Positions 1 to 64,000 of a stretch of 64,000 bases of DNA are shown here, piece after piece. Made by a program: the position numbers and the translations under genes. The DNA is from Escherichia phage SUT_E1620, in sequence record OQ939939; one strand, given 5' to 3'. Under the pieces are notes generated by a model, which worked only from the letters and a program-made list of their open reading frames with translations, had not been told where the DNA came from and made no database searches. Positions within the stretch are counted from its first letter, which is position 1. Every line of letters starts with the position of its first letter.

Positions 1-884
1 CTTCCGTTTCCATGTCTAGCGAAGCATACGAAACTATCTTCTCTACCCGTATTATCCGTGACCTGCAGAAGGAACTGGTAGTTGGTGCACTGTTCGATGA
101 ACTGCCAATGTCCAGCAAAATCCTTACTATGCTCGTTGAACCAGAAGCTGGTCGTGCTACTTGGGTAGATGCTTCCAAATTCGGTACTGACGAAACTGTT
201 GGTGACGAAGTTAAAGGTCAACTGACTGAAATCAGCTTCAAAACTTACAAGCTGGCTGCTAAGTCCTTCATCACTGATGAAACTGAAGAAGATGCAATCT
301 TCTCCCTGCTGCCTCTGCTGCGTAAGCGTCTGATCGAAGCACACGCTGTTTCTATCGAAGAAGCTTTCATGTCCGGTAATGGTACTGGTCAGCCTAAGGG
401 TCTGCTGAAACTGGCTGCTGATGATGGTGCTAAGGTTGTTACCGAAGCTAAAGCTGACGGTTCTGTTCTGGTAACTGCTAAAACTATCTCCAAGCTGCGT
501 CGTAAACTGGGCCGTCACGGTCTGAAACTGAGCAAACTGGTACTGATCGTATCTATGGATGCTTACTACGATCTGCTGGAAGATGAAGAATGGCAGGATG
601 TTGCCCAGGTTGGTAACGATGCTGTTAAACTGCAGGGTCAGGTTGGTCGTATTTACGGTCTGCCGGTTGTAGTTTCTGAGTACTTCCCAGCTAAAGCTGC
701 TTCCGCTGAATTCGCAGTTATTGTTTATAAAGATAACTTCGTAATGCCGCGTCAGCGTGCCGTTACTGTTGAACGTGAGCGCCAAGCTGGCAAACAGCGT
801 GACGCATACTACGTTACTCAGCGTGTTAACCTGCAACGTTACTTCGAAAACGGCGTTGTATCTGGTGCTTACGCTGCATCTTAA
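1..884 (+). CDS. major capsid protein (T5 pb8-like), C-terminal part; 5' end outside window
   Basis: ORF open to window edge; host-optimal codon usage typical of abundant virion proteins; strong terminator directly downstream; sits upstream of neck/tail genes. Confidence 0.55.
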   Translation, partial: SVSMSSEAYETIFSTRIIRDLQKELVVGALFDELPMSSKILTMLVEPEAGRATWVDASKFGTDETVGDEVKGQLTEISFKTYKLAAKSFITDETEEDAIFSLLPLLRKRLIEAHAVSIEEAFMSGNGTGQPKGLLKLAADDGAKVVTEAKADGSVLVTAKTISKLRRKLGRHGLKLSKLVLIVSMDAYYDLLEDEEWQDVAQVGNDAVKLQGQVGRIYGLPVVVSEYFPAKAASAEFAVIVYKDNFVMPRQRAVTVERERQAGKQRDAYYVTQRVNLQRYFENGVVSGAYAAS

Positions 885-903
885 TACAGGCTTTTCAGCC
901 GAT

Positions 904-929
904 AAGGAGAGCTTCGGCTCTCCTTTTTT
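904..929 (+). terminator. intrinsic terminator after capsid gene
   Basis: hairpin AAGGAGAGC-TTCG-GCTCTCCTT followed by T6. Confidence 0.75.
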
Positions 930-943
930 ATTGGGAAAAATAA

Positions 944-1456
944 ATGCAAATCATCACTGTTGAAGATTATAAACTATATGGGAACTTAAAACGTCCTGAT
1001 ATGGAAACTCAGGTTGAGATGATGATTAAAGCTGCCAATACGCTGATTACAAGCCTTCTAGGTATGGATGATGCAGACGCGGTAGATCAATTAATCACCA
1101 CAAAACCTAGCCGTAGGAAATATTTTCTGAGTTCCCCCTCAGCCACATCTATTACAAAGATGACTATTAACGAGAAAGAAATAGACCCGGAACAGTTTAA
1201 ACTGTATCCTGATGGTGTTATTCTTCTTAAGTTTAATCCTCCTGAAGGGTATATGGATGTAGAGTATACTCAAGGTGGTTTCAATCCAACGCCTGAAGAT
1301 CTTAAACTGGCAGCATGTCTGTTAGTAGACCACTGGCATAAGCAAGATTATCGTCAAGCCAAGACTATTGGTGGTGAGACAGTTACGTTTAACAATACTA
1401 AGTCTGGTATTCCAGAGCATATTCGTACAATCATCGAAGTCTACAGGAGAGTATAA
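944..1456 (+). CDS. head completion / head-tail adaptor protein (T5 p144-like)
   Basis: 170 aa; position between capsid and tail genes; size matches T5 synteny. Confidence 0.4.
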   Translation: MQIITVEDYKLYGNLKRPDMETQVEMMIKAANTLITSLLGMDDADAVDQLITTKPSRRKYFLSSPSATSITKMTINEKEIDPEQFKLYPDGVILLKFNPPEGYMDVEYTQGGFNPTPEDLKLAACLLVDHWHKQDYRQAKTIGGETVTFNNTKSGIPEHIRTIIEVYRRV

Positions 1457-2223
1457 TGGCTCTTTCTGATCTAGCTAGACAAATTATTAAAGAGCAGCTA
1501 GATACTGCAGGACGATCTGAGAATAATAAGAATACTGTTGTGTATACAGTTGAGACAGGTTTGAAAGATCCTACAAGAGATGGTACAGTTGCACAGGTAT
1601 CTTTCAAATTCTCAAAACCAGTATCTCAAGACTTATTAAATGTTAGGACAGCATCTATACTGAAGGCTGTTTCTTCTAATTTAGATCTTTCTGGTGATTT
1701 AGGCGCTCTAGAGAATTTAATTCAAGCAACAGCAGGTAAACGTTCTGCTGTTGGTAAAAAACGTTCTACCGGTAGAGTTCAGGTAAACTTTGGAGATCCT
1801 AGAGATACTGAAGATGGCTATTCTGGTGCAGTAACAGGTGCTTCCGGTCGTTTCGTATCGAATAGTAACATGCGTGCTATTCTTGAGATAGTAGCTAAGG
1901 AATACTTAATCAAGGATATGAAAAAAGCAGGGGCACCATTGAAGTTCAGAACTGGTCGCTTTGCTAACTCCTTAAAGATTAAAGACGTTATGCTACGTGA
2001 TGCAGAAACTAGTAAAGGTGCTCCAGAGCTGAATGTGACGTATAACTATATGGTTCGTCCTTACTCTGTGTTCAACCCCGCAGTTTCTACATATCGAAGA
2101 CTTTCTCTACGACCTTACCCTGGCGCTCGAAACCCTCAAAAACTTATTGGGGAAGCAATCGCAAAAGCTGCAAGAGACCTGATTCACTCTAGATATAAAA
2201 TCAAGGTTAATCAAGGAACCTAG
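1456..2223 (+). CDS. neck / tail completion protein (T5 p143-like)
   Basis: 255 aa; start overlaps previous stop (ATGA-type coupling); synteny. Confidence 0.4.
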   Translation: MALSDLARQIIKEQLDTAGRSENNKNTVVYTVETGLKDPTRDGTVAQVSFKFSKPVSQDLLNVRTASILKAVSSNLDLSGDLGALENLIQATAGKRSAVGKKRSTGRVQVNFGDPRDTEDGYSGAVTGASGRFVSNSNMRAILEIVAKEYLIKDMKKAGAPLKFRTGRFANSLKIKDVMLRDAETSKGAPELNVTYNYMVRPYSVFNPAVSTYRRLSLRPYPGARNPQKLIGEAIAKAARDLIHSRYKIKVNQGT

Positions 2224-2226
2224 TAA

Positions 2227-2712
2227 ATGGATCACAGAACAAGTATTGCACAAGCAGTGGTTGACCGAATCGCCACACAAATGGATGGTTCACAACCTGA
2301 CGAGTATTTCAATAACCTTTATGGAAACGTTTCTCGTCAAACTTATAAATTCGAGGAAATCCGAGAATTTCCTTATGTGGCAGTCCATATCGGAACTGAA
2401 ACTGGGCAGTATCTTCCCTCAGGCCAACAGTGGATGTTTTTAGAACTTCCAATCTTCGTGTATGACAAAGAGAAAACAGATATTCAAGAGCAACTTGAAA
2501 AACTCGTAGCTGACATAAAAACCGTCATTGACACAGGTGGAAATTTAGAATATACTGTTAGTAAACCTAATGGATCGACCTTCCCATGTGAGGCAACTGA
2601 TATGAGCATCACCTCAGTAGCTACAGATGAGGGTCTACTGGCCCCATATGGTTTAGCGGAAATAAATGTAACAGTGAGGTATCAGCCACCTCGTAGGGCA
2701 CTTCGCAGATAA
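2227..2712 (+). CDS. tail terminator protein (T5 p142-like)
   Basis: 161 aa; immediately upstream of tail tube gene; synteny. Confidence 0.45.
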   Translation: MDHRTSIAQAVVDRIATQMDGSQPDEYFNNLYGNVSRQTYKFEEIREFPYVAVHIGTETGQYLPSGQQWMFLELPIFVYDKEKTDIQEQLEKLVADIKTVIDTGGNLEYTVSKPNGSTFPCEATDMSITSVATDEGLLAPYGLAEINVTVRYQPPRRALRR

Positions 2713-2738
2713 GTTACAGATTAGGAGAATATAAATAA

Positions 2739-4148
2739 ATGTCTTTACAACTATTACGTAATACTCGAATCTTCGTGTCTACGGTTAAGACTGGTCACGA
2801 TAAGACCAACACGCAAGAGATTCTAGTTCAAGATGATATTTCTTGGGGTCAGGACAGTAACTCAACCGATATTACTGTTAACGAAGCTGGTCCGCGTCCA
2901 ACTCGTGGTTCAAAACGTTTCAACGACTCCCTGAACGCAGCTGAGTGGAGTTTCTCTACTTACATCCTGCCTTACTTAGATAAGACTACTAGTAAGCAGA
3001 TCGTTCCGGACTACATGCTGTGGCATGCTCTTTCTAGTGGTAAGCCTATCAACCTAGATGGTGATACAGGTGCTCACACTAACGAAACTAACTTCATGGT
3101 TAACTTTAAGGATAACGCATACCACGAGCTGGCAATGCTACATATTTACATCCTTACTGATAAAGCATGGAGCTACATCGATTCCTGTCAGATCAACCAG
3201 GCTGAAGTAAACGTTGATATCGAAGATATCGGTCGTGTAACTTGGTCAGGTAATGGTAACCAGCTGATCCCTCTGGACGCTGCTCCCTTTGATCCTGATA
3301 CTGTGGGTATTGATGATGAAACTTACATGACTATCCAGGGTTCTTACATCAAGAACAAACTGACTATCCTCAAAATTAAGGATATGGATACTGGTAAGGC
3401 ATATGACATTCCGATCACTGGTGGTAGCTTTACAATTAACAACAACATCACATATCTGACTCCTAACGTCATGTCCCGTGTTAACATCCCAATCGGTTCA
3501 TTTACTGGTGCATTCGAATTAACTGGTTCTCTGACCGCTTATCTTAACGATAAAGCTCTAGGTTCTATGGATCTGTATAAAGATCTGATTAAGACCCTGA
3601 AGGTAGTTAACCGTTTCGAAATCGCTCTAGTACTTGGCGGTGAATATGATGATGAGCGCCCAGCCGCTGTTCTAGTTGCTAAGCAAGCTCACGTTAACAT
3701 CCCAACTATTGAGACTGACGATGTACTTGGTACTTCTGTAGAGTTCAAAGCAATTCCTACTGATCTGGATACTGGTGATGAAGGTTATCTTGGTTTCTCT
3801 AATAAGTACACCAAAGCTACTATTGCAAATCTGATTGCAACTGGTGACGGTGGTAAAGCAGCTCCAGTAAAAGTAACAGGTATTACTGTTAAATCTGCGG
3901 GTGATGCAACTTCCGTCGAGAATAGTGCAACTCTTCAGATGACTGTAGATGTTTTACCTGCTGAAGCTACTAATAAGGAAGTAACTTGGTCTATTTCCTC
4001 TGGTACTGCTGCCACTATTGATGCAACTTCTGGGTTACTAACCGCTGATGCTTCTAAGACTGGTGCAGTTACTGTGAAAGCTGTAGCTAAAGATGGTTCT
4101 GGTGTAGAAGGTACTAAGAGCATTACAGTTACTGCTTCTGGTGGCTAA
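2739..4148 (+). CDS. tail tube protein pb6 with C-terminal Ig-like (Big_2-type) domain
   Basis: 469 aa; C-terminal Ser/Thr/Ala/Val-rich beta-sandwich-like segment (TWSISSGTAATIDATSG...); SD AGGAG upstream; synteny with T5 pb6. Confidence 0.75.
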   Translation: MSLQLLRNTRIFVSTVKTGHDKTNTQEILVQDDISWGQDSNSTDITVNEAGPRPTRGSKRFNDSLNAAEWSFSTYILPYLDKTTSKQIVPDYMLWHALSSGKPINLDGDTGAHTNETNFMVNFKDNAYHELAMLHIYILTDKAWSYIDSCQINQAEVNVDIEDIGRVTWSGNGNQLIPLDAAPFDPDTVGIDDETYMTIQGSYIKNKLTILKIKDMDTGKAYDIPITGGSFTINNNITYLTPNVMSRVNIPIGSFTGAFELTGSLTAYLNDKALGSMDLYKDLIKTLKVVNRFEIALVLGGEYDDERPAAVLVAKQAHVNIPTIETDDVLGTSVEFKAIPTDLDTGDEGYLGFSNKYTKATIANLIATGDGGKAAPVKVTGITVKSAGDATSVENSATLQMTVDVLPAEATNKEVTWSISSGTAATIDATSGLLTADASKTGAVTVKAVAKDGSGVEGTKSITVTASGG

Positions 4149-4152
4149 TTAA

Positions 4153-5052
4153 ATGTACTACTCTCTAATGAGGGAGTCAAAAGTTATAGTTGAGTACGAT
4201 GGCAGGGCTTATCATTTTGATGCCCTGTCAAATTACGATATCAATACGTCCTATGAGGAATTTAAAACTCTTCGTAGGACTATACATCGTAGAACCAACT
4301 ATGCTGACTCTATTATTAATGCACAAACTCCATCTTCAATATCACTGGCTATAAATTTTAGTAATACCCTTACTGAAGCTAACTTCTTTGAATGGATGGG
4401 CTTTGACCGAGAGGGTAACACATTCTTACTACCACTTTATAGTACAAATATTGAGCCAACAATGTTTAATATATACATAGTTAATAAAGATAATAACTGT
4501 GTATACTTTGAGAATTGCTATGTATCTACTGTAGACTTTTCTCTAGATAAAAGCGTTCCTATCCTAAACGTAGGAATTGAATCTGGTAAGTTCTCTGAGG
4601 TGTCTACTTTTACTCCTGCTGGTTCTATTGTTCAGGGTGAAGTTATGTCATATAGTCCTCCTAGAGTATCTACCAACAGTAATGTTTTACCAGCTCTTTT
4701 ATCCGCTTCTATGTCATTCCAGCAACAATGTTCTTGGAGAGAAGATAAAAGCGTATTTGACATAAACAAAATATATAATAATAAGAGAGCTTATGTTAAT
4801 GAAATGAATGCTTCGGCAACAATTGCATTTTACTACACCAAGCGATTTGCTGGTGATATATTTTATAATATTGAACCCGAAACTGACATACCATTAACCA
4901 TCAGAAATGAACATATTTCGATTGATTTTCCTTCAGCACGTATAACAAAACGCCTACAATTCTCGGATATATACAGAGTTGAATGGGATGTAATCCCTAC
5001 TGCAGACTCTGATCCGGTAAGAATCGACTTCTTTGGAGAAATAAAGAAATGA
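4153..5052 (+). CDS. tail protein p140-like
   Basis: 299 aa; AT-rich codon usage; position after tail tube gene as in T5. Confidence 0.45.
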   Translation: MYYSLMRESKVIVEYDGRAYHFDALSNYDINTSYEEFKTLRRTIHRRTNYADSIINAQTPSSISLAINFSNTLTEANFFEWMGFDREGNTFLLPLYSTNIEPTMFNIYIVNKDNNCVYFENCYVSTVDFSLDKSVPILNVGIESGKFSEVSTFTPAGSIVQGEVMSYSPPRVSTNSNVLPALLSASMSFQQQCSWREDKSVFDINKIYNNKRAYVNEMNASATIAFYYTKRFAGDIFYNIEPETDIPLTIRNEHISIDFPSARITKRLQFSDIYRVEWDVIPTADSDPVRIDFFGEIKK

Positions 5053-5453
5053 TCAATTTAAAAGATATTACCCTTGAAACTCGTACTATTGAGCTGGCTT
5101 ACCCAGGTATGCCTAACTTCAAGCTACAACTGAACTACATGTCTCGTGCTGCATCTAAGCGTGTTATCTCTTCCGCTAAGCGTGACGAGTGGGTTAACGG
5201 TACTATGATTCAGGTTCAGGATGATGATAAGTTTATTGAAGCTTTCGTTGATACTGCAATTGCTGGCTGGACTGGCTTGACGATTGGAGATGTTGAGAAG
5301 CTGATGCTTATCGAAACTGAGGCTGATCCTACTACTGAAGTTCCATTTAGTCGCGATAACGCTATCATGCTTATGCAGAACTCTGCTGCGTTTGATTCTT
5401 GGATCAACCAGACAGTGTTCCACTTAGACACTTTTCGTAGCTCAAAAGCGTAA
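5049..5453 (+). CDS. putative tail assembly chaperone
   Basis: 134 aa; located upstream of tape measure gene; start overlaps previous stop. Confidence 0.35.
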   Translation: MINLKDITLETRTIELAYPGMPNFKLQLNYMSRAASKRVISSAKRDEWVNGTMIQVQDDDKFIEAFVDTAIAGWTGLTIGDVEKLMLIETEADPTTEVPFSRDNAIMLMQNSAAFDSWINQTVFHLDTFRSSKA

Positions 5454-5514
5454 GCAGTTACTAGATGCTGTTGCCGATTTTGCAGATAAATGCATTAAAT
5501 CCTCAGCATCTAAA

Positions 5515-5883
5515 ATGACAAAACAACAATATTTAATGCTTTGTGAGTCTCTAGGTATTGAACCTGATCCTAAGGCAATGCCTGTTGAACTCGAAGATTT
5601 TCCACCTATTGTATCTACTAGTATGAATATTTATAACAGTCTTATTGACTGTTTCATACCAGGTGACTTTCCTATCTTTATAGGAAAAGACAAAAGTGCA
5701 TTAGGTGTTTTATTTGATATCTATGGGATTACTGATCCTATAGAGAAAGAGTTTGTTCTACACATCATCAATATATTTGATTCGAAAGCTGTAGATGCAG
5801 CTCGTAAGAGAGCCGAGAAGCATAGTAAACCTAATGGTCGTACCCCGAACATTAAGCCACATGCTAGATCTCGAGCTCAGTAA
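5515..5883 (+). CDS. putative tail assembly chaperone / hypothetical protein
   Basis: 122 aa; directly upstream of tape measure gene; followed by terminator. Confidence 0.3.
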   Translation: MTKQQYLMLCESLGIEPDPKAMPVELEDFPPIVSTSMNIYNSLIDCFIPGDFPIFIGKDKSALGVLFDIYGITDPIEKEFVLHIINIFDSKAVDAARKRAEKHSKPNGRTPNIKPHARSRAQ

Positions 5884-5919
5884 AAAGTTTCCTCCAATGG
5901 GCGTTCCACGATGAGGCTT

Positions 5920-5950
5920 GGCTCTGGGTGATTTGCCCAGAGCCTTTTTT
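5920..5950 (+). terminator. intrinsic terminator upstream of tape measure gene
   Basis: hairpin GGCTCTGGG-TGATTTG-CCCAGAGCC followed by T6. Confidence 0.7.
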
Positions 5951-5964
5951 ATTGGGAAAAATAA

Positions 5965-8900
5965 ATGACTGATAAGCTAATACGAGAACTACTTATAGAT
6001 GTAAAGCAGAAAGGGGCAACCCGTACTGCAAAATCTATTGAGAACGTTTCCGATGCGTTAGAAAATGCTGCTGCCGCTTCCGAACTGACTAATGAGCAGT
6101 TAGGAAAAATGCCCAAAACTCTTTACTCCATTGAGAGGGCGGCGGATAGAGCAGCTAAAAGTCTAACTAAAATGCAGGCTAGTAGAGGTATGGCTGGTAT
6201 CACTAAATCCATTGAAGGTATTGGTGATAAGCTAGATGATCTTGCCCTTGCTATGATCGAAGTATCTGAGAAGCTAGAGTCTGGATTTACACATGTGGGT
6301 AAATCTGTTAAGGCTATGGGTAACGATGTAGCTGCTGCAACCGAAAAAGTTCAAGATAGATTATATGATACTAACCGAGCACTAGGCAATACTGCTAGAG
6401 GCTTTAACGATACAACTACCTCCGCAGGACGTGCTAGTCGTGCAATTGGTAATACTTCTGGTTCAGCACGTGGTGCTACTCGTGACTTCGCAGCAATGGC
6501 TAAAGTGGGTGGTAGTTTACCTCTTATGTATGCTGCTATCGCGTCTAACGTGTTCGTTCTACAATCTGCATTCGAACAACTTAAGATGGGTGACCAGTTA
6601 AACCGTCTTGAGAAGTTTGGTACTATTGTTGGTACTCAAACAGGTACTCCTGTACAAACTCTAGCTAGATCTCTACAAGAGGCTGCTGGTTATGCAATCT
6701 CCTTCGAAGAAGCAATGAGACAGGCATCCTCTGCTTCTGCATATGGATTCGATGCTAAACAACTTAATAAATTTGGTCTAGTAGCTCGTCGTGCTGCTGC
6801 TGTTCTTGGTGTTGATATGACTGATGCACTTAACCGTGTAATCAAGGGCGTATCTAAACAAGAAATCGAACTTCTGGACGAACTTGGTGTTACTATTCGT
6901 CTTAACGATGCTTACGCAGACTATGTTAAACAGTTAAATGCTGCTAACACAGGTATTACATATAACGTTAATAGTCTCTCTACTTTCCAGAAGCAACAAG
7001 CATATGCTAACGCAGTTATCGCTGAATCTACTAAACGTTTCGGCTATCTTGATGATGTACTTCGTGCAACCCCCTGGGAACAGTTTGCTGCTAATGCTGA
7101 TGCTGCACTGAGAAAGGTTCAACAGGCTGCTGCTAAGTATTTAGGGCCAGTAATTGATTCTATCAACGCAGTGTTCTATACTTCTCAAGCATCTATCTCG
7201 GCCTCTGCTGCTAGAGCACAGGAAGAAACTAACCGCCAGATTGACCCAGCTAACGTTGGTGCTGTAGCTTTAAGTCTTTCCGCTTCTGAGGAAGGATATA
7301 ATAAAGCTCTTGATATGTACAAAGAATCTCTAGAAAAGCGTAATAAGTTAAAAGCTGATCTAGATAAGCGTATGGAACAGGCTGACTTCTTTACTGCAGG
7401 TGCAATTCGTTCTGTGGCTCAAGGTGTTCCGGTAAGTGCTGCGGCTCTTGGTGCTTCGGAGGAAAACAAGAAGTTCGTAGCTGAAACTGCTGCATTAGCT
7501 CTCCAGGTAGAGCGTCTTGATAAGGAAGTAGAGGATTCAACCGATAACTTAGGTGCATGGAAATCTGCATATCAAGCTGCTGGTGCTGCCGCAGCCAAAT
7601 CTAATACAGCATTCCAGAAGCAAATTAACCTACAGAAAGATGCAAATGACCCGGATGCGGTTTATGACTTTAACTCTGCAACTCTGAAAGGATTGACAGA
7701 ACAGCAGAAAGCGTATGACCAAGCTAAGAAAACTGCCAGTGACTTAGCTAACGATATCCAGAACATCGCTCAGAATACTAATACTGCGGCTAAAACTAGT
7801 GCATCCCTATCAGATACGATTAAGACTATTGAGTCTCTTTCTGCGGGTACTGGTAAAAATGCTGATGAGTATGTTAAGAGCCTGAACTTAGGGTATAATA
7901 CTCTTAGTGAGATGAAGACTGCTTCACAAGCTCTTGCTGGTTACGTAAAATTAACTGGTAATGAGACTAAGAATCAGTTAGAAGTTCAGCAGAAGATTGC
8001 AGAAGTATACAACCAGACTAAGGACAAAGAGAAAGCACAGGAAGCTGGTAGACGTCTGGAAATCCAACAGTTAGAAGAACAGGAAGCAGCTCTTAAGCGT
8101 GTCCTAGAAACTAACAAAGGTAACAAAGCAATCGAAGGTGAAATAGCTAAGATTCAGTTAGAACGTATCAAGATTACTAACCAGGGTATGGAAGCTCAGA
8201 AGAAGGTTAAGGACTATACCGATAAGATTCTTGGTGTTGATCGTGAAATTGCTCTCCTGAATAACCGTACTATGACAGATACTCAATATCGTTTAGCTCA
8301 GTTGAACCTTGAACTGACTGTCGAGAAAGAAAAGTATGAATGGTACTCCAAACAGGTTGATAAGCATAAGGAAGCTGAACAATCAAGACGTGCTCAGGCA
8401 CAAATTGAACGTGAAATCTGGAAATTCCGTCAGGATCAGCAAAGGGAAATGGCTGCTGGCAGGGAGGAGGAGCAACAAAGGAAGTTTACCGCAAATCCTT
8501 TAATGGGAGCTGCGGAACGTATCAAGGAGCAAATCCAGCTATTTGAAGACCTTAAGCAAAAAACTTTAGGGAATGCTGCTGCTCAGCTAGAGTATAACAA
8601 AAAACTGGCCGAAACTAGAGCCCAGCTCGCGGCTTTAAGAGTACAGCGCGATGCAGAAATGCAGTCTTCTGTAGGTGCGGCTGTAGGGGCTACGTATACT
8701 CCTACTACTGGATTAACTGGAGAAGATAAAAACTTCGCAGATATGCAGAATAGAATGGCATCCTACGACCAGGCTATTTCTAAGCTGTCTGAGCTGAACT
8801 CCGAAGCAACTGCTGTAGCACAAAGCATGGGTAACCTAACTAACGCTATGATCCAGTTCTCTCAAGGATCTCTGGATACCACTTCTCTAGTAGCGGCGGG

Positions 8901-9645
8901 TATGCAAACTGTATCTTCAATGATTCAGTATAGTGTTGGTCAACAGGTAAGTGCTATTGATGCAGCTATTGCAGCAGAACAGAAACGTGACGGTAAATCT
9001 GAGCAATCCAAAGCTAAGATCAAGAAGTTAGAGGCTGAAAAGCTCAAGATCCAGCAAGATGCAGCTAAGAAGCAAATCATTATCCAGACGGCAGTAGCGG
9101 TGATGCAAGCAGCAACAGCTGTTCCGTACCCATTCTCTATTCCTCTGATGGTTGCGGCTGGTTTAGCAGGTGCTATGGCTCTTGCTCAAGCATCCTCTGC
9201 ATCTGGTATGTCTTCTATTGGGGACTCTGGTGCTGAGACAGCTGGTTACTTAACTCTTGGAGAGCGCCAGAAGAACGTAGACGTTTCTATGTCGGCTAAC
9301 GCAGGTGAGCTTTCTTATATTCGAGGAGATCAAGGGATTGGTAATGCTAACTCTTTCGTACCCCGTGCAGAAGGTGGTAATATGTATCCTGGAGTTAGTT
9401 ACCAGATGGGTGAACATGGTACCGAAGTAATCACTCCTATGGTTCCGATGAAGGCTACTCCTACTGATGAACTCAAAGGATCTTCAAAGGGTACATCGGG
9501 TAGACCTATTGTGCTGAACATCAGTACGATGGATGCGGCTAGCTTCCGAGACTTTGCTTCGAGCAACAGTGCTGCTTTCAGGGATGCCGTAGAACAGGCT
9601 CTTAATGAGAATGGAACCACCCTGAAATCACTTGGTAATTCTTAA
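5965..9645 (+). CDS. tape measure protein (T5 pb2-like)
   Basis: 1226 aa; long Ala/Gln/Lys/Glu-rich coiled-coil segments; hydrophobic segment near C-terminus; size and position match T5 pb2. Confidence 0.85.
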   Translation: MTDKLIRELLIDVKQKGATRTAKSIENVSDALENAAAASELTNEQLGKMPKTLYSIERAADRAAKSLTKMQASRGMAGITKSIEGIGDKLDDLALAMIEVSEKLESGFTHVGKSVKAMGNDVAAATEKVQDRLYDTNRALGNTARGFNDTTTSAGRASRAIGNTSGSARGATRDFAAMAKVGGSLPLMYAAIASNVFVLQSAFEQLKMGDQLNRLEKFGTIVGTQTGTPVQTLARSLQEAAGYAISFEEAMRQASSASAYGFDAKQLNKFGLVARRAAAVLGVDMTDALNRVIKGVSKQEIELLDELGVTIRLNDAYADYVKQLNAANTGITYNVNSLSTFQKQQAYANAVIAESTKRFGYLDDVLRATPWEQFAANADAALRKVQQAAAKYLGPVIDSINAVFYTSQASISASAARAQEETNRQIDPANVGAVALSLSASEEGYNKALDMYKESLEKRNKLKADLDKRMEQADFFTAGAIRSVAQGVPVSAAALGASEENKKFVAETAALALQVERLDKEVEDSTDNLGAWKSAYQAAGAAAAKSNTAFQKQINLQKDANDPDAVYDFNSATLKGLTEQQKAYDQAKKTASDLANDIQNIAQNTNTAAKTSASLSDTIKTIESLSAGTGKNADEYVKSLNLGYNTLSEMKTASQALAGYVKLTGNETKNQLEVQQKIAEVYNQTKDKEKAQEAGRRLEIQQLEEQEAALKRVLETNKGNKAIEGEIAKIQLERIKITNQGMEAQKKVKDYTDKILGVDREIALLNNRTMTDTQYRLAQLNLELTVEKEKYEWYSKQVDKHKEAEQSRRAQAQIEREIWKFRQDQQREMAAGREEEQQRKFTANPLMGAAERIKEQIQLFEDLKQKTLGNAAAQLEYNKKLAETRAQLAALRVQRDAEMQSSVGAAVGATYTPTTGLTGEDKNFADMQNRMASYDQAISKLSELNSEATAVAQSMGNLTNAMIQFSQGSLDTTSLVAAGMQTVSSMIQYSVGQQVSAIDAAIAAEQKRDGKSEQSKAKIKKLEAEKLKIQQDAAKKQIIIQTAVAVMQAATAVPYPFSIPLMVAAGLAGAMALAQASSASGMSSIGDSGAETAGYLTLGERQKNVDVSMSANAGELSYIRGDQGIGNANSFVPRAEGGNMYPGVSYQMGEHGTEVITPMVPMKATPTDELKGSSKGTSGRPIVLNISTMDAASFRDFASSNSAAFRDAVEQALNENGTTLKSLGNS

Positions 9646-9652
9646 TACTGGA

Positions 9653-9679
9653 GGAGGACTTTATGTCCTCCTTTTCTTT
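9653..9679 (+). terminator. intrinsic terminator after tape measure gene
   Basis: hairpin GGAGGAC-TTTAT-GTCCTCC followed by TTTTCTTT. Confidence 0.7.
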
Positions 9680-9698
9680 ATGGAAAAATAAAAATTTC

Positions 9699-9727
9699 TT
9701 GATAAAATTTTCCAATCCTATTATAAT
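9699..9727 (+). promoter_or_regulatory. sigma70-type promoter inside late tail operon (upstream of pb9)
   Basis: TTGATA-17 bp-TATAAT, followed by strong SD. Confidence 0.5.
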
Positions 9728-9753
9728 ATTGTTATTAAGAGGAGAAATTAACT

Positions 9754-10368
9754 ATGAGACTACCAGACCCATACACGAACCCAGAGCTATCAGGGTTAGG
9801 TTTTGAAAGCGTTAACTTAGTAGACAATGACCCTATGATTCGTGATGAATTACCTAATGGTAAAGTTAGGGAGGTTAAGGTGTCTGCTCAATATTGGGGT
9901 ATTAATATCTCTTATCCAGAATTATTCCCAGATGAATTTGCTAAATTAGACTCATTCATTCTAGATTATAAAAGAACAGGTAGCTATATTGATGTGTTAT
10001 TACCACAATATGAAGCTTTCCGAGTTCGTGGTGATACTAGTGCTGTAAATATTCCTGCTGGACAAAAAGGTTCAACAGTTATTATGGACACTAAAGGTAC
10101 ACTTCGTGGACTGCCTAAACCAGGCGATTTATTTAAATTGTCCAACCATCCAAAAGTGTACAAAATCACTTCTATCAACACAGCAGGAAATACTTGGAAT
10201 ATAAGTGTTTATCCTGATCTATTCATTACTACTACGGGTAGTGAGAAACCGGTATTTAATGGTATTCTGTTTAGAACTAAATTAATGAACGGAGACAGTT
10301 TTGGCTCTACGTTAAATAGTAATGGTACATATACTGGTATTTCACTTTCCTTGAGGGAAAGTCTATGA
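9754..10368 (+). CDS. distal tail protein (T5 pb9-like)
   Basis: 204 aa; follows tape measure gene; own promoter and strong SD (AGAGGAGAAATTAACTATG). Confidence 0.6.
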   Translation: MRLPDPYTNPELSGLGFESVNLVDNDPMIRDELPNGKVREVKVSAQYWGINISYPELFPDEFAKLDSFILDYKRTGSYIDVLLPQYEAFRVRGDTSAVNIPAGQKGSTVIMDTKGTLRGLPKPGDLFKLSNHPKVYKITSINTAGNTWNISVYPDLFITTTGSEKPVFNGILFRTKLMNGDSFGSTLNSNGTYTGISLSLRESL

Positions 10369-13214
10369 AGAAAATTCTTGACAGTGCAAGAGAGTATCTA
10401 AGAACCAATAATAAAATAAAAACTGCATGCCTTATTACTCTTGAATTGCCAAGCTCTACTGGATCAAGTTCTGCGTACATTTATCTTACAGACTATTTTA
10501 GGGATGTAATTTATAATGGTATTCTTTACACATCCGGTAAAGTTAAGTCTATAACAACACATAAACAAAATAGAAAACTTTCCATCGGTAGCCTTTCTTT
10601 TACTATAACAGGTACTGCTGAGGATGAAGTATTAAAACTAGTCCAAAATGGTGTATCCTTCCTAGATAGATCCATCTCAATCCATCAAGCGGTTATTGAT
10701 GAAGAAGGTAACATTCTTCCTGTAGATCCAGACACTAATGGTCCTTTACTTTACTTCCGTGGTAAAATCACTGGTGGTGGTATTAAGGACAACATTGGTA
10801 CTTCTGGAGTTAGTACATCTATTATTACATGGAACTGTTCAAACCAATTCTATGACTTTGATAGAGTAAACGGACGTTTCACAGATGATGCTGACCATAG
10901 GGGGCTTGAGATTGTTGCTGGCCAATTAGTTCCCTCTAATGGTGCTAAGCGACCTGAATATCAAGAAGACTACGGGTTCTTCCACGCTAACAAGAGTATC
11001 TCTATTCTTGCTAAGTATCAGGTTCAGGAAGAACGTTATAAGTTACAATCTAAGAAAAAATTATTTGGTCTTTCTAGAAGCTATAGTCTAAAGAAATATT
11101 ATGAGACTGTAACTAAGGAAGTAGATCTTGATTTTAACTTAGCTGCTAAATTCCTGCCAGTAGTATATGGAGTTCAGAAAATTCCTGGAATCCCAGTATT
11201 TGCAGATACTGAACTGCATAATCCTAATATTGTATATGTAGTATACGCTTTCTGTGAGGGTGAGATTGATGGATTTCTAGATTTCTACTTTGGTGATGTA
11301 CCAATGATCTGTATTGATCCTAATGATAGTAAGTCTCGTACTTGCTTTGGTACTAAGAAAGTAGCTGGTGATACCATGCAACGTATTGCTTCTGGTCAAC
11401 CAAGCTCTGAACCTTCTGTTCATGGACAGGAATATAAGTATAATGATGGTAATGGCGATATCCGTATCTGGACTTATCATGGTAAGGCTGATCAATCTGC
11501 CGCTGATGTTCTAGTTAACATTGCAAAAGAGAAAGGTTTCTATCTACAGAACATGAATGAGAATGGACCGGAATACTGGGACTCTCGTTATAAACTGTTA
11601 GATACTGCTTATGCTATTGTTCGCTTTACTATTAATGAAAACAGAACAGAAATTCCAGAAGTTAGCGCTGAAGTTCAAGGTAAGAAGATTAAGATCTATC
11701 ATTCAGATGGTAGAGTAACTGCTGATAAGACTAGCTTAAATGGTATATGGCAAACTCTGGACTACCTAACCTCTGATCGCTACGGTGCTAATATCACTAT
11801 CGATCAGTTCCCACTCCAGCAACTTATTCAAGAAGCAGCTATTTTGGATATCATTGATGAATCCTATCAGGTTTCTTGGCAACCCTATTGGAGATACGTT
11901 GGATGGACTGATGCTGTAGGAGAGAATAGACAAATAGTTCAAATGAACACTATTCTCGATACCTCTGAGTCAGTATTTAAAAACGTGCAGGGATTAATAG
12001 AGTCTTATGGTGGTGCTATCAACAACTTATCTGGTCAATATAGAATAACTGTTGAGAAGTTCTCAAACACCCCATTAGAGATTGACTTCTTAGATACCTA
12101 TGGTGATCTGGAATTGTCAGATACTACTGGTAGAAATAAATTCAACTCAGTACAAGCCTCTATACTAGATCCTGCATTAAGCTGGAAAACTAACTCCATT
12201 ACATTCTTTAACTCTATATTTAAGGAACAAGATAAAGGGTTAGATAAAAAACTTCAACTTTCTTTTGCAAATATCACTAACTACTATACTGCGCGTAGCT
12301 TTGCAGATAGAGAACTGAAAAAGTCTCGTTACTCACGAACTCTTACGTTCTCGTTACCATATCATTTCATAGGTATTGAGCCTAACGATCCGATTGCTTT
12401 TACATATGGTCGTTATGGTTGGGATAAGAAATACTTCCTAGTTGATGAAGTTGAAAACTCTAGAGAAGGTAAGATTAATATTACACTGCAAGAGTATGGT
12501 GAGGATGTATTCATTAACTCCGAGCAGGTTGATAATAGTGGTAACGATATCCCTGATGTTAGTAATAACGTACTGCCTCCTAGAGACTTTATGTACACAC
12601 CAACACCGGGTGGACAAGTAGGATCTATTGGTAAGAATGGTGAGTTATCTTGGCTTCCTAGCTTAACTAATAACGTTGTTTATTACTCCATCGTTCATTC
12701 AGGGCATGCTGATCCTTATATCATACAGCAACTAGAAACTAATCCAAATCTACGAATGATCCAAGAAATTATTGGAGAACCTGCTGGTTTAGCAGTCTTT
12801 GAGATTAGAGCTGTAGATATTAATGGTAGACGAAGTTCTCCTGTAACATTATCGGTAGAACTTAACTCTGCTAAAAACTTAAGCGTCGTTAGTAATTTCA
12901 GGGTTACTAACACAGCTTCAGGAGATGCATCGGAGTTTGTAGGACCAGACGTTAAGTTGGCCTGGGATAGAATTCCAGAAGAAGATATCATTGATGGAAT
13001 CTTCTACACTCTCGAAATCTACGATAACCTAGATCGTTTATTAAGAAGTGTACGAATTGAAGATCAGTATGTCTACGATTATCTACTGATATACAATAAG
13101 GCAGACTATGCTCTTCATAACGAGGATGCTCTAGGTATTAATAGGAAGTTACGCTTCCGTATAAGAGCAGAAGGTGATAATGGCGAGCAATCTGTGGATT
13201 GGGCATCTATTTAA
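10365..13214 (+). CDS. baseplate hub protein (T5 pb3-like)
   Basis: 949 aa; start overlaps pb9 stop; size and synteny with T5 pb3. Confidence 0.7.
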   Translation: MKKILDSAREYLRTNNKIKTACLITLELPSSTGSSSAYIYLTDYFRDVIYNGILYTSGKVKSITTHKQNRKLSIGSLSFTITGTAEDEVLKLVQNGVSFLDRSISIHQAVIDEEGNILPVDPDTNGPLLYFRGKITGGGIKDNIGTSGVSTSIITWNCSNQFYDFDRVNGRFTDDADHRGLEIVAGQLVPSNGAKRPEYQEDYGFFHANKSISILAKYQVQEERYKLQSKKKLFGLSRSYSLKKYYETVTKEVDLDFNLAAKFLPVVYGVQKIPGIPVFADTELHNPNIVYVVYAFCEGEIDGFLDFYFGDVPMICIDPNDSKSRTCFGTKKVAGDTMQRIASGQPSSEPSVHGQEYKYNDGNGDIRIWTYHGKADQSAADVLVNIAKEKGFYLQNMNENGPEYWDSRYKLLDTAYAIVRFTINENRTEIPEVSAEVQGKKIKIYHSDGRVTADKTSLNGIWQTLDYLTSDRYGANITIDQFPLQQLIQEAAILDIIDESYQVSWQPYWRYVGWTDAVGENRQIVQMNTILDTSESVFKNVQGLIESYGGAINNLSGQYRITVEKFSNTPLEIDFLDTYGDLELSDTTGRNKFNSVQASILDPALSWKTNSITFFNSIFKEQDKGLDKKLQLSFANITNYYTARSFADRELKKSRYSRTLTFSLPYHFIGIEPNDPIAFTYGRYGWDKKYFLVDEVENSREGKINITLQEYGEDVFINSEQVDNSGNDIPDVSNNVLPPRDFMYTPTPGGQVGSIGKNGELSWLPSLTNNVVYYSIVHSGHADPYIIQQLETNPNLRMIQEIIGEPAGLAVFEIRAVDINGRRSSPVTLSVELNSAKNLSVVSNFRVTNTASGDASEFVGPDVKLAWDRIPEEDIIDGIFYTLEIYDNLDRLLRSVRIEDQYVYDYLLIYNKADYALHNEDALGINRKLRFRIRAEGDNGEQSVDWASI

Positions 13215-15272
13215 ATGATTTCGAATAATGCACCAGCCAAGATGGTCTTAAATAGTATTATGACTGGATATACTATGGCGTATATCCAGCATTCTATCTA
13301 TACCGACTACGATGTTATCGGTAGATCATTCTGGCTTAAACTTGGCGAAGAAGTGGATAGAAGAGATTTCACTGGAATCGACACTTTCTTTGTTATGATC
13401 AATAACTTAACTCCCTCAACTACCTACCAGGTTCAGGGAGCTTTTTATGACTCAATTATTGACTCAGAACTTTTAAATGCAAAAATTGGTATTAACCTCT
13501 CTAATGAAACTAACTTTAAAACAAAAGAGAAGCCAATAATTGTTGCAGCAAGATCTGAGTCAGAACCTGTGGATGTTGGGGTGGGCGCACCAATAGTTGT
13601 TGTGGAAACAACTGGTGAAGCAAGCTACTGTACTATTGAGTTAAAAAGTACAGCCACTGAAGACAGTCCATGGACTAAATATTATATTGGGGCTTTAGGT
13701 TCTACTATTAAATTTGGTGGAGTTCCTATCGGAGATTATAAGATCAGAATATCTGGTCAAGTAACTATGCCTGATGGTGTTACAGTTGATTCTTCTGGAT
13801 ACTATGAGTTCCCTAATATTCTAACTGTAGCCTATAACTTTGTTCCTCCTACGGCACCTATCGATATTGTTTTTAAAGCTGCACGAATTGCTGATGGTAA
13901 AGAACGATATGATGTTAGAATTGAGTGGGACTGGGAACGTGGTGCTGGTGCTAACGTTCGTGAGTTCTTGGTTACTTATATAAACTCCGAGGAATACGCT
14001 AAAACCGGATGGGCTAAAGCTCAAAAGATAAACGTGGGTGCTGCTAGAGCTGCTACGATTATATCATTCCCATGGAAAGTTGAGTATACTTTTAAGGTAT
14101 CATCAATTGCCTGGGGACCAAATAAGCAAGATATAACAGAATCAGCTCCTGTAACATTTATATTGAATGAAGATACTCCTCTAGACAACAGCTTTGTCAA
14201 TGAGACGGGTATTGATGTTAACTACGCCTTTATTAAGGGCAGCATGAAAGATGGGGAAATCTGGAGACAGACATTCTTAATTGATGCAGCTACTGGTGCT
14301 ATTAACATTGGTCTGCTCGATGAAGAAGGAAAAACACCTATTTCTTTCGACCCTATAAACCGTGTTGTTAACGTTGATGGTAAAGTAATTACTAGAGATA
14401 TTAATGCTGCGAACTTTATCATGACTAACTTATCAGATAAAGATAACCCAGCAATTTATACTCAAGGTAAATCTTGGGGAGATAATAACTCTGGTATTTG
14501 GATGGGTATGGATAATACCTCTGCCAAAGCTAAACTAGACATTGGTAATGCTACACAATGGATACGTTATGATGGTACTACTCTGCGTATTTCTAGTGGT
14601 GTAGTAATTGGAACACCAAATGGTGACGTAGATATTGGAACTGGTTTACAGGGTAAGCAAACAGTATTTGTTTATAAGTTAGCAACATCTTTACCGGCCA
14701 AACCGCTAGAACAAGATTATCCACCTCCTGGTTGGTCAAAAACTCCACCTAACCGTACAGATATGACACAAAATATCTATGCGACTACAGGTACACTTGA
14801 TCCAGTTACTAACAAACTTCTTGAAGGTACTAGCTGGTCTGATGTAGTTCAGTGGAGTGGTACTGAAGGTACTATAGGACATGATGGACAGCGTGGTCCT
14901 GGGATGTACTCCATGGGTATTCCTGGATTAGGTGGTTGGGATGATGGACAGGCTAACGCATTCTTCCAAAATAACTTTGGAAAACCCCCGGTTAAGTATG
15001 ATGTTCTAACACAATTTAACAGTAATGCTCCACAAACAGCATTTACCCGCCAATGGAACGGGGCTGGATGGATTAACCCTGCAATGGTTCTTCATGGAAA
15101 CATGATTGTCAATGGAACTGTAACTGCTGATAAGATTGTGGCAGGAAATGCCTTCTTATCACAAATCGGGGTTAATATAATCTACGATAGAAATGCTGCG
15201 TTATCAGGGAACCCTGAAGCATACTACAAGATGAAGATAGACCTAAATAGTGGGTATATCCATATAAGGTAA
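13215..15272 (+). CDS. tail tip protein (T5 pb4-like)
   Basis: 685 aa; immediately follows pb3; synteny. Confidence 0.6.
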
Positions 15273-15277
15273 TTATA

Positions 15278-15700
15278 ATGAGTACAGAAAACCGAGTTAT
15301 TGATATTGTTGTTGATGAAAAAGTACCTTATGGTCTTATCATGCAATTTATGGATGTTGATGATAGCGTATATCCACCAACAGAAGTTCCTGTTAACTTA
15401 ACCGGATATTCACTCCGAGGAACTATTAAATCTAGCTTAGACGAGAACGCCGAGGTTCTAGCTAACTTTAAAACTCGTGTTATTGATGCTGCTCAAGGTG
15501 CTGCTGCAATTAGTCTTTCTGTTGCAGACGTTACTAATATTGGTGAAAAAGCATCTAAAGAACGTGATAAGTATAACCCAAGACAACGTTTTGCTGGTTA
15601 TTATGATATCCTAATGACTCGTGATGTAATTGGCTCTGAAGTCAGTTCTTTCCGTATTATGGAAGGTAAAGTATACATCAGCGATGGAGTAACTCAATAA
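15278..15700 (+). CDS. collar protein (T5 p132-like)
   Basis: 140 aa; between pb4 and tail-fibre gene as in T5. Confidence 0.5.
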
Positions 15701-18700
15701 TGGCACTTAAAACTAAAATTATTGTACAGCAGATTCTGAACATAGATGACACTACAACTACTGCTAGTAAGTATCCTAAGTATACAGTAGTTTTAGGTAA
15801 TTCTATCAGTTCTATTACTGCTGGTGAACTAACAGCGGCTGTTGAAGCCGCTGCAGAGTCTGCTGCTGCTGCTAAAGATTCTGAAATAGCAGCTAAAGAC
15901 TCTGAAAATAAAGCTAAAGATTCGGAAATTCAAGCGGGTATTCATGCTGGTGCTTCTGAGGCTTCAGCAACCCAGTCTGCTGCTTCTGCTGCTGAATCTG
16001 AAAGACAAGCTAACTTATCTCAAGGTAGTGCGGAAAACTCTGCTGCTTCTGCTTTAGAATCTAAGAATTTTAAAGATGCTTCGGAACTTGCTGCTCAAAA
16101 TGCAGAGCAGAGTAAGATTTTAGCAGAGCAAGCTCAAAGAGCGGCAGAAGCTGCCCAGTCTGGTGCTCAAGCTTCTGAAAATAAAGCATCAGCATTTGCT
16201 ACACAAGCTGCTGCATCTTCAGCTTCCGCAGGAGATTTTGCTGCAGCCGCTAAACAATCTGAATTAAATGCTAAAACTTCTGAAACCAATGCCGCAACAT
16301 CAGAAGTGGAAGCGGAAACCCAAGCTGAAACTGCTACTACTGAGGCAAATCGTGCTAAGGCTGAAGCCGATCGCGCAGCTCAGATTGTAGATAGTAAGTT
16401 AGATAAAGAAGATATATCTGGCTTTATCAAAGTCTACAAGACTAAAGAAGAAGCGGACGCCGACGTTAGTAGCCGCGTACTAGGTGAAAAGATCCTAGTG
16501 TGGAACCAAACTGACTCAAAATATGGATGGTATAAAGTAGCTGGAACTGCTGAGGCTCCAGTATTAGAGTTAGTAGAGACAGAGCAAAAGCTAGTTTCTA
16601 TTAATAACGTTCGTGCAGATGACGCAGGTAACGTACAGATTACTCTTCCTGGTGGTAATCCTTCCTTATGGTTGGGTGAAGTTACTTGGTTCCCTTATGA
16701 CAAAGATTCAGGTGTTGGCTATCCTGGTGTTCTCCCTGCTGATGGCCGCGAAGTCCTTCGTGTAGACTATCCAGATACGTGGGAGGCTATCGAAGCCGGT
16801 CTGATTCCTTCTGTTACTGAAGAACAATGGCAAGCTGGTGCAACTCTCTATTTCTCCACTGGTAATGGTACTACTACTTTCCGTCTACCTGATATGATGC
16901 AGGGGCAGGCATTCCGTGCTGCTGCAAAAGGCGAGGAAAACGCTGGCAATATTAAAGAGCAAATTCCGTACATTACTATGATTAACGGTAAAGCTCCTGC
17001 TGACGATGGTACAATTACTTTAGGTAATGCTGCAGATAAAAACGTATGGAATGGTGTTGATGGTGAGGTATTACTAAGAGGTGCTTTTGGTCTTGGTGGT
17101 ACTGGTTTAATCCTTAATGAACCTGATGCCGTTTCCTTCTTTAAAGCAATGCGTGCTTTTGGTTCTGGATACTATAGAAATGACTCTGAAAGTAACCCAG
17201 TGATTCCTAAGTATTCTGCTGGATTCTACTCCAAAACTGCCGACACTCATACTTTTATCTGTTCTGCTTATGGTAATGGTGTTACTTTCGTAGCTACTAT
17301 AAATGATGCATTATTAGATGGAGAAAATCCTACTGTACATACAAATATTCTTTATGGTACAGCAAATAAACCTGATCTGAATACCGATACTCAAGGAGTT
17401 TTAGGAGTAGAGAAGGGCGGTACTGGTGCTACTACACAGAAAGGTGCTAGACTAAATCTGGATACTCCTGTAGGCAGCAGAGCTATTGGAATGCCTAATA
17501 ACTCTGATGTACTAGCTTTCATGAAATCTTCCGCAGAAAGCGGATATTATTCCTCTGGTAATATAGTTACTGGAGTTCCAGAAACTGCAGGATGGTATAT
17601 GTTCGATCTCCATGTACATGGTAAGAATGCTGCGGGAGAAATGGAGTATGGTAATGTATACTGTACAACAAGTGCTGGTGCTATTTGGTACACCTTAATG
17701 GAGGTTGGTGTATGGCAGCCATGGAGACGTTTGACCACAGAACATGGTATTATTCCTATTACTTCAGGGGGTACTGGTACAAATAATGCAAATGACGCAA
17801 GAATAAATCTAGGTCTTGGTCCTATAAATGCACCTACTTTTAGTGGTATGACTCTTCAGGGTACTAATGAAACTACTTCAGGTATAGCGGTTTTTAGTAA
17901 TAGAAATACGGAAGGGACTCAACTTTCCTATTCTAGAATGTACCATGAAATTCAGAGTGGTGTTGGTAAAACTACTATTCAGACTACAAGAGAGGGCGGG
18001 GCGACTAACTATTTCCAAATTGATGAGTATGGTAATATTGGGAATATTAACTCAATTATTGCATATGGATATATGGGATTAGGTGCTGCTAATGCTATGG
18101 GAAATGCCTCTATTGCGATTGGTGACTCTGACTCTGGGCTAAAATGGAATAGTGATGGTAACATAAGTACCATAGCAGATGGTGTAAAAATAGCCACATG
18201 GACACCTCATGGATTTTATACACATAAAATAATAAGCTCAGATGTTGCTAATACCGAAAGAGGGATGTATGTAAACGGGGTTAGGACTACCGGTGCCTCC
18301 GCTCTTGTAGCTGGGGTTGTAGAAGCTGGATCTCATGTTGGTTGGAGAGATAGAGCTTCAGGTATGCTTGTTGAATTGAATACTAGAGGAGCTGCTGCCA
18401 ATATCTGGAAAGCAACTAGATGGGGTGATCAACATGCTGGTGCATCTGACATCGTTATTTATGATGATGGATCTCCTTATTATAGAACTCTTGTAGGCGG
18501 TGGTGAATTTGGGTTCAATGGCCTTGGACAAGCTACCTGTACTTCTTGGATTAGTACATCTGATATTAGGCTTAAGGCACAGCTAAAAGAGATAGTATCT
18601 GCTAAAGATAAGGTAAAATCCCTACAGGGGTACACTTATTTTAAACGTAATAGTTTGGTTGAAGATGAGCATTCTTTTTATTGTGAAGAGGCAGGATTAA

Positions 18701-18915
18701 TCGCACAGGATGTTCAAACTGTACTACCGGAAGCTGTATATAAAATAGCTAACTCAGATCTTCTCGGTGTTAATTACTCTGGTGTTACCGCATTATTGGC
18801 TAACGCAGTAAAAGAGATGTTGGCGGATGCGGAGGCTCAGGAAGCTCGTATCAGTAATCTAGAGGAAGAACTGGCAGAGTTAAAAGCTCTAGTAGCCACT
18901 CTGGTAAATAAGTAA
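15700..18915 (+). CDS. ltfA: L-shaped tail fibre protein LtfA with C-terminal intramolecular chaperone (S74-type) domain
   Basis: 1071 aa; N-terminal Ala/Ser/Glu-rich helical repeats; GGTGA...AR(L/I)NL motifs; C-terminal TSDIRLK...GLIAQDVQ autoproteolytic chaperone signature. Confidence 0.8.
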   Translation: MALKTKIIVQQILNIDDTTTTASKYPKYTVVLGNSISSITAGELTAAVEAAAESAAAAKDSEIAAKDSENKAKDSEIQAGIHAGASEASATQSAASAAESERQANLSQGSAENSAASALESKNFKDASELAAQNAEQSKILAEQAQRAAEAAQSGAQASENKASAFATQAAASSASAGDFAAAAKQSELNAKTSETNAATSEVEAETQAETATTEANRAKAEADRAAQIVDSKLDKEDISGFIKVYKTKEEADADVSSRVLGEKILVWNQTDSKYGWYKVAGTAEAPVLELVETEQKLVSINNVRADDAGNVQITLPGGNPSLWLGEVTWFPYDKDSGVGYPGVLPADGREVLRVDYPDTWEAIEAGLIPSVTEEQWQAGATLYFSTGNGTTTFRLPDMMQGQAFRAAAKGEENAGNIKEQIPYITMINGKAPADDGTITLGNAADKNVWNGVDGEVLLRGAFGLGGTGLILNEPDAVSFFKAMRAFGSGYYRNDSESNPVIPKYSAGFYSKTADTHTFICSAYGNGVTFVATINDALLDGENPTVHTNILYGTANKPDLNTDTQGVLGVEKGGTGATTQKGARLNLDTPVGSRAIGMPNNSDVLAFMKSSAESGYYSSGNIVTGVPETAGWYMFDLHVHGKNAAGEMEYGNVYCTTSAGAIWYTLMEVGVWQPWRRLTTEHGIIPITSGGTGTNNANDARINLGLGPINAPTFSGMTLQGTNETTSGIAVFSNRNTEGTQLSYSRMYHEIQSGVGKTTIQTTREGGATNYFQIDEYGNIGNINSIIAYGYMGLGAANAMGNASIAIGDSDSGLKWNSDGNISTIADGVKIATWTPHGFYTHKIISSDVANTERGMYVNGVRTTGASALVAGVVEAGSHVGWRDRASGMLVELNTRGAAANIWKATRWGDQHAGASDIVIYDDGSPYYRTLVGGGEFGFNGLGQATCTSWISTSDIRLKAQLKEIVSAKDKVKSLQGYTYFKRNSLVEDEHSFYCEEAGLIAQDVQTVLPEAVYKIANSDLLGVNYSGVTALLANAVKEMLADAEAQEARISNLEEELAELKALVATLVNK

Positions 18916-18929
18916 GAGTATAGGGGAGT

Positions 18930-18953
18930 AATTCTCCCCTATTTACTAAGGAA
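18930..18953 (+). terminator. weak terminator/attenuator between ltfA and ltfB
   Basis: hairpin AGGGGAG-TAAT-TCTCCCCT with weak U tract (ATTTACT). Confidence 0.35.
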
Positions 18954-18958
18954 ATACT

Positions 18959-21253
18959 ATGTCACGTAATTTAATGCCTAAATCTGGCGCAATGGCGCCA
19001 TACATTGTAGTTAATAGAGACGCTGCTGTTGCTGGTGTTTTCTCTATTGACGGAGAAGCTGGCGCTGTTGTACTTACTTCTAAGTACTTACAAATCTCTA
19101 AATATAATTTAGATCAGCAAGCTCTAGCTACTCGTCTTACTGGAATAGATAGCTCTATTCAAAGTAATACTGAAGCTATTGGAAATATTAATACTGCAAT
19201 TGGTAGTATTAATAGTAGTCTAAGTGCCAAAGCGGCTAAGGGTGCTAATAATGATATTACAGAATTAAATGCACTTACTAAGGCTATTACTGTATCTCAA
19301 GGTGGTACAGGTGCTACTTCTCCAGATGGAGCACGTTTAGCACTAGAATTAAATCATCTCACTAAGTCAACAGATGTCTCATATATGGGATCTCCTGATG
19401 GTTCAAAGTTACTTTATATTAGTAATGAGGGGGCTTGGGGAGTTACTGCTGAGGGTGGTGGCACTAACTATGCACTACCTATTACTCAAGGTGGTACAGG
19501 TGCTTTAAGTGCAGCAGAGGCACTAGTTAAGCTAATGGATGGTAAACCATTACCATTAGCTGCAGATGGGCAAGCTCCTTATGATGCTGTAACTGTAAGG
19601 CAACTATCTAATATTTCTGGTGGCGGAAATGCTAGCATGAGTGGAGTTATGAATAACTTCATAGGTGCTGTTGAGTGGTTTAATGGTAACCGTACTAAGC
19701 TACCTGCCGGCTATATACCAGCAGACGGTCAATTAGAAAGCCGTACCGATCCTAAGACTAGGGATCTATGGGCGGCAGTTTCAGGTGGATTATTCGTAAG
19801 TGTTAGTGATACAGAGTGGATAACTAACTCCTACGGTCAGGATTACCAAAAAACAGGGAATAGAGGTGCATATTCTACAGGAGATGGCTCTACTAACTTC
19901 CGTGTACCTGATTTAAACGGCGTTAGAAGAAATGGGGATACTATGGATGGAATTCCTTTTGCAGGATATGATACCCCTTATGCAGCATTCCTTCGTGGTG
20001 ACGGTGGTGGTAGTATTAATGGAGTATTTGCCTCTGGGGCGCTAAATATGAGTGCTGCCCCTAATATAATAGGTAACTTTTCTGTAAGAGTACCAAATAA
20101 CCATGGAATGTACGCTACTGGTATTTTCTCGGGTATAAATCATACAGGATGGCCTGATGCTCCAGATGCTAGTTATTCTGGAGGAAGTGGAACAGCGGAT
20201 TTTGTAGATACTCAGAAGTATGGATATTCTCTAAATGCTGCAGCAGGTAGCCCAGTATATGGAAGAGATGGTACATCAGAGGTACGCCCTACTGCTGTTA
20301 CTGGTCTTTGGATTATCCGTGCTAACGGTTCTTTTAACGCTGCTGGTTCACAGTATCATGTTATTAATGGAGACTCTACACGCCCTGCTGATGGAACTAC
20401 TACTTATGGTGGCTTTGCGTATAGTGACTACAGAATAGGGGAAACAGTTAATCACTCAGCTTTAATAGTAAGTGCCAAAAGATTTGGTAATCCTTATAGT
20501 GTTGCTGTTCTTCAGTCCTATAATGATGAGACAGGGGATCTTGCCAACCTAGAGGTACAATCTAATGGTGTTGTTAACTTACCTACTTCGATTAATAATA
20601 AATCCTGGATACAAGCTTTTGGTGCCAACGGCCTGCATTTAGATGCTGCTACTACTGCTCAAGATCTACATACTATGCCTGGTGGAGGTTGTGGTGTATC
20701 TCAAGCAGAGAGAAATGCTATCGAGTTGAATAATAACCCAGGTGCTGTAGGTTCTGGTGGTTATGTTAACTGGCTGCAAGGATGGTGGTATGACGATAGG
20801 TTCCAGTTCGGTGCTATTCGTAGTGGTTCTACTGTATTGGATGCTGTAGCCTTATCTACATATTCTAATGCATTGGGGTTAAAACAGTGGTTCTTTAGGG
20901 CTAATGATGGTAGGATTGCTTCCACTGCAGGTACTATTGCTATTGAAGGTTCAGATATCAAACTTAAGGAGAATATAGTTAGAGCACCAGAAGGGGCCTT
21001 AGATAGAATAACTAAAATCACCCCTAGAGAGTTTGACTGGAAAGCTGGAGGTAGGCATGATAGAGGATATATTGCTCAGGAATTACGTGATGTAGATCCT
21101 ACCTATGTATATTCATCAACTGTTGGGGAAGGAGAAGAGGTATTAAACGTTAGTACATCTGCTTTGATTTCTGACTTAATAGCTGCTGTTACAACTCTTA
21201 AACAAGAGTTGGATTCTGCCAAATTAGAAATTAAAAAGCTAAAAGCTAAATAA
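18959..21253 (+). CDS. ltfB: second L-shaped tail fibre protein LtfB with C-terminal intramolecular chaperone domain
   Basis: 764 aa; QGGTGA...AR motifs (x2); C-terminal GSDIKLK...GYIAQELRDVD chaperone signature; SD AAGGA upstream. Confidence 0.75.
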   Translation: MSRNLMPKSGAMAPYIVVNRDAAVAGVFSIDGEAGAVVLTSKYLQISKYNLDQQALATRLTGIDSSIQSNTEAIGNINTAIGSINSSLSAKAAKGANNDITELNALTKAITVSQGGTGATSPDGARLALELNHLTKSTDVSYMGSPDGSKLLYISNEGAWGVTAEGGGTNYALPITQGGTGALSAAEALVKLMDGKPLPLAADGQAPYDAVTVRQLSNISGGGNASMSGVMNNFIGAVEWFNGNRTKLPAGYIPADGQLESRTDPKTRDLWAAVSGGLFVSVSDTEWITNSYGQDYQKTGNRGAYSTGDGSTNFRVPDLNGVRRNGDTMDGIPFAGYDTPYAAFLRGDGGGSINGVFASGALNMSAAPNIIGNFSVRVPNNHGMYATGIFSGINHTGWPDAPDASYSGGSGTADFVDTQKYGYSLNAAAGSPVYGRDGTSEVRPTAVTGLWIIRANGSFNAAGSQYHVINGDSTRPADGTTTYGGFAYSDYRIGETVNHSALIVSAKRFGNPYSVAVLQSYNDETGDLANLEVQSNGVVNLPTSINNKSWIQAFGANGLHLDAATTAQDLHTMPGGGCGVSQAERNAIELNNNPGAVGSGGYVNWLQGWWYDDRFQFGAIRSGSTVLDAVALSTYSNALGLKQWFFRANDGRIASTAGTIAIEGSDIKLKENIVRAPEGALDRITKITPREFDWKAGGRHDRGYIAQELRDVDPTYVYSSTVGEGEEVLNVSTSALISDLIAAVTTLKQELDSAKLEIKKLKAK

Positions 21254-21290
21254 AATAAAACCCCAGTGGACAATCCACTGGGGTTTTTTA
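21252..21290. terminator. bidirectional intrinsic terminator at the boundary of convergent late (+) and early (-) units
   Basis: A-rich tract, hairpin CCCCAGTGGA-CAA-TCCACTGGGG, then T6. Confidence 0.8.
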
Positions 21291-21563
21291 TTACTCTTTA
21301 CTGCCTGCGATAATACCTAAGTTATATACGGCAAGCATAGCCCTAAGGGTAGGATCTTGAGACTCAGAACACAGTTTAATAAAACCTTCTTCATCCCATT
21401 GCTCTACATTGCCAAACATATCCACTTTTAATACTACCTTATCAAGGGTAGGGGGTGCTACAATCACATCATAGAAATTCGGGTGTTGATTAACATCAAT
21501 CTCTATTTGATTAGGATCAGCAAAATTATTTACTTCCTGAGCTTCCAAAGCCGCCTTCTCCAC
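21291..21563 (-). CDS. hypothetical protein
   Basis: 90 aa ORF downstream of dut on - strand; annotated start overlaps dut 3' end, so real start is probably internal. Confidence 0.3.
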   Translation of the reverse strand: MEKAALEAQEVNNFADPNQIEIDVNQHPNFYDVIVAPPTLDKVVLKVDMFGNVEQWDEEGFIKLCSESQDPTLRAMLAVYNLGIIAGSKE

Positions 21564-21972
21564 GATTAGTCTCCTCTAGTTCGTCAACGATTTCAAAATG
21601 ATGAGTTGAGTAGTGTGGTAGTACCACTAACTGACAAAGTCTCTCGAAATTCTCCAGAGTTTGCATTTCAGAACCATAGTTATAAAGGTTCATCTTAATA
21701 GTACCACGGTAGTCTGAGTCGATCACTCCTGCGGTGTTTGCGATCATTAGTTTACGCTTACCTAAAGAGCTGCGAGGAACTACCAAACCAAACCAACCTC
21801 GCGGAATTTCCACCGCGACACCGGTGTCAATCATAAGGGATTTGCCTGGTGCAATAGCACGTAAATCTGCCGCAAGGTTAGTACCAAAGAATGCACGCAG
21901 ATCCATACCTGCGGCATCATCAGAACCAATCCTCGGCATGCAATCTGGATGAGTTAGTTTAATTTTAATCAT
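21526..21972 (-). CDS. dut: dUTP diphosphatase
   Basis: 148 aa; dUTPase motifs (AGMDLRA, GVIDSDYRG); coupled to upstream gene via ATGA overlap. Confidence 0.8.
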   Translation of the reverse strand: MIKIKLTHPDCMPRIGSDDAAGMDLRAFFGTNLAADLRAIAPGKSLMIDTGVAVEIPRGWFGLVVPRSSLGKRKLMIANTAGVIDSDYRGTIKMNLYNYGSEMQTLENFERLCQLVVLPHYSTHHFEIVDELEETNRGEGGFGSSGSK

Positions 21973-22844
21973 TGTCCTGCGATCTCCAAAATATCTTTCG
22001 TAAACTTATCTAATACGTCTTGACCCACAGCAGCAATAGCATCTACACAATAGGTCGGTAAATCAACCAGAATCAGATTTCGGAAAAGCAACTCCTCCGA
22101 TGCGTTCAGATTCTGTATATATTTCTGTTTCCCAGGCAGAGGGAGTTGATCAATAATATCCAGAACATTACCAAATTCACGGATAATATTATAACCACGT
22201 TTTGCACCGATGCCTTCAACACCACGGATGTTATCACCAAGATCTCCCATAATTGCTTTCAGAGAGATAAACTGATCTACATCGTCAACGTTATGATGTT
22301 CATACATATCACGAAGATGGTACTCACGACGTGTGGTGAAGGAGAAGCGAGAAACTCGATCAGTTAATAGAGTATCCCAGTCACCATCAGTAGAGATCAG
22401 CCAAACGTGATCATATAAATGACCAATGAGCTTAACAACATAAGCTGCCATATCGTCTGCTTCTACACCACGAATAGTGAAAGTTGGGAATGTGGTTTCA
22501 CACAACTCGAAAGCATCACGAAGATACTCGAAGAACTGTTCATCTAGTGCTTTCTCTTCTTCTGTACGTTGAGCATACTTTTCATCACGGTTGCCCTTAT
22601 AATCAGGAAGGTGCTCTAAACGGAATACAGACTTTCCTTTATCACCGAGAACGATTGTAGTTCTAGCTGAGTAGGATTTTGCGAGAGATTGAATTGTAGA
22701 AACATAACTTGAAGCGAAGGGTTTCTTACTATTATTATGTTTGAAGCGGAAGCCTAAGTTAGTTCCATCAACAATCATTAGGTTGCGACGAGAAGCCAGC
22801 TCAGCTTCTTCCTCTTCAATAAATTTTCCCCAGGATTTACTCAT
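21969..22844 (-). CDS. flap endonuclease / 5'-3' exonuclease (T5 D15)
   Basis: 291 aa; N-terminus MSKSWGKFIEEEE... and acidic metal-binding clusters match the T5 5'-exonuclease family as I recall it. Confidence 0.85.
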   Translation of the reverse strand: MSKSWGKFIEEEEAELASRRNLMIVDGTNLGFRFKHNNSKKPFASSYVSTIQSLAKSYSARTTIVLGDKGKSVFRLEHLPDYKGNRDEKYAQRTEEEKALDEQFFEYLRDAFELCETTFPTFTIRGVEADDMAAYVVKLIGHLYDHVWLISTDGDWDTLLTDRVSRFSFTTRREYHLRDMYEHHNVDDVDQFISLKAIMGDLGDNIRGVEGIGAKRGYNIIREFGNVLDIIDQLPLPGKQKYIQNLNASEELLFRNLILVDLPTYCVDAIAAVGQDVLDKFTKDILEIAGQ

Positions 22845-23326
22845 TATTTAATTAAGTCCTCAACAGATGCGTGATGTAACCACGGTTCGAATAACCCGAT
22901 TACGATTTCTATGTCTTTCTTATTTAACACCATATGGGTACGACTCATTAAGTTGTCGACCATAGGGTCTGAGCTATCCAAAGCAATTAACCACTGTCCT
23001 CTGTCTTTCTTGAATATTAAGGCTGGTTTGGAGTTCATCTGTTCACCTTCACGGGAACACTGCTGCCACCACTTCTCTAGAGTGGATTCACCAACGTTAA
23101 ATAAATTACTTGATATGTTATCATCTTTATACCACTTAACTTCGAAGCAGTATTTACTAATGTGTCCGCTTTGTGGTGGAAGGTAGATGTCACCCTTCAG
23201 TCCATGGCTCTGGCCAAAAGCACCAGAACCTGGAACACGTTCCCACTCAAGACCTGTACGTTCACGTAGTATATCTCTTACCTGATATTCCCCACGTTTA
23301 CCTTTCTCTCTACTATCTACGGCCAT
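22844..23326 (-). CDS. PD-(D/E)xK nuclease-like protein (Holliday-junction-resolvase-like)
   Basis: 160 aa; N-terminal GKRGEYQVRDIL...GSG...GDIYL...FEVKW pattern resembles Hjc-type resolvases. Confidence 0.4.
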   Translation of the reverse strand: MAVDSREKGKRGEYQVRDILRERTGLEWERVPGSGAFGQSHGLKGDIYLPPQSGHISKYCFEVKWYKDDNISSNLFNVGESTLEKWWQQCSREGEQMNSKPALIFKKDRGQWLIALDSSDPMVDNLMSRTHMVLNKKDIEIVIGLFEPWLHHASVEDLIK

Positions 23327-23329
23327 GTT

Positions 23330-25243
23330 TTATTCTAAGTAGGAAAATCCTTCTGCATCTTTTTTAACAGTAATCTTATGGGCTAATGGATGCGTATGCC
23401 CATGAGAAACAATGATAGAATTCAGACTATCTTCCTCATTTAATAATTCAACGAGAGTATCAAGTCCTTTCGTATCAATAAAGCTAATAACTTCGTCAAG
23501 GAACAGAAGATTAATATTAACTTTACTAATAGATGTTAACAGCATTCGAATAGCTAACAGAGTTGCTAGGTTAATTCTACTCTGCTGACCAGTAGAGCAG
23601 TTCTCCATACTGGTACGGTTTCCATCATTGAAGATTACTACTTGTAATTTAGTTTCATCAAGCTCAAATCCAAGTGCGAACTTACCACCAGTCATAATAG
23701 AAAGATATTTATTAATCAATTCCTCAAATACTTTCACACTATGTTCTAGTTTATATCCTACCAGATTTTTCAATGCAGCAATCAGAATATCAAGATCAGC
23801 AACAGCTTCTGATACTCCATCCAGTTTGGACGTTATCTCAGACATTTCTGCCTCAGCTTTTTCAATCTGTTCTAGTTTCGCTTTATACTTTGCATTGGCT
23901 AACTCGACATTTGCATTATGCTCTTTGGCAATTGCAACTTTAGAACGTCCATCAGCGATTTCCTGTTCTAATTGTCGGATTTGCACCTGTAGGATTTGCA
24001 CATTGAGTTCTTCAAAAGAAGCGTCACTCATTGAATTTTTGAACTCGTCTCTAGCTGCTACTGCCTTATCCAAAGCATCCTTAGCTCTAGTATACGCAGT
24101 GTACTCGACTTGTTCTTTCTTCAACTGCTCCAATGTAGCTTCAAGAGATTGTTTCTCTTTGAACAGAGGATCGTATTCTGTTCTAGCCATATCCATTGCT
24201 TTTTGAGCAGCAGTTGTATCAAGATGCGTACCACAAGTAGGACATTCAGTATTTGAAGCCTCTTGCTTAAACTTCTGATAACGTTTCTTGACTTCTCCCG
24301 CACGTGAGGTAACAATCGTTAAGTCACGCGTAACACTTGAGATCTCTTCAGATTGGTCAGTGGGCGCAGGGAAATTTTTGAAAGGCTCGAAAGATTGTTC
24401 GGCAACTTGTACAGCTTTGTCCAAATTACGGAGTTTAGTAATATTAGCCTCTTGTGACTTGGCTAATGCCGCCTTAATTTTCGATTCAGTAAGTTCTTGT
24501 GCTAACGGTTCTTCATCAAATTCTGGAACTTCAACTGGCTCCTGTAAACTTCCGAGATTACCTTTTCCATTGAGGATCTTCGTAATTACGGCCATCTGGC
24601 CTTGCAAGTTACTTAACGTACTTGCCACTTCTTTACGATCAGCCTTAATAGTTTCTGACATCTCTTTATACTGTTCCTGATTGAACAGATTAACAAGAAA
24701 AGCTTTACGTGTTGCATCAGTTGCTTTGAGGAAGTCTAGATTGGAACCAACAGATTGATAGATTAGTTTAGTGAATGTTTGGAAGTCACCACCCATAATC
24801 TCTTCAATCATCTTGTACGTTTGAGTTGCTGTGTGTCCACTGATATCTTCTCCATTCTTAATCAGTGTAACCTTAGCAGTTGATTTAACTACTTTATGCA
24901 ATTCATACTCATCTTCATCTTTCGAGAAGTAAGCATGCATATCATACTCTTTCTTCGGAGAACCCCAAGAGAATAGGGCGTCCTTCTTGATACCACGTGA
25001 GTTCTTGTTATAAAACAATTCCTCAATAACAGTAGCAATAGTGGACTTCCCTAGACCGTTTCCTCCGATTAACTGAGTAACTGGATTCTTATCGAAATGA
25101 ATTACGATATCCTTACCGTAAGACATAACGTTGCTGAATTTTAGTGTCTTAATTATAATCTTTGACATATTTAGCAGCTCTAGCCAAGATTCTATCAATG
25201 TCGTCTTGAGACAGCTTTTCAACTTCACGGAAGTAAAGCTCAA
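23330..25243 (-). CDS. SbcC/Rad50-like recombination ATPase
   Basis: Walker A GGNGLGKST near N-terminus, CPTCG zinc-hook-like motif mid-protein, coiled coil, C-terminal LLFLDEV; true start may be the internal MSKIIIKTLKF about 25 codons in. Confidence 0.75.
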   Translation of the reverse strand: MSFTSVKLKSCLKTTLIESWLELLNMSKIIIKTLKFSNVMSYGKDIVIHFDKNPVTQLIGGNGLGKSTIATVIEELFYNKNSRGIKKDALFSWGSPKKEYDMHAYFSKDEDEYELHKVVKSTAKVTLIKNGEDISGHTATQTYKMIEEIMGGDFQTFTKLIYQSVGSNLDFLKATDATRKAFLVNLFNQEQYKEMSETIKADRKEVASTLSNLQGQMAVITKILNGKGNLGSLQEPVEVPEFDEEPLAQELTESKIKAALAKSQEANITKLRNLDKAVQVAEQSFEPFKNFPAPTDQSEEISSVTRDLTIVTSRAGEVKKRYQKFKQEASNTECPTCGTHLDTTAAQKAMDMARTEYDPLFKEKQSLEATLEQLKKEQVEYTAYTRAKDALDKAVAARDEFKNSMSDASFEELNVQILQVQIRQLEQEIADGRSKVAIAKEHNANVELANAKYKAKLEQIEKAEAEMSEITSKLDGVSEAVADLDILIAALKNLVGYKLEHSVKVFEELINKYLSIMTGGKFALGFELDETKLQVVIFNDGNRTSMENCSTGQQSRINLATLLAIRMLLTSISKVNINLLFLDEVISFIDTKGLDTLVELLNEEDSLNSIIVSHGHTHPLAHKITVKKDAEGFSYLE

Positions 25244-26126
25244 GCTCGCCTAACATATCAAGATCAACAAGATTTAACTTAGCATCTTTAGTAACTCGAT
25301 GGTTAATCTTTTTATCTAAGAGATCAGAATCTTTAATAGACTTTAACTGAACGACGTCACCAGTGACTTCATAAATTACACGGTCATAGTCACTAGGCTC
25401 CATTTCCTCACCAACTCCGATTGTTTTACGAATCAGTTGTGGTAAGTCACCAAGTTCAATCCATTCTACTTTTAATGTGTCGGTATCAATGATAAAACAA
25501 CCATTTGTACCTTTTGTTCGTTCTCTATGGAACGATGTAGTTAATGGAGATCCTGGATAAAGAAGTCTAGTAGAACCAACAGTTTGACTATTAGTATAAG
25601 AATGTAAATCGCCAGCAATTACAGTGTCATAACAGTTATACCTCGTTAGATCAATCTCTGGTTTTACATGTGGAGGGATTTCACCACGAACATGCGTGAA
25701 ACATAGTTTTGATTCAGATGGTTTCCACTTTGGTTTGTGGATTTCATCATAAGGGATAATATCAAATTCAGGAGAACGATATGGTTTAGTAATGACTTCC
25801 CAATTTCCGTTTGTTACTTTATTAATAACTCCTGCATAATGATACAGACATGAAATAGTTTTAGTTAACATTTCATGGTTCCCAGTGAAGATCTTGCCTG
25901 AATGGTCAAGTCTTGACATGAACTGTTCAAGAAGTTCTATTTCTTCCGACGATGGGTCGGCAACATCAAGAATATCACCACCAGCAATATGCAGATCACA
26001 GTTATGATTATGGAATATGTCATTTAACCGTTCTCCTAGCATCAGGAAGCGACGCTTCTGCCATTCCTTTGGAACTTTATCTTGTCCTAATTTGATATGA
26101 TGATCAGCACTAAATAGTATTCTCAT
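25149..26126 (-). CDS. SbcD/Mre11-like nuclease
   Basis: 325 aa; calcineurin-like phosphoesterase motifs (DHH, GNHE); adjacent to SbcC-like gene. Confidence 0.75.
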   Translation of the reverse strand: MRILFSADHHIKLGQDKVPKEWQKRRFLMLGERLNDIFHNHNCDLHIAGGDILDVADPSSEEIELLEQFMSRLDHSGKIFTGNHEMLTKTISCLYHYAGVINKVTNGNWEVITKPYRSPEFDIIPYDEIHKPKWKPSESKLCFTHVRGEIPPHVKPEIDLTRYNCYDTVIAGDLHSYTNSQTVGSTRLLYPGSPLTTSFHRERTKGTNGCFIIDTDTLKVEWIELGDLPQLIRKTIGVGEEMEPSDYDRVIYEVTGDVVQLKSIKDSDLLDKKINHRVTKDAKLNLVDLDMLGELELYFREVEKLSQDDIDRILARAAKYVKDYN

Positions 26127-26129
26127 AAG

Positions 26130-26158
26130 TTAAAAAGAAAGGGAGCCGTAGCTCCCCT
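26130..26158 (-). terminator. intrinsic terminator after SSB-like gene
   Basis: GGGAGC-CGTA-GCTCCC hairpin with U tract on - strand. Confidence 0.6.
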
Positions 26159-26165
26159 TGGTTTA

Positions 26166-26939
26166 TTAGTCGTCCAGATCGCTAGCAGCTTCAGCGTCGA
26201 TGCCTTTCTGAGAACCAGCATCACCACCAGACTTAGCGTCACCGCCGTCTTGCTTCTCACGACCTTCCATGAAGGCGAGAATAGCTTCTTTCTGCTCTTC
26301 ATAGGACGGAACCGGGTAGGTTTCTTCCAGAGAAGGAACTTTTTCGAACTTGATGAACTCACCAGTATCATCACACATAGCTTCACCGAGGATATCAACA
26401 TCAGCGGCGTGCAGTTTAGACTCAGCACTGGTAGGATCTTTCAGTTTCATCTGGAACTGCATTGCTGCGATCTGCTGTACATCGTACTCAGTATCGAAGC
26501 CTTTACCTTTCTTCTCGATAGAAATATCGATATCGAATGGATCTGCCAGTTCAAGCTGCTTCATGATAGACTGGATGCCTTTCAGGATAGTAGCTTTAAC
26601 TTCCATAACTTTCAGTTTGTTATCGGAACGGTCGATAACGAAAGCAATGTAGTTTTTCTTCGGTTTCAGCGGAACACGATTACCATCTTTGTCCAGCTCT
26701 TTCTCGAAGAAGCCCATTTCGTGAATCGGGTCAGCTTTACCGCGAACGAAGCTCTCTTTAGTACGGTTGAAACGCAGACACTCAAACGGAGCTGCATTAC
26801 CATCTTTGTTAGTCAGCCAGTAGACATAACGTGGAAGAACACCAGAAACGATACGAACACGAGTTACACCGTTGTTGAATTTCAGGAAGTCGATTTTATC
26901 GTTAGAACCGCCAGTAGTTTCGCCCCAAGACTTAGCCAT
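26166..26939 (-). CDS. putative ssDNA-binding protein
   Basis: 257 aa; host-like codon usage; strongly acidic C-terminal tail (...AEAASDLDD) typical of SSBs; followed by terminator. Confidence 0.4.
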   Translation of the reverse strand: MAKSWGETTGGSNDKIDFLKFNNGVTRVRIVSGVLPRYVYWLTNKDGNAAPFECLRFNRTKESFVRGKADPIHEMGFFEKELDKDGNRVPLKPKKNYIAFVIDRSDNKLKVMEVKATILKGIQSIMKQLELADPFDIDISIEKKGKGFDTEYDVQQIAAMQFQMKLKDPTSAESKLHAADVDILGEAMCDDTGEFIKFEKVPSLEETYPVPSYEEQKEAILAFMEGREKQDGGDAKSGGDAGSQKGIDAEAASDLDD

Positions 26940-27294
26940 ATTTTATTTCCTCTTTAAAGATTATCTTCGATTTATTGATTGCAATTAGTGGGTTAGTGTC
27001 GATTACAGAACGTGGTATCCATATGGGGACATATTGCATGTCTAAACTCGGATCGTTTGTAAACTTATATTCGGCATAATTTCGTAGACTTAGAATTCCT
27101 AGATATTCTGCCAGTTGTCTATTAGACAATTTGTAAGGGTTATCAACAATAGTTGATTCATTCAAGATGAATGAAGAACCGACCAGTAACTGGTGAGCAT
27201 CAGGCTCTGCAAGCATTCTATTAAATAGCTTGACAATCAGGTCGGAGTTTCCTCTAGCTAAGAGGTAAATTCTCTCGTAATCAAAGAATTTCAT
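26932..27294 (-). CDS. hypothetical protein
   Basis: 120 aa; preceded by two tandem T5-type promoters. Confidence 0.4.
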   Translation of the reverse strand: MKFFDYERIYLLARGNSDLIVKLFNRMLAEPDAHQLLVGSSFILNESTIVDNPYKLSNRQLAEYLGILSLRNYAEYKFTNDPSLDMQYVPIWIPRSVIDTNPLIAINKSKIIFKEEIKYG

Positions 27295-27321
27295 TTTTGT
27301 CTCTCATCAATTTATGTATAT

Positions 27322-27350
27322 ATTATACATTAAATAGGGAGGATTTGACA
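27322..27350 (-). promoter_or_regulatory. promoter for 120-aa gene / SSB-like unit
   Basis: TTGTCA-17-TATAAT on - strand. Confidence 0.5.
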
Positions 27351-27434
27351 AGTACAATTTTTATTTTTCTGCTTCGGACTTTCTTATCAATCCGAAACTT
27401 TCTCTCTCAAATTTATGTGTATATTATACAATAA

Positions 27435-27463
27435 TTATGAGCAGTTGCCAAATGCAATTTTAG
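27435..27463 (-). promoter_or_regulatory. second tandem promoter, overlapping helicase gene 3' end
   Basis: TTGGCA-17-TATAAT followed by CATAAATTTGAGAGAG box. Confidence 0.5.
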
Positions 27464-28787
27464 CTAATTGTACTGCTTTCTCCGGAGTCATAGTAATAGT
27501 TTTCCATGCATTATTGCGATACACGGCCATACGTCCAGAAGCCTGTCTTAAACCAGTACCTCCTTTCATAATTAAATCTACAACAATCGGATCTAGCTTT
27601 CCGTCAACAATACGTTGAACGCGGCCTGCTAACTGTTCTATGAGAGATTCATTATTAATGAGACTTCCCATTATTAAACAAGACAGCTCGTTAAGAGAAA
27701 TACCTTCTGAGAAGATACTCTGAGCTGCTGCAAGCACACAGGGTCCGCCCTCCGCTACATCTTTCTGGATTCTCAATCGGTCATCCAAAGGAGTTGCACC
27801 TATAATCTCATAGGTTGTAACACCACGTTGAGCGAGAGCTTCTAGTATTGTTTGAATTAGTTCTGTTCTATCACTTACAAAGAGAACCTTATGCCCCATA
27901 GACACATATAAATGTGCTAAGTTTATAATAGTTTCCCGATATTCAGGATGATTATACACATCGTTAGCACGTAATGCCCACGGTACGTTCTGGTTTCCTG
28001 ATAATTCTACAGGCACGGAGTACCTATGGATTGTGGGTGGAACAGTATTATTAACCGGAGGACTAAAGATCTTATATCCAAAGAAGTCTTTGAACATAAC
28101 TTGTAGCCCATCTTTACGTTTTAATGTACCTGATAGACCGATCTTGTAGCGAGCACATGAGATCTCTAGGAAATTAGTGAAAGTTGTAGCTACACAGTGG
28201 TGAACTTCATCAACTATAACAGTACCGAATACCTTAGAAAGATTATTCGCATGTTTGTTCACTGTTTGTATATTACTGACCACGATTGGTGGATCAATGT
28301 TATACTTTCCAGAACCTATAATACCCGGCTCGAATCCAAACCATTTACGAACTTCTGCAGCCCACATTTCACGAATGGATGTGTTAGTGCAGATTACCAG
28401 AGTTTTCTGGCCAAACTTATATGCAAGAGCTAGAGCTAGGATAGTTTTACCAAATCCAGGCTTACCATTGATAATACAAGTATCATCGCACTCTTCATAT
28501 ATAGGAAGCTGATCTTCCTCACGTAGCTTGAACTGAGGTTCTGGTATTTCTACCGGAGCTAACGTGCGTTTGTCAACTAATTCGTATTTTACTCCCTTAG
28601 CATCTAGTAAATCTAGACGCGTAATGGGAATCCACTTAATCTCTTTAGCAACAACACCACTATTCTTATACATAATAGGGTATTTACTAGTCATTGTCTC
28701 GATGTGATAAGTGGTTTGTTTACTACAGTAATCCCAGAGTTCATCATCGGGCTTGAAATAGGCTTTATTAGATATAACAACCTTCAT
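27435..28787 (-). CDS. SF2 DNA helicase (T5 D10-like)
   Basis: 450 aa; Walker A GKPGFGKT, DEAH-like VIVDEVHH, C-terminal helicase domain. Confidence 0.7.
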   Translation of the reverse strand: MKVVISNKAYFKPDDELWDYCSKQTTYHIETMTSKYPIMYKNSGVVAKEIKWIPITRLDLLDAKGVKYELVDKRTLAPVEIPEPQFKLREEDQLPIYEECDDTCIINGKPGFGKTILALALAYKFGQKTLVICTNTSIREMWAAEVRKWFGFEPGIIGSGKYNIDPPIVVSNIQTVNKHANNLSKVFGTVIVDEVHHCVATTFTNFLEISCARYKIGLSGTLKRKDGLQVMFKDFFGYKIFSPPVNNTVPPTIHRYSVPVELSGNQNVPWALRANDVYNHPEYRETIINLAHLYVSMGHKVLFVSDRTELIQTILEALAQRGVTTYEIIGATPLDDRLRIQKDVAEGGPCVLAAAQSIFSEGISLNELSCLIMGSLINNESLIEQLAGRVQRIVDGKLDPIVVDLIMKGGTGLRQASGRMAVYRNNAWKTITMTPEKAVQLAKIAFGNCS

Positions 28788-29281
28788 AATTTTATTCTAA
28801 GTCTAGGAATTTCAGGCTCCTCTTGATGGACTTGATAAATAACAGGGCTATTATTTACCAGAATATAGCTTATATAAGCTGGAACATAGGATAGCACGAA
28901 TGGATACGGGACTTTAGCCACATAGCATTGATACTTTCCATTATAAATTCTTGCAGAATGCAGAACTTTAGATGTGCTAACATCATAGAACGTAGTTTTC
29001 TTCCAGTTAATGAGATTTCCATCAGAATCTATGAACTGGCTACGCTTTGACCCAACTAATTGGGACAACATTGATATTCTACCACGAATAGGATAGAGCT
29101 TATAAGGTAATTCTTTCCGCTTCTCAAATAAGGCTAACCTACGTTGAGAGAATGTGCCAGGCAACTCCCTGTTATCTAACACATATTTATTATATCTTGT
29201 TGTAATTATGGAATAATCACCTTCCTGCTCAATTGATACAAACGCCCGTAAAGCATATACGGGCAATTTGAAATCAAGCAC
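28784..29281 (-). CDS. hypothetical protein
   Basis: 165 aa; coupled between polymerase and helicase genes. Confidence 0.35.
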   Translation of the reverse strand: MLDFKLPVYALRAFVSIEQEGDYSIITTRYNKYVLDNRELPGTFSQRRLALFEKRKELPYKLYPIRGRISMLSQLVGSKRSQFIDSDGNLINWKKTTFYDVSTSKVLHSARIYNGKYQCYVAKVPYPFVLSYVPAYISYILVNNSPVIYQVHQEEPEIPRLRIKL

Positions 29282-31841
29282 CTAAAATCCTTTTCACATT
29301 ATCCAGATCTTTACATACAGCAATAAACTTATCATCCTTGTACTTGCTGTGGTCTGGATGCTCTTTATCCATTGCAGCTAACTTCTTATACTCGAAATCT
29401 GCATCGAGTAATACACCCTTAACATAACGAGTATACTCATCATCATCAATACAAGCGATTGATGGGTGCTGTTTCTTCATCTTACCACAAGAGTAGTCAC
29501 GAGAACCACCTTTCTCAGAATCAGAATCAATACCGATTGGGCAGCCAGGGATACTAATACCACGATCCTTCTGGATGTTACGAATCAGAATCTCGTTATA
29601 CTGATCGATCAGATCTTCACGTACAATGGCAACCACGGAGTCGTGAACCAACATGACGATCTTCATCTCTTTTCCTAGACCCAGGGACAGGATTTCTTCA
29701 TCAGCATCAATAGCCCCTAACAGGAGACTATCAGAAGATGCAGACTGAATGATTGCGTTAAATCCAGAACGGATTTCTTCACCCTGAACACCACGATCTT
29801 CGGAATGGATGTTATGCAGACGACGCTTACGACCAAAGTGACTATAGATGAATCCAAAGTTCTTGATCTGATCGTGGCACTTATCAATCCAACGCTTAAG
29901 CTGAGGGAACTGACCGAAGTAAGTTTCGATATAGTCCTTCGCATCTGCAACGGTACATTCAACAAACGGTTCGCCTGTCTTAGCGGCCTGTTCCAGAAGA
30001 GCTTCGTTAACAGAGTGAGCGACTTTAGCTGGGCCAGAACCATACAGAATACCGAAGGTAATTGCCTTAGCAGCCTGACGCAGAGCTGGGAACAACTTCT
30101 TAACATCACGCGGTTCACAGGTCAGTTTAAATACCATGTGTGCGATGTTTGAGTGGAAGTCAGGATATTTATCAGGTTCATTCTTCATGTTGATAAATAC
30201 TTGTTGCATATTTCTGTCACCAGACAGAACAGCAGCATAGTAAACTTCCGCAGTTGTTAAGTCCCATGCAATTACACGATATCCAGGAGGAGCTACTACA
30301 CAACCCTTGATAATAGATTCATCACGTGGTAACTGTTGTAGGTTCAGCTTACCAGAAGAACTCAGACGACCAGAAGTAGTCATATGTTCGTGGAAACCGG
30401 TACGAATACAACCATCTGCATCGATGCTCAGAAGAATCTTCTCAACATATGTAGAGATCAGCTTAGTCAGCTTACGAATCTCTAGCAGAGTTTTAGCAAT
30501 CGGATGCTGAGTAGCCAATTCATTCAGAGCTTCTGCGTTTGTAGAATCTGCACCTGTATCTGTCAGTTTACCAGTTGGAGTCAGACCAACATAATCAAAC
30601 AGAAGAACACGAAGTTGCTTAACAGAGTTCGGGTTAAATGCTTCGTTCTGATCTTTCTCTAGCTGAACGACTTCTGGATAAGTATACAGCTTTTCACGAG
30701 CCTTGTTCAGGTTGTGAGTTAACTGATACTGAGCTTCTTTCAAGCGATCAACAGAAATCGGTACACCTCGATCTTCAACACGTTGAAGGAATACACAACC
30801 AGGCATCAGAACGTCATAGTACAGACTGCAAAGCTTTTCATTCTTCTCAATTTTTGGTAAGAAGAAGTTATGCAGACGCAGAGTAGCATCGGTATCTTTT
30901 GCAGCATATGGCCACATAATATCAAATGGAATCAGATCATAGCTGAAATCCTCTTTTTTGATCTTATGTGCCTTGCAATAATCATCCTTGAACTTATCCA
31001 GTTCAAAGTCGTAATCGCCCATGTCAGTATACTTCATAGCCAGAGATTTCAGGCCGTGGGTACCACGACGTTCATCGAGAACATAGTGTTGTAACATGGT
31101 ATCGTGAAGTCTACGCTCTTTATGTGCTTTCTCGAAGGAAAGTCCTAGATGATAGGAATAAAAGTGCATATCGAACTTCAAGTTATGGAAAACGATCTGA
31201 TGATTCTTGCTATCCAGAATTTTCTGGAGATAATGTACAGCTACTTCGGTGATACTGTCAGAATCAATATAGACACCCTGATACTCTTGGTGAGACATAG
31301 AAACACCAAGTAGATAACCATCACGAGCGTACAGAGCTGAGGTTTCGGAGTCGAATGCGATAGGACCGATAACCATGTTATACACCATCTTGATGTATTC
31401 TTCAGCTTCATCTGGATCAGTAATAGGACGATAATCACCAGCTTTTGCAATCTTCTCACGACCATTAATAATATCGTGAATACTTTCTACAGTTGCATCG
31501 AAAACTGGTTTCATTTCAGGTTTAAAGTGTAACTGAGCTGGACTAATACTTGCAATCCAATTGGCATAGCCGCCATGCTCTACACGTTTACCAGTATAAT
31601 CACCGATACCTTTCTTACCTGCGAAATACAGGAAAGGTTCAGCACCAACTAGTACAACAAAATCGTAATCGTTCGGATCGAACGGGTTATCTGGAGTTCC
31701 GATTGTAATATGCTTTTTCAGCAAACGGCCAGATAACTTCTCGTTACACATATGGAATACATCAACTTCCTCACCATAAAGCTGGAAGTGTTTATCATAA
31801 CGAGTGTTATTTAGAGCTTTATCAACTACTGCAATTTTCAA
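29274..31841 (-). CDS. family A DNA polymerase with 3'-5' exonuclease domain (T5 polymerase-like)
   Basis: 855 aa; exo motif FDSETS; pol motif B RQAAKAITFGILYGSG; motif C VHDS. Confidence 0.85.
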   Translation of the reverse strand: MKIAVVDKALNNTRYDKHFQLYGEEVDVFHMCNEKLSGRLLKKHITIGTPDNPFDPNDYDFVVLVGAEPFLYFAGKKGIGDYTGKRVEHGGYANWIASISPAQLHFKPEMKPVFDATVESIHDIINGREKIAKAGDYRPITDPDEAEEYIKMVYNMVIGPIAFDSETSALYARDGYLLGVSMSHQEYQGVYIDSDSITEVAVHYLQKILDSKNHQIVFHNLKFDMHFYSYHLGLSFEKAHKERRLHDTMLQHYVLDERRGTHGLKSLAMKYTDMGDYDFELDKFKDDYCKAHKIKKEDFSYDLIPFDIMWPYAAKDTDATLRLHNFFLPKIEKNEKLCSLYYDVLMPGCVFLQRVEDRGVPISVDRLKEAQYQLTHNLNKAREKLYTYPEVVQLEKDQNEAFNPNSVKQLRVLLFDYVGLTPTGKLTDTGADSTNAEALNELATQHPIAKTLLEIRKLTKLISTYVEKILLSIDADGCIRTGFHEHMTTSGRLSSSGKLNLQQLPRDESIIKGCVVAPPGYRVIAWDLTTAEVYYAAVLSGDRNMQQVFINMKNEPDKYPDFHSNIAHMVFKLTCEPRDVKKLFPALRQAAKAITFGILYGSGPAKVAHSVNEALLEQAAKTGEPFVECTVADAKDYIETYFGQFPQLKRWIDKCHDQIKNFGFIYSHFGRKRRLHNIHSEDRGVQGEEIRSGFNAIIQSASSDSLLLGAIDADEEILSLGLGKEMKIVMLVHDSVVAIVREDLIDQYNEILIRNIQKDRGISIPGCPIGIDSDSEKGGSRDYSCGKMKKQHPSIACIDDDEYTRYVKGVLLDADFEYKKLAAMDKEHPDHSKYKDDKFIAVCKDLDNVKRILGA

Positions 31842-31902
31842 ATTTAGTCTCCTTTTGGTAAGTAAGTATAACTTCAGTGTTTCTTCTCTAACTTACCAAT
31901 AT

Positions 31903-31911
31903 ATTATACCA
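31903..31911 (-). promoter_or_regulatory. extended -10 promoter upstream of DNA polymerase gene
   Basis: TGGTATAAT on - strand, 60 nt upstream of polymerase start. Confidence 0.35.
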
Positions 31912-32794
31912 AATCTTTGAGCGATTCGGCAACTAAAATTTCAATACGTTGAGCCAACATATCGATCTCTTCTTTATTTAAGTCACCTGGGTCTTTGCCT
32001 TCTGGAAGAAGGAAGTTACCAACTACAGGTGTTAAACGTGTTTTTGTACGAATTAGCTTCGCTAGTGCTTGGGCAGCTTTATTACCAGAGGCATCATTAT
32101 CTAGCAAGATAACAACTACTCTTACTCCAGCAATAATGTAAGGACTGAACTTATCAGCAATGTTATCAGATGTAAACTGATGTGTACCAAAGCAGCAAGA
32201 AGCATAATCCACACCGTTATCTTCTAGATTTAACATATCAAAGATACCTTCAACTAGAACAAGAACTGGTGTATTATATCGTACAGGGAAAATCGGTGGT
32301 GAAACTTGTTTTGGTTTTACTAAGTATTTAGGAGGGGCAGAACTGTTTATAGAACGTCCCAGAAATAGGATATTGCGTCCAACAGCATCTGTTATTGGGA
32401 ATACAATTCTGCCTTCCCAGTCTGCTTGATGTTGGAAAGCAAAATATTTCTTCAAGGTCTTAGAACTGATACCTCGGAAATCACCTTCGAAAAGGTAAGC
32501 AGATTCAGGAATTGCAAGATTCGTAGATCCATTCCTAATCTCTGAAATCTTTTTACGTACTTGTGACAATCTTGGTGACTGTCTGTACTGAGTCTCATTA
32601 AAATAATGGTAAATGCTCGGTATTCCTCTACCGAAGCCACAACTCAAGCAGTGCATAATACCTGATTCAGGATCAATACGCAAACTTGGGTGTTTATCAT
32701 CATGATCTGGATTGAGACAACAGATGAGGATGTCCCCACCTGTGTCTTTGTATTCAATGCCTTTCAGATCAAGTAGTTCTGTTATTCTACTCAT
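31904..32794 (-). CDS. DNA primase (zinc finger + Toprim)
   Basis: 296 aa; CLNPDHDDKHPS...HCLSCG zinc-binding motif; acidic Toprim-like core. Confidence 0.65.
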   Translation of the reverse strand: MSRITELLDLKGIEYKDTGGDILICCLNPDHDDKHPSLRIDPESGIMHCLSCGFGRGIPSIYHYFNETQYRQSPRLSQVRKKISEIRNGSTNLAIPESAYLFEGDFRGISSKTLKKYFAFQHQADWEGRIVFPITDAVGRNILFLGRSINSSAPPKYLVKPKQVSPPIFPVRYNTPVLVLVEGIFDMLNLEDNGVDYASCCFGTHQFTSDNIADKFSPYIIAGVRVVVILLDNDASGNKAAQALAKLIRTKTRLTPVVGNFLLPEGKDPGDLNKEEIDMLAQRIEILVAESLKDLV

Positions 32795-34314
32795 ATATCG
32801 CTGGCCTGTTCACCTGTTGAATTTTCAGCTTTGTCTTTCTTAGCACGTTTAGGTTGAGCTGGTTTATCCTTTTCAATAGGAATAACGAACTCAGCTTCCA
32901 TTTGCGCAATATCTTCCATTGCTAGGTTGGTAGTGTTATCCATTCGTAGAGTTTCCCAGTTCATCTTAGGCATAAACTTCACACTATCAGAGGAACGAGT
33001 CTTAACGAAGTCAAACATAATAGCACCTTGACCGTTATCAGCTTTTGCAGCATTAAGATTAGCAGCCATATCTGCGGAATCAAGAATCCCTTTAGACATA
33101 CGCGTTCTACCATCTTGGTCAATCTGGTAAGGGGCAACACCAGCCACGTTATGTTTCTGGCAGATAGATTTGAAAGATGAACTAACAACCATCTGTTCTT
33201 TCCAGTCATACATATCAATGGTCTTTGAATCTGGAAGTCTTGTTTGGTTAATATAGTCTAGAAGAGCTACAGTAACCTTATCACCATACTTAGCAACTAG
33301 TTTATTTAATTCTACGTCAACCGTCGTAATAGACAGTTCAGGATCGTAAACGATGATCATAGGAGTGTGAAGCTCATAGCCTTCAAGGAGTTTACTTTCC
33401 ATATCATAGAAGTCACTCATTTTAGCCATAGTGTATTGCTTAACGAAGTTATCGAAAAGCTCTTCACCACCATTAAACATCCTAGCCCTAGTTCTGGCTA
33501 ATCTCAACAGAGCAGCACCTTCAAGAGTGTTGTTACGCATTGCTAATGCAGATACTCCAGCTAACATAGCCAGATTACGTCTAAACACTTCGTGCTCTTT
33601 CATCTCAATTGAGAAATATGGAGCAATGTCTCCATTCAAATATTGCTGAACCTGTATGTTTGAACAGATAATGGATTTACCAGTACCACGCCAACCACCA
33701 AGCAGTAACGTTTCTGTGCGAGCTAAACCAATTTGAGCGTCGAACTCATTACAAATACCAAGAGCGATCAAGTTCAGTTTGGTATCTTCTTCTCTCTGGA
33801 AAATACGCATTGTGTCTGCGTTGAATACCTTTCCAGTATTCGTTACTTTCTCTTCTAATTTTAAGTGAAGGGAGGCAACTCGGTTGAGAATTTCTCCCTG
33901 ATCCAGCATTGTTAAATCTTGAAGCACGTCTGTTTCTAGAAGCTTCAGGAATAGATCCTGTGTATATTCGGCTTCTAGGACTTCAAGCGCCTGTTCCATG
34001 CTCACTTCTGGAATTTGAGTGTTAGCTAAGACGACAAGAGCTTGAGAAAGGCGGGCGTTCCTATTGGCCTCAAGCATCAGTGCGTCAATGGACGGCATTG
34101 CGTTATATTTCTTATAATAATTCTGGACGGCTTGGTAAATTGAGGAGAAAGCGTCATTAAAATGATCTTTATGCAGTTTTGAGAATGTTTCCAATGCTAT
34201 TTGCTTCTGTTCAGAAGCGAGAAGCATCTTCAACACTACAGCTTGCACGTTAAACAAGGTCATTCTCCTTTGCACGCTTTCGTGCCTTCTAAATGCAAAA
34301 AGGGGAAGGAGCAT
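32791..34314 (-). CDS. DnaB-like replicative helicase
   Basis: 507 aa; RecA-like core with Walker A GGWRGTGKS; annotated N-terminus overlaps upstream terminator, so the true start is probably an internal Met. Confidence 0.6.
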   Translation of the reverse strand: MLLPLFAFRRHESVQRRMTLFNVQAVVLKMLLASEQKQIALETFSKLHKDHFNDAFSSIYQAVQNYYKKYNAMPSIDALMLEANRNARLSQALVVLANTQIPEVSMEQALEVLEAEYTQDLFLKLLETDVLQDLTMLDQGEILNRVASLHLKLEEKVTNTGKVFNADTMRIFQREEDTKLNLIALGICNEFDAQIGLARTETLLLGGWRGTGKSIICSNIQVQQYLNGDIAPYFSIEMKEHEVFRRNLAMLAGVSALAMRNNTLEGAALLRLARTRARMFNGGEELFDNFVKQYTMAKMSDFYDMESKLLEGYELHTPMIIVYDPELSITTVDVELNKLVAKYGDKVTVALLDYINQTRLPDSKTIDMYDWKEQMVVSSSFKSICQKHNVAGVAPYQIDQDGRTRMSKGILDSADMAANLNAAKADNGQGAIMFDFVKTRSSDSVKFMPKMNWETLRMDNTTNLAMEDIAQMEAEFVIPIEKDKPAQPKRAKKDKAENSTGEQASDI

Positions 34315-34340
34315 AGCCCCCTCCCCTTAGGTTTAATTTA
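34305..34340 (-). terminator. intrinsic terminator after D5-like gene
   Basis: G/C-rich hairpin (AAGGGGAGG...CCTTCCCCTT) followed by T5 on - strand. Confidence 0.55.
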
Positions 34341-34345
34341 CCAGA

Positions 34346-35113
34346 TTATTCAGCAGCCGCAGCTTTTGCATCCAGTTTAGCACGCTTAGCGGCACCATCA
34401 TAGTCCTTAGCAACCAGACCACGACGAGACAGCATAGATTTAACACCGCGCTCAGACTTACCAGTTTTCTCAGCGATCTCAGCAACAGTCATGTTAGCCA
34501 GATCCAGACCTTCTAACAGATCTTCACGAGTTTTAGCACTTGAAGTTTCCTGTACCGGCATAGCAGCGATACGACCTTCACGAAGCAGACTCAGAGCTTT
34601 ACCACGGATCTGCTTAATATTGCGACCGAAGTGAGCAGCGATAGCTTCAATAGTAGCACCAGCAACAACCTGATTAACGAAATCAGTTTCTTCGTCAGGA
34701 GTGAAGGAACGAACAGCAGCAGCTTTTTCGGTTGGCTTAACAGAAGCAGTCATTTCCAGACTCAGGATCTTACCCTGTACCTGCTTAGCACCGAACTGAC
34801 CACCAGCTACAGCAGCAGCGATTTCAGCGTAAGTATACTGACCAGCATGAGCGTTCAGGAAATCAACCAGTTCAGCTTCCTGCTCAGGAGTCCACGGGGA
34901 TTTCTGTACTTCGTTTGCTTTCTGTACTTCGAAACCTTCTTTACGCAGCTTAGAGCCAACAGAGCGAGCGGTAACGTCTTTACCAGTCTCGGTAGCCAGT
35001 TCAGCAGCGATAGCAGCTACTTGTTCTTGAGAGATTACAGCAACACCCAGAGCAGTGGCTTTTGCTTTCAGAGACTCGGTTACACCTTCTACGTTCCAGT
35101 TCAGTTTAGACAT
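34346..35113 (-). CDS. DNA-binding protein with four tandem HTH-like repeats (T5 D5-like)
   Basis: 255 aa; repeated about 38-aa module (xEIAxxxGKxxxxVRxKxLSL); host-like codon usage; terminator downstream. Confidence 0.5.
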   Translation of the reverse strand: MSKLNWNVEGVTESLKAKATALGVAVISQEQVAAIAAELATETGKDVTARSVGSKLRKEGFEVQKANEVQKSPWTPEQEAELVDFLNAHAGQYTYAEIAAAVAGGQFGAKQVQGKILSLEMTASVKPTEKAAAVRSFTPDEETDFVNQVVAGATIEAIAAHFGRNIKQIRGKALSLLREGRIAAMPVQETSSAKTREDLLEGLDLANMTVAEIAEKTGKSERGVKSMLSRRGLVAKDYDGAAKRAKLDAKAAAAE

Positions 35114-35888
35114 TATTATTTTTCTCCAATAGTTCTTTAATCGACAGGATTTCTATCCCATTCGTTTCGGCTTTCTTATAAGATGAGGAAGAACGTTTTG
35201 ATTCATCCTCACAGATTAGGTATTTGACGTCTTTGGTAACGGACTTCTTAACCGTATATCCTAGACTTTCTAAATAGTTTGTTGCATCCGTTCGATTTGC
35301 AAAATCTTGCAAAGATCCGGTAATACAGACCGTGATTCCATTTGGCTGGGCAACTAAATCATCTGTAATGATGATATCAGCTTTAGCACCTCGAATACCA
35401 GTTGAGAATTTCCACGGTAATTCAATAACATCCTTGCCTTGTGGGGAATTTAGCCAGGTTTTGTAATTTTCTCCAGCCTTGCCGTCAGCCTTCACATCGT
35501 GGAAGCTAGTGCAATTTTGGGACAGTTTCTTTGCTGCAACCTCTCCAATAAGAGGAATTCCTAAAGAACCGAGAACCGAACCAAAGTCAATGTCTCCGCG
35601 AACCTTAGTATTTAACTCGCTAATCAACTTAGCGGCAACCTTGCTACCCACAGCTCCGACCAAATCTTCTTCGGTCAGGTAAAACAGTTCTGAGATCTTA
35701 GTCAGTTCCAGCTTCTCAATAGTTTTCGGGCCAAAGCCCTTTAACTTCATTTTTGTGCAGAAGTTCTCGATTAACTTACTTGATTGCGCTGGACAGTTGG
35801 ACTTATTCCTACAGAATAATTGCCCGTTGACAAGATCTAGCTTAGAACCACAAGAGGGACATTGTGTTGGAATTTCGATTTTCATCAA
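35106..35888 (-). CDS. ligB: NAD+-dependent DNA ligase, C-terminal subunit (Zn finger, HhH, BRCT)
   Basis: 260 aa; CPSCGS...C Zn finger, HhH segment, C-terminal BRCT-like (VCITGSL...YLICE). Confidence 0.7.
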   Translation of the reverse strand: MMKIEIPTQCPSCGSKLDLVNGQLFCRNKSNCPAQSSKLIENFCTKMKLKGFGPKTIEKLELTKISELFYLTEEDLVGAVGSKVAAKLISELNTKVRGDIDFGSVLGSLGIPLIGEVAAKKLSQNCTSFHDVKADGKAGENYKTWLNSPQGKDVIELPWKFSTGIRGAKADIIITDDLVAQPNGITVCITGSLQDFANRTDATNYLESLGYTVKKSVTKDVKYLICEDESKRSSSSYKKAETNGIEILSIKELLEKNNNV

Positions 35889-35915
35889 ATTTCTTCCTTA
35901 TCAATTTATATAAAT

Positions 35916-35944
35916 ATTATAGCAAGTATTTAAGCATTTAGCAA
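35916..35944 (-). promoter_or_regulatory. promoter proximal to ligB
   Basis: TTGCTA-17-TATAAT on - strand in ligA-ligB spacer. Confidence 0.55.
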
Positions 35945-36008
35945 CTACAATTTTAACTAACTTTGCTTACCCTCGCCATAACTTTCTATCCCTCAACTGA
36001 ATGATAAT

Positions 36009-36037
36009 AGTATATACCTAAGCGGCGAAAATGTCAA
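36009..36037 (-). promoter_or_regulatory. second promoter in ligA-ligB spacer
   Basis: TTGACA-17-TATACT on - strand. Confidence 0.45.
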
Positions 36038-36087
36038 TAACCACTTTATAATTCCGACACGGTAAACGGGTAGCAAAGGGTTACGAA

Positions 36088-37059
36088 TTAGTCGTATACT
36101 CGCTCTACTATACAAGGGATTACACCACCAGCACGAATCACTCGAATCTGGCAACCGATCTCTAAATCGAGAGCGTTAATATAATCAACGTTATTAAGAG
36201 TTGCTTTAACGATTGTGGCATCATCAATAATCACCGGTTCGAAATAACCAACTGGAGTTACTTTACCAGAAGCCCCTACTTGCCATTCAACTTTAACAAG
36301 TGTGGTAATTTCGCCTTCTTCATCCTCTTTAATAGCAAATGCACCACGAGGAAATTTATTAGTCCAACCTTCACGGAAGAATTTATTGTTGTCGTTAATA
36401 CGAACAACTTTACCGTCCGTCGGAATCCATTTAAAAAAGGAACGAACATTAACAACTGTCAAGAAGTTCTCATTCTCTAGCCAAAGCATATCTTTTAAAT
36501 AGGCTTCTGTAATACCGACTGTTTCCGCTGAACACTGGATACCATATGCAACGAAGATTAAACCACCTTCACCAATACGTTGCATGAAATCATCACTATC
36601 TTTCAGGTTAATAGCACCCGAAGCGTAGTTACGTTTGTTCTCTACTTCTTTAGTAATGAGAACTTCACCAGTGATTTGAGTTGGTACTTTTTGGGAAATA
36701 GTTTTGGGGATGTTTAGCATTTTAACATTATGCGTTACATCATTCCCTAGAATACCGTTACCACGAGTTAACGCTTGAACAAATTCACCATTAATGTATA
36801 ATAGAGAAATCGCACAACCATCTAACTTATCAGTTTCAACCTGACCTAATGGATTAAACGGAGCTTTATCACCACGATCGTAATAGACTTTCTGTAAAGA
36901 ATACATACGATACAAATGAGGAATATCACCTTTCGGCCCGATTTCTTCCTCTAGCGGGAATCTTTTAATCAGACGATCATATTCTTCATCGGAAATAAGA
37001 CTCATTCCCTGGTAGTACGCTTCTTGACAACGTTTGATAAAGTCTTTTACATTATTCAT
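36088..37059 (-). CDS. ligA: NAD+-dependent DNA ligase, N-terminal adenylation/OB subunit
   Basis: 323 aa; adenylation motif KLDG; OB-fold region; separated from ligB by about 200 bp carrying promoters. Confidence 0.75.
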   Translation of the reverse strand: MNNVKDFIKRCQEAYYQGMSLISDEEYDRLIKRFPLEEEIGPKGDIPHLYRMYSLQKVYYDRGDKAPFNPLGQVETDKLDGCAISLLYINGEFVQALTRGNGILGNDVTHNVKMLNIPKTISQKVPTQITGEVLITKEVENKRNYASGAINLKDSDDFMQRIGEGGLIFVAYGIQCSAETVGITEAYLKDMLWLENENFLTVVNVRSFFKWIPTDGKVVRINDNNKFFREGWTNKFPRGAFAIKEDEEGEITTLVKVEWQVGASGKVTPVGYFEPVIIDDATIVKATLNNVDYINALDLEIGCQIRVIRAGGVIPCIVERVYD

Positions 37060-37270
37060 CGTCTGCGATTTCCATTTTGAGTTCTTTGTTATACTGAGCA
37101 GCCATACCAGCTAAATCAGCAGCTTCTTTCAACCACGCATCTTTGTACGCTTTCTGGTTTGGAGTGCCGATACTATCCTGGTAATTGATTCTTGCTATGG
37201 AGAGCAAATTAAGTTTTGCTTGAATCTTTGGAAGTGTTATTGTCATTGCCATAATTGATCCTCTCATCAA
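37052..37270 (-). CDS. hypothetical protein
   Basis: 72 aa; T5-type promoter upstream; overlaps ligA start. Confidence 0.35.
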   Translation of the reverse strand: MMRGSIMAMTITLPKIQAKLNLLSIARINYQDSIGTPNQKAYKDAWLKEAADLAGMAAQYNKELKMEIADDE

Positions 37271-37281
37271 TTTATATAAAT

Positions 37282-37310
37282 ATTATATATGAAAACTGAG
37301 TCGAAAGCAA
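37282..37310 (-). promoter_or_regulatory. T5-type early promoter
   Basis: TTGCTT-17-TATAAT followed by TATAAATTGATGAGAG. Confidence 0.55.
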
Positions 37311-37337
37311 GTACATTTATAAAGAAAAAGCCAAGAA

Positions 37338-37646
37338 CTAGGCATTCTTGGCTTTGAGTTCTTCAGCTCGTTTCTGTACTTCATGCAAGACCTCGGATTC
37401 ACTGAGGATTTGCGTAAAAGCGTAAAATAGCTGTGATGTAGTTTCTAGGGTATAAGGAAAAGAGAAGCCGGATTTCGTTGGAAACCACTCTCCAGTAATA
37501 TCTTGGAGCCAGTAACGAATTCCCATGTATAGATTCCCACGAAATTCAGATACGGTTAGTCTTACTTGTTCCCCCTCCTTCTCCCAAAGCATGATGGACT
37601 GGTCGTCAACGTGTCCTTCATAGTTTTGATTTACCTGATCACTCAT
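37338..37646 (-). CDS. PC4-like ssDNA-binding protein
   Basis: 102 aa; RLTVSEFRGNLYMGIRYW...GEWFPTKSGFSF resembles PC4/YdbC fold signature. Confidence 0.5.
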   Translation of the reverse strand: MSDQVNQNYEGHVDDQSIMLWEKEGEQVRLTVSEFRGNLYMGIRYWLQDITGEWFPTKSGFSFPYTLETTSQLFYAFTQILSESEVLHEVQKRAEELKAKNA

Positions 37647-37664
37647 TTACATATCCCAAATACA

Positions 37665-37686
37665 CAAAAAGCCCCATATAGGGGCT
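37665..37686 (-). terminator. intrinsic terminator after 98-aa gene
   Basis: GCCCC-ATATA-GGGGC hairpin followed by T5 on - strand. Confidence 0.55.
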
Positions 37687-37696
37687 AATTGGTTTC

Positions 37697-37993
37697 TTAT
37701 CGGCCTACTGGAGAAGCACGATCTAACTCTGACTGGAGGCTCGTCACACGGCGAACTTTCGCAACAGGAATGAAACGGAAGCTATCATTAGTACGAGAGA
37801 AAACGAGGATTTCATCTTCTTTCGGCTTACGGATGTGCTCACGTTTAATACGCTCAGCCAGGTATTTATCCTGAGCTGGATCAAATTCCATCGTACCCTG
37901 AAGGTACGTGGTTCCTTTCTGACGAAGTTTTTCGTAATGAAGATAAAACTCACCAAATTTTTCGCATTGAGCAATAATTTCAGCTTTATTCAT
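37697..37993 (-). CDS. hypothetical protein
   Basis: 98 aa; SD AAGGA; intrinsic terminator downstream; overlapping 76-aa alternative-frame ORF rejected. Confidence 0.4.
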   Translation of the reverse strand: MNKAEIIAQCEKFGEFYLHYEKLRQKGTTYLQGTMEFDPAQDKYLAERIKREHIRKPKEDEILVFSRTNDSFRFIPVAKVRRVTSLQSELDRASPVGR

Positions 37994-38029
37994 AACTGTA
38001 TTCCTTGTGTTGGTGGATTTATCTAAGAA

Positions 38030-38440
38030 TTACTTAGTGATAGCTCGGATAGCTTCTGCCAGATGAGCAGCTGCTTTACCGGTCAGCTTGTCGATGATTG
38101 CGTCGTCCAGGAAGTCCGGTGCTAAGCCAGCATCAGAGAATGCAGAGCGAAGATCGGAGTGAGCCTGAGCTTTGGAAGTACGAGAACCACCAGAAGCTTT
38201 TTCTCCAGTAGATACGCTTGATTTAGCAGTAGAGCCAGCAGCTTTCTTGATATACAGACCTGCTTTGGTCAGCTTCATACGGAAACCGTTCGGAGTTACA
38301 CCATTTTCCTGAGCAATTTCGCTAACAATTTCCATGCTAACGCCCGGACGCTCATCTTCTGGGAATTGCTCCATACGAGCAACGTAGTCGGAAGACATTT
38401 TTTCGAACAGTTCATCAGTCCACTGAGTTGGAGTAGTCAT
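38030..38440 (-). CDS. hypothetical protein sharing one HTH-like module with the D5-like protein
   Basis: 136 aa; SEIAQENGVTPNGFRMKLTKAGL resembles the D5-like repeat; own promoter. Confidence 0.4.
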   Translation of the reverse strand: MTTPTQWTDELFEKMSSDYVARMEQFPEDERPGVSMEIVSEIAQENGVTPNGFRMKLTKAGLYIKKAAGSTAKSSVSTGEKASGGSRTSKAQAHSDLRSAFSDAGLAPDFLDDAIIDKLTGKAAAHLAEAIRAITK

Positions 38441-38498
38441 ATTTTTCGATTTCCTTAATTAAGAATTAAACAGAATAGTTCTTTCAAACTATGAGAAT

Positions 38499-38527
38499 AT
38501 TATATCAAGAATTATAGGATTAAGCAA
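38499..38527 (-). promoter_or_regulatory. T5-type early promoter
   Basis: TTGCTT-17-TATAAT on - strand. Confidence 0.55.
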
Positions 38528-38547
38528 CTGAAATTTTTCAGTAACTG

Positions 38548-38802
38548 CTACACATCTAGTTCAACGATCTCCCAATCGTCGGCCAGAGCTTCGTCTAGAG
38601 TTAGCTCAGTGGTTTTCCACGATGCATCGTCTAGCGTGAGTTTAGTGCGTCCATCTTTAGACCACCACCAAGTAAATTCTATGATGTCATTATTATAAAC
38701 ATCTACTTTGATAATAGTGGTAGAATAGGTATTATTTTCCCAGCTATCTCGCTGGAGATATTTTACGTCTCCAGCTTTTAACAGATCAGTTAGTTTACTC
38801 AC
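38548..38802 (-). CDS. hypothetical protein
   Basis: 84 aa; overlaps upstream gene stop. Confidence 0.35.
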   Translation of the reverse strand: MSKLTDLLKAGDVKYLQRDSWENNTYSTTIIKVDVYNNDIIEFTWWWSKDGRTKLTLDDASWKTTELTLDEALADDWEIVELDV

Positions 38803-39499
38803 GGCGTTTTCCTTTCTCTTTATCGAGTTTCAAGGCAGCTTTAACAGCTTCATTAACCAATGTGATAACTTCTTCACGACTCCACTTAAAGCCTAGAGCT
38901 TTAACATCAACTCCCAGCTTTTCCAGATGTTTAACAGAAGCTAATTCGTAGTGCATATAGTGAACGTTCTGTTGTTTACCTTCTGATAACAACCAGACAC
39001 GATAACAACCAACTGGGTTAGTCATTGCTTTCTTGATTTCACCAATACACTGATAGCCAGGAACCCAAACAAGTTCACCAACTTCAAATTCTTCTGCCAT
39101 TGCATCATCAGGAATCAACGGAGGATTCAATGGATCAACAATATCGTTTAAACGAAGCAGAGCACCATAACGTTCCAGAACAGATTTAATCATCGCTACA
39201 GAACGATAGTTACGATCAGCAATTTCTTCAAAAGAATCACCAGAAAGATACTGTTCAATTACGTTTGCAAGCTCAACACCTTCAATCAGTGTTCCACGCT
39301 TCTTCTTTTTCATTTCCGCAACCTGAACCTGACGATCTCTCCATTCTTCAATCATTCGTTCCATAGTTGGGTTAGAAGAAACACCGAGCATTTCACATGC
39401 TGCTTTCTTAGTACCACCATTCTCCAAATGTTCAATAACCTTTTTAAAGGTTTCATCAGGGATTTCATGGATAAGTTTCTTTCTACGAGAACCAGCCAT
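38795..39499 (-). CDS. putative HTH DNA-binding protein
   Basis: 234 aa; N-terminal GTKKAACEMLGVSSNPTMERMIEEW helix-turn-helix-like segment; transcribed from the best T5-consensus promoter in the window. Confidence 0.4.
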   Translation of the reverse strand: MAGSRRKKLIHEIPDETFKKVIEHLENGGTKKAACEMLGVSSNPTMERMIEEWRDRQVQVAEMKKKKRGTLIEGVELANVIEQYLSGDSFEEIADRNYRSVAMIKSVLERYGALLRLNDIVDPLNPPLIPDDAMAEEFEVGELVWVPGYQCIGEIKKAMTNPVGCYRVWLLSEGKQQNVHYMHYELASVKHLEKLGVDVKALGFKWSREEVITLVNEAVKAALKLDKEKGKRRE

Positions 39500-39530
39500 A
39501 TTTAAACTCCTCTCTCAAATTTATGAATCT

Positions 39531-39559
39531 ATTATACAGAAAATTTTTGCATAAAGCAA
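39531..39559 (-). promoter_or_regulatory. T5-type early promoter closely resembling the classic T5 PN25 promoter
   Basis: TTGCTT-17-TATAAT followed by AGATTCATAAATTTGAGAGAGGAGTTT, matching the PN25 initial transcribed region as I recall it. Confidence 0.6.
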
Positions 39560-39567
39560 GAAAATTT

Positions 39568-40026
39568 TTAAACTGGATACAGTTCAGCTTTGAAAGCGGC
39601 TCTAACCTCTATGGCCTCTTCTAGAGAACTGCACTGTTGGTACTTACGAACACCATGCTTCTGCATCAACACACAGTATTTTTCACCGCGCATGTAGATA
39701 TTGGGTTCACCTAACTTATTATCTTTCCGCACGTCTATGTTGTGCATTTGATCAGATCTATTGGAATCTTCTAGGTTCTCAATAAAATTACAGTCTTTTA
39801 TTCTATTCTTGTGGTCTATTTCTTCGGGAATATAGCCCTTATGATATAGAAATACTAGCTGATGCTCTCCCCAATGACGACGTTTGAATCCAATTCTGAT
39901 ATACCCTTTGTGCTTACCGCCAGCAAATTGACCTATTAGTCTCTTCTGTGTGGTTTTCTTCCATTTAAGATGTCCGGTTTCAGGATCATACTCAAAGGCT
40001 TCTCTAACTTCCTCTTGAGTTATCAT
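39568..40026 (-). CDS. HNH homing endonuclease
   Basis: 152 aa; YIRIGFKRRHWGEHQLVFLYHKGYIPEEIDHKNRIKDCN HNH motif; AP2-like C-terminal segment. Confidence 0.65.
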   Translation of the reverse strand: MITQEEVREAFEYDPETGHLKWKKTTQKRLIGQFAGGKHKGYIRIGFKRRHWGEHQLVFLYHKGYIPEEIDHKNRIKDCNFIENLEDSNRSDQMHNIDVRKDNKLGEPNIYMRGEKYCVLMQKHGVRKYQQCSSLEEAIEVRAAFKAELYPV

Positions 40027-40288
40027 TTTCTTTAATAAGTTCCCCTAATTCTCTATAAACTTGGTCGAGTTCAAACCCTATTCGTAAGGATATCCGCACC
40101 TTCCGTTGTTTTAGTAACCAAATAGACACATTTGGGATACCTGCTAACCTCGGAGGAACTACACGACATAGTTTCTCCGCAGTATCGTAAACAGAAGTTT
40201 TACGTTCTTTTATGGGAAACTTCCTTGTTTCCCACTTTTTATTCTTCACTATCATTTCTAGCTCCCAATTCAGCAAGAGCTTCCTCAT
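40004..40288 (-). CDS. hypothetical small protein (doubtful)
   Basis: 94 aa ORF overlapping the 3' end of the large helicase gene and the 5' end of the HNH gene. Confidence 0.2.
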   Translation of the reverse strand: MRKLLLNWELEMIVKNKKWETRKFPIKERKTSVYDTAEKLCRVVPPRLAGIPNVSIWLLKQRKVRISLRIGFELDQVYRELGELIKENDNSRGS

Positions 40289-43151
40289 GCATCTGACGTT
40301 CTTCGTCTGTCATAAACTTAACTGGAATCGGCATACATTCGATCTTACAGTAAGTTCTGTACCAGTCCACAATCTTTTCCGTATCCAGATCTTTACCGAT
40401 ACCCATCATGCCAAGATACATACGAGCATATTTTGGGTTAGCACTCTGACCTGTCTTAAGGAAGAAATCCTTCTTCTTATTCTTAAGAGCTTCGATAAAC
40501 GGTTTGATTGTTACATTTGAACACTTCTTAATATCTTCCCAGAACATGTCGTGCATCTTATGGAAGAATGCAGCTCTATCGTTTGGTTTATCCTTGATAT
40601 ACTGTTCAACGTGTTCCACTGTTACATCTTTAATAGAATCCAGATGATAATAGCGAACCAGAAGTAACTTGGCTTCATAGGCATCTGCATGACGTGGTGC
40701 GCAATATTCAGGAGTTGAGTGCAAAATAGCTTTGATTCGCTCTTCTGTATACTCTTTGCCTGCACCTTCGATAGTCCCCCAGCTTTCACTGAAGATATCA
40801 ATAGTTGCACCTTGATCGAGAAGATAATAACGCAAAGTACTGGTATAGTTTCTAGATTCCAGCTCACGACGGCGTGCGTACAGTTGCTGAGCTAACTCAA
40901 TCCAACCCTCGTCAATATTATATTGCTCGGAACCCGCAGAGAATCCACTCGTAGATTTATCAATAAAATAATAAATGTTCTGAGCACCACGGTCGCGCCT
41001 GATTGCTTGAAAACGCATGTTTGGCGCTTGGTTTGAGGTTCTAGTGATTACGAATACGTTATCAAAATAGTTAAAGTCAACACCACTCGTTACAGATGGA
41101 CTACATAACAAACAATCAATCTGTTGATCAATTAGCTCATTAGTTGTATAATCCAGAATACGTCGGATATCTACATCAGACGTAGAGTTTGAGTGAATTT
41201 CTTTAACTAACGCACCAGTATTACGACGTAATGCCATTCCTTTTTCATTCAGTTCATCCGGTCCACAGTCAGATACTAGGATTGACTTCTCACCCATCTC
41301 TAGAGATGTTTGAAGTGCAACCCAAATACTGGATTCGTCAGGGAATTCATAAGCGTGAGCTTTCGCCAGCATTTTACGGTGATGATTATAGAATGCAACT
41401 GGTTTATCAAAATCAATCAAAGAACCATAGGCTTCAATCGTTTCTGCACTGATATCACCATCAGATAAGATAACAGTTTTAGCAGTAATAAGGATATCAC
41501 GAAGAACCTGAATACATTCACGACGGTTTTTAACAACCGGAGCGAATAACAGATCATTCATTACTGCGTCACATTCATCAATAAAGATCGTATCAATCTG
41601 ACCCACAAAGCTCTTGAACTTATGGATAGAGTGAATAGTTGAAGACATACGATCAATAGCACCACGTTTGAAGTTCAGCATATCAACTGACTTATCATAC
41701 TGGCCAGCACCGAATTTCTTCGCGTTAGAAGATACAAGTGCCCTAGTATTTGTGATTGCAATAAAGTTTCCTGGAAGAACACCTGCATCTAGCCACTTAG
41801 TTACTGCTGTAGTTTTACCCGTACCAAGACTTGCCTTAACAAATGTTAAATGTCCTTTTGGGGGTACAATGTTAATCTTCAGGTATGGAACTTCGGGAGG
41901 TGAATCTGTATCCAGACGTTTTAATGGTACGCCTTTTAAGTTGGGCGGAATCTCACGTTTGGAGTTATTTACAAATGCTTTGAGAGCCTGCTTACGACCG
42001 TTATTAAAGTAATCTTGAATATTACGACTATTATCTTTAGTTGCAATATATTCAGATAAAGCTGGTTTAATCTCACGTTCTAACCACGTAAAGTCAACAC
42101 CATCTTCTAACGCTCTGTGATAAAGTTTTGGGATAATACGCAGGTACACTCCATCCTCAGCTTCTTCTAGCTCGCTGATGGTTTCTTCCACTTTATCAGA
42201 TGCAGCCTTCTTGCCTTTAATTTGGTCAAGTAAGGAGTAGAATTCTTCTTTGAACTCACCTCTAGTTGTTTCAAAGTCAACTAGGTTATTAGGTAGATTC
42301 ACCTTCGAACCCTTAACATACACAAGACGTGGTTTATTCTCCGCTTTAAACGGATCGACTATACCATCATCAAATAGGGGATCTGCAAAATAGTGAAGCT
42401 GAACAGAAGAATAATAAGCTAAGTCAGCAATATCAAAGCCATACTTTTGCTTACTACTGTCATTTATAGATGTAAATAAGAACTTTAACTGTCCCTGCGT
42501 TACCTTGACATTAGATTCTAGCATTAAGTGCATTCGGATACCTGGTTTTAATCCAGCCGAAGACGATGCATGGGCAATAAACCCTGCATCAAGAGGAAAC
42601 ATATCCTCACTAATACTATTCAACATCTTAATAATATGACGTGCCATGCCAACAAGATTAAACTTGTCATAGCCCCCAGTATCTACAATACCATCCACGT
42701 CCATAGCAATAATATGACTAGGATTGGATACGTTAAAGTTTCCTCTGGTACGACGCACATTATCTTTTGGAGCTAAACATTTACCACGAATAGCTACAAT
42801 ATGCGGGTCTTTGGTAAGACGACGCATGATAGGTAACATTTCAGCAAGGTTTTGCGGGTCAAGTTCTTCAAGTACATCAAATTTGAAGGGCATGGAAGCT
42901 GGTTTACCTTCTGGATGCTCTTTAGAGAATCGCTTTGCAAAGGTGTAATCTTCCACTTTGATCTCTTTCCAGATGCCAGTGGCTTTATCTCTGGAAAATC
43001 CTGCGTGACCTTGTAGGATTGAGAACACAACAATACTCCTATGTTGGTTATTCGGATATCTTTCTTTAGGACTATTCAAAAGAATAGAACAACTATTACT
43101 ACCATTTACACAAACATTAATCATCATCAAGCAGTATGAATAAGTTATCAT
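40239..43151 (-). CDS. origin-binding-protein-like SF2 helicase
   Basis: Walker A SLGTGKTT and Walker B IFIDECD; probable true start is a GTG about 41 codons into the track ORF (near 43028), preceded by AGGAG. Confidence 0.55.
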   Translation of the reverse strand: MITYSYCLMMINVCVNGSNSCSILLNSPKERYPNNQHRSIVVFSILQGHAGFSRDKATGIWKEIKVEDYTFAKRFSKEHPEGKPASMPFKFDVLEELDPQNLAEMLPIMRRLTKDPHIVAIRGKCLAPKDNVRRTRGNFNVSNPSHIIAMDVDGIVDTGGYDKFNLVGMARHIIKMLNSISEDMFPLDAGFIAHASSSAGLKPGIRMHLMLESNVKVTQGQLKFLFTSINDSSKQKYGFDIADLAYYSSVQLHYFADPLFDDGIVDPFKAENKPRLVYVKGSKVNLPNNLVDFETTRGEFKEEFYSLLDQIKGKKAASDKVEETISELEEAEDGVYLRIIPKLYHRALEDGVDFTWLEREIKPALSEYIATKDNSRNIQDYFNNGRKQALKAFVNNSKREIPPNLKGVPLKRLDTDSPPEVPYLKINIVPPKGHLTFVKASLGTGKTTAVTKWLDAGVLPGNFIAITNTRALVSSNAKKFGAGQYDKSVDMLNFKRGAIDRMSSTIHSIHKFKSFVGQIDTIFIDECDAVMNDLLFAPVVKNRRECIQVLRDILITAKTVILSDGDISAETIEAYGSLIDFDKPVAFYNHHRKMLAKAHAYEFPDESSIWVALQTSLEMGEKSILVSDCGPDELNEKGMALRRNTGALVKEIHSNSTSDVDIRRILDYTTNELIDQQIDCLLCSPSVTSGVDFNYFDNVFVITRTSNQAPNMRFQAIRRDRGAQNIYYFIDKSTSGFSAGSEQYNIDEGWIELAQQLYARRRELESRNYTSTLRYYLLDQGATIDIFSESWGTIEGAGKEYTEERIKAILHSTPEYCAPRHADAYEAKLLLVRYYHLDSIKDVTVEHVEQYIKDKPNDRAAFFHKMHDMFWEDIKKCSNVTIKPFIEALKNKKKDFFLKTGQSANPKYARMYLGMMGIGKDLDTEKIVDWYRTYCKIECMPIPVKFMTDEERQMHEEALAELGARNDSEE

Positions 43152-43522
43152 ACCTCAGTGCTGCGCTCTCTTAACTCTTATCCAGATCAGAACCTAGGTC
43201 ATTGGCCGCTAAGCCGATTCTGATTGCCCTCACTATCCTATTGGTAGGTGGCTACTGGACGTGTCACCATTCGCTGCTCTTTTCGTTCGCACCCCCATAT
43301 AAAGCTCTGCCTATATAACGAGCTAAATATGCACGGTTTGGATTTACCTTTCCGAATTCAGGGTACGCAGATCACTTAATTGATAATTAACTAATGCAGT
43401 ATAAACACTAGTAATAGTTAAAACAACCCTTAATGGGGCAGCCTAACTGTTCCGTATTGCGGATTGTAAACAAGAAAAATTAGCAAAATCAATTTTTACT
43501 AATGTCTCTCATTTATGGGAAT

Positions 43523-43552
43523 ATTATACTATAAAATAATACTCCCTTGCAA
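43523..43552 (-). promoter_or_regulatory. promoter directed into ORF-free region upstream of origin-binding-helicase-like gene
   Basis: TTGCAA-18-TATAAT on - strand. Confidence 0.45.
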
Positions 43553-43560
43553 ATGAAATT

Positions 43561-44067
43561 TTACTGGATTGATTCCCTACCGTATAATTGACCTCTAAAC
43601 ATCTTGGCCATAGAACATGCAACCTCATAGTTGTCATATGTTCCTTTAACTATACGTTTACGGTTAATAGTAAATACTACTTGCCAATTCTTACTACCAG
43701 AAGGGTAAACATGCATTCCTTTCTTATATTTGATATTTCTTAGATTACCGGATACTGTTTGCTCTCTAAGATTTTCAATACGATCATCACCTTTTATAGT
43801 ATTCACATGATCTACTAAATCAGGTAAGTATCCATGATGCATTAAAAATATTGCTCTATGCCGAAGCATAGTCCTATTCCCTAGAGATATACGATAATAT
43901 CCGTTACCCGTAGAAACACAACATTCTTTCCCTGCATTTCTTCCTGTAGTTCTAAATAACTTACCATCTTCATATCGGAAGTTATCTAAAAGTTCTTGCT
44001 GTGTGAATGACATCCTCACCTCCAATACATATATTATTACATAATCCATCCAAATTGTCAACGACAA
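43561..44067 (-). CDS. HNH homing endonuclease
   Basis: HNH motif (HRAIFLMHHGYLPDLVDHVNTIKGDDRIENL); probable start at internal Met (MSFTQQ, about 44013) preceded by GGAGG. Confidence 0.6.
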   Translation of the reverse strand: MSLTIWMDYVIIYVLEVRMSFTQQELLDNFRYEDGKLFRTTGRNAGKECCVSTGNGYYRISLGNRTMLRHRAIFLMHHGYLPDLVDHVNTIKGDDRIENLREQTVSGNLRNIKYKKGMHVYPSGSKNWQVVFTINRKRIVKGTYDNYEVACSMAKMFRGQLYGRESIQ

Positions 44068-44070
44068 TTT
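44052..44070. promoter_or_regulatory. perfect 19-bp palindrome, candidate protein-binding site
   Basis: AAATTGTC-AAC-GACAATTT in the intergenic region upstream of the HNH gene. Confidence 0.3.
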
Positions 44071-44152
44071 ATTTTGACTGTCAATCGACTGGAAAGATTA
44101 CGTAATAATCCGAGCACTAATAGCCCGGATTACAAATTTCAGCTAATAAAAA

Positions 44153-44548
44153 TCATTCATCATTTAAGCCCGAAACATAAATCCCAACACGATTTAATTG
44201 TTCTTTAGCTTCTGCGAGAATATTTGGAGTGTACTCCCAAATATCATCTTCCACCTGTAAAAGATGGGGCGAACAACCGTCATCAGGCACACGACATATG
44301 GCCAAACCACGTGGATGGAATATAGAGAAGTTTAGGGCAACAATCAAGCCCATGCTGGACAATTCATTCCAGTCAGCTTCCCAACCATCATCTTCATTTT
44401 CGTCCACAAAGACACCTACACTAGGGTCTGTTACAGAAGTAAACGGAAATGTTACACTAACCTTGTCAACCCCCCACCAACGTGCAAGGAGCCCCTCAGC
44501 ACGCTCTACCAAACTAGGATCTATCTGACGCCAAAATACTTGTTCCAT
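44153..44548 (-). CDS. hypothetical protein, paralog A of a tandem pair
   Basis: 131 aa; about 35 percent identity by eye to the adjacent 142-aa ORF (shared W..ELxxMGL..ALN...P...SP...G). Confidence 0.45.
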   Translation of the reverse strand: MEQVFWRQIDPSLVERAEGLLARWWGVDKVSVTFPFTSVTDPSVGVFVDENEDDGWEADWNELSSMGLIVALNFSIFHPRGLAICRVPDDGCSPHLLQVEDDIWEYTPNILAEAKEQLNRVGIYVSGLNDE

Positions 44549-44557
44549 TCTGCCTCC

Positions 44558-44986
44558 TTAAGCAGTTAAACCTGGGATCATATACCCGAAACGACGAAGT
44601 TTCTGAATTCCCTCATTTACTTCCTCGGGCGAATATGACCAGCCCTCACGTTCATTTACCTGGAAAGCAGGAGCTTCACCAGTGCGATAATTTACAATAA
44701 GACGGTGATTTGCAGGCATAAACAGCTTATGGTTCAAGGCAAAAACCAGACCCATTTCATCGAGTTCTTTCCAGTCTACAATCTCTTCTACTCCCTCCCC
44801 TAAATCCACGCTAACTCCAATACACGGAGCTTCCTCTAGCGGGCCTTTAAAGGATAAGAAGATATCGTTATTCTCACACCAAATCTTGAGCAGATTGATG
44901 GTTTCATTATACATACCATTAGGGAGAGAGCGCCAGAAGTTGAGAAGCATAGGATTTACCTCTTTCATGAAAATATTATTGAACAT
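44558..44986 (-). CDS. hypothetical protein, paralog B of a tandem pair
   Basis: 142 aa; homologous to adjacent 131-aa ORF. Confidence 0.45.
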   Translation of the reverse strand: MFNNIFMKEVNPMLLNFWRSLPNGMYNETINLLKIWCENNDIFLSFKGPLEEAPCIGVSVDLGEGVEEIVDWKELDEMGLVFALNHKLFMPANHRLIVNYRTGEAPAFQVNEREGWSYSPEEVNEGIQKLRRFGYMIPGLTA

Positions 44987-44988
44987 GC

Positions 44989-45528
44989 TTATACCTTAAG
45001 TTTCTGAAGAGCCTTACACATTTCAAGATCTGGACTAAATTCCAGCATATAGCTGATAGCATTTAAATCTTGAAGGTTTATTCCAGTCCTACCATTTACA
45101 ATAACAGTAGGAAATTGGTACATCATAGCACCAGCATCATCTAGGACGCACCAATGCTTGAGCTTATGTTTTTCTACGAAACGTAAGACAGAATTACCTC
45201 GAGATAAACCACCTCCAGTAAAATCTGTTGTACCAAGGAAACGATCGATCAAACCGAGCCCGGTCATAATCTGAACGTTCTCCATCTCGTTTCGTACAGA
45301 AAACCATGAAGATACCCCAACAATCATTATTGGAGAAGGTTTAAGGAAGTTCTGAAAAGCCTGGAGTAATGGCTTATAAACCCAATCACTACCAAAGAAT
45401 AGCTTTTCACTATCTGGAGCATGATGGTGAGAGATGCTCGAATTGAGCACCCCATCAATATCCAGGAAAATTATAGGAGTATTACTTATTTCCACCAGTA
45501 GCATCCCACGTCCAGACTTTAACTTCAT
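44989..45528 (-). CDS. HAD-superfamily phosphatase-like protein
   Basis: 179 aa; motif I FLDIDGVLN near N-terminus; probable start at internal Met (MLLVEISN...). Confidence 0.4.
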   Translation of the reverse strand: MKLKSGRGMLLVEISNTPIIFLDIDGVLNSSISHHHAPDSEKLFFGSDWVYKPLLQAFQNFLKPSPIMIVGVSSWFSVRNEMENVQIMTGLGLIDRFLGTTDFTGGGLSRGNSVLRFVEKHKLKHWCVLDDAGAMMYQFPTVIVNGRTGINLQDLNAISYMLEFSPDLEMCKALQKLKV

Positions 45529-45667
45529 CAGTAAAAGGAACTGGAACCTTCAGCTCACCTTTACCCCACATAACAGATAGGAACAGAGAATAAATGGTAA
45601 TCATACCGATTAGGTTGACAAACCATACTAGACCTTTCCAGATACCCTTAAAAATCTTCTTTATCAT
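45482..45667 (-). CDS. small membrane protein
   Basis: 61 aa with one hydrophobic helix (WFVNLIGMITIYSLFLSVMW). Confidence 0.3.
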   Translation of the reverse strand: MIKKIFKGIWKGLVWFVNLIGMITIYSLFLSVMWGKGELKVPVPFTDEVKVWTWDATGGNK

Positions 45668-45879
45668 TCGTTCTCCTCTAGGAACGCTTTATGTTCCGGT
45701 GTGTCGATATAGATTACACAGAAATCATCTGACATATAATCCATTTCCCACAACTCTTCACGATAGCACCATGTTTTATCTGGCCATACAATTATATCAT
45801 CAGGGTGTCTTTTAGGTGATTTGTAAAATCGGGGATCTGATCCCATATCTCCCATTTTACCCTTATTAGGATGCGACAT
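45664..45879 (-). CDS. hypothetical protein
   Basis: 71 aa; coupled to flanking genes by 4-nt overlaps. Confidence 0.3.
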   Translation of the reverse strand: MSHPNKGKMGDMGSDPRFYKSPKRHPDDIIVWPDKTWCYREELWEMDYMSDDFCVIYIDTPEHKAFLEENE

Positions 45880-46708
45880 AAATAGTTCCTTCCATAAAGG
45901 CTTCTACTTGACCAATGAAATGCTTGTTACCAAAAACTTCGGCAGCTCCAGCACGCCATACAGTAACACCACGTTTCTCATACTCAAGCTGTTCGTCATA
46001 ACGAACTTGTGGGTTAACAACCATCATCTTAGTTCCACGACATACAGCAGGAAATAGCTCCCAGTTGAAGTCGATTACTTGGTTGCTACAACCTACTACA
46101 ATAACCATATCATTGCTAGTAAGTGTATCAAACAGGTTAATCTGACCCATATACCACGGAGCCGTCTCACCAAAGAATGTTACGTTTGGTTTTACCCATT
46201 CGTAATCCTCAGGGGCAATCGCAGTATACCCAACATCTTCGATGATTTGGTTGCGACCCTGACGATAGATCACCTCTTTCAAGTACCCGTGAGCGTGAAT
46301 GATTTCATCACGAGGGATACCAGCACGTTCCAGAAGGTCATCAACGTTAGTAGTGAAGTTCTTCACGCTATCCGCACCATAACGCTGGAACCATTCTGCA
46401 ATTCGCAGATGGGCAATGTTAGGCTCAACAGTCTGTAATTCCTGACGACGCATATTGTAGAACTCATGAGTCTTGAGATACAGATCGTTACCATCTTCAT
46501 CAATGCCATGGAAACGAGCACTGAAGTAGTTAGGGTCATCTTCACCACAGAAGCGACGGAAGCCAGCTTCAAAGTTAGGCAAGCTACATACTTCCTCTAG
46601 ATCGTACTCATCCCACAAGGATTTCCCACTAGCAGTATCAGTACGGAAAGCACGAACACCACTATCTACACTCAAACCTGCACCACTAACAACGATTAGT
46701 CTACGCAT
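45866..46708 (-). CDS. Sir2-family (sirtuin-like) NAD+-binding protein lacking the Zn-ribbon
   Basis: 280 aa; sirtuin motifs in order: GAGLSVDSGVRAFR, NIAHLRIAEW, TTNVDDL, HG, FFGE, VVGCS, VVN; no Cys pairs between HG and FGE. Confidence 0.65.
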   Translation of the reverse strand: MRRLIVVSGAGLSVDSGVRAFRTDTASGKSLWDEYDLEEVCSLPNFEAGFRRFCGEDDPNYFSARFHGIDEDGNDLYLKTHEFYNMRRQELQTVEPNIAHLRIAEWFQRYGADSVKNFTTNVDDLLERAGIPRDEIIHAHGYLKEVIYRQGRNQIIEDVGYTAIAPEDYEWVKPNVTFFGETAPWYMGQINLFDTLTSNDMVIVVGCSNQVIDFNWELFPAVCRGTKMMVVNPQVRYDEQLEYEKRGVTVWRAGAAEVFGNKHFIGQVEAFMEGTIYVAS

Positions 46709-46986
46709 TATACGATTCCTTGCTTGAATCCTTCGATGATATTTTGGAGCAGAATTGCTTCTTCTGGGCGAACCTTCTCTTGCTTAATAAGCATATCCAA
46801 ACCAGCAATACAAGTAGCTACCCCAGCATTATATCCAGCATTCCACTGCTCCATGAGCATATTTTCTAAATTACTTTTTAGATTCTGATTCAAGAAGTCC
46901 ATAAAGTTTTTCCTCCAATTCCATAATACGATTTTCGTAAGAAGCACGCAGCTTCTCGATGGACAAAGCACGAACTGTAACTTCAT
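46708..46986 (-). CDS. hypothetical protein
   Basis: 92-aa ORF; probable start at internal Met because the 5' part overlaps the upstream ORF. Confidence 0.3.
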   Translation of the reverse strand: MKLQFVLCPSRSCVLLTKIVLWNWRKNFMDFLNQNLKSNLENMLMEQWNAGYNAGVATCIAGLDMLIKQEKVRPEEAILLQNIIEGFKQGIV

Positions 46987-47089
46987 CTGAATTGATCGCT
47001 AGCTGAGCTAGATCTTCTGTTTCCATACGTCCGTTGTAAATTAAGCGATACTTAAGATGTTTTACGTTTTTCATATTTTCTCCTCTCAA
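46871..47089 (-). CDS. hypothetical protein
   Basis: 72 aa; first gene behind promoter at about 47091-47119; SD GGAGAA. Confidence 0.3.
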   Translation of the reverse strand: MRGENMKNVKHLKYRLIYNGRMETEDLAQLAINSDEVTVRALSIEKLRASYENRIMELEEKLYGLLESESKK

Positions 47090-47090
47090 A

Positions 47091-47119
47091 TTTATGAGAA
47101 TATAATATCAAATAAAAGC
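47091..47119 (-). promoter_or_regulatory. promoter of the Sir2-containing accessory operon
   Basis: TTGCTT-17-TATTAT followed by TCATAAATTTGAGAGGAGAAAATATG. Confidence 0.5.
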
Positions 47120-47139
47120 GATATAAGCAAGTACTTTAT

Positions 47140-47826
47140 TTATTTTTCTACCTTCACACACCCATTATTAATTAAATACTCTTCCGCGACTGTAGCAGAT
47201 ATATCGAAGAATTCAGTACATCCAGCAAATCCTGTATACTTTAACCTATATCCTGAAAAGTATTCATGAGCCTGCTTCTCAATAGCTCTACTTTTAGACT
47301 TGGTACCTATATCTACTGAATAGACACCAAAAATATACAAATCCATTATATTGGAACTTTTAACTATCTCTTTCCTTCGTCTTTCAGGAGAGACACTAAT
47401 TCCTATTTTAGTTCCCATATTACTACACATAATGTATATAAAACCAGGAACACTCCAATCAGTATCACATACAGGACATCCAGAATTCTTATTCTTTACA
47501 TTACCTACTGTAGCTTCCCACGTATGCCCATACTCACATTCAAAAAGGGTTTTAGTAGCATTATTTTTATACTCTCCAATAAGGGTTATACCTCTGCCAC
47601 GTAACTCTTCGTTCACCGAATCTTTGGTAAGCTTTAAAGTACCTGAGCATATTGGACAGCCAGATTTGCTGTTCCTTACATTATTAACCGTAGCTTCCCA
47701 CGTATGACCTATATTACATCTGAACGTACCCTTACTAAGGATTCCTGAATACTCGCTTACTAGCTTAATTCTTCTAGGCTCTAAATCTTTATTGATAGTA
47801 TCTTTATCTAACTTCCTTCGTACCAT
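47140..47826 (-). CDS. T5orf172/GIY-YIG-like putative homing endonuclease with duplicated Zn-binding module
   Basis: 228 aa; two repeats of C.IGHTWEATV.NV.N..SGCP.C; C-terminal GFIYIMC....KIGIS core; sits beside nrdD. Confidence 0.5.
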   Translation of the reverse strand: MVRRKLDKDTINKDLEPRRIKLVSEYSGILSKGTFRCNIGHTWEATVNNVRNSKSGCPICSGTLKLTKDSVNEELRGRGITLIGEYKNNATKTLFECEYGHTWEATVGNVKNKNSGCPVCDTDWSVPGFIYIMCSNMGTKIGISVSPERRRKEIVKSSNIMDLYIFGVYSVDIGTKSKSRAIEKQAHEYFSGYRLKYTGFAGCTEFFDISATVAEEYLINNGCVKVEK

Positions 47827-47843
47827 TTAGTCCTCCTTATACT

Positions 47844-47873
47844 ATTATACACAAATTTTTAGCTCGAAAGCAA
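47844..47873 (-). promoter_or_regulatory. promoter upstream of T5orf172-like endonuclease gene
   Basis: TTGCTT-18-TATAAT on - strand. Confidence 0.4.
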
Positions 47874-47880
47874 ATAAAAT

Positions 47881-47908
47881 AAAAGCCAGGTCGACTAGCA
47901 ACCTGGCT
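47881..47908 (-). terminator. intrinsic terminator after nrdD
   Basis: GCCAGGT-loop-ACCTGGC hairpin followed by TTTTATTTTATTT on - strand. Confidence 0.6.
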
Positions 47909-47914
47909 GATTCA

Positions 47915-49789
47915 TTATTTAGCGCGAATGTCCTGATGTTTCACTCGACCCATAACCTCATGTTGTTTACCTGGGTTAAACGGACGAGCACCTGGATTTC
48001 CAAGATATCCACAAACTCGACGAGTTACCTCAAGAGTCTCAGGATCATGATTGCCACAAATTGGGCATTTGAAACCATCCTCAGAAGCTATAGTTTCACC
48101 CAAGAACCCACATTCCCCACAAGAGTCTACTGGAGTATTAATACCGAAGTAATGAACTTTACTTGCAGCATAGTTAATAACCCATTCCAGTGCATCAGGG
48201 AATCGTTTCATATCCGGTAATTCCACATAGGAAATGCACCCACCAGAAGCAATAGGAGTAAAGTTAGACTCATAATCAAACTTCACATTTGGAGCAACCT
48301 TACGTTCTACATCAAGGTGATGGGAATTAGTGTAATATCCTTTAGCCAGAATATCTTCATGCTCTGGGAAATACTCACGGTCTAGGCGACAGAAGCGATC
48401 ACATAGAGATTCAGATGGTGTAGCATACAGACTATACCCTAATTGAGTCTCTTCCTTCTTCTGATCAGCACGATCACGCATGTATTGTAGCACACGTTGA
48501 ACGAACTTGATACAAGACTCAGACATTGTATCTACATCTTTACCAAACATGAGTTGCAACATTTCGTGGCAGCCAATATATCCTAGGGATACAGAAGCAC
48601 GCTTGTAGAAATGATCAAATACATATTCATCTGGCCCCAGACGTAATCCAAAGGCTCCTGACATATAGAGGATGGGCGCAGCTTTAGCTTGAATGTATTT
48701 TAAGCGATCAACCCTCCACTCCAATGCTTTTAACGCGGTATCCACACGCAGCTCAAGCAGATCGAAGAATAGATCAATATTTCCTTCCGCTTCGATAGCG
48801 ATTCGAGGAAGGTTTACGGAAACAACGCCTAAGTTGTTACGACCAGAAGTTTCACCATCTTCCGCAGCAGCCAGGAATGAACGACAGCCCATAGAGACTT
48901 TGTAGTCCCCCGTAACTTCTACAACCTTATCATAACTGATGTAGTCAGGATACATACGTTCAGCAGTACATTTCATAGCTAACTTCTTGATATCATAGTT
49001 AACATCACCAGGTTTCATGTTTACGCCCTCACGCAAAACAAATACCAGTTTAGGGAAGATAGCTGTACGTTTATTGATACCCAAACCATCCATACGTACT
49101 TCTAGTATTGCTTTCTGTACAAGACGTGCTTCCCAAGAAGTTCCTAGACCAAAACCAAAGGTAATAAACGGACTTTGACCATTAGAGTTGAACATCGTAT
49201 TGATTTCATACTCCAGGCCCTGACAGGCATCGTAAACTTCTTTCTCAGTCATTTCCGTAGCCATTACAGATGCTTTAGCTTCATCCTTAGTCCAACGCTT
49301 TGCAAACGCATGATTCTTATCATAAGACTTACGAACATAAGGAGCCAATACTTCATCTAATCGGTCTACAGAAGTACCCCCATATTGATGTGAACTAACC
49401 TGAGTGATAATCTGAGCTGTGATAGCAGCCGCAGTAGTAATAGAGTTTGGTGTACTGATTTCAGCATTACCAACCTTCATACCATTCTTCAACATATCTT
49501 CCAAAGCAACCAGGCAACAGTTAGTCATACCTAACGCAGCGTAATCAGCATCATGGAAGTGAATATCACCAATCATGTGAGCATTTCGAATCTGGATTGG
49601 CATTTCTTCCAGAATCAGATATTTACTCAATTCCCCTGCAAGCATATCCCTTTGTGTAGGGAAACGTTCTGAGGGCTTATTGGCATTATTAAACAGCAGC
49701 TCTTCATCTGCTGAACCTTCGATAATTTCTTTGCAGTTTCGAATCAAGGACTGCATTCCTTTATACTTTAGTTCTTCATTGCGATTCAT
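47915..49789 (-). CDS. nrdD: anaerobic ribonucleoside-triphosphate reductase (class III)
   Basis: 624 aa; C-terminal glycyl-radical motif RVCGYLG; CPICG Zn site; consensus sigma70 promoter upstream. Confidence 0.85.
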   Translation of the reverse strand: MNRNEELKYKGMQSLIRNCKEIIEGSADEELLFNNANKPSERFPTQRDMLAGELSKYLILEEMPIQIRNAHMIGDIHFHDADYAALGMTNCCLVALEDMLKNGMKVGNAEISTPNSITTAAAITAQIITQVSSHQYGGTSVDRLDEVLAPYVRKSYDKNHAFAKRWTKDEAKASVMATEMTEKEVYDACQGLEYEINTMFNSNGQSPFITFGFGLGTSWEARLVQKAILEVRMDGLGINKRTAIFPKLVFVLREGVNMKPGDVNYDIKKLAMKCTAERMYPDYISYDKVVEVTGDYKVSMGCRSFLAAAEDGETSGRNNLGVVSVNLPRIAIEAEGNIDLFFDLLELRVDTALKALEWRVDRLKYIQAKAAPILYMSGAFGLRLGPDEYVFDHFYKRASVSLGYIGCHEMLQLMFGKDVDTMSESCIKFVQRVLQYMRDRADQKKEETQLGYSLYATPSESLCDRFCRLDREYFPEHEDILAKGYYTNSHHLDVERKVAPNVKFDYESNFTPIASGGCISYVELPDMKRFPDALEWVINYAASKVHYFGINTPVDSCGECGFLGETIASEDGFKCPICGNHDPETLEVTRRVCGYLGNPGARPFNPGKQHEVMGRVKHQDIRAK

Positions 49790-49818
49790 TATACCCTCCT
49801 TCTCTAACTAAGACTACT

Positions 49819-49847
49819 ATTATAACTCATTCGAAGGCGGATGTCAA
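49819..49847 (-). promoter_or_regulatory. consensus sigma70 promoter for nrdD
   Basis: TTGACA-17-TATAAT (both hexamers perfect) then GAAGGAGGG SD. Confidence 0.6.
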
Positions 49848-49898
49848 CAATATTTTACTATAAAGTTCTGTAACATGATCTGAGTCAAAAAATTTTAT

Positions 49899-49927
49899 TT
49901 GCCAACCTCTACTAAAAATAGTATAAT
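49899..49927 (+). promoter_or_regulatory. promoter in divergent nrdD/phoH control region
   Basis: TTGCCA-17-TATAAT. Confidence 0.45.
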
Positions 49928-50039
49928 CACGCATCCGTGTACGCGATATAAAATGATTATCTAGTACCATACATCTCCCAATAAAAGCAAGCAAATTTTT
50001 TATTTAAATGCAATATCATAGGCTTATTTAAAATTGTAG

Positions 50040-50068
50040 TTGCTTTCTCCCGTATATATTGGTATAAT
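50040..50068 (+). promoter_or_regulatory. T5-type promoter for phoH
   Basis: TTGCTT-17-TATAAT. Confidence 0.5.
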
Positions 50069-50141
50069 ATATTTGTAAGTTGATAAACAAGATCTTTTTG
50101 TTGATCCTCTGTTAGCGAAGTACACTATAGGAGTGTTATTT

Positions 50142-50894
50142 ATGGGAAAAGCACGTCAAAAAAGAGAGAACCGCAATGGTTCAAGAAAGCGTGGCAACAA
50201 GTATGAGAGTAACGTAATTCAAGCAGATTTCTCTGGTGATTACGCCAATCCAGTTGCTAAATCCCTAGTTGGTAAAAACCGTGAGCAAAAATCATATATC
50301 AATATGATCAAGAACAACACAGTGACTGTGGGTATTGGTGAACCAGGTACTGGTAAAACCTTTATTCCGTCCGTTCTTGCAGCTCAGGAACTCGTAGACA
50401 TTCACTCAGATATTGAGCAAGTGATCCTCGTGCGTCCGAACGAACCTCTAGGTAAATCTCTTGGTATGCTCCCAGGTGATCTGGCAGAAAAGCTAGAGCC
50501 TTGGTTGGAACCAATAGCCGATGGCATGAAATGGGCAATCGGTGATCACGCCTACAAAGGATATGTCGAACGTCAGAAAATTAAATTCCTGGCTATCGAA
50601 CATGCCCGTGGCCGAACTTTCAACAACTCCTATGTAATTGTCGATGAAGCTCAGAATATCTCCGTTGAAGCAATGATCTGTCTTTTGACTCGTGTAGGAC
50701 AAGATTGTCGTTTAATTATCTGTGGAGATATAGCTCAGAAAGACATCAAGGGTGATTCAGGTCTAGCACTTCTTATGGAAGTCTATGAGAAGTACGAAAA
50801 CTCTCCTTTCTCTATGATCGAACTGATCGACAACGTTCGCTCACCAGAGTCTAAAGCATTCTACGATATCTTTAAGGATATGGGGAAGGTGTAA
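50142..50894 (+). CDS. phoH: PhoH-like ATPase
   Basis: Walker A GEPGTGKTF, Walker B VIVDEAQN; start set at ATG 9 nt after AGGAG (track ORF begins 3 codons earlier at GTG). Confidence 0.8.
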   Translation: MGKARQKRENRNGSRKRGNKYESNVIQADFSGDYANPVAKSLVGKNREQKSYINMIKNNTVTVGIGEPGTGKTFIPSVLAAQELVDIHSDIEQVILVRPNEPLGKSLGMLPGDLAEKLEPWLEPIADGMKWAIGDHAYKGYVERQKIKFLAIEHARGRTFNNSYVIVDEAQNISVEAMICLLTRVGQDCRLIICGDIAQKDIKGDSGLALLMEVYEKYENSPFSMIELIDNVRSPESKAFYDIFKDMGKV

Positions 50895-50895
50895 T

Positions 50896-51138
50896 ATGGG
50901 AAACGTCGTACATCTGCACCGCAAAACTAAGATCCACCGTACTTCATTGAGTGCTGCTAATATGATTACACGTAAGGAAGGGGAAGAAAGTCCTAAGACT
51001 ACCCTAGCGTGGAAAATTGTAGCCTCTAATCCAAATCGGCCTTTCAACTATAATGAACTGAGTACTTCTATAGACATTCTTATGGCTAAGGAAATACGAC
51101 AGAAACTAACTGATATGACCGATAAACTTAAATGGTAA
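50896..51138 (+). CDS. hypothetical protein
   Basis: 80 aa; start overlaps phoH stop; terminator downstream. Confidence 0.35.
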   Translation: MGNVVHLHRKTKIHRTSLSAANMITRKEGEESPKTTLAWKIVASNPNRPFNYNELSTSIDILMAKEIRQKLTDMTDKLKW

Positions 51139-51145
51139 GACAGAC

Positions 51146-51178
51146 GAGCCTGGGTATGAAAATATCCGGGCTCTTTTT
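51146..51178 (+). terminator. intrinsic terminator before nrdA promoter
   Basis: GAGCCTGG-loop-CCGGGCTC hairpin followed by T5. Confidence 0.6.
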
Positions 51179-51194
51179 ATCTGTAAAATTGTAC

Positions 51195-51223
51195 TTGCAA
51201 AATGACTCAAAACAAAGTAGAAT
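51195..51223 (+). promoter_or_regulatory. promoter for nrdA
   Basis: TTGCAA-17-TAGAAT. Confidence 0.5.
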
Positions 51224-51261
51224 ATCTCCTAAATCCTGATAACTACAAAAAGGAAAGCCAA

Positions 51262-53592
51262 ATGAGCCATCGTATAGAAAAAGTAATTAAACGTGACGGT
51301 ACTGTTCAGGACTTTGCTCCTGAAAAACTCAATGATTGGGCTGCATGGGCATGTAAAGATACTGACGTAAGTTGGTCTGCCGTAGTTATGGCTGCCCTGA
51401 AAAATCTACCCAAAGGTGTTGTAGACTCCGATACACTCCAAGATGTGTTAATTAAAGCCGCTGAAGGTCTTATCAAAGACAACCCAGCATATGATACTGT
51501 AGCAAAGGAATTACGTCTTGCGCAGATGCGTAAACGCCTATACGATTCCTTTGAACCTCCTTCTCTGCGTTTCTTCCACGATCATATGGTTCGTGTTGGC
51601 GCCTGGGAAGACATGAGTGCATGGATTAGCGATGATCAGTTTGATGCTCTGAATCAAGTTATTGATCATGATCGCGATCGTTTATTCACCAGTGGTGGGC
51701 TGAAACAGTTCTTCGACAAGTATTCCCGTCGTAATATTGCAACTGGTGAAATTTATGAAACCCCGCAGTTTGCTTACATGGGTATGGCAATGGCGATGTT
51801 ATCTCAACCTAACTGGACAATTCTAGATGCAATCGACCTCTACAATGCAATGTCGCTCCACAAAATCAACGTTCCTACGCCGCCACTGGTTGGCCTGCGC
51901 TCTAGTGACCGTGGATTTGCTAGTTGCTGTCTCGTGGATTCCACTGACACGCTGGATTCAATCGACACAGCCGAGCACATCGTCTTCAAAATGGTCGCAG
52001 CCAGAGCGGGAATCGGGTATCATCTTGAAAGCCGATCAATTGCTGATCCGGTGCGAAATGGGGCATTCCCGCATTCCGGAAAACTGCCATATTATCGACA
52101 CATTGACCGATCAGTAAAAGCTAACACTCAGCAAACCCGTGGCGGTTCTGCTACTGTGTCTTATCCATACTTCGATCCTGAAATCATTCAGTTGATGCAG
52201 GTTAAGCAGCAACGTGCTACAGACGAGAATAAAATCGATAAGATGGATTACTCTCTGAGCTTTAACAACCTTCTATTAAAACGTTACCTGAAAAACGAAG
52301 ATATTACGCTAATGTCCTACTTCTACGCACCAGAAGTTCATGAAGCGTTTTATGGCGAAGATGAGGCTAAGTTTGAAGAAATCTACGTGGCAGCGGAGAA
52401 ACGTGTGGCTTCTCTTACAAAGATCGACCACGAAGGAAAAACAATTCCAGCAGCTCCTAGAATCTCTGCAAAAGAAATCCTAGATACTTGGTTACGTATC
52501 CGTATGGAAACAGGGCGTATGTATGCTCATCACATTGGTGAATCTAACCGTCATGGTAACTTCCTTGACCCGATTCGTATGACCAACCTTTGTGTTGAAA
52601 TTACTCAGCCAACCCGTCCATTCCATCACATTACGGAGCTGTATAAGACCCAAGATCAGTTAGACGATATGCGTCCAGAAGATATTGGTGAAGTATCTCT
52701 GTGTAACTTAGGTGGTGTTGTACTAGGTCGTATGGAATCTCTGGCTGAATGGGAGAAAACTTGCTACATTCTTCTGAAATTCGTTGATACAATCATCGAG
52801 ATTCAGGATTACCCATTCCCAACTATGGAGTACACGGCTAAGAAACGTCGTAACGTTGGTATTGGTCTGATGAACGCAGCAGGTGCAATGGCAGCAGAAG
52901 GTTTGGCTTACGAAGGTGTTGAAGCCCGTAACTGGATTCACCGTGAAGCTGAAAAGCTGTCCTACTTCCTACATAAAGCCTCTGTACGTCTGGCTAAAGA
53001 ACAAGGTGCATGTGACTGGTTTAATCGTACTAAGCCTTCGCAAGGAACTCTGGTAATCGACACGTACAAGAAAACTGTTGATGAACTGGTAACTGTAGGT
53101 CTAGAAATGGATTGGGAATCTCTGCGTGCAGATATTCTGAAATATGGTATGCGCAACTCTGTTCTTACTGCTCAGATGCCAGGTGAAAGTTCCTCTGTAC
53201 TGCTAGGTGTTACTAACTCTATCGAACCGCCCCGTAAGATCGTATCTATCAAGGGTAGTGCAGTGAATAAAGTAATTGCAATTGCTCCAGGTGCAACTGA
53301 TTGGGATACATTAATGAGCTATAAACTGGCTTATGATGTAGATCGTATCGAGTGGATCAAATGGGTAGCAACCATGCAGAAATTCTTCAGCCAGTCTATC
53401 AGTACGAATATGTACTATGACTACACCAAGTTCGAGAATGAAATCATTCCCGGCCCAGTAGTAGTTCGTGACTTTATGACTGCTGTTAAGTACGGTTGGA
53501 AAACTTGGTACTACGCTAACTTCAACACTGAAAATGGTGGTGGAGCTGGTGAAGAAGCAGCAGGTTGTGCATCAGGTGGTTGTAACCTATAA
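51262..53592 (+). CDS. nrdA: ribonucleoside-diphosphate reductase large subunit (class Ia) with ATP cone
   Basis: ATP-cone N-terminus; start set at internal ATG after AAGGAAA because the track start at 51202 lies inside the promoter spacer. Confidence 0.85.
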   Translation: MSHRIEKVIKRDGTVQDFAPEKLNDWAAWACKDTDVSWSAVVMAALKNLPKGVVDSDTLQDVLIKAAEGLIKDNPAYDTVAKELRLAQMRKRLYDSFEPPSLRFFHDHMVRVGAWEDMSAWISDDQFDALNQVIDHDRDRLFTSGGLKQFFDKYSRRNIATGEIYETPQFAYMGMAMAMLSQPNWTILDAIDLYNAMSLHKINVPTPPLVGLRSSDRGFASCCLVDSTDTLDSIDTAEHIVFKMVAARAGIGYHLESRSIADPVRNGAFPHSGKLPYYRHIDRSVKANTQQTRGGSATVSYPYFDPEIIQLMQVKQQRATDENKIDKMDYSLSFNNLLLKRYLKNEDITLMSYFYAPEVHEAFYGEDEAKFEEIYVAAEKRVASLTKIDHEGKTIPAAPRISAKEILDTWLRIRMETGRMYAHHIGESNRHGNFLDPIRMTNLCVEITQPTRPFHHITELYKTQDQLDDMRPEDIGEVSLCNLGGVVLGRMESLAEWEKTCYILLKFVDTIIEIQDYPFPTMEYTAKKRRNVGIGLMNAAGAMAAEGLAYEGVEARNWIHREAEKLSYFLHKASVRLAKEQGACDWFNRTKPSQGTLVIDTYKKTVDELVTVGLEMDWESLRADILKYGMRNSVLTAQMPGESSSVLLGVTNSIEPPRKIVSIKGSAVNKVIAIAPGATDWDTLMSYKLAYDVDRIEWIKWVATMQKFFSQSISTNMYYDYTKFENEIIPGPVVVRDFMTAVKYGWKTWYYANFNTENGGGAGEEAAGCASGGCNL

Positions 53593-53600
53593 TAAAAACA

Positions 53601-53626
53601 AGGAGATCTTCGGGTCTCCTTTTTTC
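53601..53626 (+). terminator. intrinsic terminator after nrdA
   Basis: AGGAGATC-TTCG-GGTCTCCT hairpin followed by T6. Confidence 0.7.
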
Positions 53627-53630
53627 TTTG

Positions 53631-53659
53631 AAATTTTACTTGCTAATCGCTACCAGATT
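53631..53659 (+). promoter_or_regulatory. T5-type promoter for nrdB-frd-thyA
   Basis: TTGCTA-17-TATAAT. Confidence 0.55.
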
Positions 53660-53699
53660 TGCTATAATATTCCTGAAATAGTGAGAAAGAGGAAAATCA

Positions 53700-54845
53700 A
53701 TGACTACTTTACTAAACCTGAATTGGGATCATACTAACGCTGACCTTTTCCTGGGCGATTCTCTTGGTATCGCAGATTACGTTCGTGTAGCACATCCTGA
53801 ACTTGAGCGTCTAGCACTTCTGCAACGTTCTCAATTTTGGACTGAAACTGAAATCAGTCTGGAAGCCGATAAGAAACAATGGCCAAACCTTCCGCGTGAT
53901 ATTCAGGAAATTACTCTCCTGAACTTAGCATGGCAGACCCAAACAGATTCTTTCATTAGCCGTGCTCCTGAAGCAGCTATTATGCCGCTTGTAAGCCGTC
54001 CTGAATTGGAGGGTATGCTCAAGCAGTGGAGCTACTTCGAAGATCTGCACAGCCGTGCGTATAGTAATATTATTCGTAACGTTCTGACTGATCCAGCAGA
54101 ATTTATTGATTCTGTAACTAAAAACCAAGAAGCATTTGCACGTATCGCAGATTCTGTTGAACTGTTTGATGAATTGTATCTGTTAGGTCAGTATTTCCTT
54201 GCAGTACGTAATCATCGTGGTGATAATACTTATCCAGAAACTGAGTTCCCTGAAGTTAAACGTGAAACTCAGGCTAAGCTGTTAGATGCTTACTTTGCAA
54301 TCTACGGTCTGGAAGCAATGCAGTTCTACGCATCCTTTGCATGTACCTTTGCTCTAGCAGAGAACGATATTCTGCAAGGTATTGCTAAGAACCTGCAATT
54401 AATCGCTAAAGATGAAGCTCTACATACTCAAATGTCTAAAGCTATCATCCAGATTATGTTCCAGCAGTTTGATAAAGATCTGGTAGACGAAGCATTAGCT
54501 AAAGCACCAGCACAACTCCTAAAAACTCTGAAAACTGAGATTGAATGGGGCCACTTTATCTTTAAAGGCCGCAGTCTGATTGGTTTGAACGCAGAATTGC
54601 TTGAAGAATACCTTTACTTTGTAGGACGTAACGCATTTATGCACATTGGTGTAGAATGGCCAAACCACTTACCTGTAATTACTAAGAATCCGATTCCGTG
54701 GATCATGAACTGGTTGGATACTACTTCTCTACAACCTGCTCCGCAAGAGATTCAGATTGGTGCAGCCTACCGCGTAGGTCAAGTCACAGAAACCTCTGCT
54801 GATACTCTGAAAGATCTTGGCAACGAATTTGAGGGTATGTTCTAA
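53700..54845 (+). CDS. nrdB: ribonucleoside-diphosphate reductase small subunit
   Basis: 381 aa; ferritin-like di-iron ligands (E..H pairs); own promoter. Confidence 0.85.
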   Translation: MTTLLNLNWDHTNADLFLGDSLGIADYVRVAHPELERLALLQRSQFWTETEISLEADKKQWPNLPRDIQEITLLNLAWQTQTDSFISRAPEAAIMPLVSRPELEGMLKQWSYFEDLHSRAYSNIIRNVLTDPAEFIDSVTKNQEAFARIADSVELFDELYLLGQYFLAVRNHRGDNTYPETEFPEVKRETQAKLLDAYFAIYGLEAMQFYASFACTFALAENDILQGIAKNLQLIAKDEALHTQMSKAIIQIMFQQFDKDLVDEALAKAPAQLLKTLKTEIEWGHFIFKGRSLIGLNAELLEEYLYFVGRNAFMHIGVEWPNHLPVITKNPIPWIMNWLDTTSLQPAPQEIQIGAAYRVGQVTETSADTLKDLGNEFEGMF

Positions 54846-55375
54846 TGATAGCAGCAATCTATGCAACTGGGCCGAATGGGGAGTTCGGCCTCAATGGTAA
54901 ACTCCCTTGGGGTTCTTTCAAAGAAGAACTAAATACTTTTTATGCTACTTTGGATTCTCTAGCACCTGATAATATTATTGTAGGAGCAGGAACTTGGTTA
55001 GCCTTCCCTGAGACTCTGCAAAAAAGAATACTAGGAGATTCTGACCTATTTATTTATGCAAATAGACCACTACCTAACTCTGTAGGATCAGCTACACGCA
55101 TAAGCAACATTGGATACCGTCTGCCTGATTTTCTCAAGGAAGAGGTAACTGTAGTATTAGGGGGAGCAACTCTGCTTCTTGAAATGTATGTCAAAAATCA
55201 TCTAGATATGGCGTATATCTCTACTATTACTTCAGCCACACCATTATCTGCTGATGTACATCTACATCATCATATTACTTTAACTAATTCAATGGCAACT
55301 AGAATGGACTATGTGGCAGGACAGAATGCAGATAAAACGCTTTCATTCTTACAAGAATTGGTGATATTTAAATGA
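54845..55375 (+). CDS. frd: dihydrofolate reductase
   Basis: 176 aa; N-terminal [21 protein letters not shown]; coupled to nrdB and thyA. Confidence 0.7.
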
Positions 55376-56226
55376 AGCAATATATTGAAACTGGAAAACG
55401 TATTCTTGAAGAGGGTGTATGGGTAACGAATCCTAGAACAGGGGTTCGTTGCCTAACCATTATTGATGCAGACTTTACCTTTAACGTAGGAGCAGGAGAA
55501 CTGCCGCTAGTAACTACTCGTAAAGCATTTGCTAAACAAGCAATAATGGAAATGATCGGATATCTCCGTGGGTACGACTCAGCAGCACAATTCCGCGCTA
55601 TTGGTGTTAATACATGGAATGCTAATGCAAATGAAAATATTGCTTGGCTAGGTAATCCATTCCGTAAAGGCGAGGATGATATGGGACGAGTCTATGGTGT
55701 TCAAGGACGTCATTGGACTAATTCTGATGGTATGGTATTTGATCAGTTAGCCAAAGTCTATCATAATTTGAAAAGAGGGATTGACGATCGTGGAGAAATT
55801 TTAACTTTTTGGAACCCTGGGGAATTTCGTAAAGGATGCCTACGTCCGTGTATGCATACCCATCAATTCTCTATTTTAGGTGATACACTATACCTAAACT
55901 CTTTCCAGAGGTCTAATGATTTCTTGCTGGGCCAAGTATTTAATATGGTGCAATGCTATGCACTTCTAGCTATTATGGCACAGATTACAGGTCTTAAGCC
56001 AGGTATTGCTCGTCAAAAGATTATTAATCTTCATATCTATGAAGATCAGTATAATGTTCTGATGGAGCACAAGCAATTCGATCGTGAACCTTTTGCATCT
56101 CCTACTTTAGAAATCAATCCAAATATTAGAACTTTGGATGATGTATTAACGTGGGTAAGTAAGGATGATTTTACTGTTCGTGGCTATGAACACCATCCTG
56201 CTATTGCATATCCATTTACGGTGTAA
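55372..56226 (+). CDS. thyA: thymidylate synthase
   Basis: 284 aa; catalytic Cys in [10 protein letters not shown]; TS fold motifs. Confidence 0.8.
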
Positions 56227-56229
56227 CAT

Positions 56230-56583
56230 ATGTTAATTATACTATTATTTGTCATATTCTTTCTAAAACATTTTATGGCCGATTATCCACTCCAAACACC
56301 ATATATGCTAGGAAAGACGCATAAAATAGGGTGGAAACTTCCATTATTAACCCATTCGCTAGTACATGCTGGATTAACATTTGCAATTCTAATCCTATTC
56401 ACATCACCAGGAATGTCTATAGCTTTAGCTATTATGGAATTAATTCTACACTTTATTATAGATTATTGGAAAGCACAACGCTGCAAATACGCTATAAGCG
56501 ATGCTAAGTTTTGGATAGCTTTAGGATTTGATCAGTTACTGCATTATCTGACATACGCCCTAATAATCTTGATTATAATCTAA
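56230..56583 (+). CDS. small integral membrane protein
   Basis: 117 aa; three to four hydrophobic helices; terminator downstream. Confidence 0.45.
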   Translation: MLIILLFVIFFLKHFMADYPLQTPYMLGKTHKIGWKLPLLTHSLVHAGLTFAILILFTSPGMSIALAIMELILHFIIDYWKAQRCKYAISDAKFWIALGFDQLLHYLTYALIILIII

Positions 56584-56588
56584 TTCAA

Positions 56589-56613
56589 ATAGCCCTTCGG
56601 GGCTATTATATTT
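56589..56613 (+). terminator. intrinsic terminator after membrane-protein gene
   Basis: ATAGCCC-TTCG-GGGCTAT hairpin followed by TATATTT. Confidence 0.55.
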
Positions 56614-56632
56614 AAATTTCATTTGCTTACTG

Positions 56633-56661
56633 AGTGAAATTCAAATATAATATACTTCTAA
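56633..56661 (+). promoter_or_regulatory. T5-type promoter for HslV-like gene
   Basis: TTGCTT-17-TATAAT. Confidence 0.5.
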
Positions 56662-56681
56662 TTTGACAGAAGGATTTAATA

Positions 56682-57260
56682 ATGACAGCCATAGTAGCAT
56701 TTAAATATAAAGATAAAGTATACTTAGCTGGTGATCGTATGGGTTCTAATGGCTATACGAAACTGCTGGTTAAAAATCCGAAAGTATTCAAAATCTCTGA
56801 TGATTTGTACTTCGGATACACTAGTTCCTTCTACATGGGACAATTACTAGAGCATAGCTTTACTGTACCACCACGTTTAGCAGATATTTCCGATGATAAA
56901 TATTTATATACGGAAATAGTACCTAAATTACGTGATATGTTTAACCAGAAAGATTTTGGCGAAAAGAAAAATGAAAAATATGCTGAACCTAATCTGGGAC
57001 AATTTATTATGCTCTACAAAGGAAGAATCTTTATTTTCCAATCTAATGCTTCTATTCTAGAAGTTGAACATGCCGGTGTAGGCTGTGGAGGAGAAGATGT
57101 ACTTTCCAGTATTCGTACAGGTTTAGCTATTGCGGATTGTCGAGCCACAGATTTAGATGTAGATGATATATTTGAAATCATTGATCTGGCTTTTACGCAT
57201 TGTGCAGATTATATGTGTGGTGTATCTTCTCAACATGATGTTTTAGTAATTGGAGAATAA
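56682..57260 (+). CDS. HslV/proteasome-beta-like Ntn-hydrolase protein
   Basis: 192 aa; Thr at position 2 (MTAIVAF...VYLAGD) and later GVGCGGE align by eye with HslV TTIVSV...VIAGD and GSGG. Confidence 0.5.
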   Translation: MTAIVAFKYKDKVYLAGDRMGSNGYTKLLVKNPKVFKISDDLYFGYTSSFYMGQLLEHSFTVPPRLADISDDKYLYTEIVPKLRDMFNQKDFGEKKNEKYAEPNLGQFIMLYKGRIFIFQSNASILEVEHAGVGCGGEDVLSSIRTGLAIADCRATDLDVDDIFEIIDLAFTHCADYMCGVSSQHDVLVIGE

Positions 57261-57262
57261 AT

Positions 57263-57532
57263 ATGTCTATTCTTTTATCTGCTTTAGAAGCAAAACAAAA
57301 TACTATTGCTAGCATTAAAAAGGAAGTAATTGACCTAGAATCACTTATTGCCGTAGAGATTGACAAAGCTATTAAAGATAAAGAATTTAATTGTCACATC
57401 CAGGGATTAACTGAATACTCAGAAAACGCTAGAAATAGCGTCATGCAAAAACTTAGCAAACTAGGTTATGTTGTAGAAGCTAAGTATGAACAGCGTGAAG
57501 GTTTTTGGCTTGAAATTGATTGGAGCAAATAA
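57263..57532 (+). CDS. hypothetical protein
   Basis: 89 aa; coupled between HslV-like and RNase H genes. Confidence 0.4.
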   Translation: MSILLSALEAKQNTIASIKKEVIDLESLIAVEIDKAIKDKEFNCHIQGLTEYSENARNSVMQKLSKLGYVVEAKYEQREGFWLEIDWSK

Positions 57533-58008
57533 TGTCGGTTTTCCACATATATACAGATGGTGCATGTAAAGGCAATCCTGGTTTAGGTGCGTGGGGATTC
57601 GTTGTCTATAATGATAATGATGATCGTATTGGCTCTAAATCTGGCTTCAGCCCTAAAACTACTAATAACGAAATGGAACTTACTGCAATTGTAGAAGTTC
57701 TTCGTTGGTCTACTAAGAAAGATAATCGTCCAGTAATTATCTACACTGATTCTGCTTACTGCAAAAATGGTATGGAAAGCTGGATGTGGTCTTGGCAGAA
57801 GAAAGGCTGGAAGAAGGGAGATGGTGAAACTCCTCTTAATCTAGAACTCTGGCAAGAAGCATTTAAACTAACTCAACAGTATATTAACTTCCATGATACC
57901 AATCCAACCTTTGTTAAGGTTAAAGGTCACTCAGGTATTCGTGGTAATGAAGAAGTTGATGCTCTATGCAATACTGTAATTACTGAGCAAGAACTTGCTG
58001 AGATGTAA
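57520..58008 (+). CDS. rnhA: ribonuclease H
   Basis: 162 aa; RNase HI motifs (YTDGACKGNPG, TNNEMEL, YTDS, C-terminal D). Confidence 0.8.
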   Translation: MEQIMSVFHIYTDGACKGNPGLGAWGFVVYNDNDDRIGSKSGFSPKTTNNEMELTAIVEVLRWSTKKDNRPVIIYTDSAYCKNGMESWMWSWQKKGWKKGDGETPLNLELWQEAFKLTQQYINFHDTNPTFVKVKGHSGIRGNEEVDALCNTVITEQELAEM

Positions 58009-58028
58009 TAAATAATTTAAAAATTCAC

Positions 58029-58057
58029 TTGCTTAAAGCCCTCGAATTTAGTATAAT
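58029..58057 (+). promoter_or_regulatory. T5-type early promoter
   Basis: TTGCTT-17-TATAAT. Confidence 0.55.
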
Positions 58058-58084
58058 ATTCGTATTGAAAGTGAGGAGGGCTTT

Positions 58085-58363
58085 ATGCGAATTTACAACT
58101 CAAATTCATTAGGATTTAAACCTTTGAGAAAACGCGCACAATCTCCGCGTCAGATCAGAAAGGCAAATATTGGTGAGCCAGAAACTAGGCTTCCACCACC
58201 TCCGGAGCAGCGTCTAGTTTATCTAGATGAAGAATTAGCCGAAAGGGAACGCAAAGCTCAAGAAGAAATTGAGCGCAAGAAACTGTGTACTGCTCCTGCA
58301 TATAACAAGGGTGGTTATCAGTACGTTTCCAGTGAGGAACAAGCTAAGATGATCGGCAGATAA
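58085..58363 (+). CDS. hypothetical protein
   Basis: 92 aa; own promoter and SD (GAGGAGGG). Confidence 0.4.
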   Translation: MRIYNSNSLGFKPLRKRAQSPRQIRKANIGEPETRLPPPPEQRLVYLDEELAERERKAQEEIERKKLCTAPAYNKGGYQYVSSEEQAKMIGR

Positions 58364-58379
58364 TTTTTAAAAAATTCAT

Positions 58380-58408
58380 TTGCTAAACGCTTCAAAATTT
58401 CGTATAAT
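58380..58408 (+). promoter_or_regulatory. T5-type early promoter
   Basis: TTGCTA-17-TATAAT followed by CTCATAAATTGATCAACAAAAAGGAAAACAA leader. Confidence 0.55.
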
Positions 58409-58446
58409 ATATCTCATAAATTGATCAACAAAAAGGAAAACAAATA

Positions 58447-58962
58447 ATGGCTAAGCAGAAAAACGCAAAAACTCAGGCAGCTCCGGCAGTTAAAACTTTC
58501 GCTCAGACCGAAGCCAATCGTAAGGCTCGTCTGGAACGTCATCTGCGTAAGCATCCTACTGATGCTCAGGCTCAGACTGCCCTGAAGTCTGCGGCTCCGG
58601 TTCGCCAGAAGCCGAAGGCCAAGAACTCTACTCGCGCAACTGCTAAGCAGGTTGTGTTCATCAAGGGTGAAGGTCATAAGTCTGTACCGGTAACTCTGAG
58701 CTTTAACGGCGGTGCTGAGATGTTCGCCCGCAACGGTATGGCTCTGAAAGACTACGAAAAAGCAGTCAATCAGAAGCGTAAGCCAATGGCTGACGTAATG
58801 CGTGAATCCCGTGGACAGTTTGGCTCCGTTAAACCGAATATCTTCGGTGTAGAGTACAGCCGTGACAACGTTCGCGCTCTGTGCTATGGTATCGGTATTA
58901 AGTTTACTGGTGCTTCTGATCGTAAATCCGCTAAACCTGCTCGTAAGCGTAAAGCGAAGTAA
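58447..58962 (+). CDS. basic Lys/Ala-rich protein, possible nucleic-acid binding
   Basis: 171 aa; highly basic termini; host-optimal codon usage; terminator hairpin with GAAA loop downstream. Confidence 0.4.
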   Translation: MAKQKNAKTQAAPAVKTFAQTEANRKARLERHLRKHPTDAQAQTALKSAAPVRQKPKAKNSTRATAKQVVFIKGEGHKSVPVTLSFNGGAEMFARNGMALKDYEKAVNQKRKPMADVMRESRGQFGSVKPNIFGVEYSRDNVRALCYGIGIKFTGASDRKSAKPARKRKAK

Positions 58963-58968
58963 TGATTG

Positions 58969-58990
58969 ATGGGGCGAAAGCCCCATATAT
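58969..58990 (+). terminator. terminator-like hairpin with GAAA tetraloop
   Basis: ATGGGGC-GAAA-GCCCCAT followed by AT-rich tract; a similar GGC-GAAA-GCC hairpin near 59248-59262. Confidence 0.4.
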
Positions 58991-59023
58991 TAACTCTTTC
59001 TCTGACTAATTAAGGATATTTTT

Positions 59024-59239
59024 ATGTTCTCTAAGAAACCACGTTCCGTTACTGAAATCGTTGCTTCCTTTACCACTATTACTGATGAACTTCAAGCTCG
59101 TATTGAAGCTGACCAGAAAACTGCTGCTGATATTCAGAAACAGCAAGAAGAACTCGCTCTGAAACTGGCTGAAACCAATAAGAGTGAAAAATCTGCTCAA
59201 ACTATTAAGGAAAATATCCTTAAACTGCTGGGCAAGTAA
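59024..59239 (+). CDS. hypothetical protein
   Basis: 71 aa, helical, host-like codon usage. Confidence 0.4.
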   Translation: MFSKKPRSVTEIVASFTTITDELQARIEADQKTAADIQKQQEELALKLAETNKSEKSAQTIKENILKLLGK

Positions 59240-59280
59240 TTTAAATCAGGGGGCGAAAGCCACTCTTATTTGGAGAAACT

Positions 59281-59493
59281 ATGCGTAACTTCGTTGCAAA
59301 GAATGATTTTAACCGTGCTAGCACTCACAAGTCTGCTAGAGACTACACTCGTCTTTCTAAACATGAGCTTCTAGAAGAAATCATGGAAGAAAACTGGGAT
59401 GTTAGTGAAAATGGAACAGACCTGTTTGAAGAAGAGGAACTTCCTCTGAAAGACCCCAAACAGTGGGAGTCTATTAAAGAGACAGCTCTTTAA
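59281..59493 (+). CDS. hypothetical protein
   Basis: 70 aa. Confidence 0.4.
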   Translation: MRNFVAKNDFNRASTHKSARDYTRLSKHELLEEIMEENWDVSENGTDLFEEEELPLKDPKQWESIKETAL

Positions 59494-59523
59494 TAGTTTT
59501 CTACAACAATAAAGGACATAATT

Positions 59524-60225
59524 ATGAAATTCAAGCCCTTTGGTATGCTGGACATTGAATCTCTAGGTACTCCAGGAAATTGCGGTACTACTCATATTGC
59601 AATGCCTTCTTTCGCTTTTGTAGCGATGCACGGAATTGATAAAGATCCTGATCTGGTATTCGTTACTCTAGACGTTCAAGATCAGCTTAATGCGGGTGCT
59701 AAGGTAACTGCCTCTACTATTGCATTCTGGATGGATCAAGCTAAAAACAGTCCATCTGCGCTCCATATTATGGAGGCTCTAAATGGTCGTAATCCTAAAC
59801 TGATTGCCTTCCGTGATGGTAAGCATCACTGCACTAATGACGTAGGCTCTAATTATGCTGCCTTCTCTATGGCTCAGAACATTATGGAATTGTCTCTAGG
59901 AGATAATGCTCTGTATTACGGCAATGGCCCAGAGTTTGATATGACAATCTACTCTGCAAATACGTTCCATGCCGGAACCAATGAAGAAATAGTTCCGTGG
60001 AAATTCTGGAACTTAGGTAACGTTCGATCTTTCCGTAATCAGTGGATGCAAGCTGGTTATAGCTATAAAGATCTAGAAGCCGAAGGTGCTAGCTGGGCAA
60101 AAGCTAAAATGGAAAAAATGGACACCATTCGTTATGGAATCTACCCTGTGAAGCATGATCCAGCATTCGATGCTTTAGTTGAAAGTTATTGTGTAGCCGT
60201 CATGATCGAAAAAATCAAAATTTGA
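59524..60225 (+). CDS. putative DEDDh-family 3'-5' exonuclease
   Basis: 233 aa; N-terminal MLDIESLG (Exo I D-x-E) and C-terminal HDPAFDA (Exo III H-x4-D). Confidence 0.45.
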   Translation: MKFKPFGMLDIESLGTPGNCGTTHIAMPSFAFVAMHGIDKDPDLVFVTLDVQDQLNAGAKVTASTIAFWMDQAKNSPSALHIMEALNGRNPKLIAFRDGKHHCTNDVGSNYAAFSMAQNIMELSLGDNALYYGNGPEFDMTIYSANTFHAGTNEEIVPWKFWNLGNVRSFRNQWMQAGYSYKDLEAEGASWAKAKMEKMDTIRYGIYPVKHDPAFDALVESYCVAVMIEKIKI

Positions 60226-60226
60226 T

Positions 60227-60255
60227 TTGCTTTCAGCTCCAAAATTCTGTATAAT
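60227..60255 (+). promoter_or_regulatory. T5-type early promoter
   Basis: TTGCTTTCAG...-17-TATAAT followed by TTCATAAATTTGAGAGAACAACAAAAGGAAAACAA leader. Confidence 0.55.
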
Positions 60256-60295
60256 ATATTCATAAATTTGAGAGAACAACAAAAGGAAAACAATT

Positions 60296-60478
60296 ATGCC
60301 AGTATCTAAAAACGTCCGTAAAAATGGTAAAGTAGCAAAACGTAACCTGGGTCTACGTCGTATGGCTGAACGTCAGTCCGGCATCCAGAAAATCTTTAAC
60401 GTACTGAATCGCGCCAATCCGAATATTGATAACAGTTCTGATACTGTTCTGCGCACTCTGCTCGCAATCGGTCTGTAA
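60296..60478 (+). CDS. small basic protein
   Basis: 60 aa; stop codon sits in the loop of a terminator hairpin. Confidence 0.35.
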   Translation: MPVSKNVRKNGKVAKRNLGLRRMAERQSGIQKIFNVLNRANPNIDNSSDTVLRTLLAIGL

Positions 60479-60489
60479 TAGACCGTTTT
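60468..60489 (+). terminator. intrinsic terminator overlapping stop codon of 60-aa gene
   Basis: CGGTCT-GTAAT-AGACCG hairpin followed by T5. Confidence 0.6.
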
Positions 60490-60529
60490 TAAAACAAATT
60501 CAAATCTCAAACTTCATATAAGGAAGCAA

Positions 60530-61171
60530 ATGATGACTACTCGTATCTCTAAAACTCGTGCTCTGGCAACTATCAAGTCTCTGGAAGCTAAAATCCGTAA
60601 AGCTACTGAACAACAGCTTTTGATTGCTGTTGGTGAAGGTAAAGACAAGAATCAAGTTGTCGTTGGTGCTGCAATCGAAGTAGATGCTCTGTCTACTCGT
60701 ATTAAAACTGATTTCCAGTCTCTGCTGGATATGATGACCCAGCGTGATCATCTGAAAGCAGCGCTGATCAAGAGCAATGCTGAAACTGTTGTAGAGATCG
60801 GTTCCCGCTCTATGACTGTTGCGGAAGCAATCGAAGCTAAGCGTTCTATGGAACTCAAAGCTCAGTTGCTGGCTAACATGCGTAAGCAGTTCCATGCTGC
60901 TACTGTTAAGTTTAACACTCAGAAGGCTCAGTTTGATGCCAAGTATGAGCGTTTGCAGGATACCATGGCTACCCGCGATAAGAAGACTTCCGAGGATGAA
61001 GTTAAGATGCAGCTTAACCTGCTGGAACTCAAGAACACTCCGTTCCTGATCGATCCGCTGGAGCTGGAAAAGCTGATCAAGCAACACGACGAAGAATACC
61101 AGGACTTTGCAACCAACGTTGACTTTGTTCTGTCTGAGTCCAACGCCTCTACTTTTATCGAAGTAGAGTAA
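60530..61171 (+). CDS. hypothetical coiled-coil protein
   Basis: 213 aa; host-like codon usage. Confidence 0.45.
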   Translation: MMTTRISKTRALATIKSLEAKIRKATEQQLLIAVGEGKDKNQVVVGAAIEVDALSTRIKTDFQSLLDMMTQRDHLKAALIKSNAETVVEIGSRSMTVAEAIEAKRSMELKAQLLANMRKQFHAATVKFNTQKAQFDAKYERLQDTMATRDKKTSEDEVKMQLNLLELKNTPFLIDPLELEKLIKQHDEEYQDFATNVDFVLSESNASTFIEVE

Positions 61172-61180
61172 TAATTTAAA

Positions 61181-61198
61181 AGACTAGTAAATCGGTAG
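61181..61198 (+). repeat. left arm of 17-bp inverted repeat bounding an ORF-free element
   Basis: AGACTAGTAAATCGGTA; reverse complement of right arm is AGACTAGTAAACCGATA (15/17). Confidence 0.6.
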
Positions 61199-61520
61199 AC
61201 GAAAGCCCAAGCATCTTACCTCGCAGCAGCGGTTGAAATACGAGGTTAAATAAGACCGCTGACCATACTATAAGGTATAATCTATTGGAGATTATGTTTA
61301 TTACATCAGACATTTAATCTGACACGTAAAAACAAAAGGTCGTTGGTAGTACCAACACAACTTCAAAGATCAACGCTCAAGTATGAAAGCTGAAAAGTTA
61401 AAAGCACTCAAACTTCTAACCTTCTAAAGCTAAAAGATGCAAAGTATTCGTTGATGATTCAAACCCTAGATCAAAGGTACATGGCTCATAAGATATGGCC
61501 TGTGGCGCCTCTAGGCTGTT

Positions 61521-61537
61521 TATCGGTTTACTAGTCT
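61521..61537 (+). repeat. right arm of 17-bp inverted repeat
   Basis: TATCGGTTTACTAGTCT. Confidence 0.6.
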
Positions 61538-61555
61538 CTCAATTTAAAAATGTAT

Positions 61556-61584
61556 TTGCTAATTAGTTTAGTTTTCTGTATAAT
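61556..61584 (+). promoter_or_regulatory. T5-type early promoter
   Basis: TTGCTA-17-TATAAT. Confidence 0.55.
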
Positions 61585-61614
61585 ATATTTTTAAATTGAT
61601 GAGACGAGGCTCCT

Positions 61615-61932
61615 ATGACTTTACATATTTTGTTTGATGATGTACGTGACTTAAATGGAATGGATATCATCATCAGAAACCCTGATGTAGCGTACGAAAT
61701 GCTCTATCAGTTACAACTCCAGGGTAATTATCTTTATTTAGATAATGACATGGGTAGTAAAGTAGAAGGCCACCATTTGTTAAGTCGTATCCTAGAAGAT
61801 AAAGATTTGTACCCTAAAAAGGTGGTTTTAGTCACCAGCAATTCTGTTGCTGCAGAAAATATGCGCCAACAGTTAAAAACAGCTGGTTATCAAGAAAACC
61901 CCAATCGTATTGAGTACGATTGGCAGGAGTAA
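61615..61932 (+). CDS. hypothetical protein with receiver-domain-like pattern
   Basis: 105 aa; ILFDDVRD ... YLDNDMG ... VVLVTSNS ... K pattern loosely resembles CheY-like receiver fold; own promoter. Confidence 0.3.
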   Translation: MTLHILFDDVRDLNGMDIIIRNPDVAYEMLYQLQLQGNYLYLDNDMGSKVEGHHLLSRILEDKDLYPKKVVLVTSNSVAAENMRQQLKTAGYQENPNRIEYDWQE

Positions 61933-61936
61933 ATAA

Positions 61937-62461
61937 ATGGAAATAACCCAGGAAAACCTATTATCCTTATTTCACTACAATAGTGAGGAAGGTAGATTGT
62001 ACTGGAAAGCTAATCCCAATAAAGCCCCTGCATGGAATGCCAAATGGGCGGATAAGCCTGCTGGGGCTAAAGATGGGAAATCAATAGTAGTGTCCATTGA
62101 TAATAAATCATACAGACACCATAGATTAGTATTTTTATATCATAAAGGATACTTACCAGTACAAGTTGATCATAAAGATAGGACTAGGCATGACACTAAT
62201 CCTTTCTGCGATAAAATAGAAAATCTCAGAGACGCCACTCATTCACAAAATAATGCTAATAAAGATATTGGGAAGGCCAATACTTCTGGCTATAAAAATG
62301 TGTATAAAACACATCAAGGGTGGAGGGTTATTGTAAAGAAAGATAAAAAGCCTATAGAGGGCGGAACCTTTCTTAGTCTAAAAGAAGCGGTAGATGTAGC
62401 AAATGATTTAAGGTTTGACCTATTCGGTGAATTTGCACTATACCAGCCGTATAAGGAGTGA
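61937..62461 (+). CDS. HNH homing endonuclease with AP2-like domain
   Basis: 174 aa; SYRHHRLVFLYHKGYLPVQVDHKDRTRHDTN HNH motif; C-terminal YKNVYKTHQGWRV AP2-like. Confidence 0.65.
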   Translation: MEITQENLLSLFHYNSEEGRLYWKANPNKAPAWNAKWADKPAGAKDGKSIVVSIDNKSYRHHRLVFLYHKGYLPVQVDHKDRTRHDTNPFCDKIENLRDATHSQNNANKDIGKANTSGYKNVYKTHQGWRVIVKKDKKPIEGGTFLSLKEAVDVANDLRFDLFGEFALYQPYKE

Positions 62462-62465
62462 TACT

Positions 62466-62915
62466 ATGTTGAAAGTATTACTCCTGCTGGCCACTACTAT
62501 AAGTAGCTTACCTGCTTATGCCACACATGATGCTAAAGAGATAGACTGTATTGCAAAAAACATCTATTTTGAGAGTCGTGGTGAGGGCACTAAAGGAATG
62601 ATCGCAGTTGCACAGGTTACTAAAAACCGTGTTAACTCTGGTACTTTTCCTGATTCTTACTGTAAAGTAGTATATCAGTCTAACCAGTTCTCTTGGGTGG
62701 CCAAGAGACCAAAAGTTGATAAAACCGATGAGGCTTGGCAAGTTGCTAAGAATTTAGCTAGAGTGATATACTACGTTGATTTACCACAAGATCCAACACA
62801 TGGAGCGTTATACTTCCATAGTGGTAAAGATAAACCGTACTGGACAAAGAAGTTTAAGAAAACAACGAAGATTCAAGGCCATACGTTCTACAAGCCTGTG
62901 GTTAAGAAAACTTAA
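62466..62915 (+). CDS. secreted SleB-family cell-wall hydrolase
   Basis: signal peptide MLKVLLLLATTISSLPAYA; CIAKNIYFESRGEG...VAQVTKNR...YCKVVYQSNQFSW signature; start set at ATG after AGGAGTG (track ORF begins 17 codons earlier). Confidence 0.6.
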   Translation: MLKVLLLLATTISSLPAYATHDAKEIDCIAKNIYFESRGEGTKGMIAVAQVTKNRVNSGTFPDSYCKVVYQSNQFSWVAKRPKVDKTDEAWQVAKNLARVIYYVDLPQDPTHGALYFHSGKDKPYWTKKFKKTTKIQGHTFYKPVVKKT

Positions 62916-62924
62916 AAATTCGAT

Positions 62925-62953
62925 TGCTTAAAGCCTTAAATTTCTGTATAATA
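62925..62953 (+). promoter_or_regulatory. T5-type early promoter
   Basis: TTGCTT-17-TATAAT followed by TTCATAAATTAATGAGAGG. Confidence 0.55.
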
Positions 62954-62984
62954 CTTTCATAAATTAATGAGAGGAAGCGAAATA

Positions 62985-63155
62985 TGAAATCAGTTGTAAT
63001 TATTGGTGTTAATACTCGTGGTATCCGTACTACGAAAACAGTTAAAACTACTAACGTTGCTGAAATTACTACAAACCCTAAGAAGTTTGATTTCGCTAAA
63101 GTCTCGGCAGTTATGACAGAACAATCTTTTAACCAAGCACTGGGAATTAAATAAT
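62985..63155 (+). CDS. small hypothetical protein (about 56 aa), absent from ORF track
   Basis: ATG preceded by GAGAGGAAG and a T5-type promoter; below the 60-aa track cutoff; coordinates approximate. Confidence 0.3.
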
Positions 63156-63597
63156 GGAAGAGAATATTCTAGATGTTTTGCGTAGGGCTTTGCAGGAATC
63201 TAAGGTTGATGGTTCTGATAAAGAAGTAGCTAAAAGCTACCAGACCATAATCGGAGATCTTCAGCGTGTTGATAAAGACTTCATTACTTCTGAACAGTTT
63301 GTATCTTATCTAAAAGCTCAACTGAAAAGCATTAATCAGACGAAAGCTAAACTTCACGGTCAAGACCTTGATAATTATAGCTTGCAGTCTGCTCAGTATG
63401 AGTATATACTGAACAAATGGCTACAACAGTATCTGCCGCCTCAGTTATCTGATTCTGAGATTCGCAAATACTTTGCAGAATTAGTTAAGTTGAACCCTGG
63501 GATTACAAAAGGTATGCTGATGAAAGCGATTAAGGAAGAGTTTCCTGGTCGTTACGACGGTGGCATTGCTGCTCAGGTTGCTGGCGAATTTAATTAA
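63154..63597 (+). CDS. GatB/YqeY-domain protein
   Basis: 147 aa; C-terminal GITKGMLMKAIKEEFPGRYDGGIAAQVAGEF resembles YqeY/GatB C-terminal domain. Confidence 0.45.
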   Translation: MEENILDVLRRALQESKVDGSDKEVAKSYQTIIGDLQRVDKDFITSEQFVSYLKAQLKSINQTKAKLHGQDLDNYSLQSAQYEYILNKWLQQYLPPQLSDSEIRKYFAELVKLNPGITKGMLMKAIKEEFPGRYDGGIAAQVAGEFN

Positions 63598-63605
63598 AAA
63601 TTGAT

Positions 63606-63634
63606 TTGCTAAACGCCTCAAAATTCTGTATAAT
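63606..63634 (+). promoter_or_regulatory. T5-type early promoter directed into an ORF-free region
   Basis: TTGCTA-17-TATAAT followed by AGATTCATAAATTAGAG. Confidence 0.55.
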
Positions 63635-63889
63635 AGATTCATAAATTAGAGAACAGCGAGCCGATTACGCTGAGTGAGTTTAGTGATTCCTACTAGGATA
63701 GCTATTCCACTGAATAGAGTCGGTGAGTTGGAGACTAGTAAGTACTCTGAGAGAGGCTACGAGCTAACGCTTATTGCTATTGATAGGGAACTGAAAATCT
63801 GCGGAAAACTCGGGAGCTGTCCCGAAATCTCGTAAACTCTTCTCTAGTTTATGTTAGTGGGGTGTCGAACTGACTTATGTGATAACACT

Positions 63890-63961
63890 GCCGTCCTAGT
63901 ATAAACGGTAATATCAAACCGTAACTGGTGGAAGATGCAGGTTCGAATCCTGCGGTCGGAA
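63890..63961 (+). ncRNA. tRNA-like element (canonical T-arm, incomplete cloverleaf)
   Basis: GCAGG-TTCGAAT-CCTGC T-arm, U8-like and GG D-loop-like positions; acceptor pairs only 5 of 7; no canonical anticodon arm found by hand. Confidence 0.25.
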
Positions 63962-64000
63962 AGAATCAGATAACTCGGGCTTATACCGGATAAGCATTCG

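What the first reader, a model, noticed from the sequence alone, without database searches (positions are those of the whole stretch)
63650..64000. Promoter-driven ORF-free region ending in a tRNA-like T-arm
Downstream of a strong T5-type promoter (about 63606-63634) there is no ORF for more than 350 bp. The region has several local hairpins (for example CGGGA-GCTG-TCCCG near 63813-63826) and ends with a canonical T-arm GCAGG-TTCGAAT-CCTGC followed by an acceptor-like strand (about 63937-63961), with U8 and GG D-loop-like positions upstream. A complete cloverleaf could not be folded by hand: the acceptor has 5 of 7 pairs and there is no clean anticodon arm. T5-like phages are known to carry tRNA clusters near their early genes, so this may be the edge of such a cluster, a degenerate tRNA, or a tRNA-like processing signal at the 3' end of a non-coding RNA.
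Basis: partly seen in the sequence, partly recalled or inferred. Interest (0 to 1): 0.5.

Follow-up and report, generated by a model that had tools for sequence, protein, structure and literature searches.

The report
Phage T5 RNAX with tRNA-like domain
The flagged stretch is the first ~40% of rnaX, a non-coding "stable RNA of unknown function" gene annotated in T5-like phages about 20 years ago, and its T-arm belongs to a conserved tRNA-shaped domain that cannot decode and sits on a base-paired stalk inside that large folded RNA.

Summary
The window is 100% identical to Salmonella phage S114, a T5-like Epseptimavirus. The promoter at 63606-63634 is the annotated "P16-17-like" early promoter. 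The ORF-poor stretch runs past the window end to a genuine tRNA-Arg(UCU) about 494 nt beyond position 64000. T5, BF23, DT57C and DT571/2 GenBank records annotate this interval as misc_RNA rnaX, "stable RNA with unknown functions". T5 AY587007 annotates the T-arm element as a tRNA pseudogene. As an entity it is therefore already known.

New here:
- The tRNA-like element (63890-63961; Rfam tRNA 29.3 bits against a cut-off of 29; missed by ARAGORN) keeps its acceptor, D and T arms with compensatory changes. Its "anticodon arm" is non-canonical and differs between lineages.
- It caps a 12-bp stalk formed by its 5' leader and 3' trailer. The stalk is 99-100% paired, and 10 of 12 pairs show double-sided changes.
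- The stalk is kept in five genera or lineages, even where a plain hairpin replaces the tRNA-like cap.
- The whole 0.6-0.9 kb RNA shows many covarying helices and matches no Rfam family except tRNA.

Function is unknown. My best guess is a structured RNA matured by tRNA-processing enzymes.

The parts
63606..63634 (+). Early sigma-70 promoter (-35 TTGCTA, 17-nt spacer, -10 TATAAT), the T5 'P16-17' type. The likely transcription start is A at about 63641.
   Evidence: Consensus scan. Annotated as a promoter in S114 and T5. The start site is inferred from my own knowledge of the near-identical T5 P_N25 downstream sequence TATAATAGATTCATAAATT.
63641..63853 (+). 5' accessory domain of RNAX. It is closed by a 13-bp helix between the transcript's 5' end AUAAAUUAGAGAA (63641-63653) and UUCUCUAGUUUAU (63840-63852). 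The domain is variable: cut down to a short hairpin in T5, DT571/2 and phA11, and replaced by an HNH endonuclease gene in phages 2-3, smaug and KFSSM.
   Evidence: The MFE fold contains the closing helix, z = -1.95. Comparison of 12 lineages.
63674..63835 (+). 53-aa GTG-start ORF, judged not to be a gene. It is called 'hypothetical protein' in the GreteKellenberger record.
   Evidence: Listed and annotated. No Pfam or PHROG hit. Two +1 indels in STG2. The region is absent in T5.
63811..63824 (+). Local hairpin CGGGA-GCUG-UCCCG inside the 5' domain.
   Evidence: Read from the sequence. Conserved in KKP_3711 and the Klebsiella phages; EK80 has the compensated version CCGGA/UCCGG.
63857..63864 (+). 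GUGGGGUG, the 5' strand of a predicted long-range helix. Its partner CACCCUGAC lies about 500 nt downstream, beyond the window end (L001 5819-5827).
   Evidence: RNAalifold on 33 full-length sequences; 99.2% paired, but both strands are nearly invariant so there is no covariation.
63870..63883 (+). 5' (leader) strand of the stalk: CUGA-C-UUAU-G-UGAU.
   Evidence: Pairs with 63965-63978. 12 pairs, 100% paired in 28 distinct sequences with 7 of 12 double-changed. 99.4% paired and 10 of 12 double-changed after adding three distant genera.
63884..63889 (+). Invariant unpaired AACACU between the stalk and the acceptor stem. U at -1 precedes G1.
   Evidence: Invariant columns in A1. Also kept in lineages that lack the tRNA-like cap.
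63890..63961 (+). tRNA-like domain. Acceptor 63890-63896 with 63954-63960 (5 of 7 pairs). D arm 63899-63902 with 63911-63914, G18G19 at 63907-63908. Non-canonical 'anticodon' hairpin 63918-63929 (3 bp plus a 6-nt loop). T arm 63937-63953. A73 at 63961. No encoded CCA.
   Evidence: Rfam RF00005, 29.3 bits. ARAGORN negative. Homologues score 26.6-39 bits. Covariation in the T, D and acceptor stems.
63962..63964 (+). Unpaired AGA. Together with A73 this gives four unpaired nucleotides (AAGA) exactly where NCCA would be in a tRNA.
   Evidence: Invariant AAGA in A1.
63965..63978 (+). 3' (trailer) strand of the stalk: AUCA-G-AUAA-C-UCGG. The C63874 x C63974 and G63879 x G63969 mismatches are conserved.
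   Evidence: Both mismatches are kept in Serratia Kamaji and Providencia PSTCR5. In Pectobacterium DU_PP_V the C x C becomes A-U.
63979..63995 (+). Trailer hairpin GCUUAU-ACCGG-AUAAGC.
   Evidence: 93-95% paired. CG/GC and UA/CG/AU exchanges at two pairs, and a third pair double-changed in A3.
63996..64000 (+). Start of the remaining ~58% of RNAX, which is cut off by the window end. In S114 it continues to L001 5944 and is followed by tRNA-Arg(UCU) at L001 5945-6019.

Best explanation
The region is the 5' ~42% of rnaX, a gene for a large, highly folded non-coding RNA.

Size and extent:
- About 853 nt in this phage, from a start near 63641 to the base before tRNA-Arg.
- 0.57-0.89 kb from the leader to the terminal hairpin in relatives.

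Shown here:
- The interval is orthologous to the annotated rnaX of T5, BF23, DT57C and DT571/2.
- It has no conserved ORF.
- It contains many helices supported by compensatory changes and by G-U pairs, which only make sense for + strand RNA.
- The flagged T-arm belongs to a tRNA-shaped domain (acceptor, D arm with GG, T arm) whose anticodon arm is non-canonical and varies freely between lineages.
- That domain caps a conserved 12-bp helix formed by its own 5' leader and 3' trailer.

Inferred:
- The RNA is made early from the strong P16-17 promoter, as one transcript with tRNA-Arg(UCU) and two downstream genes.
- RNase P cutting at the 5' end of tRNA-Arg creates the RNAX 3' end.
- The RNA's own 5' end is tucked into a helix, which would favour stability.
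- The tRNA-like cap does not decode. It acts as a tRNA-shaped handle, keeping the elbow and the acceptor/T minihelix, with U-1/G+1 and four unpaired nucleotides where NCCA would be. tRNA-processing or tRNA-binding factors would recognise it: either RNase P cuts it, leaving pieces held together by the stalk, or it stays intact as a mimic.
- The cap is an accessory to a core RNA whose own biochemical role is unknown, by analogy with the large phage RNAs GOLLD and ROOL.
For: Identity:
- 100% identical to S114 and related phages.
- rnaX is annotated in T5 AY543070 from promoter P16-17 to tRNA-Arg, in DT571/2, and in DT57C and BF23.
- A tRNA pseudogene is annotated at the homologous site in T5 AY587007, APCEc03 and DU_PP_V.
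- BLAST shows orthology in blocks.

Non-coding:
-.

Structure of the core:
- RNAalifold finds the leader/trailer stalk unprompted.
- On A1: 93.4% of cells paired against 34-46% with slid partners; 15 double-changed pairs against 0-3; 0 of 500 shuffles reach the observed value.
- After adding Pectobacterium, Serratia and Providencia phages: 24 of 38 pairs double-changed against 2-6. The stalk is 99.4% paired with 10 of 12 pairs double-changed, including UUAU/AUAA becoming CGCU/AGCG in Kamaji.

Structure of the full-length RNA:
- 77 pairs, 97.8% paired, 30 double-changed against 2-6 for slid partners, on an alignment not fitted to the structure.

Distribution and context:
- The cap is variable or replaceable.
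- Only one stalked element per genome.
- The core is present in 524 phage records.
- Operon context.
- The depositors' note 'stable RNA' appears. The same T5 record lists seven further stable RNAs of unknown function, three of them labelled tRNA-like.
Against: - No expression, end-mapping or processing data could be examined here. 'Stable RNA' rests on a GenBank note alone.
- Single-sequence folding energy of the core is not better than shuffles (z = -0.29).
- The sequences fall into perhaps 8-10 independent lineages with clear recombination between them, so counts of covarying cells overstate the number of independent events. A3 is fitted to the model.
- The tRNA-like cap has persistent acceptor mismatches (G1.A72, U5.U68), lost its D arm in one metagenomic variant (L061), and is replaced by a hairpin in STG2/EPS7 and Providencia PSTCR5. 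It is therefore dispensable and could be a tolerated relic.
- There is no 3' CCA. Leader/trailer pairing so close to the acceptor could hinder rather than help RNase P.
- The long-range helix 63857-63864 has no covariation.
Confidence: 0.6

Rival explanations
1. The element is a tRNA pseudogene, a decaying copy of a phage tRNA with no function of its own. It is tolerated inside a hairpin tip of RNAX, and the flanks are conserved for RNAX reasons only.
For: - Annotated as a pseudogene or 'tRNA-OTHER' in several records.
- ARAGORN negative and Rfam score at threshold.
- The anticodon arm is degenerate and differs in every lineage.
- Acceptor mismatches are frequent: position 5:68 is unpaired in 21 of 28 sequences and 1:72 in 13 of 28.
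- The D arm is deleted in L061.
- The cap is replaced by plain hairpins in STG2/EPS7 and PSTCR5.
Against: - The T stem is 98% paired with UA/CG and AU/GC exchanges.
- The D stem switches GUAU/AUAU to AGUU/GACU, GGCU/AGCC and GCAU/AUGC.
- The acceptor shows compensated changes: A5-U68 in T5, U5-A68 in BF23, U6-A67 in DT571/2, and C4-G69 and U7-A66 in DU_PP_V.
- The elbow nucleotides (U8, G18G19, TTCRAnT loop) are kept across four or more genera that differ by more than 25% in the flanks. A free-running pseudogene would not keep them.
Confidence: 0.2
2. It is a functional tRNA or an aminoacylatable tRNA-like RNA. After excision and CCA addition it would decode or carry an amino acid. Alternatively it would act as a decoy or replacement against host tRNA-targeting defence nucleases, as shown for other T5 tRNAs.
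For: - Rfam tRNA hits of 26.6-39 bits, with DT571/2 scoring 39 bits; T5 has a fully paired acceptor.
- Some annotation pipelines call it tRNA-Ser(ACT), tRNA-Sec(TCA) or tRNA-Pro(CGG).
- T5-like phage tRNAs are reported to counter tRNA-cleaving defences (PMC11464382 listed; statements and references in PMC10644984).
Against: - No lineage has a 5-bp stem with a 7-nt anticodon loop. The forms seen are 3-4 bp with a 6-nt loop, 6 bp with a tetraloop, a 20-nt extended arm, or a truncated arm.
- The 'anticodon' assignments disagree between records.
- No CCA is encoded, whereas the neighbouring tRNA-Arg encodes CCA.
- The ends are locked in a conserved stalk.
- A decoy against anticodon nucleases would need a conserved anticodon loop, which is the least conserved part.
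Confidence: 0.07
3. The region is an ordinary long 5' untranslated leader or a set of small protein genes, or a DNA-level element (homing-endonuclease target, origin), rather than a structured RNA.
For: - Many genome records place 'hypothetical protein' CDSs across it.
- The transcript continues into two protein genes before the annotated terminator.
- HNH endonuclease genes are inserted at both borders in relatives.
Against: - The predicted CDSs differ from record to record, have no family match, and are broken by indels.
- Compensatory base-pair changes and abundant G-U pairs (for example UG in 20 of 29 sequences at one stalk pair) fit + strand RNA and not DNA or protein constraints.
- Conserved blocks alternate with variable hairpin-like inserts.
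Confidence: 0.05
4. The leader/trailer stalk is a double-strand processing site, RNase III type like the stems that flank rRNAs. The tRNA-like cap would be excised as an intervening piece, leaving a fragmented but base-paired RNAX.
For: - A 14-position stalk with two conserved 1x1 mismatches, an internal loop and a 7-bp acceptor-like stem give more than 20 stacked positions.
- The cap is replaceable, as intervening sequences are.
- The precedent of RNase III stems around rRNA and T7 early RNAs comes from my own knowledge.
Against: - No cleavage data.
- The helix is short and interrupted for RNase III.
- The invariant loops AACACU/AAGA and the conserved mismatches suggest specific recognition or tertiary contacts rather than a generic duplex.
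Confidence: 0.08

Closest known systems
rnaX (RNAX, 'stable RNA with unknown functions') of phage T5 (AY543070), BF23, DT57C and DT571/2
   Same: - Same position: after the YqeY-like gene and promoter P16-17, and directly before tRNA-Arg(UCU).
- The core is 83-85% identical and the 3' blocks 80-95% identical.
- This is the same gene.
   Different: - The S114-type copy carries an extra ~180-nt 5' domain (63654-63834) that T5 lacks, and lacks an 82-nt duplication present in T5.
- The records give no structure or function.
Canonical tRNA (Rfam RF00005)
   Same: - Native order of acceptor, D arm with G18G19, T arm with a TTCGAAT loop, U8, and discriminator A73.
- Scores at or above the Rfam cut-off in most lineages.
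   Different: - No canonical anticodon arm, no encoded CCA, and acceptor mismatches.
- The ends are continuous with a conserved stalk.
- ARAGORN rejects it.
GOLLD and ROOL large ornate RNAs of phages and prophages
   Same: - Several hundred nucleotides long, encoded by phages, and next to tRNA genes.
- Conserved blocks are separated by variable inserts.
- GOLLD sometimes carries tRNAs within a linker region (PMC12286853; PMC5737381).
   Different: - No match to the GOLLD or ROOL covariance models, and different conserved motifs.
- Oligomeric cage formation is untested.
- Hosts are enterobacterial lytic T5-like phages.
YrlA / bacterial Y RNAs (tRNA-like domain on a protein-binding stem)
   Same: A tRNA-shaped module with a conserved elbow but no free CCA end, joined to a conserved helix (resemblance from my own knowledge of Chen et al. 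2014 and Wang et al. 2018).
   Different: - In YrlA, as I recall it, the stem leaves from the anticodon-stem side and the module order is permuted. Here the stalk leaves from the acceptor end in native tRNA order.
- No Rfam Y RNA hit.
- No Ro/Rsr gene nearby.
Other T5 'stable RNAs with unknown functions' (RNAI, RNAIII, RNAIV, RNA1, RNA2, RNA2H, RNA3), and T4 species 1/2 RNAs
   Same: - Small non-coding RNAs encoded among phage tRNA genes, some labelled tRNA-like.
- Co-transcribed with tRNAs. The T4 case is from my own knowledge.
   Different: - They are 73-172 nt, whereas RNAX is 0.6-0.9 kb.
- None of them carries the leader/trailer stalk.
mascRNA-type tRNA-like 3'-end processing signals (MALAT1 / MEN-beta)
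   Same: A tRNA-like fold inside a longer non-coding transcript that could recruit RNase P (my own knowledge).
   Different: - The element is near the 5' end of RNAX, not at its 3' end.
- The true 3'-end maker is more likely the genuine tRNA-Arg downstream.

Membership tests
rnaX of T5-like phages | Lies between the promoter P16-17 / YqeY-like gene and tRNA-Arg(UCU) | tested here: met
   S114 annotation and ARAGORN. Same order in T5 and DT571/2.
rnaX of T5-like phages | Sequence homology to the annotated rnaX | tested here: met
   BLAST blocks at 79-95% identity to T5 and DT571/2. The covariance model built from A1 (which includes these sequences) scores 158.8 bits in the window and 178.1 bits in T5.
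rnaX of T5-like phages | Accumulates as a stable RNA in infected cells | not testable with these tools
   Only the depositors' note is available. No paper was found.
tRNA (RF00005) | Covariance-model score at or above the gathering score | tested here: inconclusive
   29.3 bits against 29 in the window. Relatives score 39, 33 and 26.6 bits.
tRNA (RF00005) | 7-bp acceptor stem | tested here: not met
   5 of 7 pairs in the window (G1.A72, U5.U68). T5 has 7 of 7.
tRNA (RF00005) | D arm with G18G19, and T arm with a T-Psi-C-type loop | tested here: met
tRNA (RF00005) | 5-bp anticodon stem with a 7-nt loop | tested here: not met
   3 bp plus the 6-nt loop GUAACU here. Other lineages have other non-canonical forms. 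ARAGORN finds no tRNA.
tRNA (RF00005) | 3' CCA, encoded or added, and aminoacylation | not testable with these tools
   Not encoded: AAGA follows the acceptor. Addition and charging cannot be tested here.
GOLLD (Rfam) / ROOL (Rfam) | Match to the family covariance model | tested here: not met
   No hit at E up to 5 on S114 RNAX, nor at E up to 1 on the DT571/2, Klebsiella K7_rec14 and 26175III loci.
GOLLD / ROOL | Large, multi-helix, phage-borne RNA next to tRNAs | tested here: met
   Literature description. This is a resemblance in kind, not in sequence.
tmRNA | tRNA-like domain formed by the RNA's 5' and 3' ends, plus a tag reading frame | tested here: not met
   ARAGORN finds no tmRNA. No Rfam tmRNA hit. 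The tRNA-like domain is contiguous and internal.
YrlA / Y RNA | Match to an Rfam Y RNA model and a neighbouring Ro (Rsr) gene | tested here: not met
   No such hit. No Ro-like gene within 10 kb of annotation.

The most novel reading that the evidence does not exclude
RNAX is an undescribed class of large (0.6-0.9 kb) ornate structured RNA.
- It is conserved across Demerecviridae: Tequintavirus, Epseptimavirus, Sugarlandvirus, Hongcheonvirus, Priunavirus and a Serratia phage.
- Its hallmark is a covarying stalk with invariant AACACU/AAGA loops and C x C and G x G mismatches, usually capped by a non-decoding tRNA mimic.
- Like GOLLD and ROOL, it would have a sophisticated RNA-based role in infection, for example engaging tRNA or translation machinery or forming higher-order assemblies. 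It is absent from Rfam and from the searchable literature.
Probability: 0.45. Interest if true: 0.75.

Novelty: already known. Interest (0 to 1): 0.5.

Why it matters
T5 is a classic model phage, yet its rnaX gene has only a one-line database note. This analysis shows three things:
- The gene is conserved in more than 500 sequenced phages, including at least five genera or lineages.
- It folds into many covariation-supported helices.
- It embeds a tRNA-shaped domain on a conserved stalk.

It is therefore a candidate relative-in-kind of the enigmatic large phage RNAs GOLLD and ROOL, but in a genetically tractable E. coli/Salmonella system. That makes an old question, what the non-tRNA stable RNAs in phage tRNA regions do, directly testable.

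There is also a practical point for annotation. Pipelines currently label this locus inconsistently as tRNA-Ser, tRNA-Sec, tRNA-Pro, a pseudo-tRNA, or a string of hypothetical proteins.

Tried and rejected
- **ARAGORN** on the window and on S114: it finds only the true tRNAs and no tmRNA.
- **Rfam** at permissive E-values on four lineages: only tRNA hits, and the remaining hits are noise such as plastid UTR motifs.
- **Coding reading** of the 53-aa ORF: rejected.
- **'ATG followed by a stop codon' in the leader** (ATG-TGA, TAG or TAA). I first took this for a start-stop mini-ORF. It is explained by base pairing of these positions with the trailer.
- **A local hairpin in the leader** (GUC-GAACU-GAC). 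Klebsiella and smaug sequences do not support it, and the leader/trailer stalk replaces it.
- **A short outer helix** (A1 columns 4-7 with 161-164). It competes with a long-range pairing to CACCYUGAC about 500 nt downstream. Neither can be settled because the bases do not vary.
- **Single-sequence thermodynamics.** Uninformative for the core (z = -0.29).
- **Literature searches** for RNAX, T5 stable RNA, or T5-like tRNA-like or pseudo-tRNA elements: nothing relevant in the searchable library. Older subscription papers on T5 stable RNAs could not be searched.
- **The one metagenome scan**: mostly the same lineages plus recombinants.
- **Search for further stalked elements** in the T5 tRNA region: none found.
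Full report
**What is in the sequence**

- A sigma-70-type promoter, TTGCTA-17-TATAAT, lies at 63606-63634.
- No long ORF follows. The largest is a GTG-start 53-aa frame at 63674-63835.
- The hairpin CGGGA-GCUG-UCCCG is at 63811-63824.
- A perfect T arm, GCAGG-UUCGAAU-CCUGC, is at 63937-63953.
- It is followed by GGUCGGA, which pairs with GCCGUCC (63890-63896) at 5 of 7 positions.

ARAGORN finds no tRNA anywhere in the 64-kb window. Rfam's tRNA model does match 63890-63961, but only at 29.3 bits against a cut-off of 29 (E = 0.049 for the window). It treats the anticodon arm as an unaligned 18-nt insert. On the window alone the tRNA-like call would be marginal.

**Where the window comes from and what lies beyond its end**

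The stretch is 100% identical to Salmonella phage S114 and other Epseptimavirus genomes, and 304 phage records match it closely.

In S114 the promoter is annotated 'Putative P16-17-like promoter'. The unannotated stretch runs about 840 nt to a genuine tRNA-Arg(UCU), which scores 49.3 bits and is found by ARAGORN. That tRNA starts about 494 nt beyond the window end. Two protein genes and a bidirectional terminator follow.

**It is already annotated**

- The T5 record AY543070 annotates exactly this interval, from 'promoter P 16-17' to tRNA-Arg, as misc_RNA rnaX, 'RNAX, stable RNA with unknown functions' (719 nt).
- The same label appears in DT571/2 (636 nt), DT57C and the BF23 tRNA-region fragment.
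- APCEc03 calls it 'tRNA-Pseudo-TAA'.
- Other records call it tRNA-OTHER, tRNA-Ser(ACT), tRNA-Sec(TCA) or tRNA-Pro(CGG).
- The T5 record also lists seven further 'stable RNAs with unknown functions' in the main tRNA cluster, three of them labelled tRNA-like.

Non-tRNA stable RNAs are therefore a known, if unexplained, feature of this phage. I found no paper on RNAX in the searchable library, and the 2023 BF23 genome paper does not mention it.

**Modular architecture**

BLAST of the S114 interval against 15 fetched loci and alignments show conserved blocks separated by variable segments.
- The 5' ~180 nt inside the finding (63654-63834) is accessory. It is present in S114, 26175III, STG2 and, diverged, in APCEc03 and KKP_3711.
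- T5, DT571/2 and phA11 reduce it to a short hairpin.
- Phages 2-3, smaug and KFSSM replace it with an HNH homing-endonuclease gene.
- Where present, the domain is closed by pairing of the transcript's first 13 nt (AUAAAUUAGAGAA, 63641-63653) with UUCUCUAGUUUAU (63840-63852).
- The start at about 63641 is my inference from the near identity of the -10 and downstream sequence to T5 promoter P_N25 (own knowledge).
- The 53-aa ORF lies in this accessory domain, has no Pfam or PHROG relative, and is frame-shifted twice in STG2. I treat it as not coding.

**The core: a tRNA-shaped cap on a stalk**

The most widely conserved block is 63855-64000, found in 524 phage records. I aligned 28 distinct versions (A1).

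The cloverleaf stems are supported:
- T stem: 98% paired, with UA/CG at one pair (17 and 11 sequences) and AU/GC at another.
- D stem: alternative forms GUAU/AUAU, AGUU/GACU and GGCU/AGCC.
- Acceptor: compensated A5-U68 in T5, U5-A68 in BF23 and U6-A67 in DT571/2. Most sequences, including the window, keep U5.U68, and half have G1.A72.

The 'anticodon arm' is never canonical and differs by lineage:
- 3-4 bp with the 6-nt loop GUAACU or UUCACC;
- 6 bp with a tetraloop (AmPh_EK80);
- a long extended arm whose inner hairpin itself covaries, GGGG/CCCC against GGAGA/UCUCC (Sugarlandvirus and metagenomic L055);
- a truncated arm (KFSSM).

RNAalifold then predicted, without prompting, that the 35-nt leader pairs with the trailer. 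Positions 63870-63883 pair with 63965-63978 as three 4-bp segments separated by invariant C x C and G x G mismatches.
- This stalk is 100% paired in all 28 sequences, and 7 of 12 pairs change on both sides.
- The pairing explains a pattern I had first misread as an ATG followed by a stop codon.
- Between stalk and acceptor lie invariant unpaired AACACU (5' side, ending in U-1) and AAGA (3' side, exactly the four positions of NCCA).
- A covarying hairpin (63979-63995) follows.
- For the whole core, 93.4% of cells pair against 34-46% when partners are slid by 1-3 columns. 15 pairs show double changes against 0-3, and 0 of 500 shuffles reach the observed values.

**Breadth**

A covariance model of the core (R1) finds one copy in the window (158.8 bits, cut by the window end) and one per genome elsewhere. 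It also finds the element in more distant Demerecviridae.
- Pectobacterium phage DU_PP_V: 91.9 bits. The same layout, with an annotated tRNA pseudogene and then tRNA-Arg.
- Serratia phage Kamaji: 110.5 bits. The otherwise invariant stalk segment UUAU/AUAA becomes CGCU/AGCG.
- Providencia phage PSTCR5: 54.8 bits. The stalk, both mismatches and the AACACU/AAGA loops are kept, but a 7-bp hairpin replaces the tRNA-like cap.
- Within Epseptimavirus, STG2 and EPS7 likewise carry an unrelated hairpin instead of the cap.

With these added (A3, fitted to the model):
- 24 of 38 pairs show double changes against 2-6 for slid partners.
- The stalk is 99.4% paired, with 10 of 12 pairs double-changed.
- Many pairs are G-U. 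On the other strand these would be A.C mismatches, so the constraint is on + strand RNA.

The stalk and its loops are thus the constant feature. The tRNA-shaped cap is frequent, old and under structural selection where present, but replaceable.

**The rest of RNAX**

From the leader to a 17-bp AU-rich terminal hairpin just before tRNA-Arg, 46 distinct sequences span 566-888 nt.

On a MAFFT alignment of 33 of them, not fitted to any structure, RNAalifold keeps 77 pairs in 13 helices:
- 97.8% are paired, against 40-48% for slid partners.
- 30 pairs are double-changed, against 2-6 for slid partners.
- 0 of 500 shuffles reach the observed values.

These include long-range helices. One joins GUGGGGUG (63857-63864) to CACCYUGAC about 500 nt downstream, but it is invariant and therefore unproven.

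Invariant motifs such as GGAGUCAUGACC and AGUCACCYUGACUUAAACUGGAA are separated by variable hairpin-like inserts. A less conservative fold of all 46 suggests about 35 helices.

No Rfam family other than tRNA matches any lineage.

**Interpretation**

Identity is firm. The finding is the 5' ~42% of rnaX, a structured non-coding RNA gene.

How it works is inferred. The RNA is transcribed early together with tRNA-Arg. RNase P cutting at that tRNA would define the RNAX 3' end, and the paired 5' end would favour stability.

The cap cannot decode and encodes no CCA. What it preserves is the tRNA elbow and the acceptor/T minihelix, plus U-1/G+1. These are the parts read by RNase P, RNase Z, the CCA-adding enzyme and other tRNA-binding proteins. 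I therefore favour a 'tRNA-shaped handle' on a core RNA of unknown biochemical role, either cleaved or left intact.

Rivals:
- A tolerated pseudogene. Arguments for: acceptor mismatches, loss of the D arm in L061, and replacement by a hairpin in two lineages.
- A decoy or functional tRNA. Argument against: the anticodon loop is the least conserved part.
- An RNase III-type processing stem.
- A coding or DNA-level element. Arguments against: covariation, G-U pairs and indels.

Caveats:
- No expression data were available.
- Single-sequence energies are unremarkable.
- The sequences represent perhaps 8-10 lineages that recombine, so cell counts overstate independent events.

**Comparison with known systems**

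- As an entity it is the annotated rnaX, so already known.
- In kind it most resembles GOLLD and ROOL: large phage or prophage RNAs near tRNA islands, with GOLLD sometimes carrying tRNAs in a linker (PMC12286853; PMC5737381). It does not match their models.
- It resembles YrlA in having a tRNA mimic without a CCA end joined to a conserved helix. The topology differs, and no Ro gene or model hit is present.
- It is not a tmRNA.

**Verdict**

The feature is already annotated but essentially uncharacterised. The stalked tRNA mimic, and the evidence that RNAX is a large covarying RNA conserved across Demerecviridae, appear not to be described in anything I could search. They give concrete experiments.

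Noticed in passing
window 63154-63597: The gene directly upstream of the RNAX promoter encodes a 147-aa protein. It matches PHROG 1460 'tRNA amidotransferase' (E = 2.8e-46) and weakly matches Pfam YqeY (25.4 bits, below the cut-off of 27). YqeY/GatB tail domains bind tRNA (own knowledge), so it is a candidate partner of the tRNA-like domain. In the Klebsiella Sugarlandvirus loci fetched (SEL21, K7_rec14, Spivey), the endolysin gene, not this gene, directly precedes the RNAX region.
   Followed up: partly
L014 643-1125; L005 1043-1525; L045 715-1197; L012 1608-2117; L013 1606-2115; L044 1837-2346; L046 1928-2404: Relatives carry inserted genes at two hot spots of rnaX. An HNH homing endonuclease replaces the 5' domain, and a ~160-170-aa CDS is inserted between the terminal hairpin and tRNA-Arg. 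Core sequences also look recombinant: L055 has T5 flanks with a Sugarlandvirus-type cap, and L050 and L056 have mixed T-arm halves giving an A.C mismatch.
   Followed up: partly
L009 (Klebsiella phage SEL21, PV402694) and other records: Annotation artefacts over this locus. SEL21 has a 'tRNA-Ser' feature spanning 7.7 kb. The tRNA-like element is labelled tRNA-Pro(CGG), tRNA-Sec(TCA), tRNA-Ser(ACT), tRNA-OTHER or a pseudogene in different records. Strings of short 'hypothetical protein' CDSs are laid over RNAX (for example GreteKellenberger bas26_0077/0078 and Klebsiella phages).
   Followed up: yes
L006 (T5 AY587007) about 4780-4870 minus strand; also L052: T5 and one metagenomic contig carry an ~82-nt insertion that duplicates the invariant motif AGUCACCUUGACUUAAACUGGAA. 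They therefore have two copies of the predicted 3' partner of the long-range helix.
   Followed up: no
L066 (T5 AY543070 30284-33949): The T5 record annotates seven further 'stable RNAs with unknown functions' among the tRNA genes: RNAIII, RNAI, RNA1, RNA2H, RNAIV, RNA2 and RNA3, three of them labelled tRNA-like. None carries the RNAX-type stalk.
   Followed up: partly
L001 376-425, 2216-2272, 4375-4417, 7425-7452, 9261-9293, 9611-9652 (window equivalents about 58925-63000 for the first three): The first ~55 nt of the query (promoter plus initial transcribed sequence) recur at 82-89% identity at six other places in the 10-kb S114 locus. This is the repeated T5 early-promoter module. T5 AY587007 labels some of them 'repeat c'.
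   Followed up: no
window 62984-63154: The 56-aa ORF two genes upstream of the promoter is a full-length match to Pfam DUF7616 (E = 5.6e-34), a family of unknown function.
   Followed up: no
L001 5901-5940 (just beyond the window end): A 17-bp AU-rich hairpin, GGUAUCUUUAAGAGCU...AGUUCUUAAAAAUACC, sits immediately before tRNA-Arg. It is the most widely conserved piece by BLAST, at 92-100% identity even in Pectobacterium and Klebsiella phages. Its role (processing site, protein site or 3' stabiliser) is unknown.
   Followed up: partly
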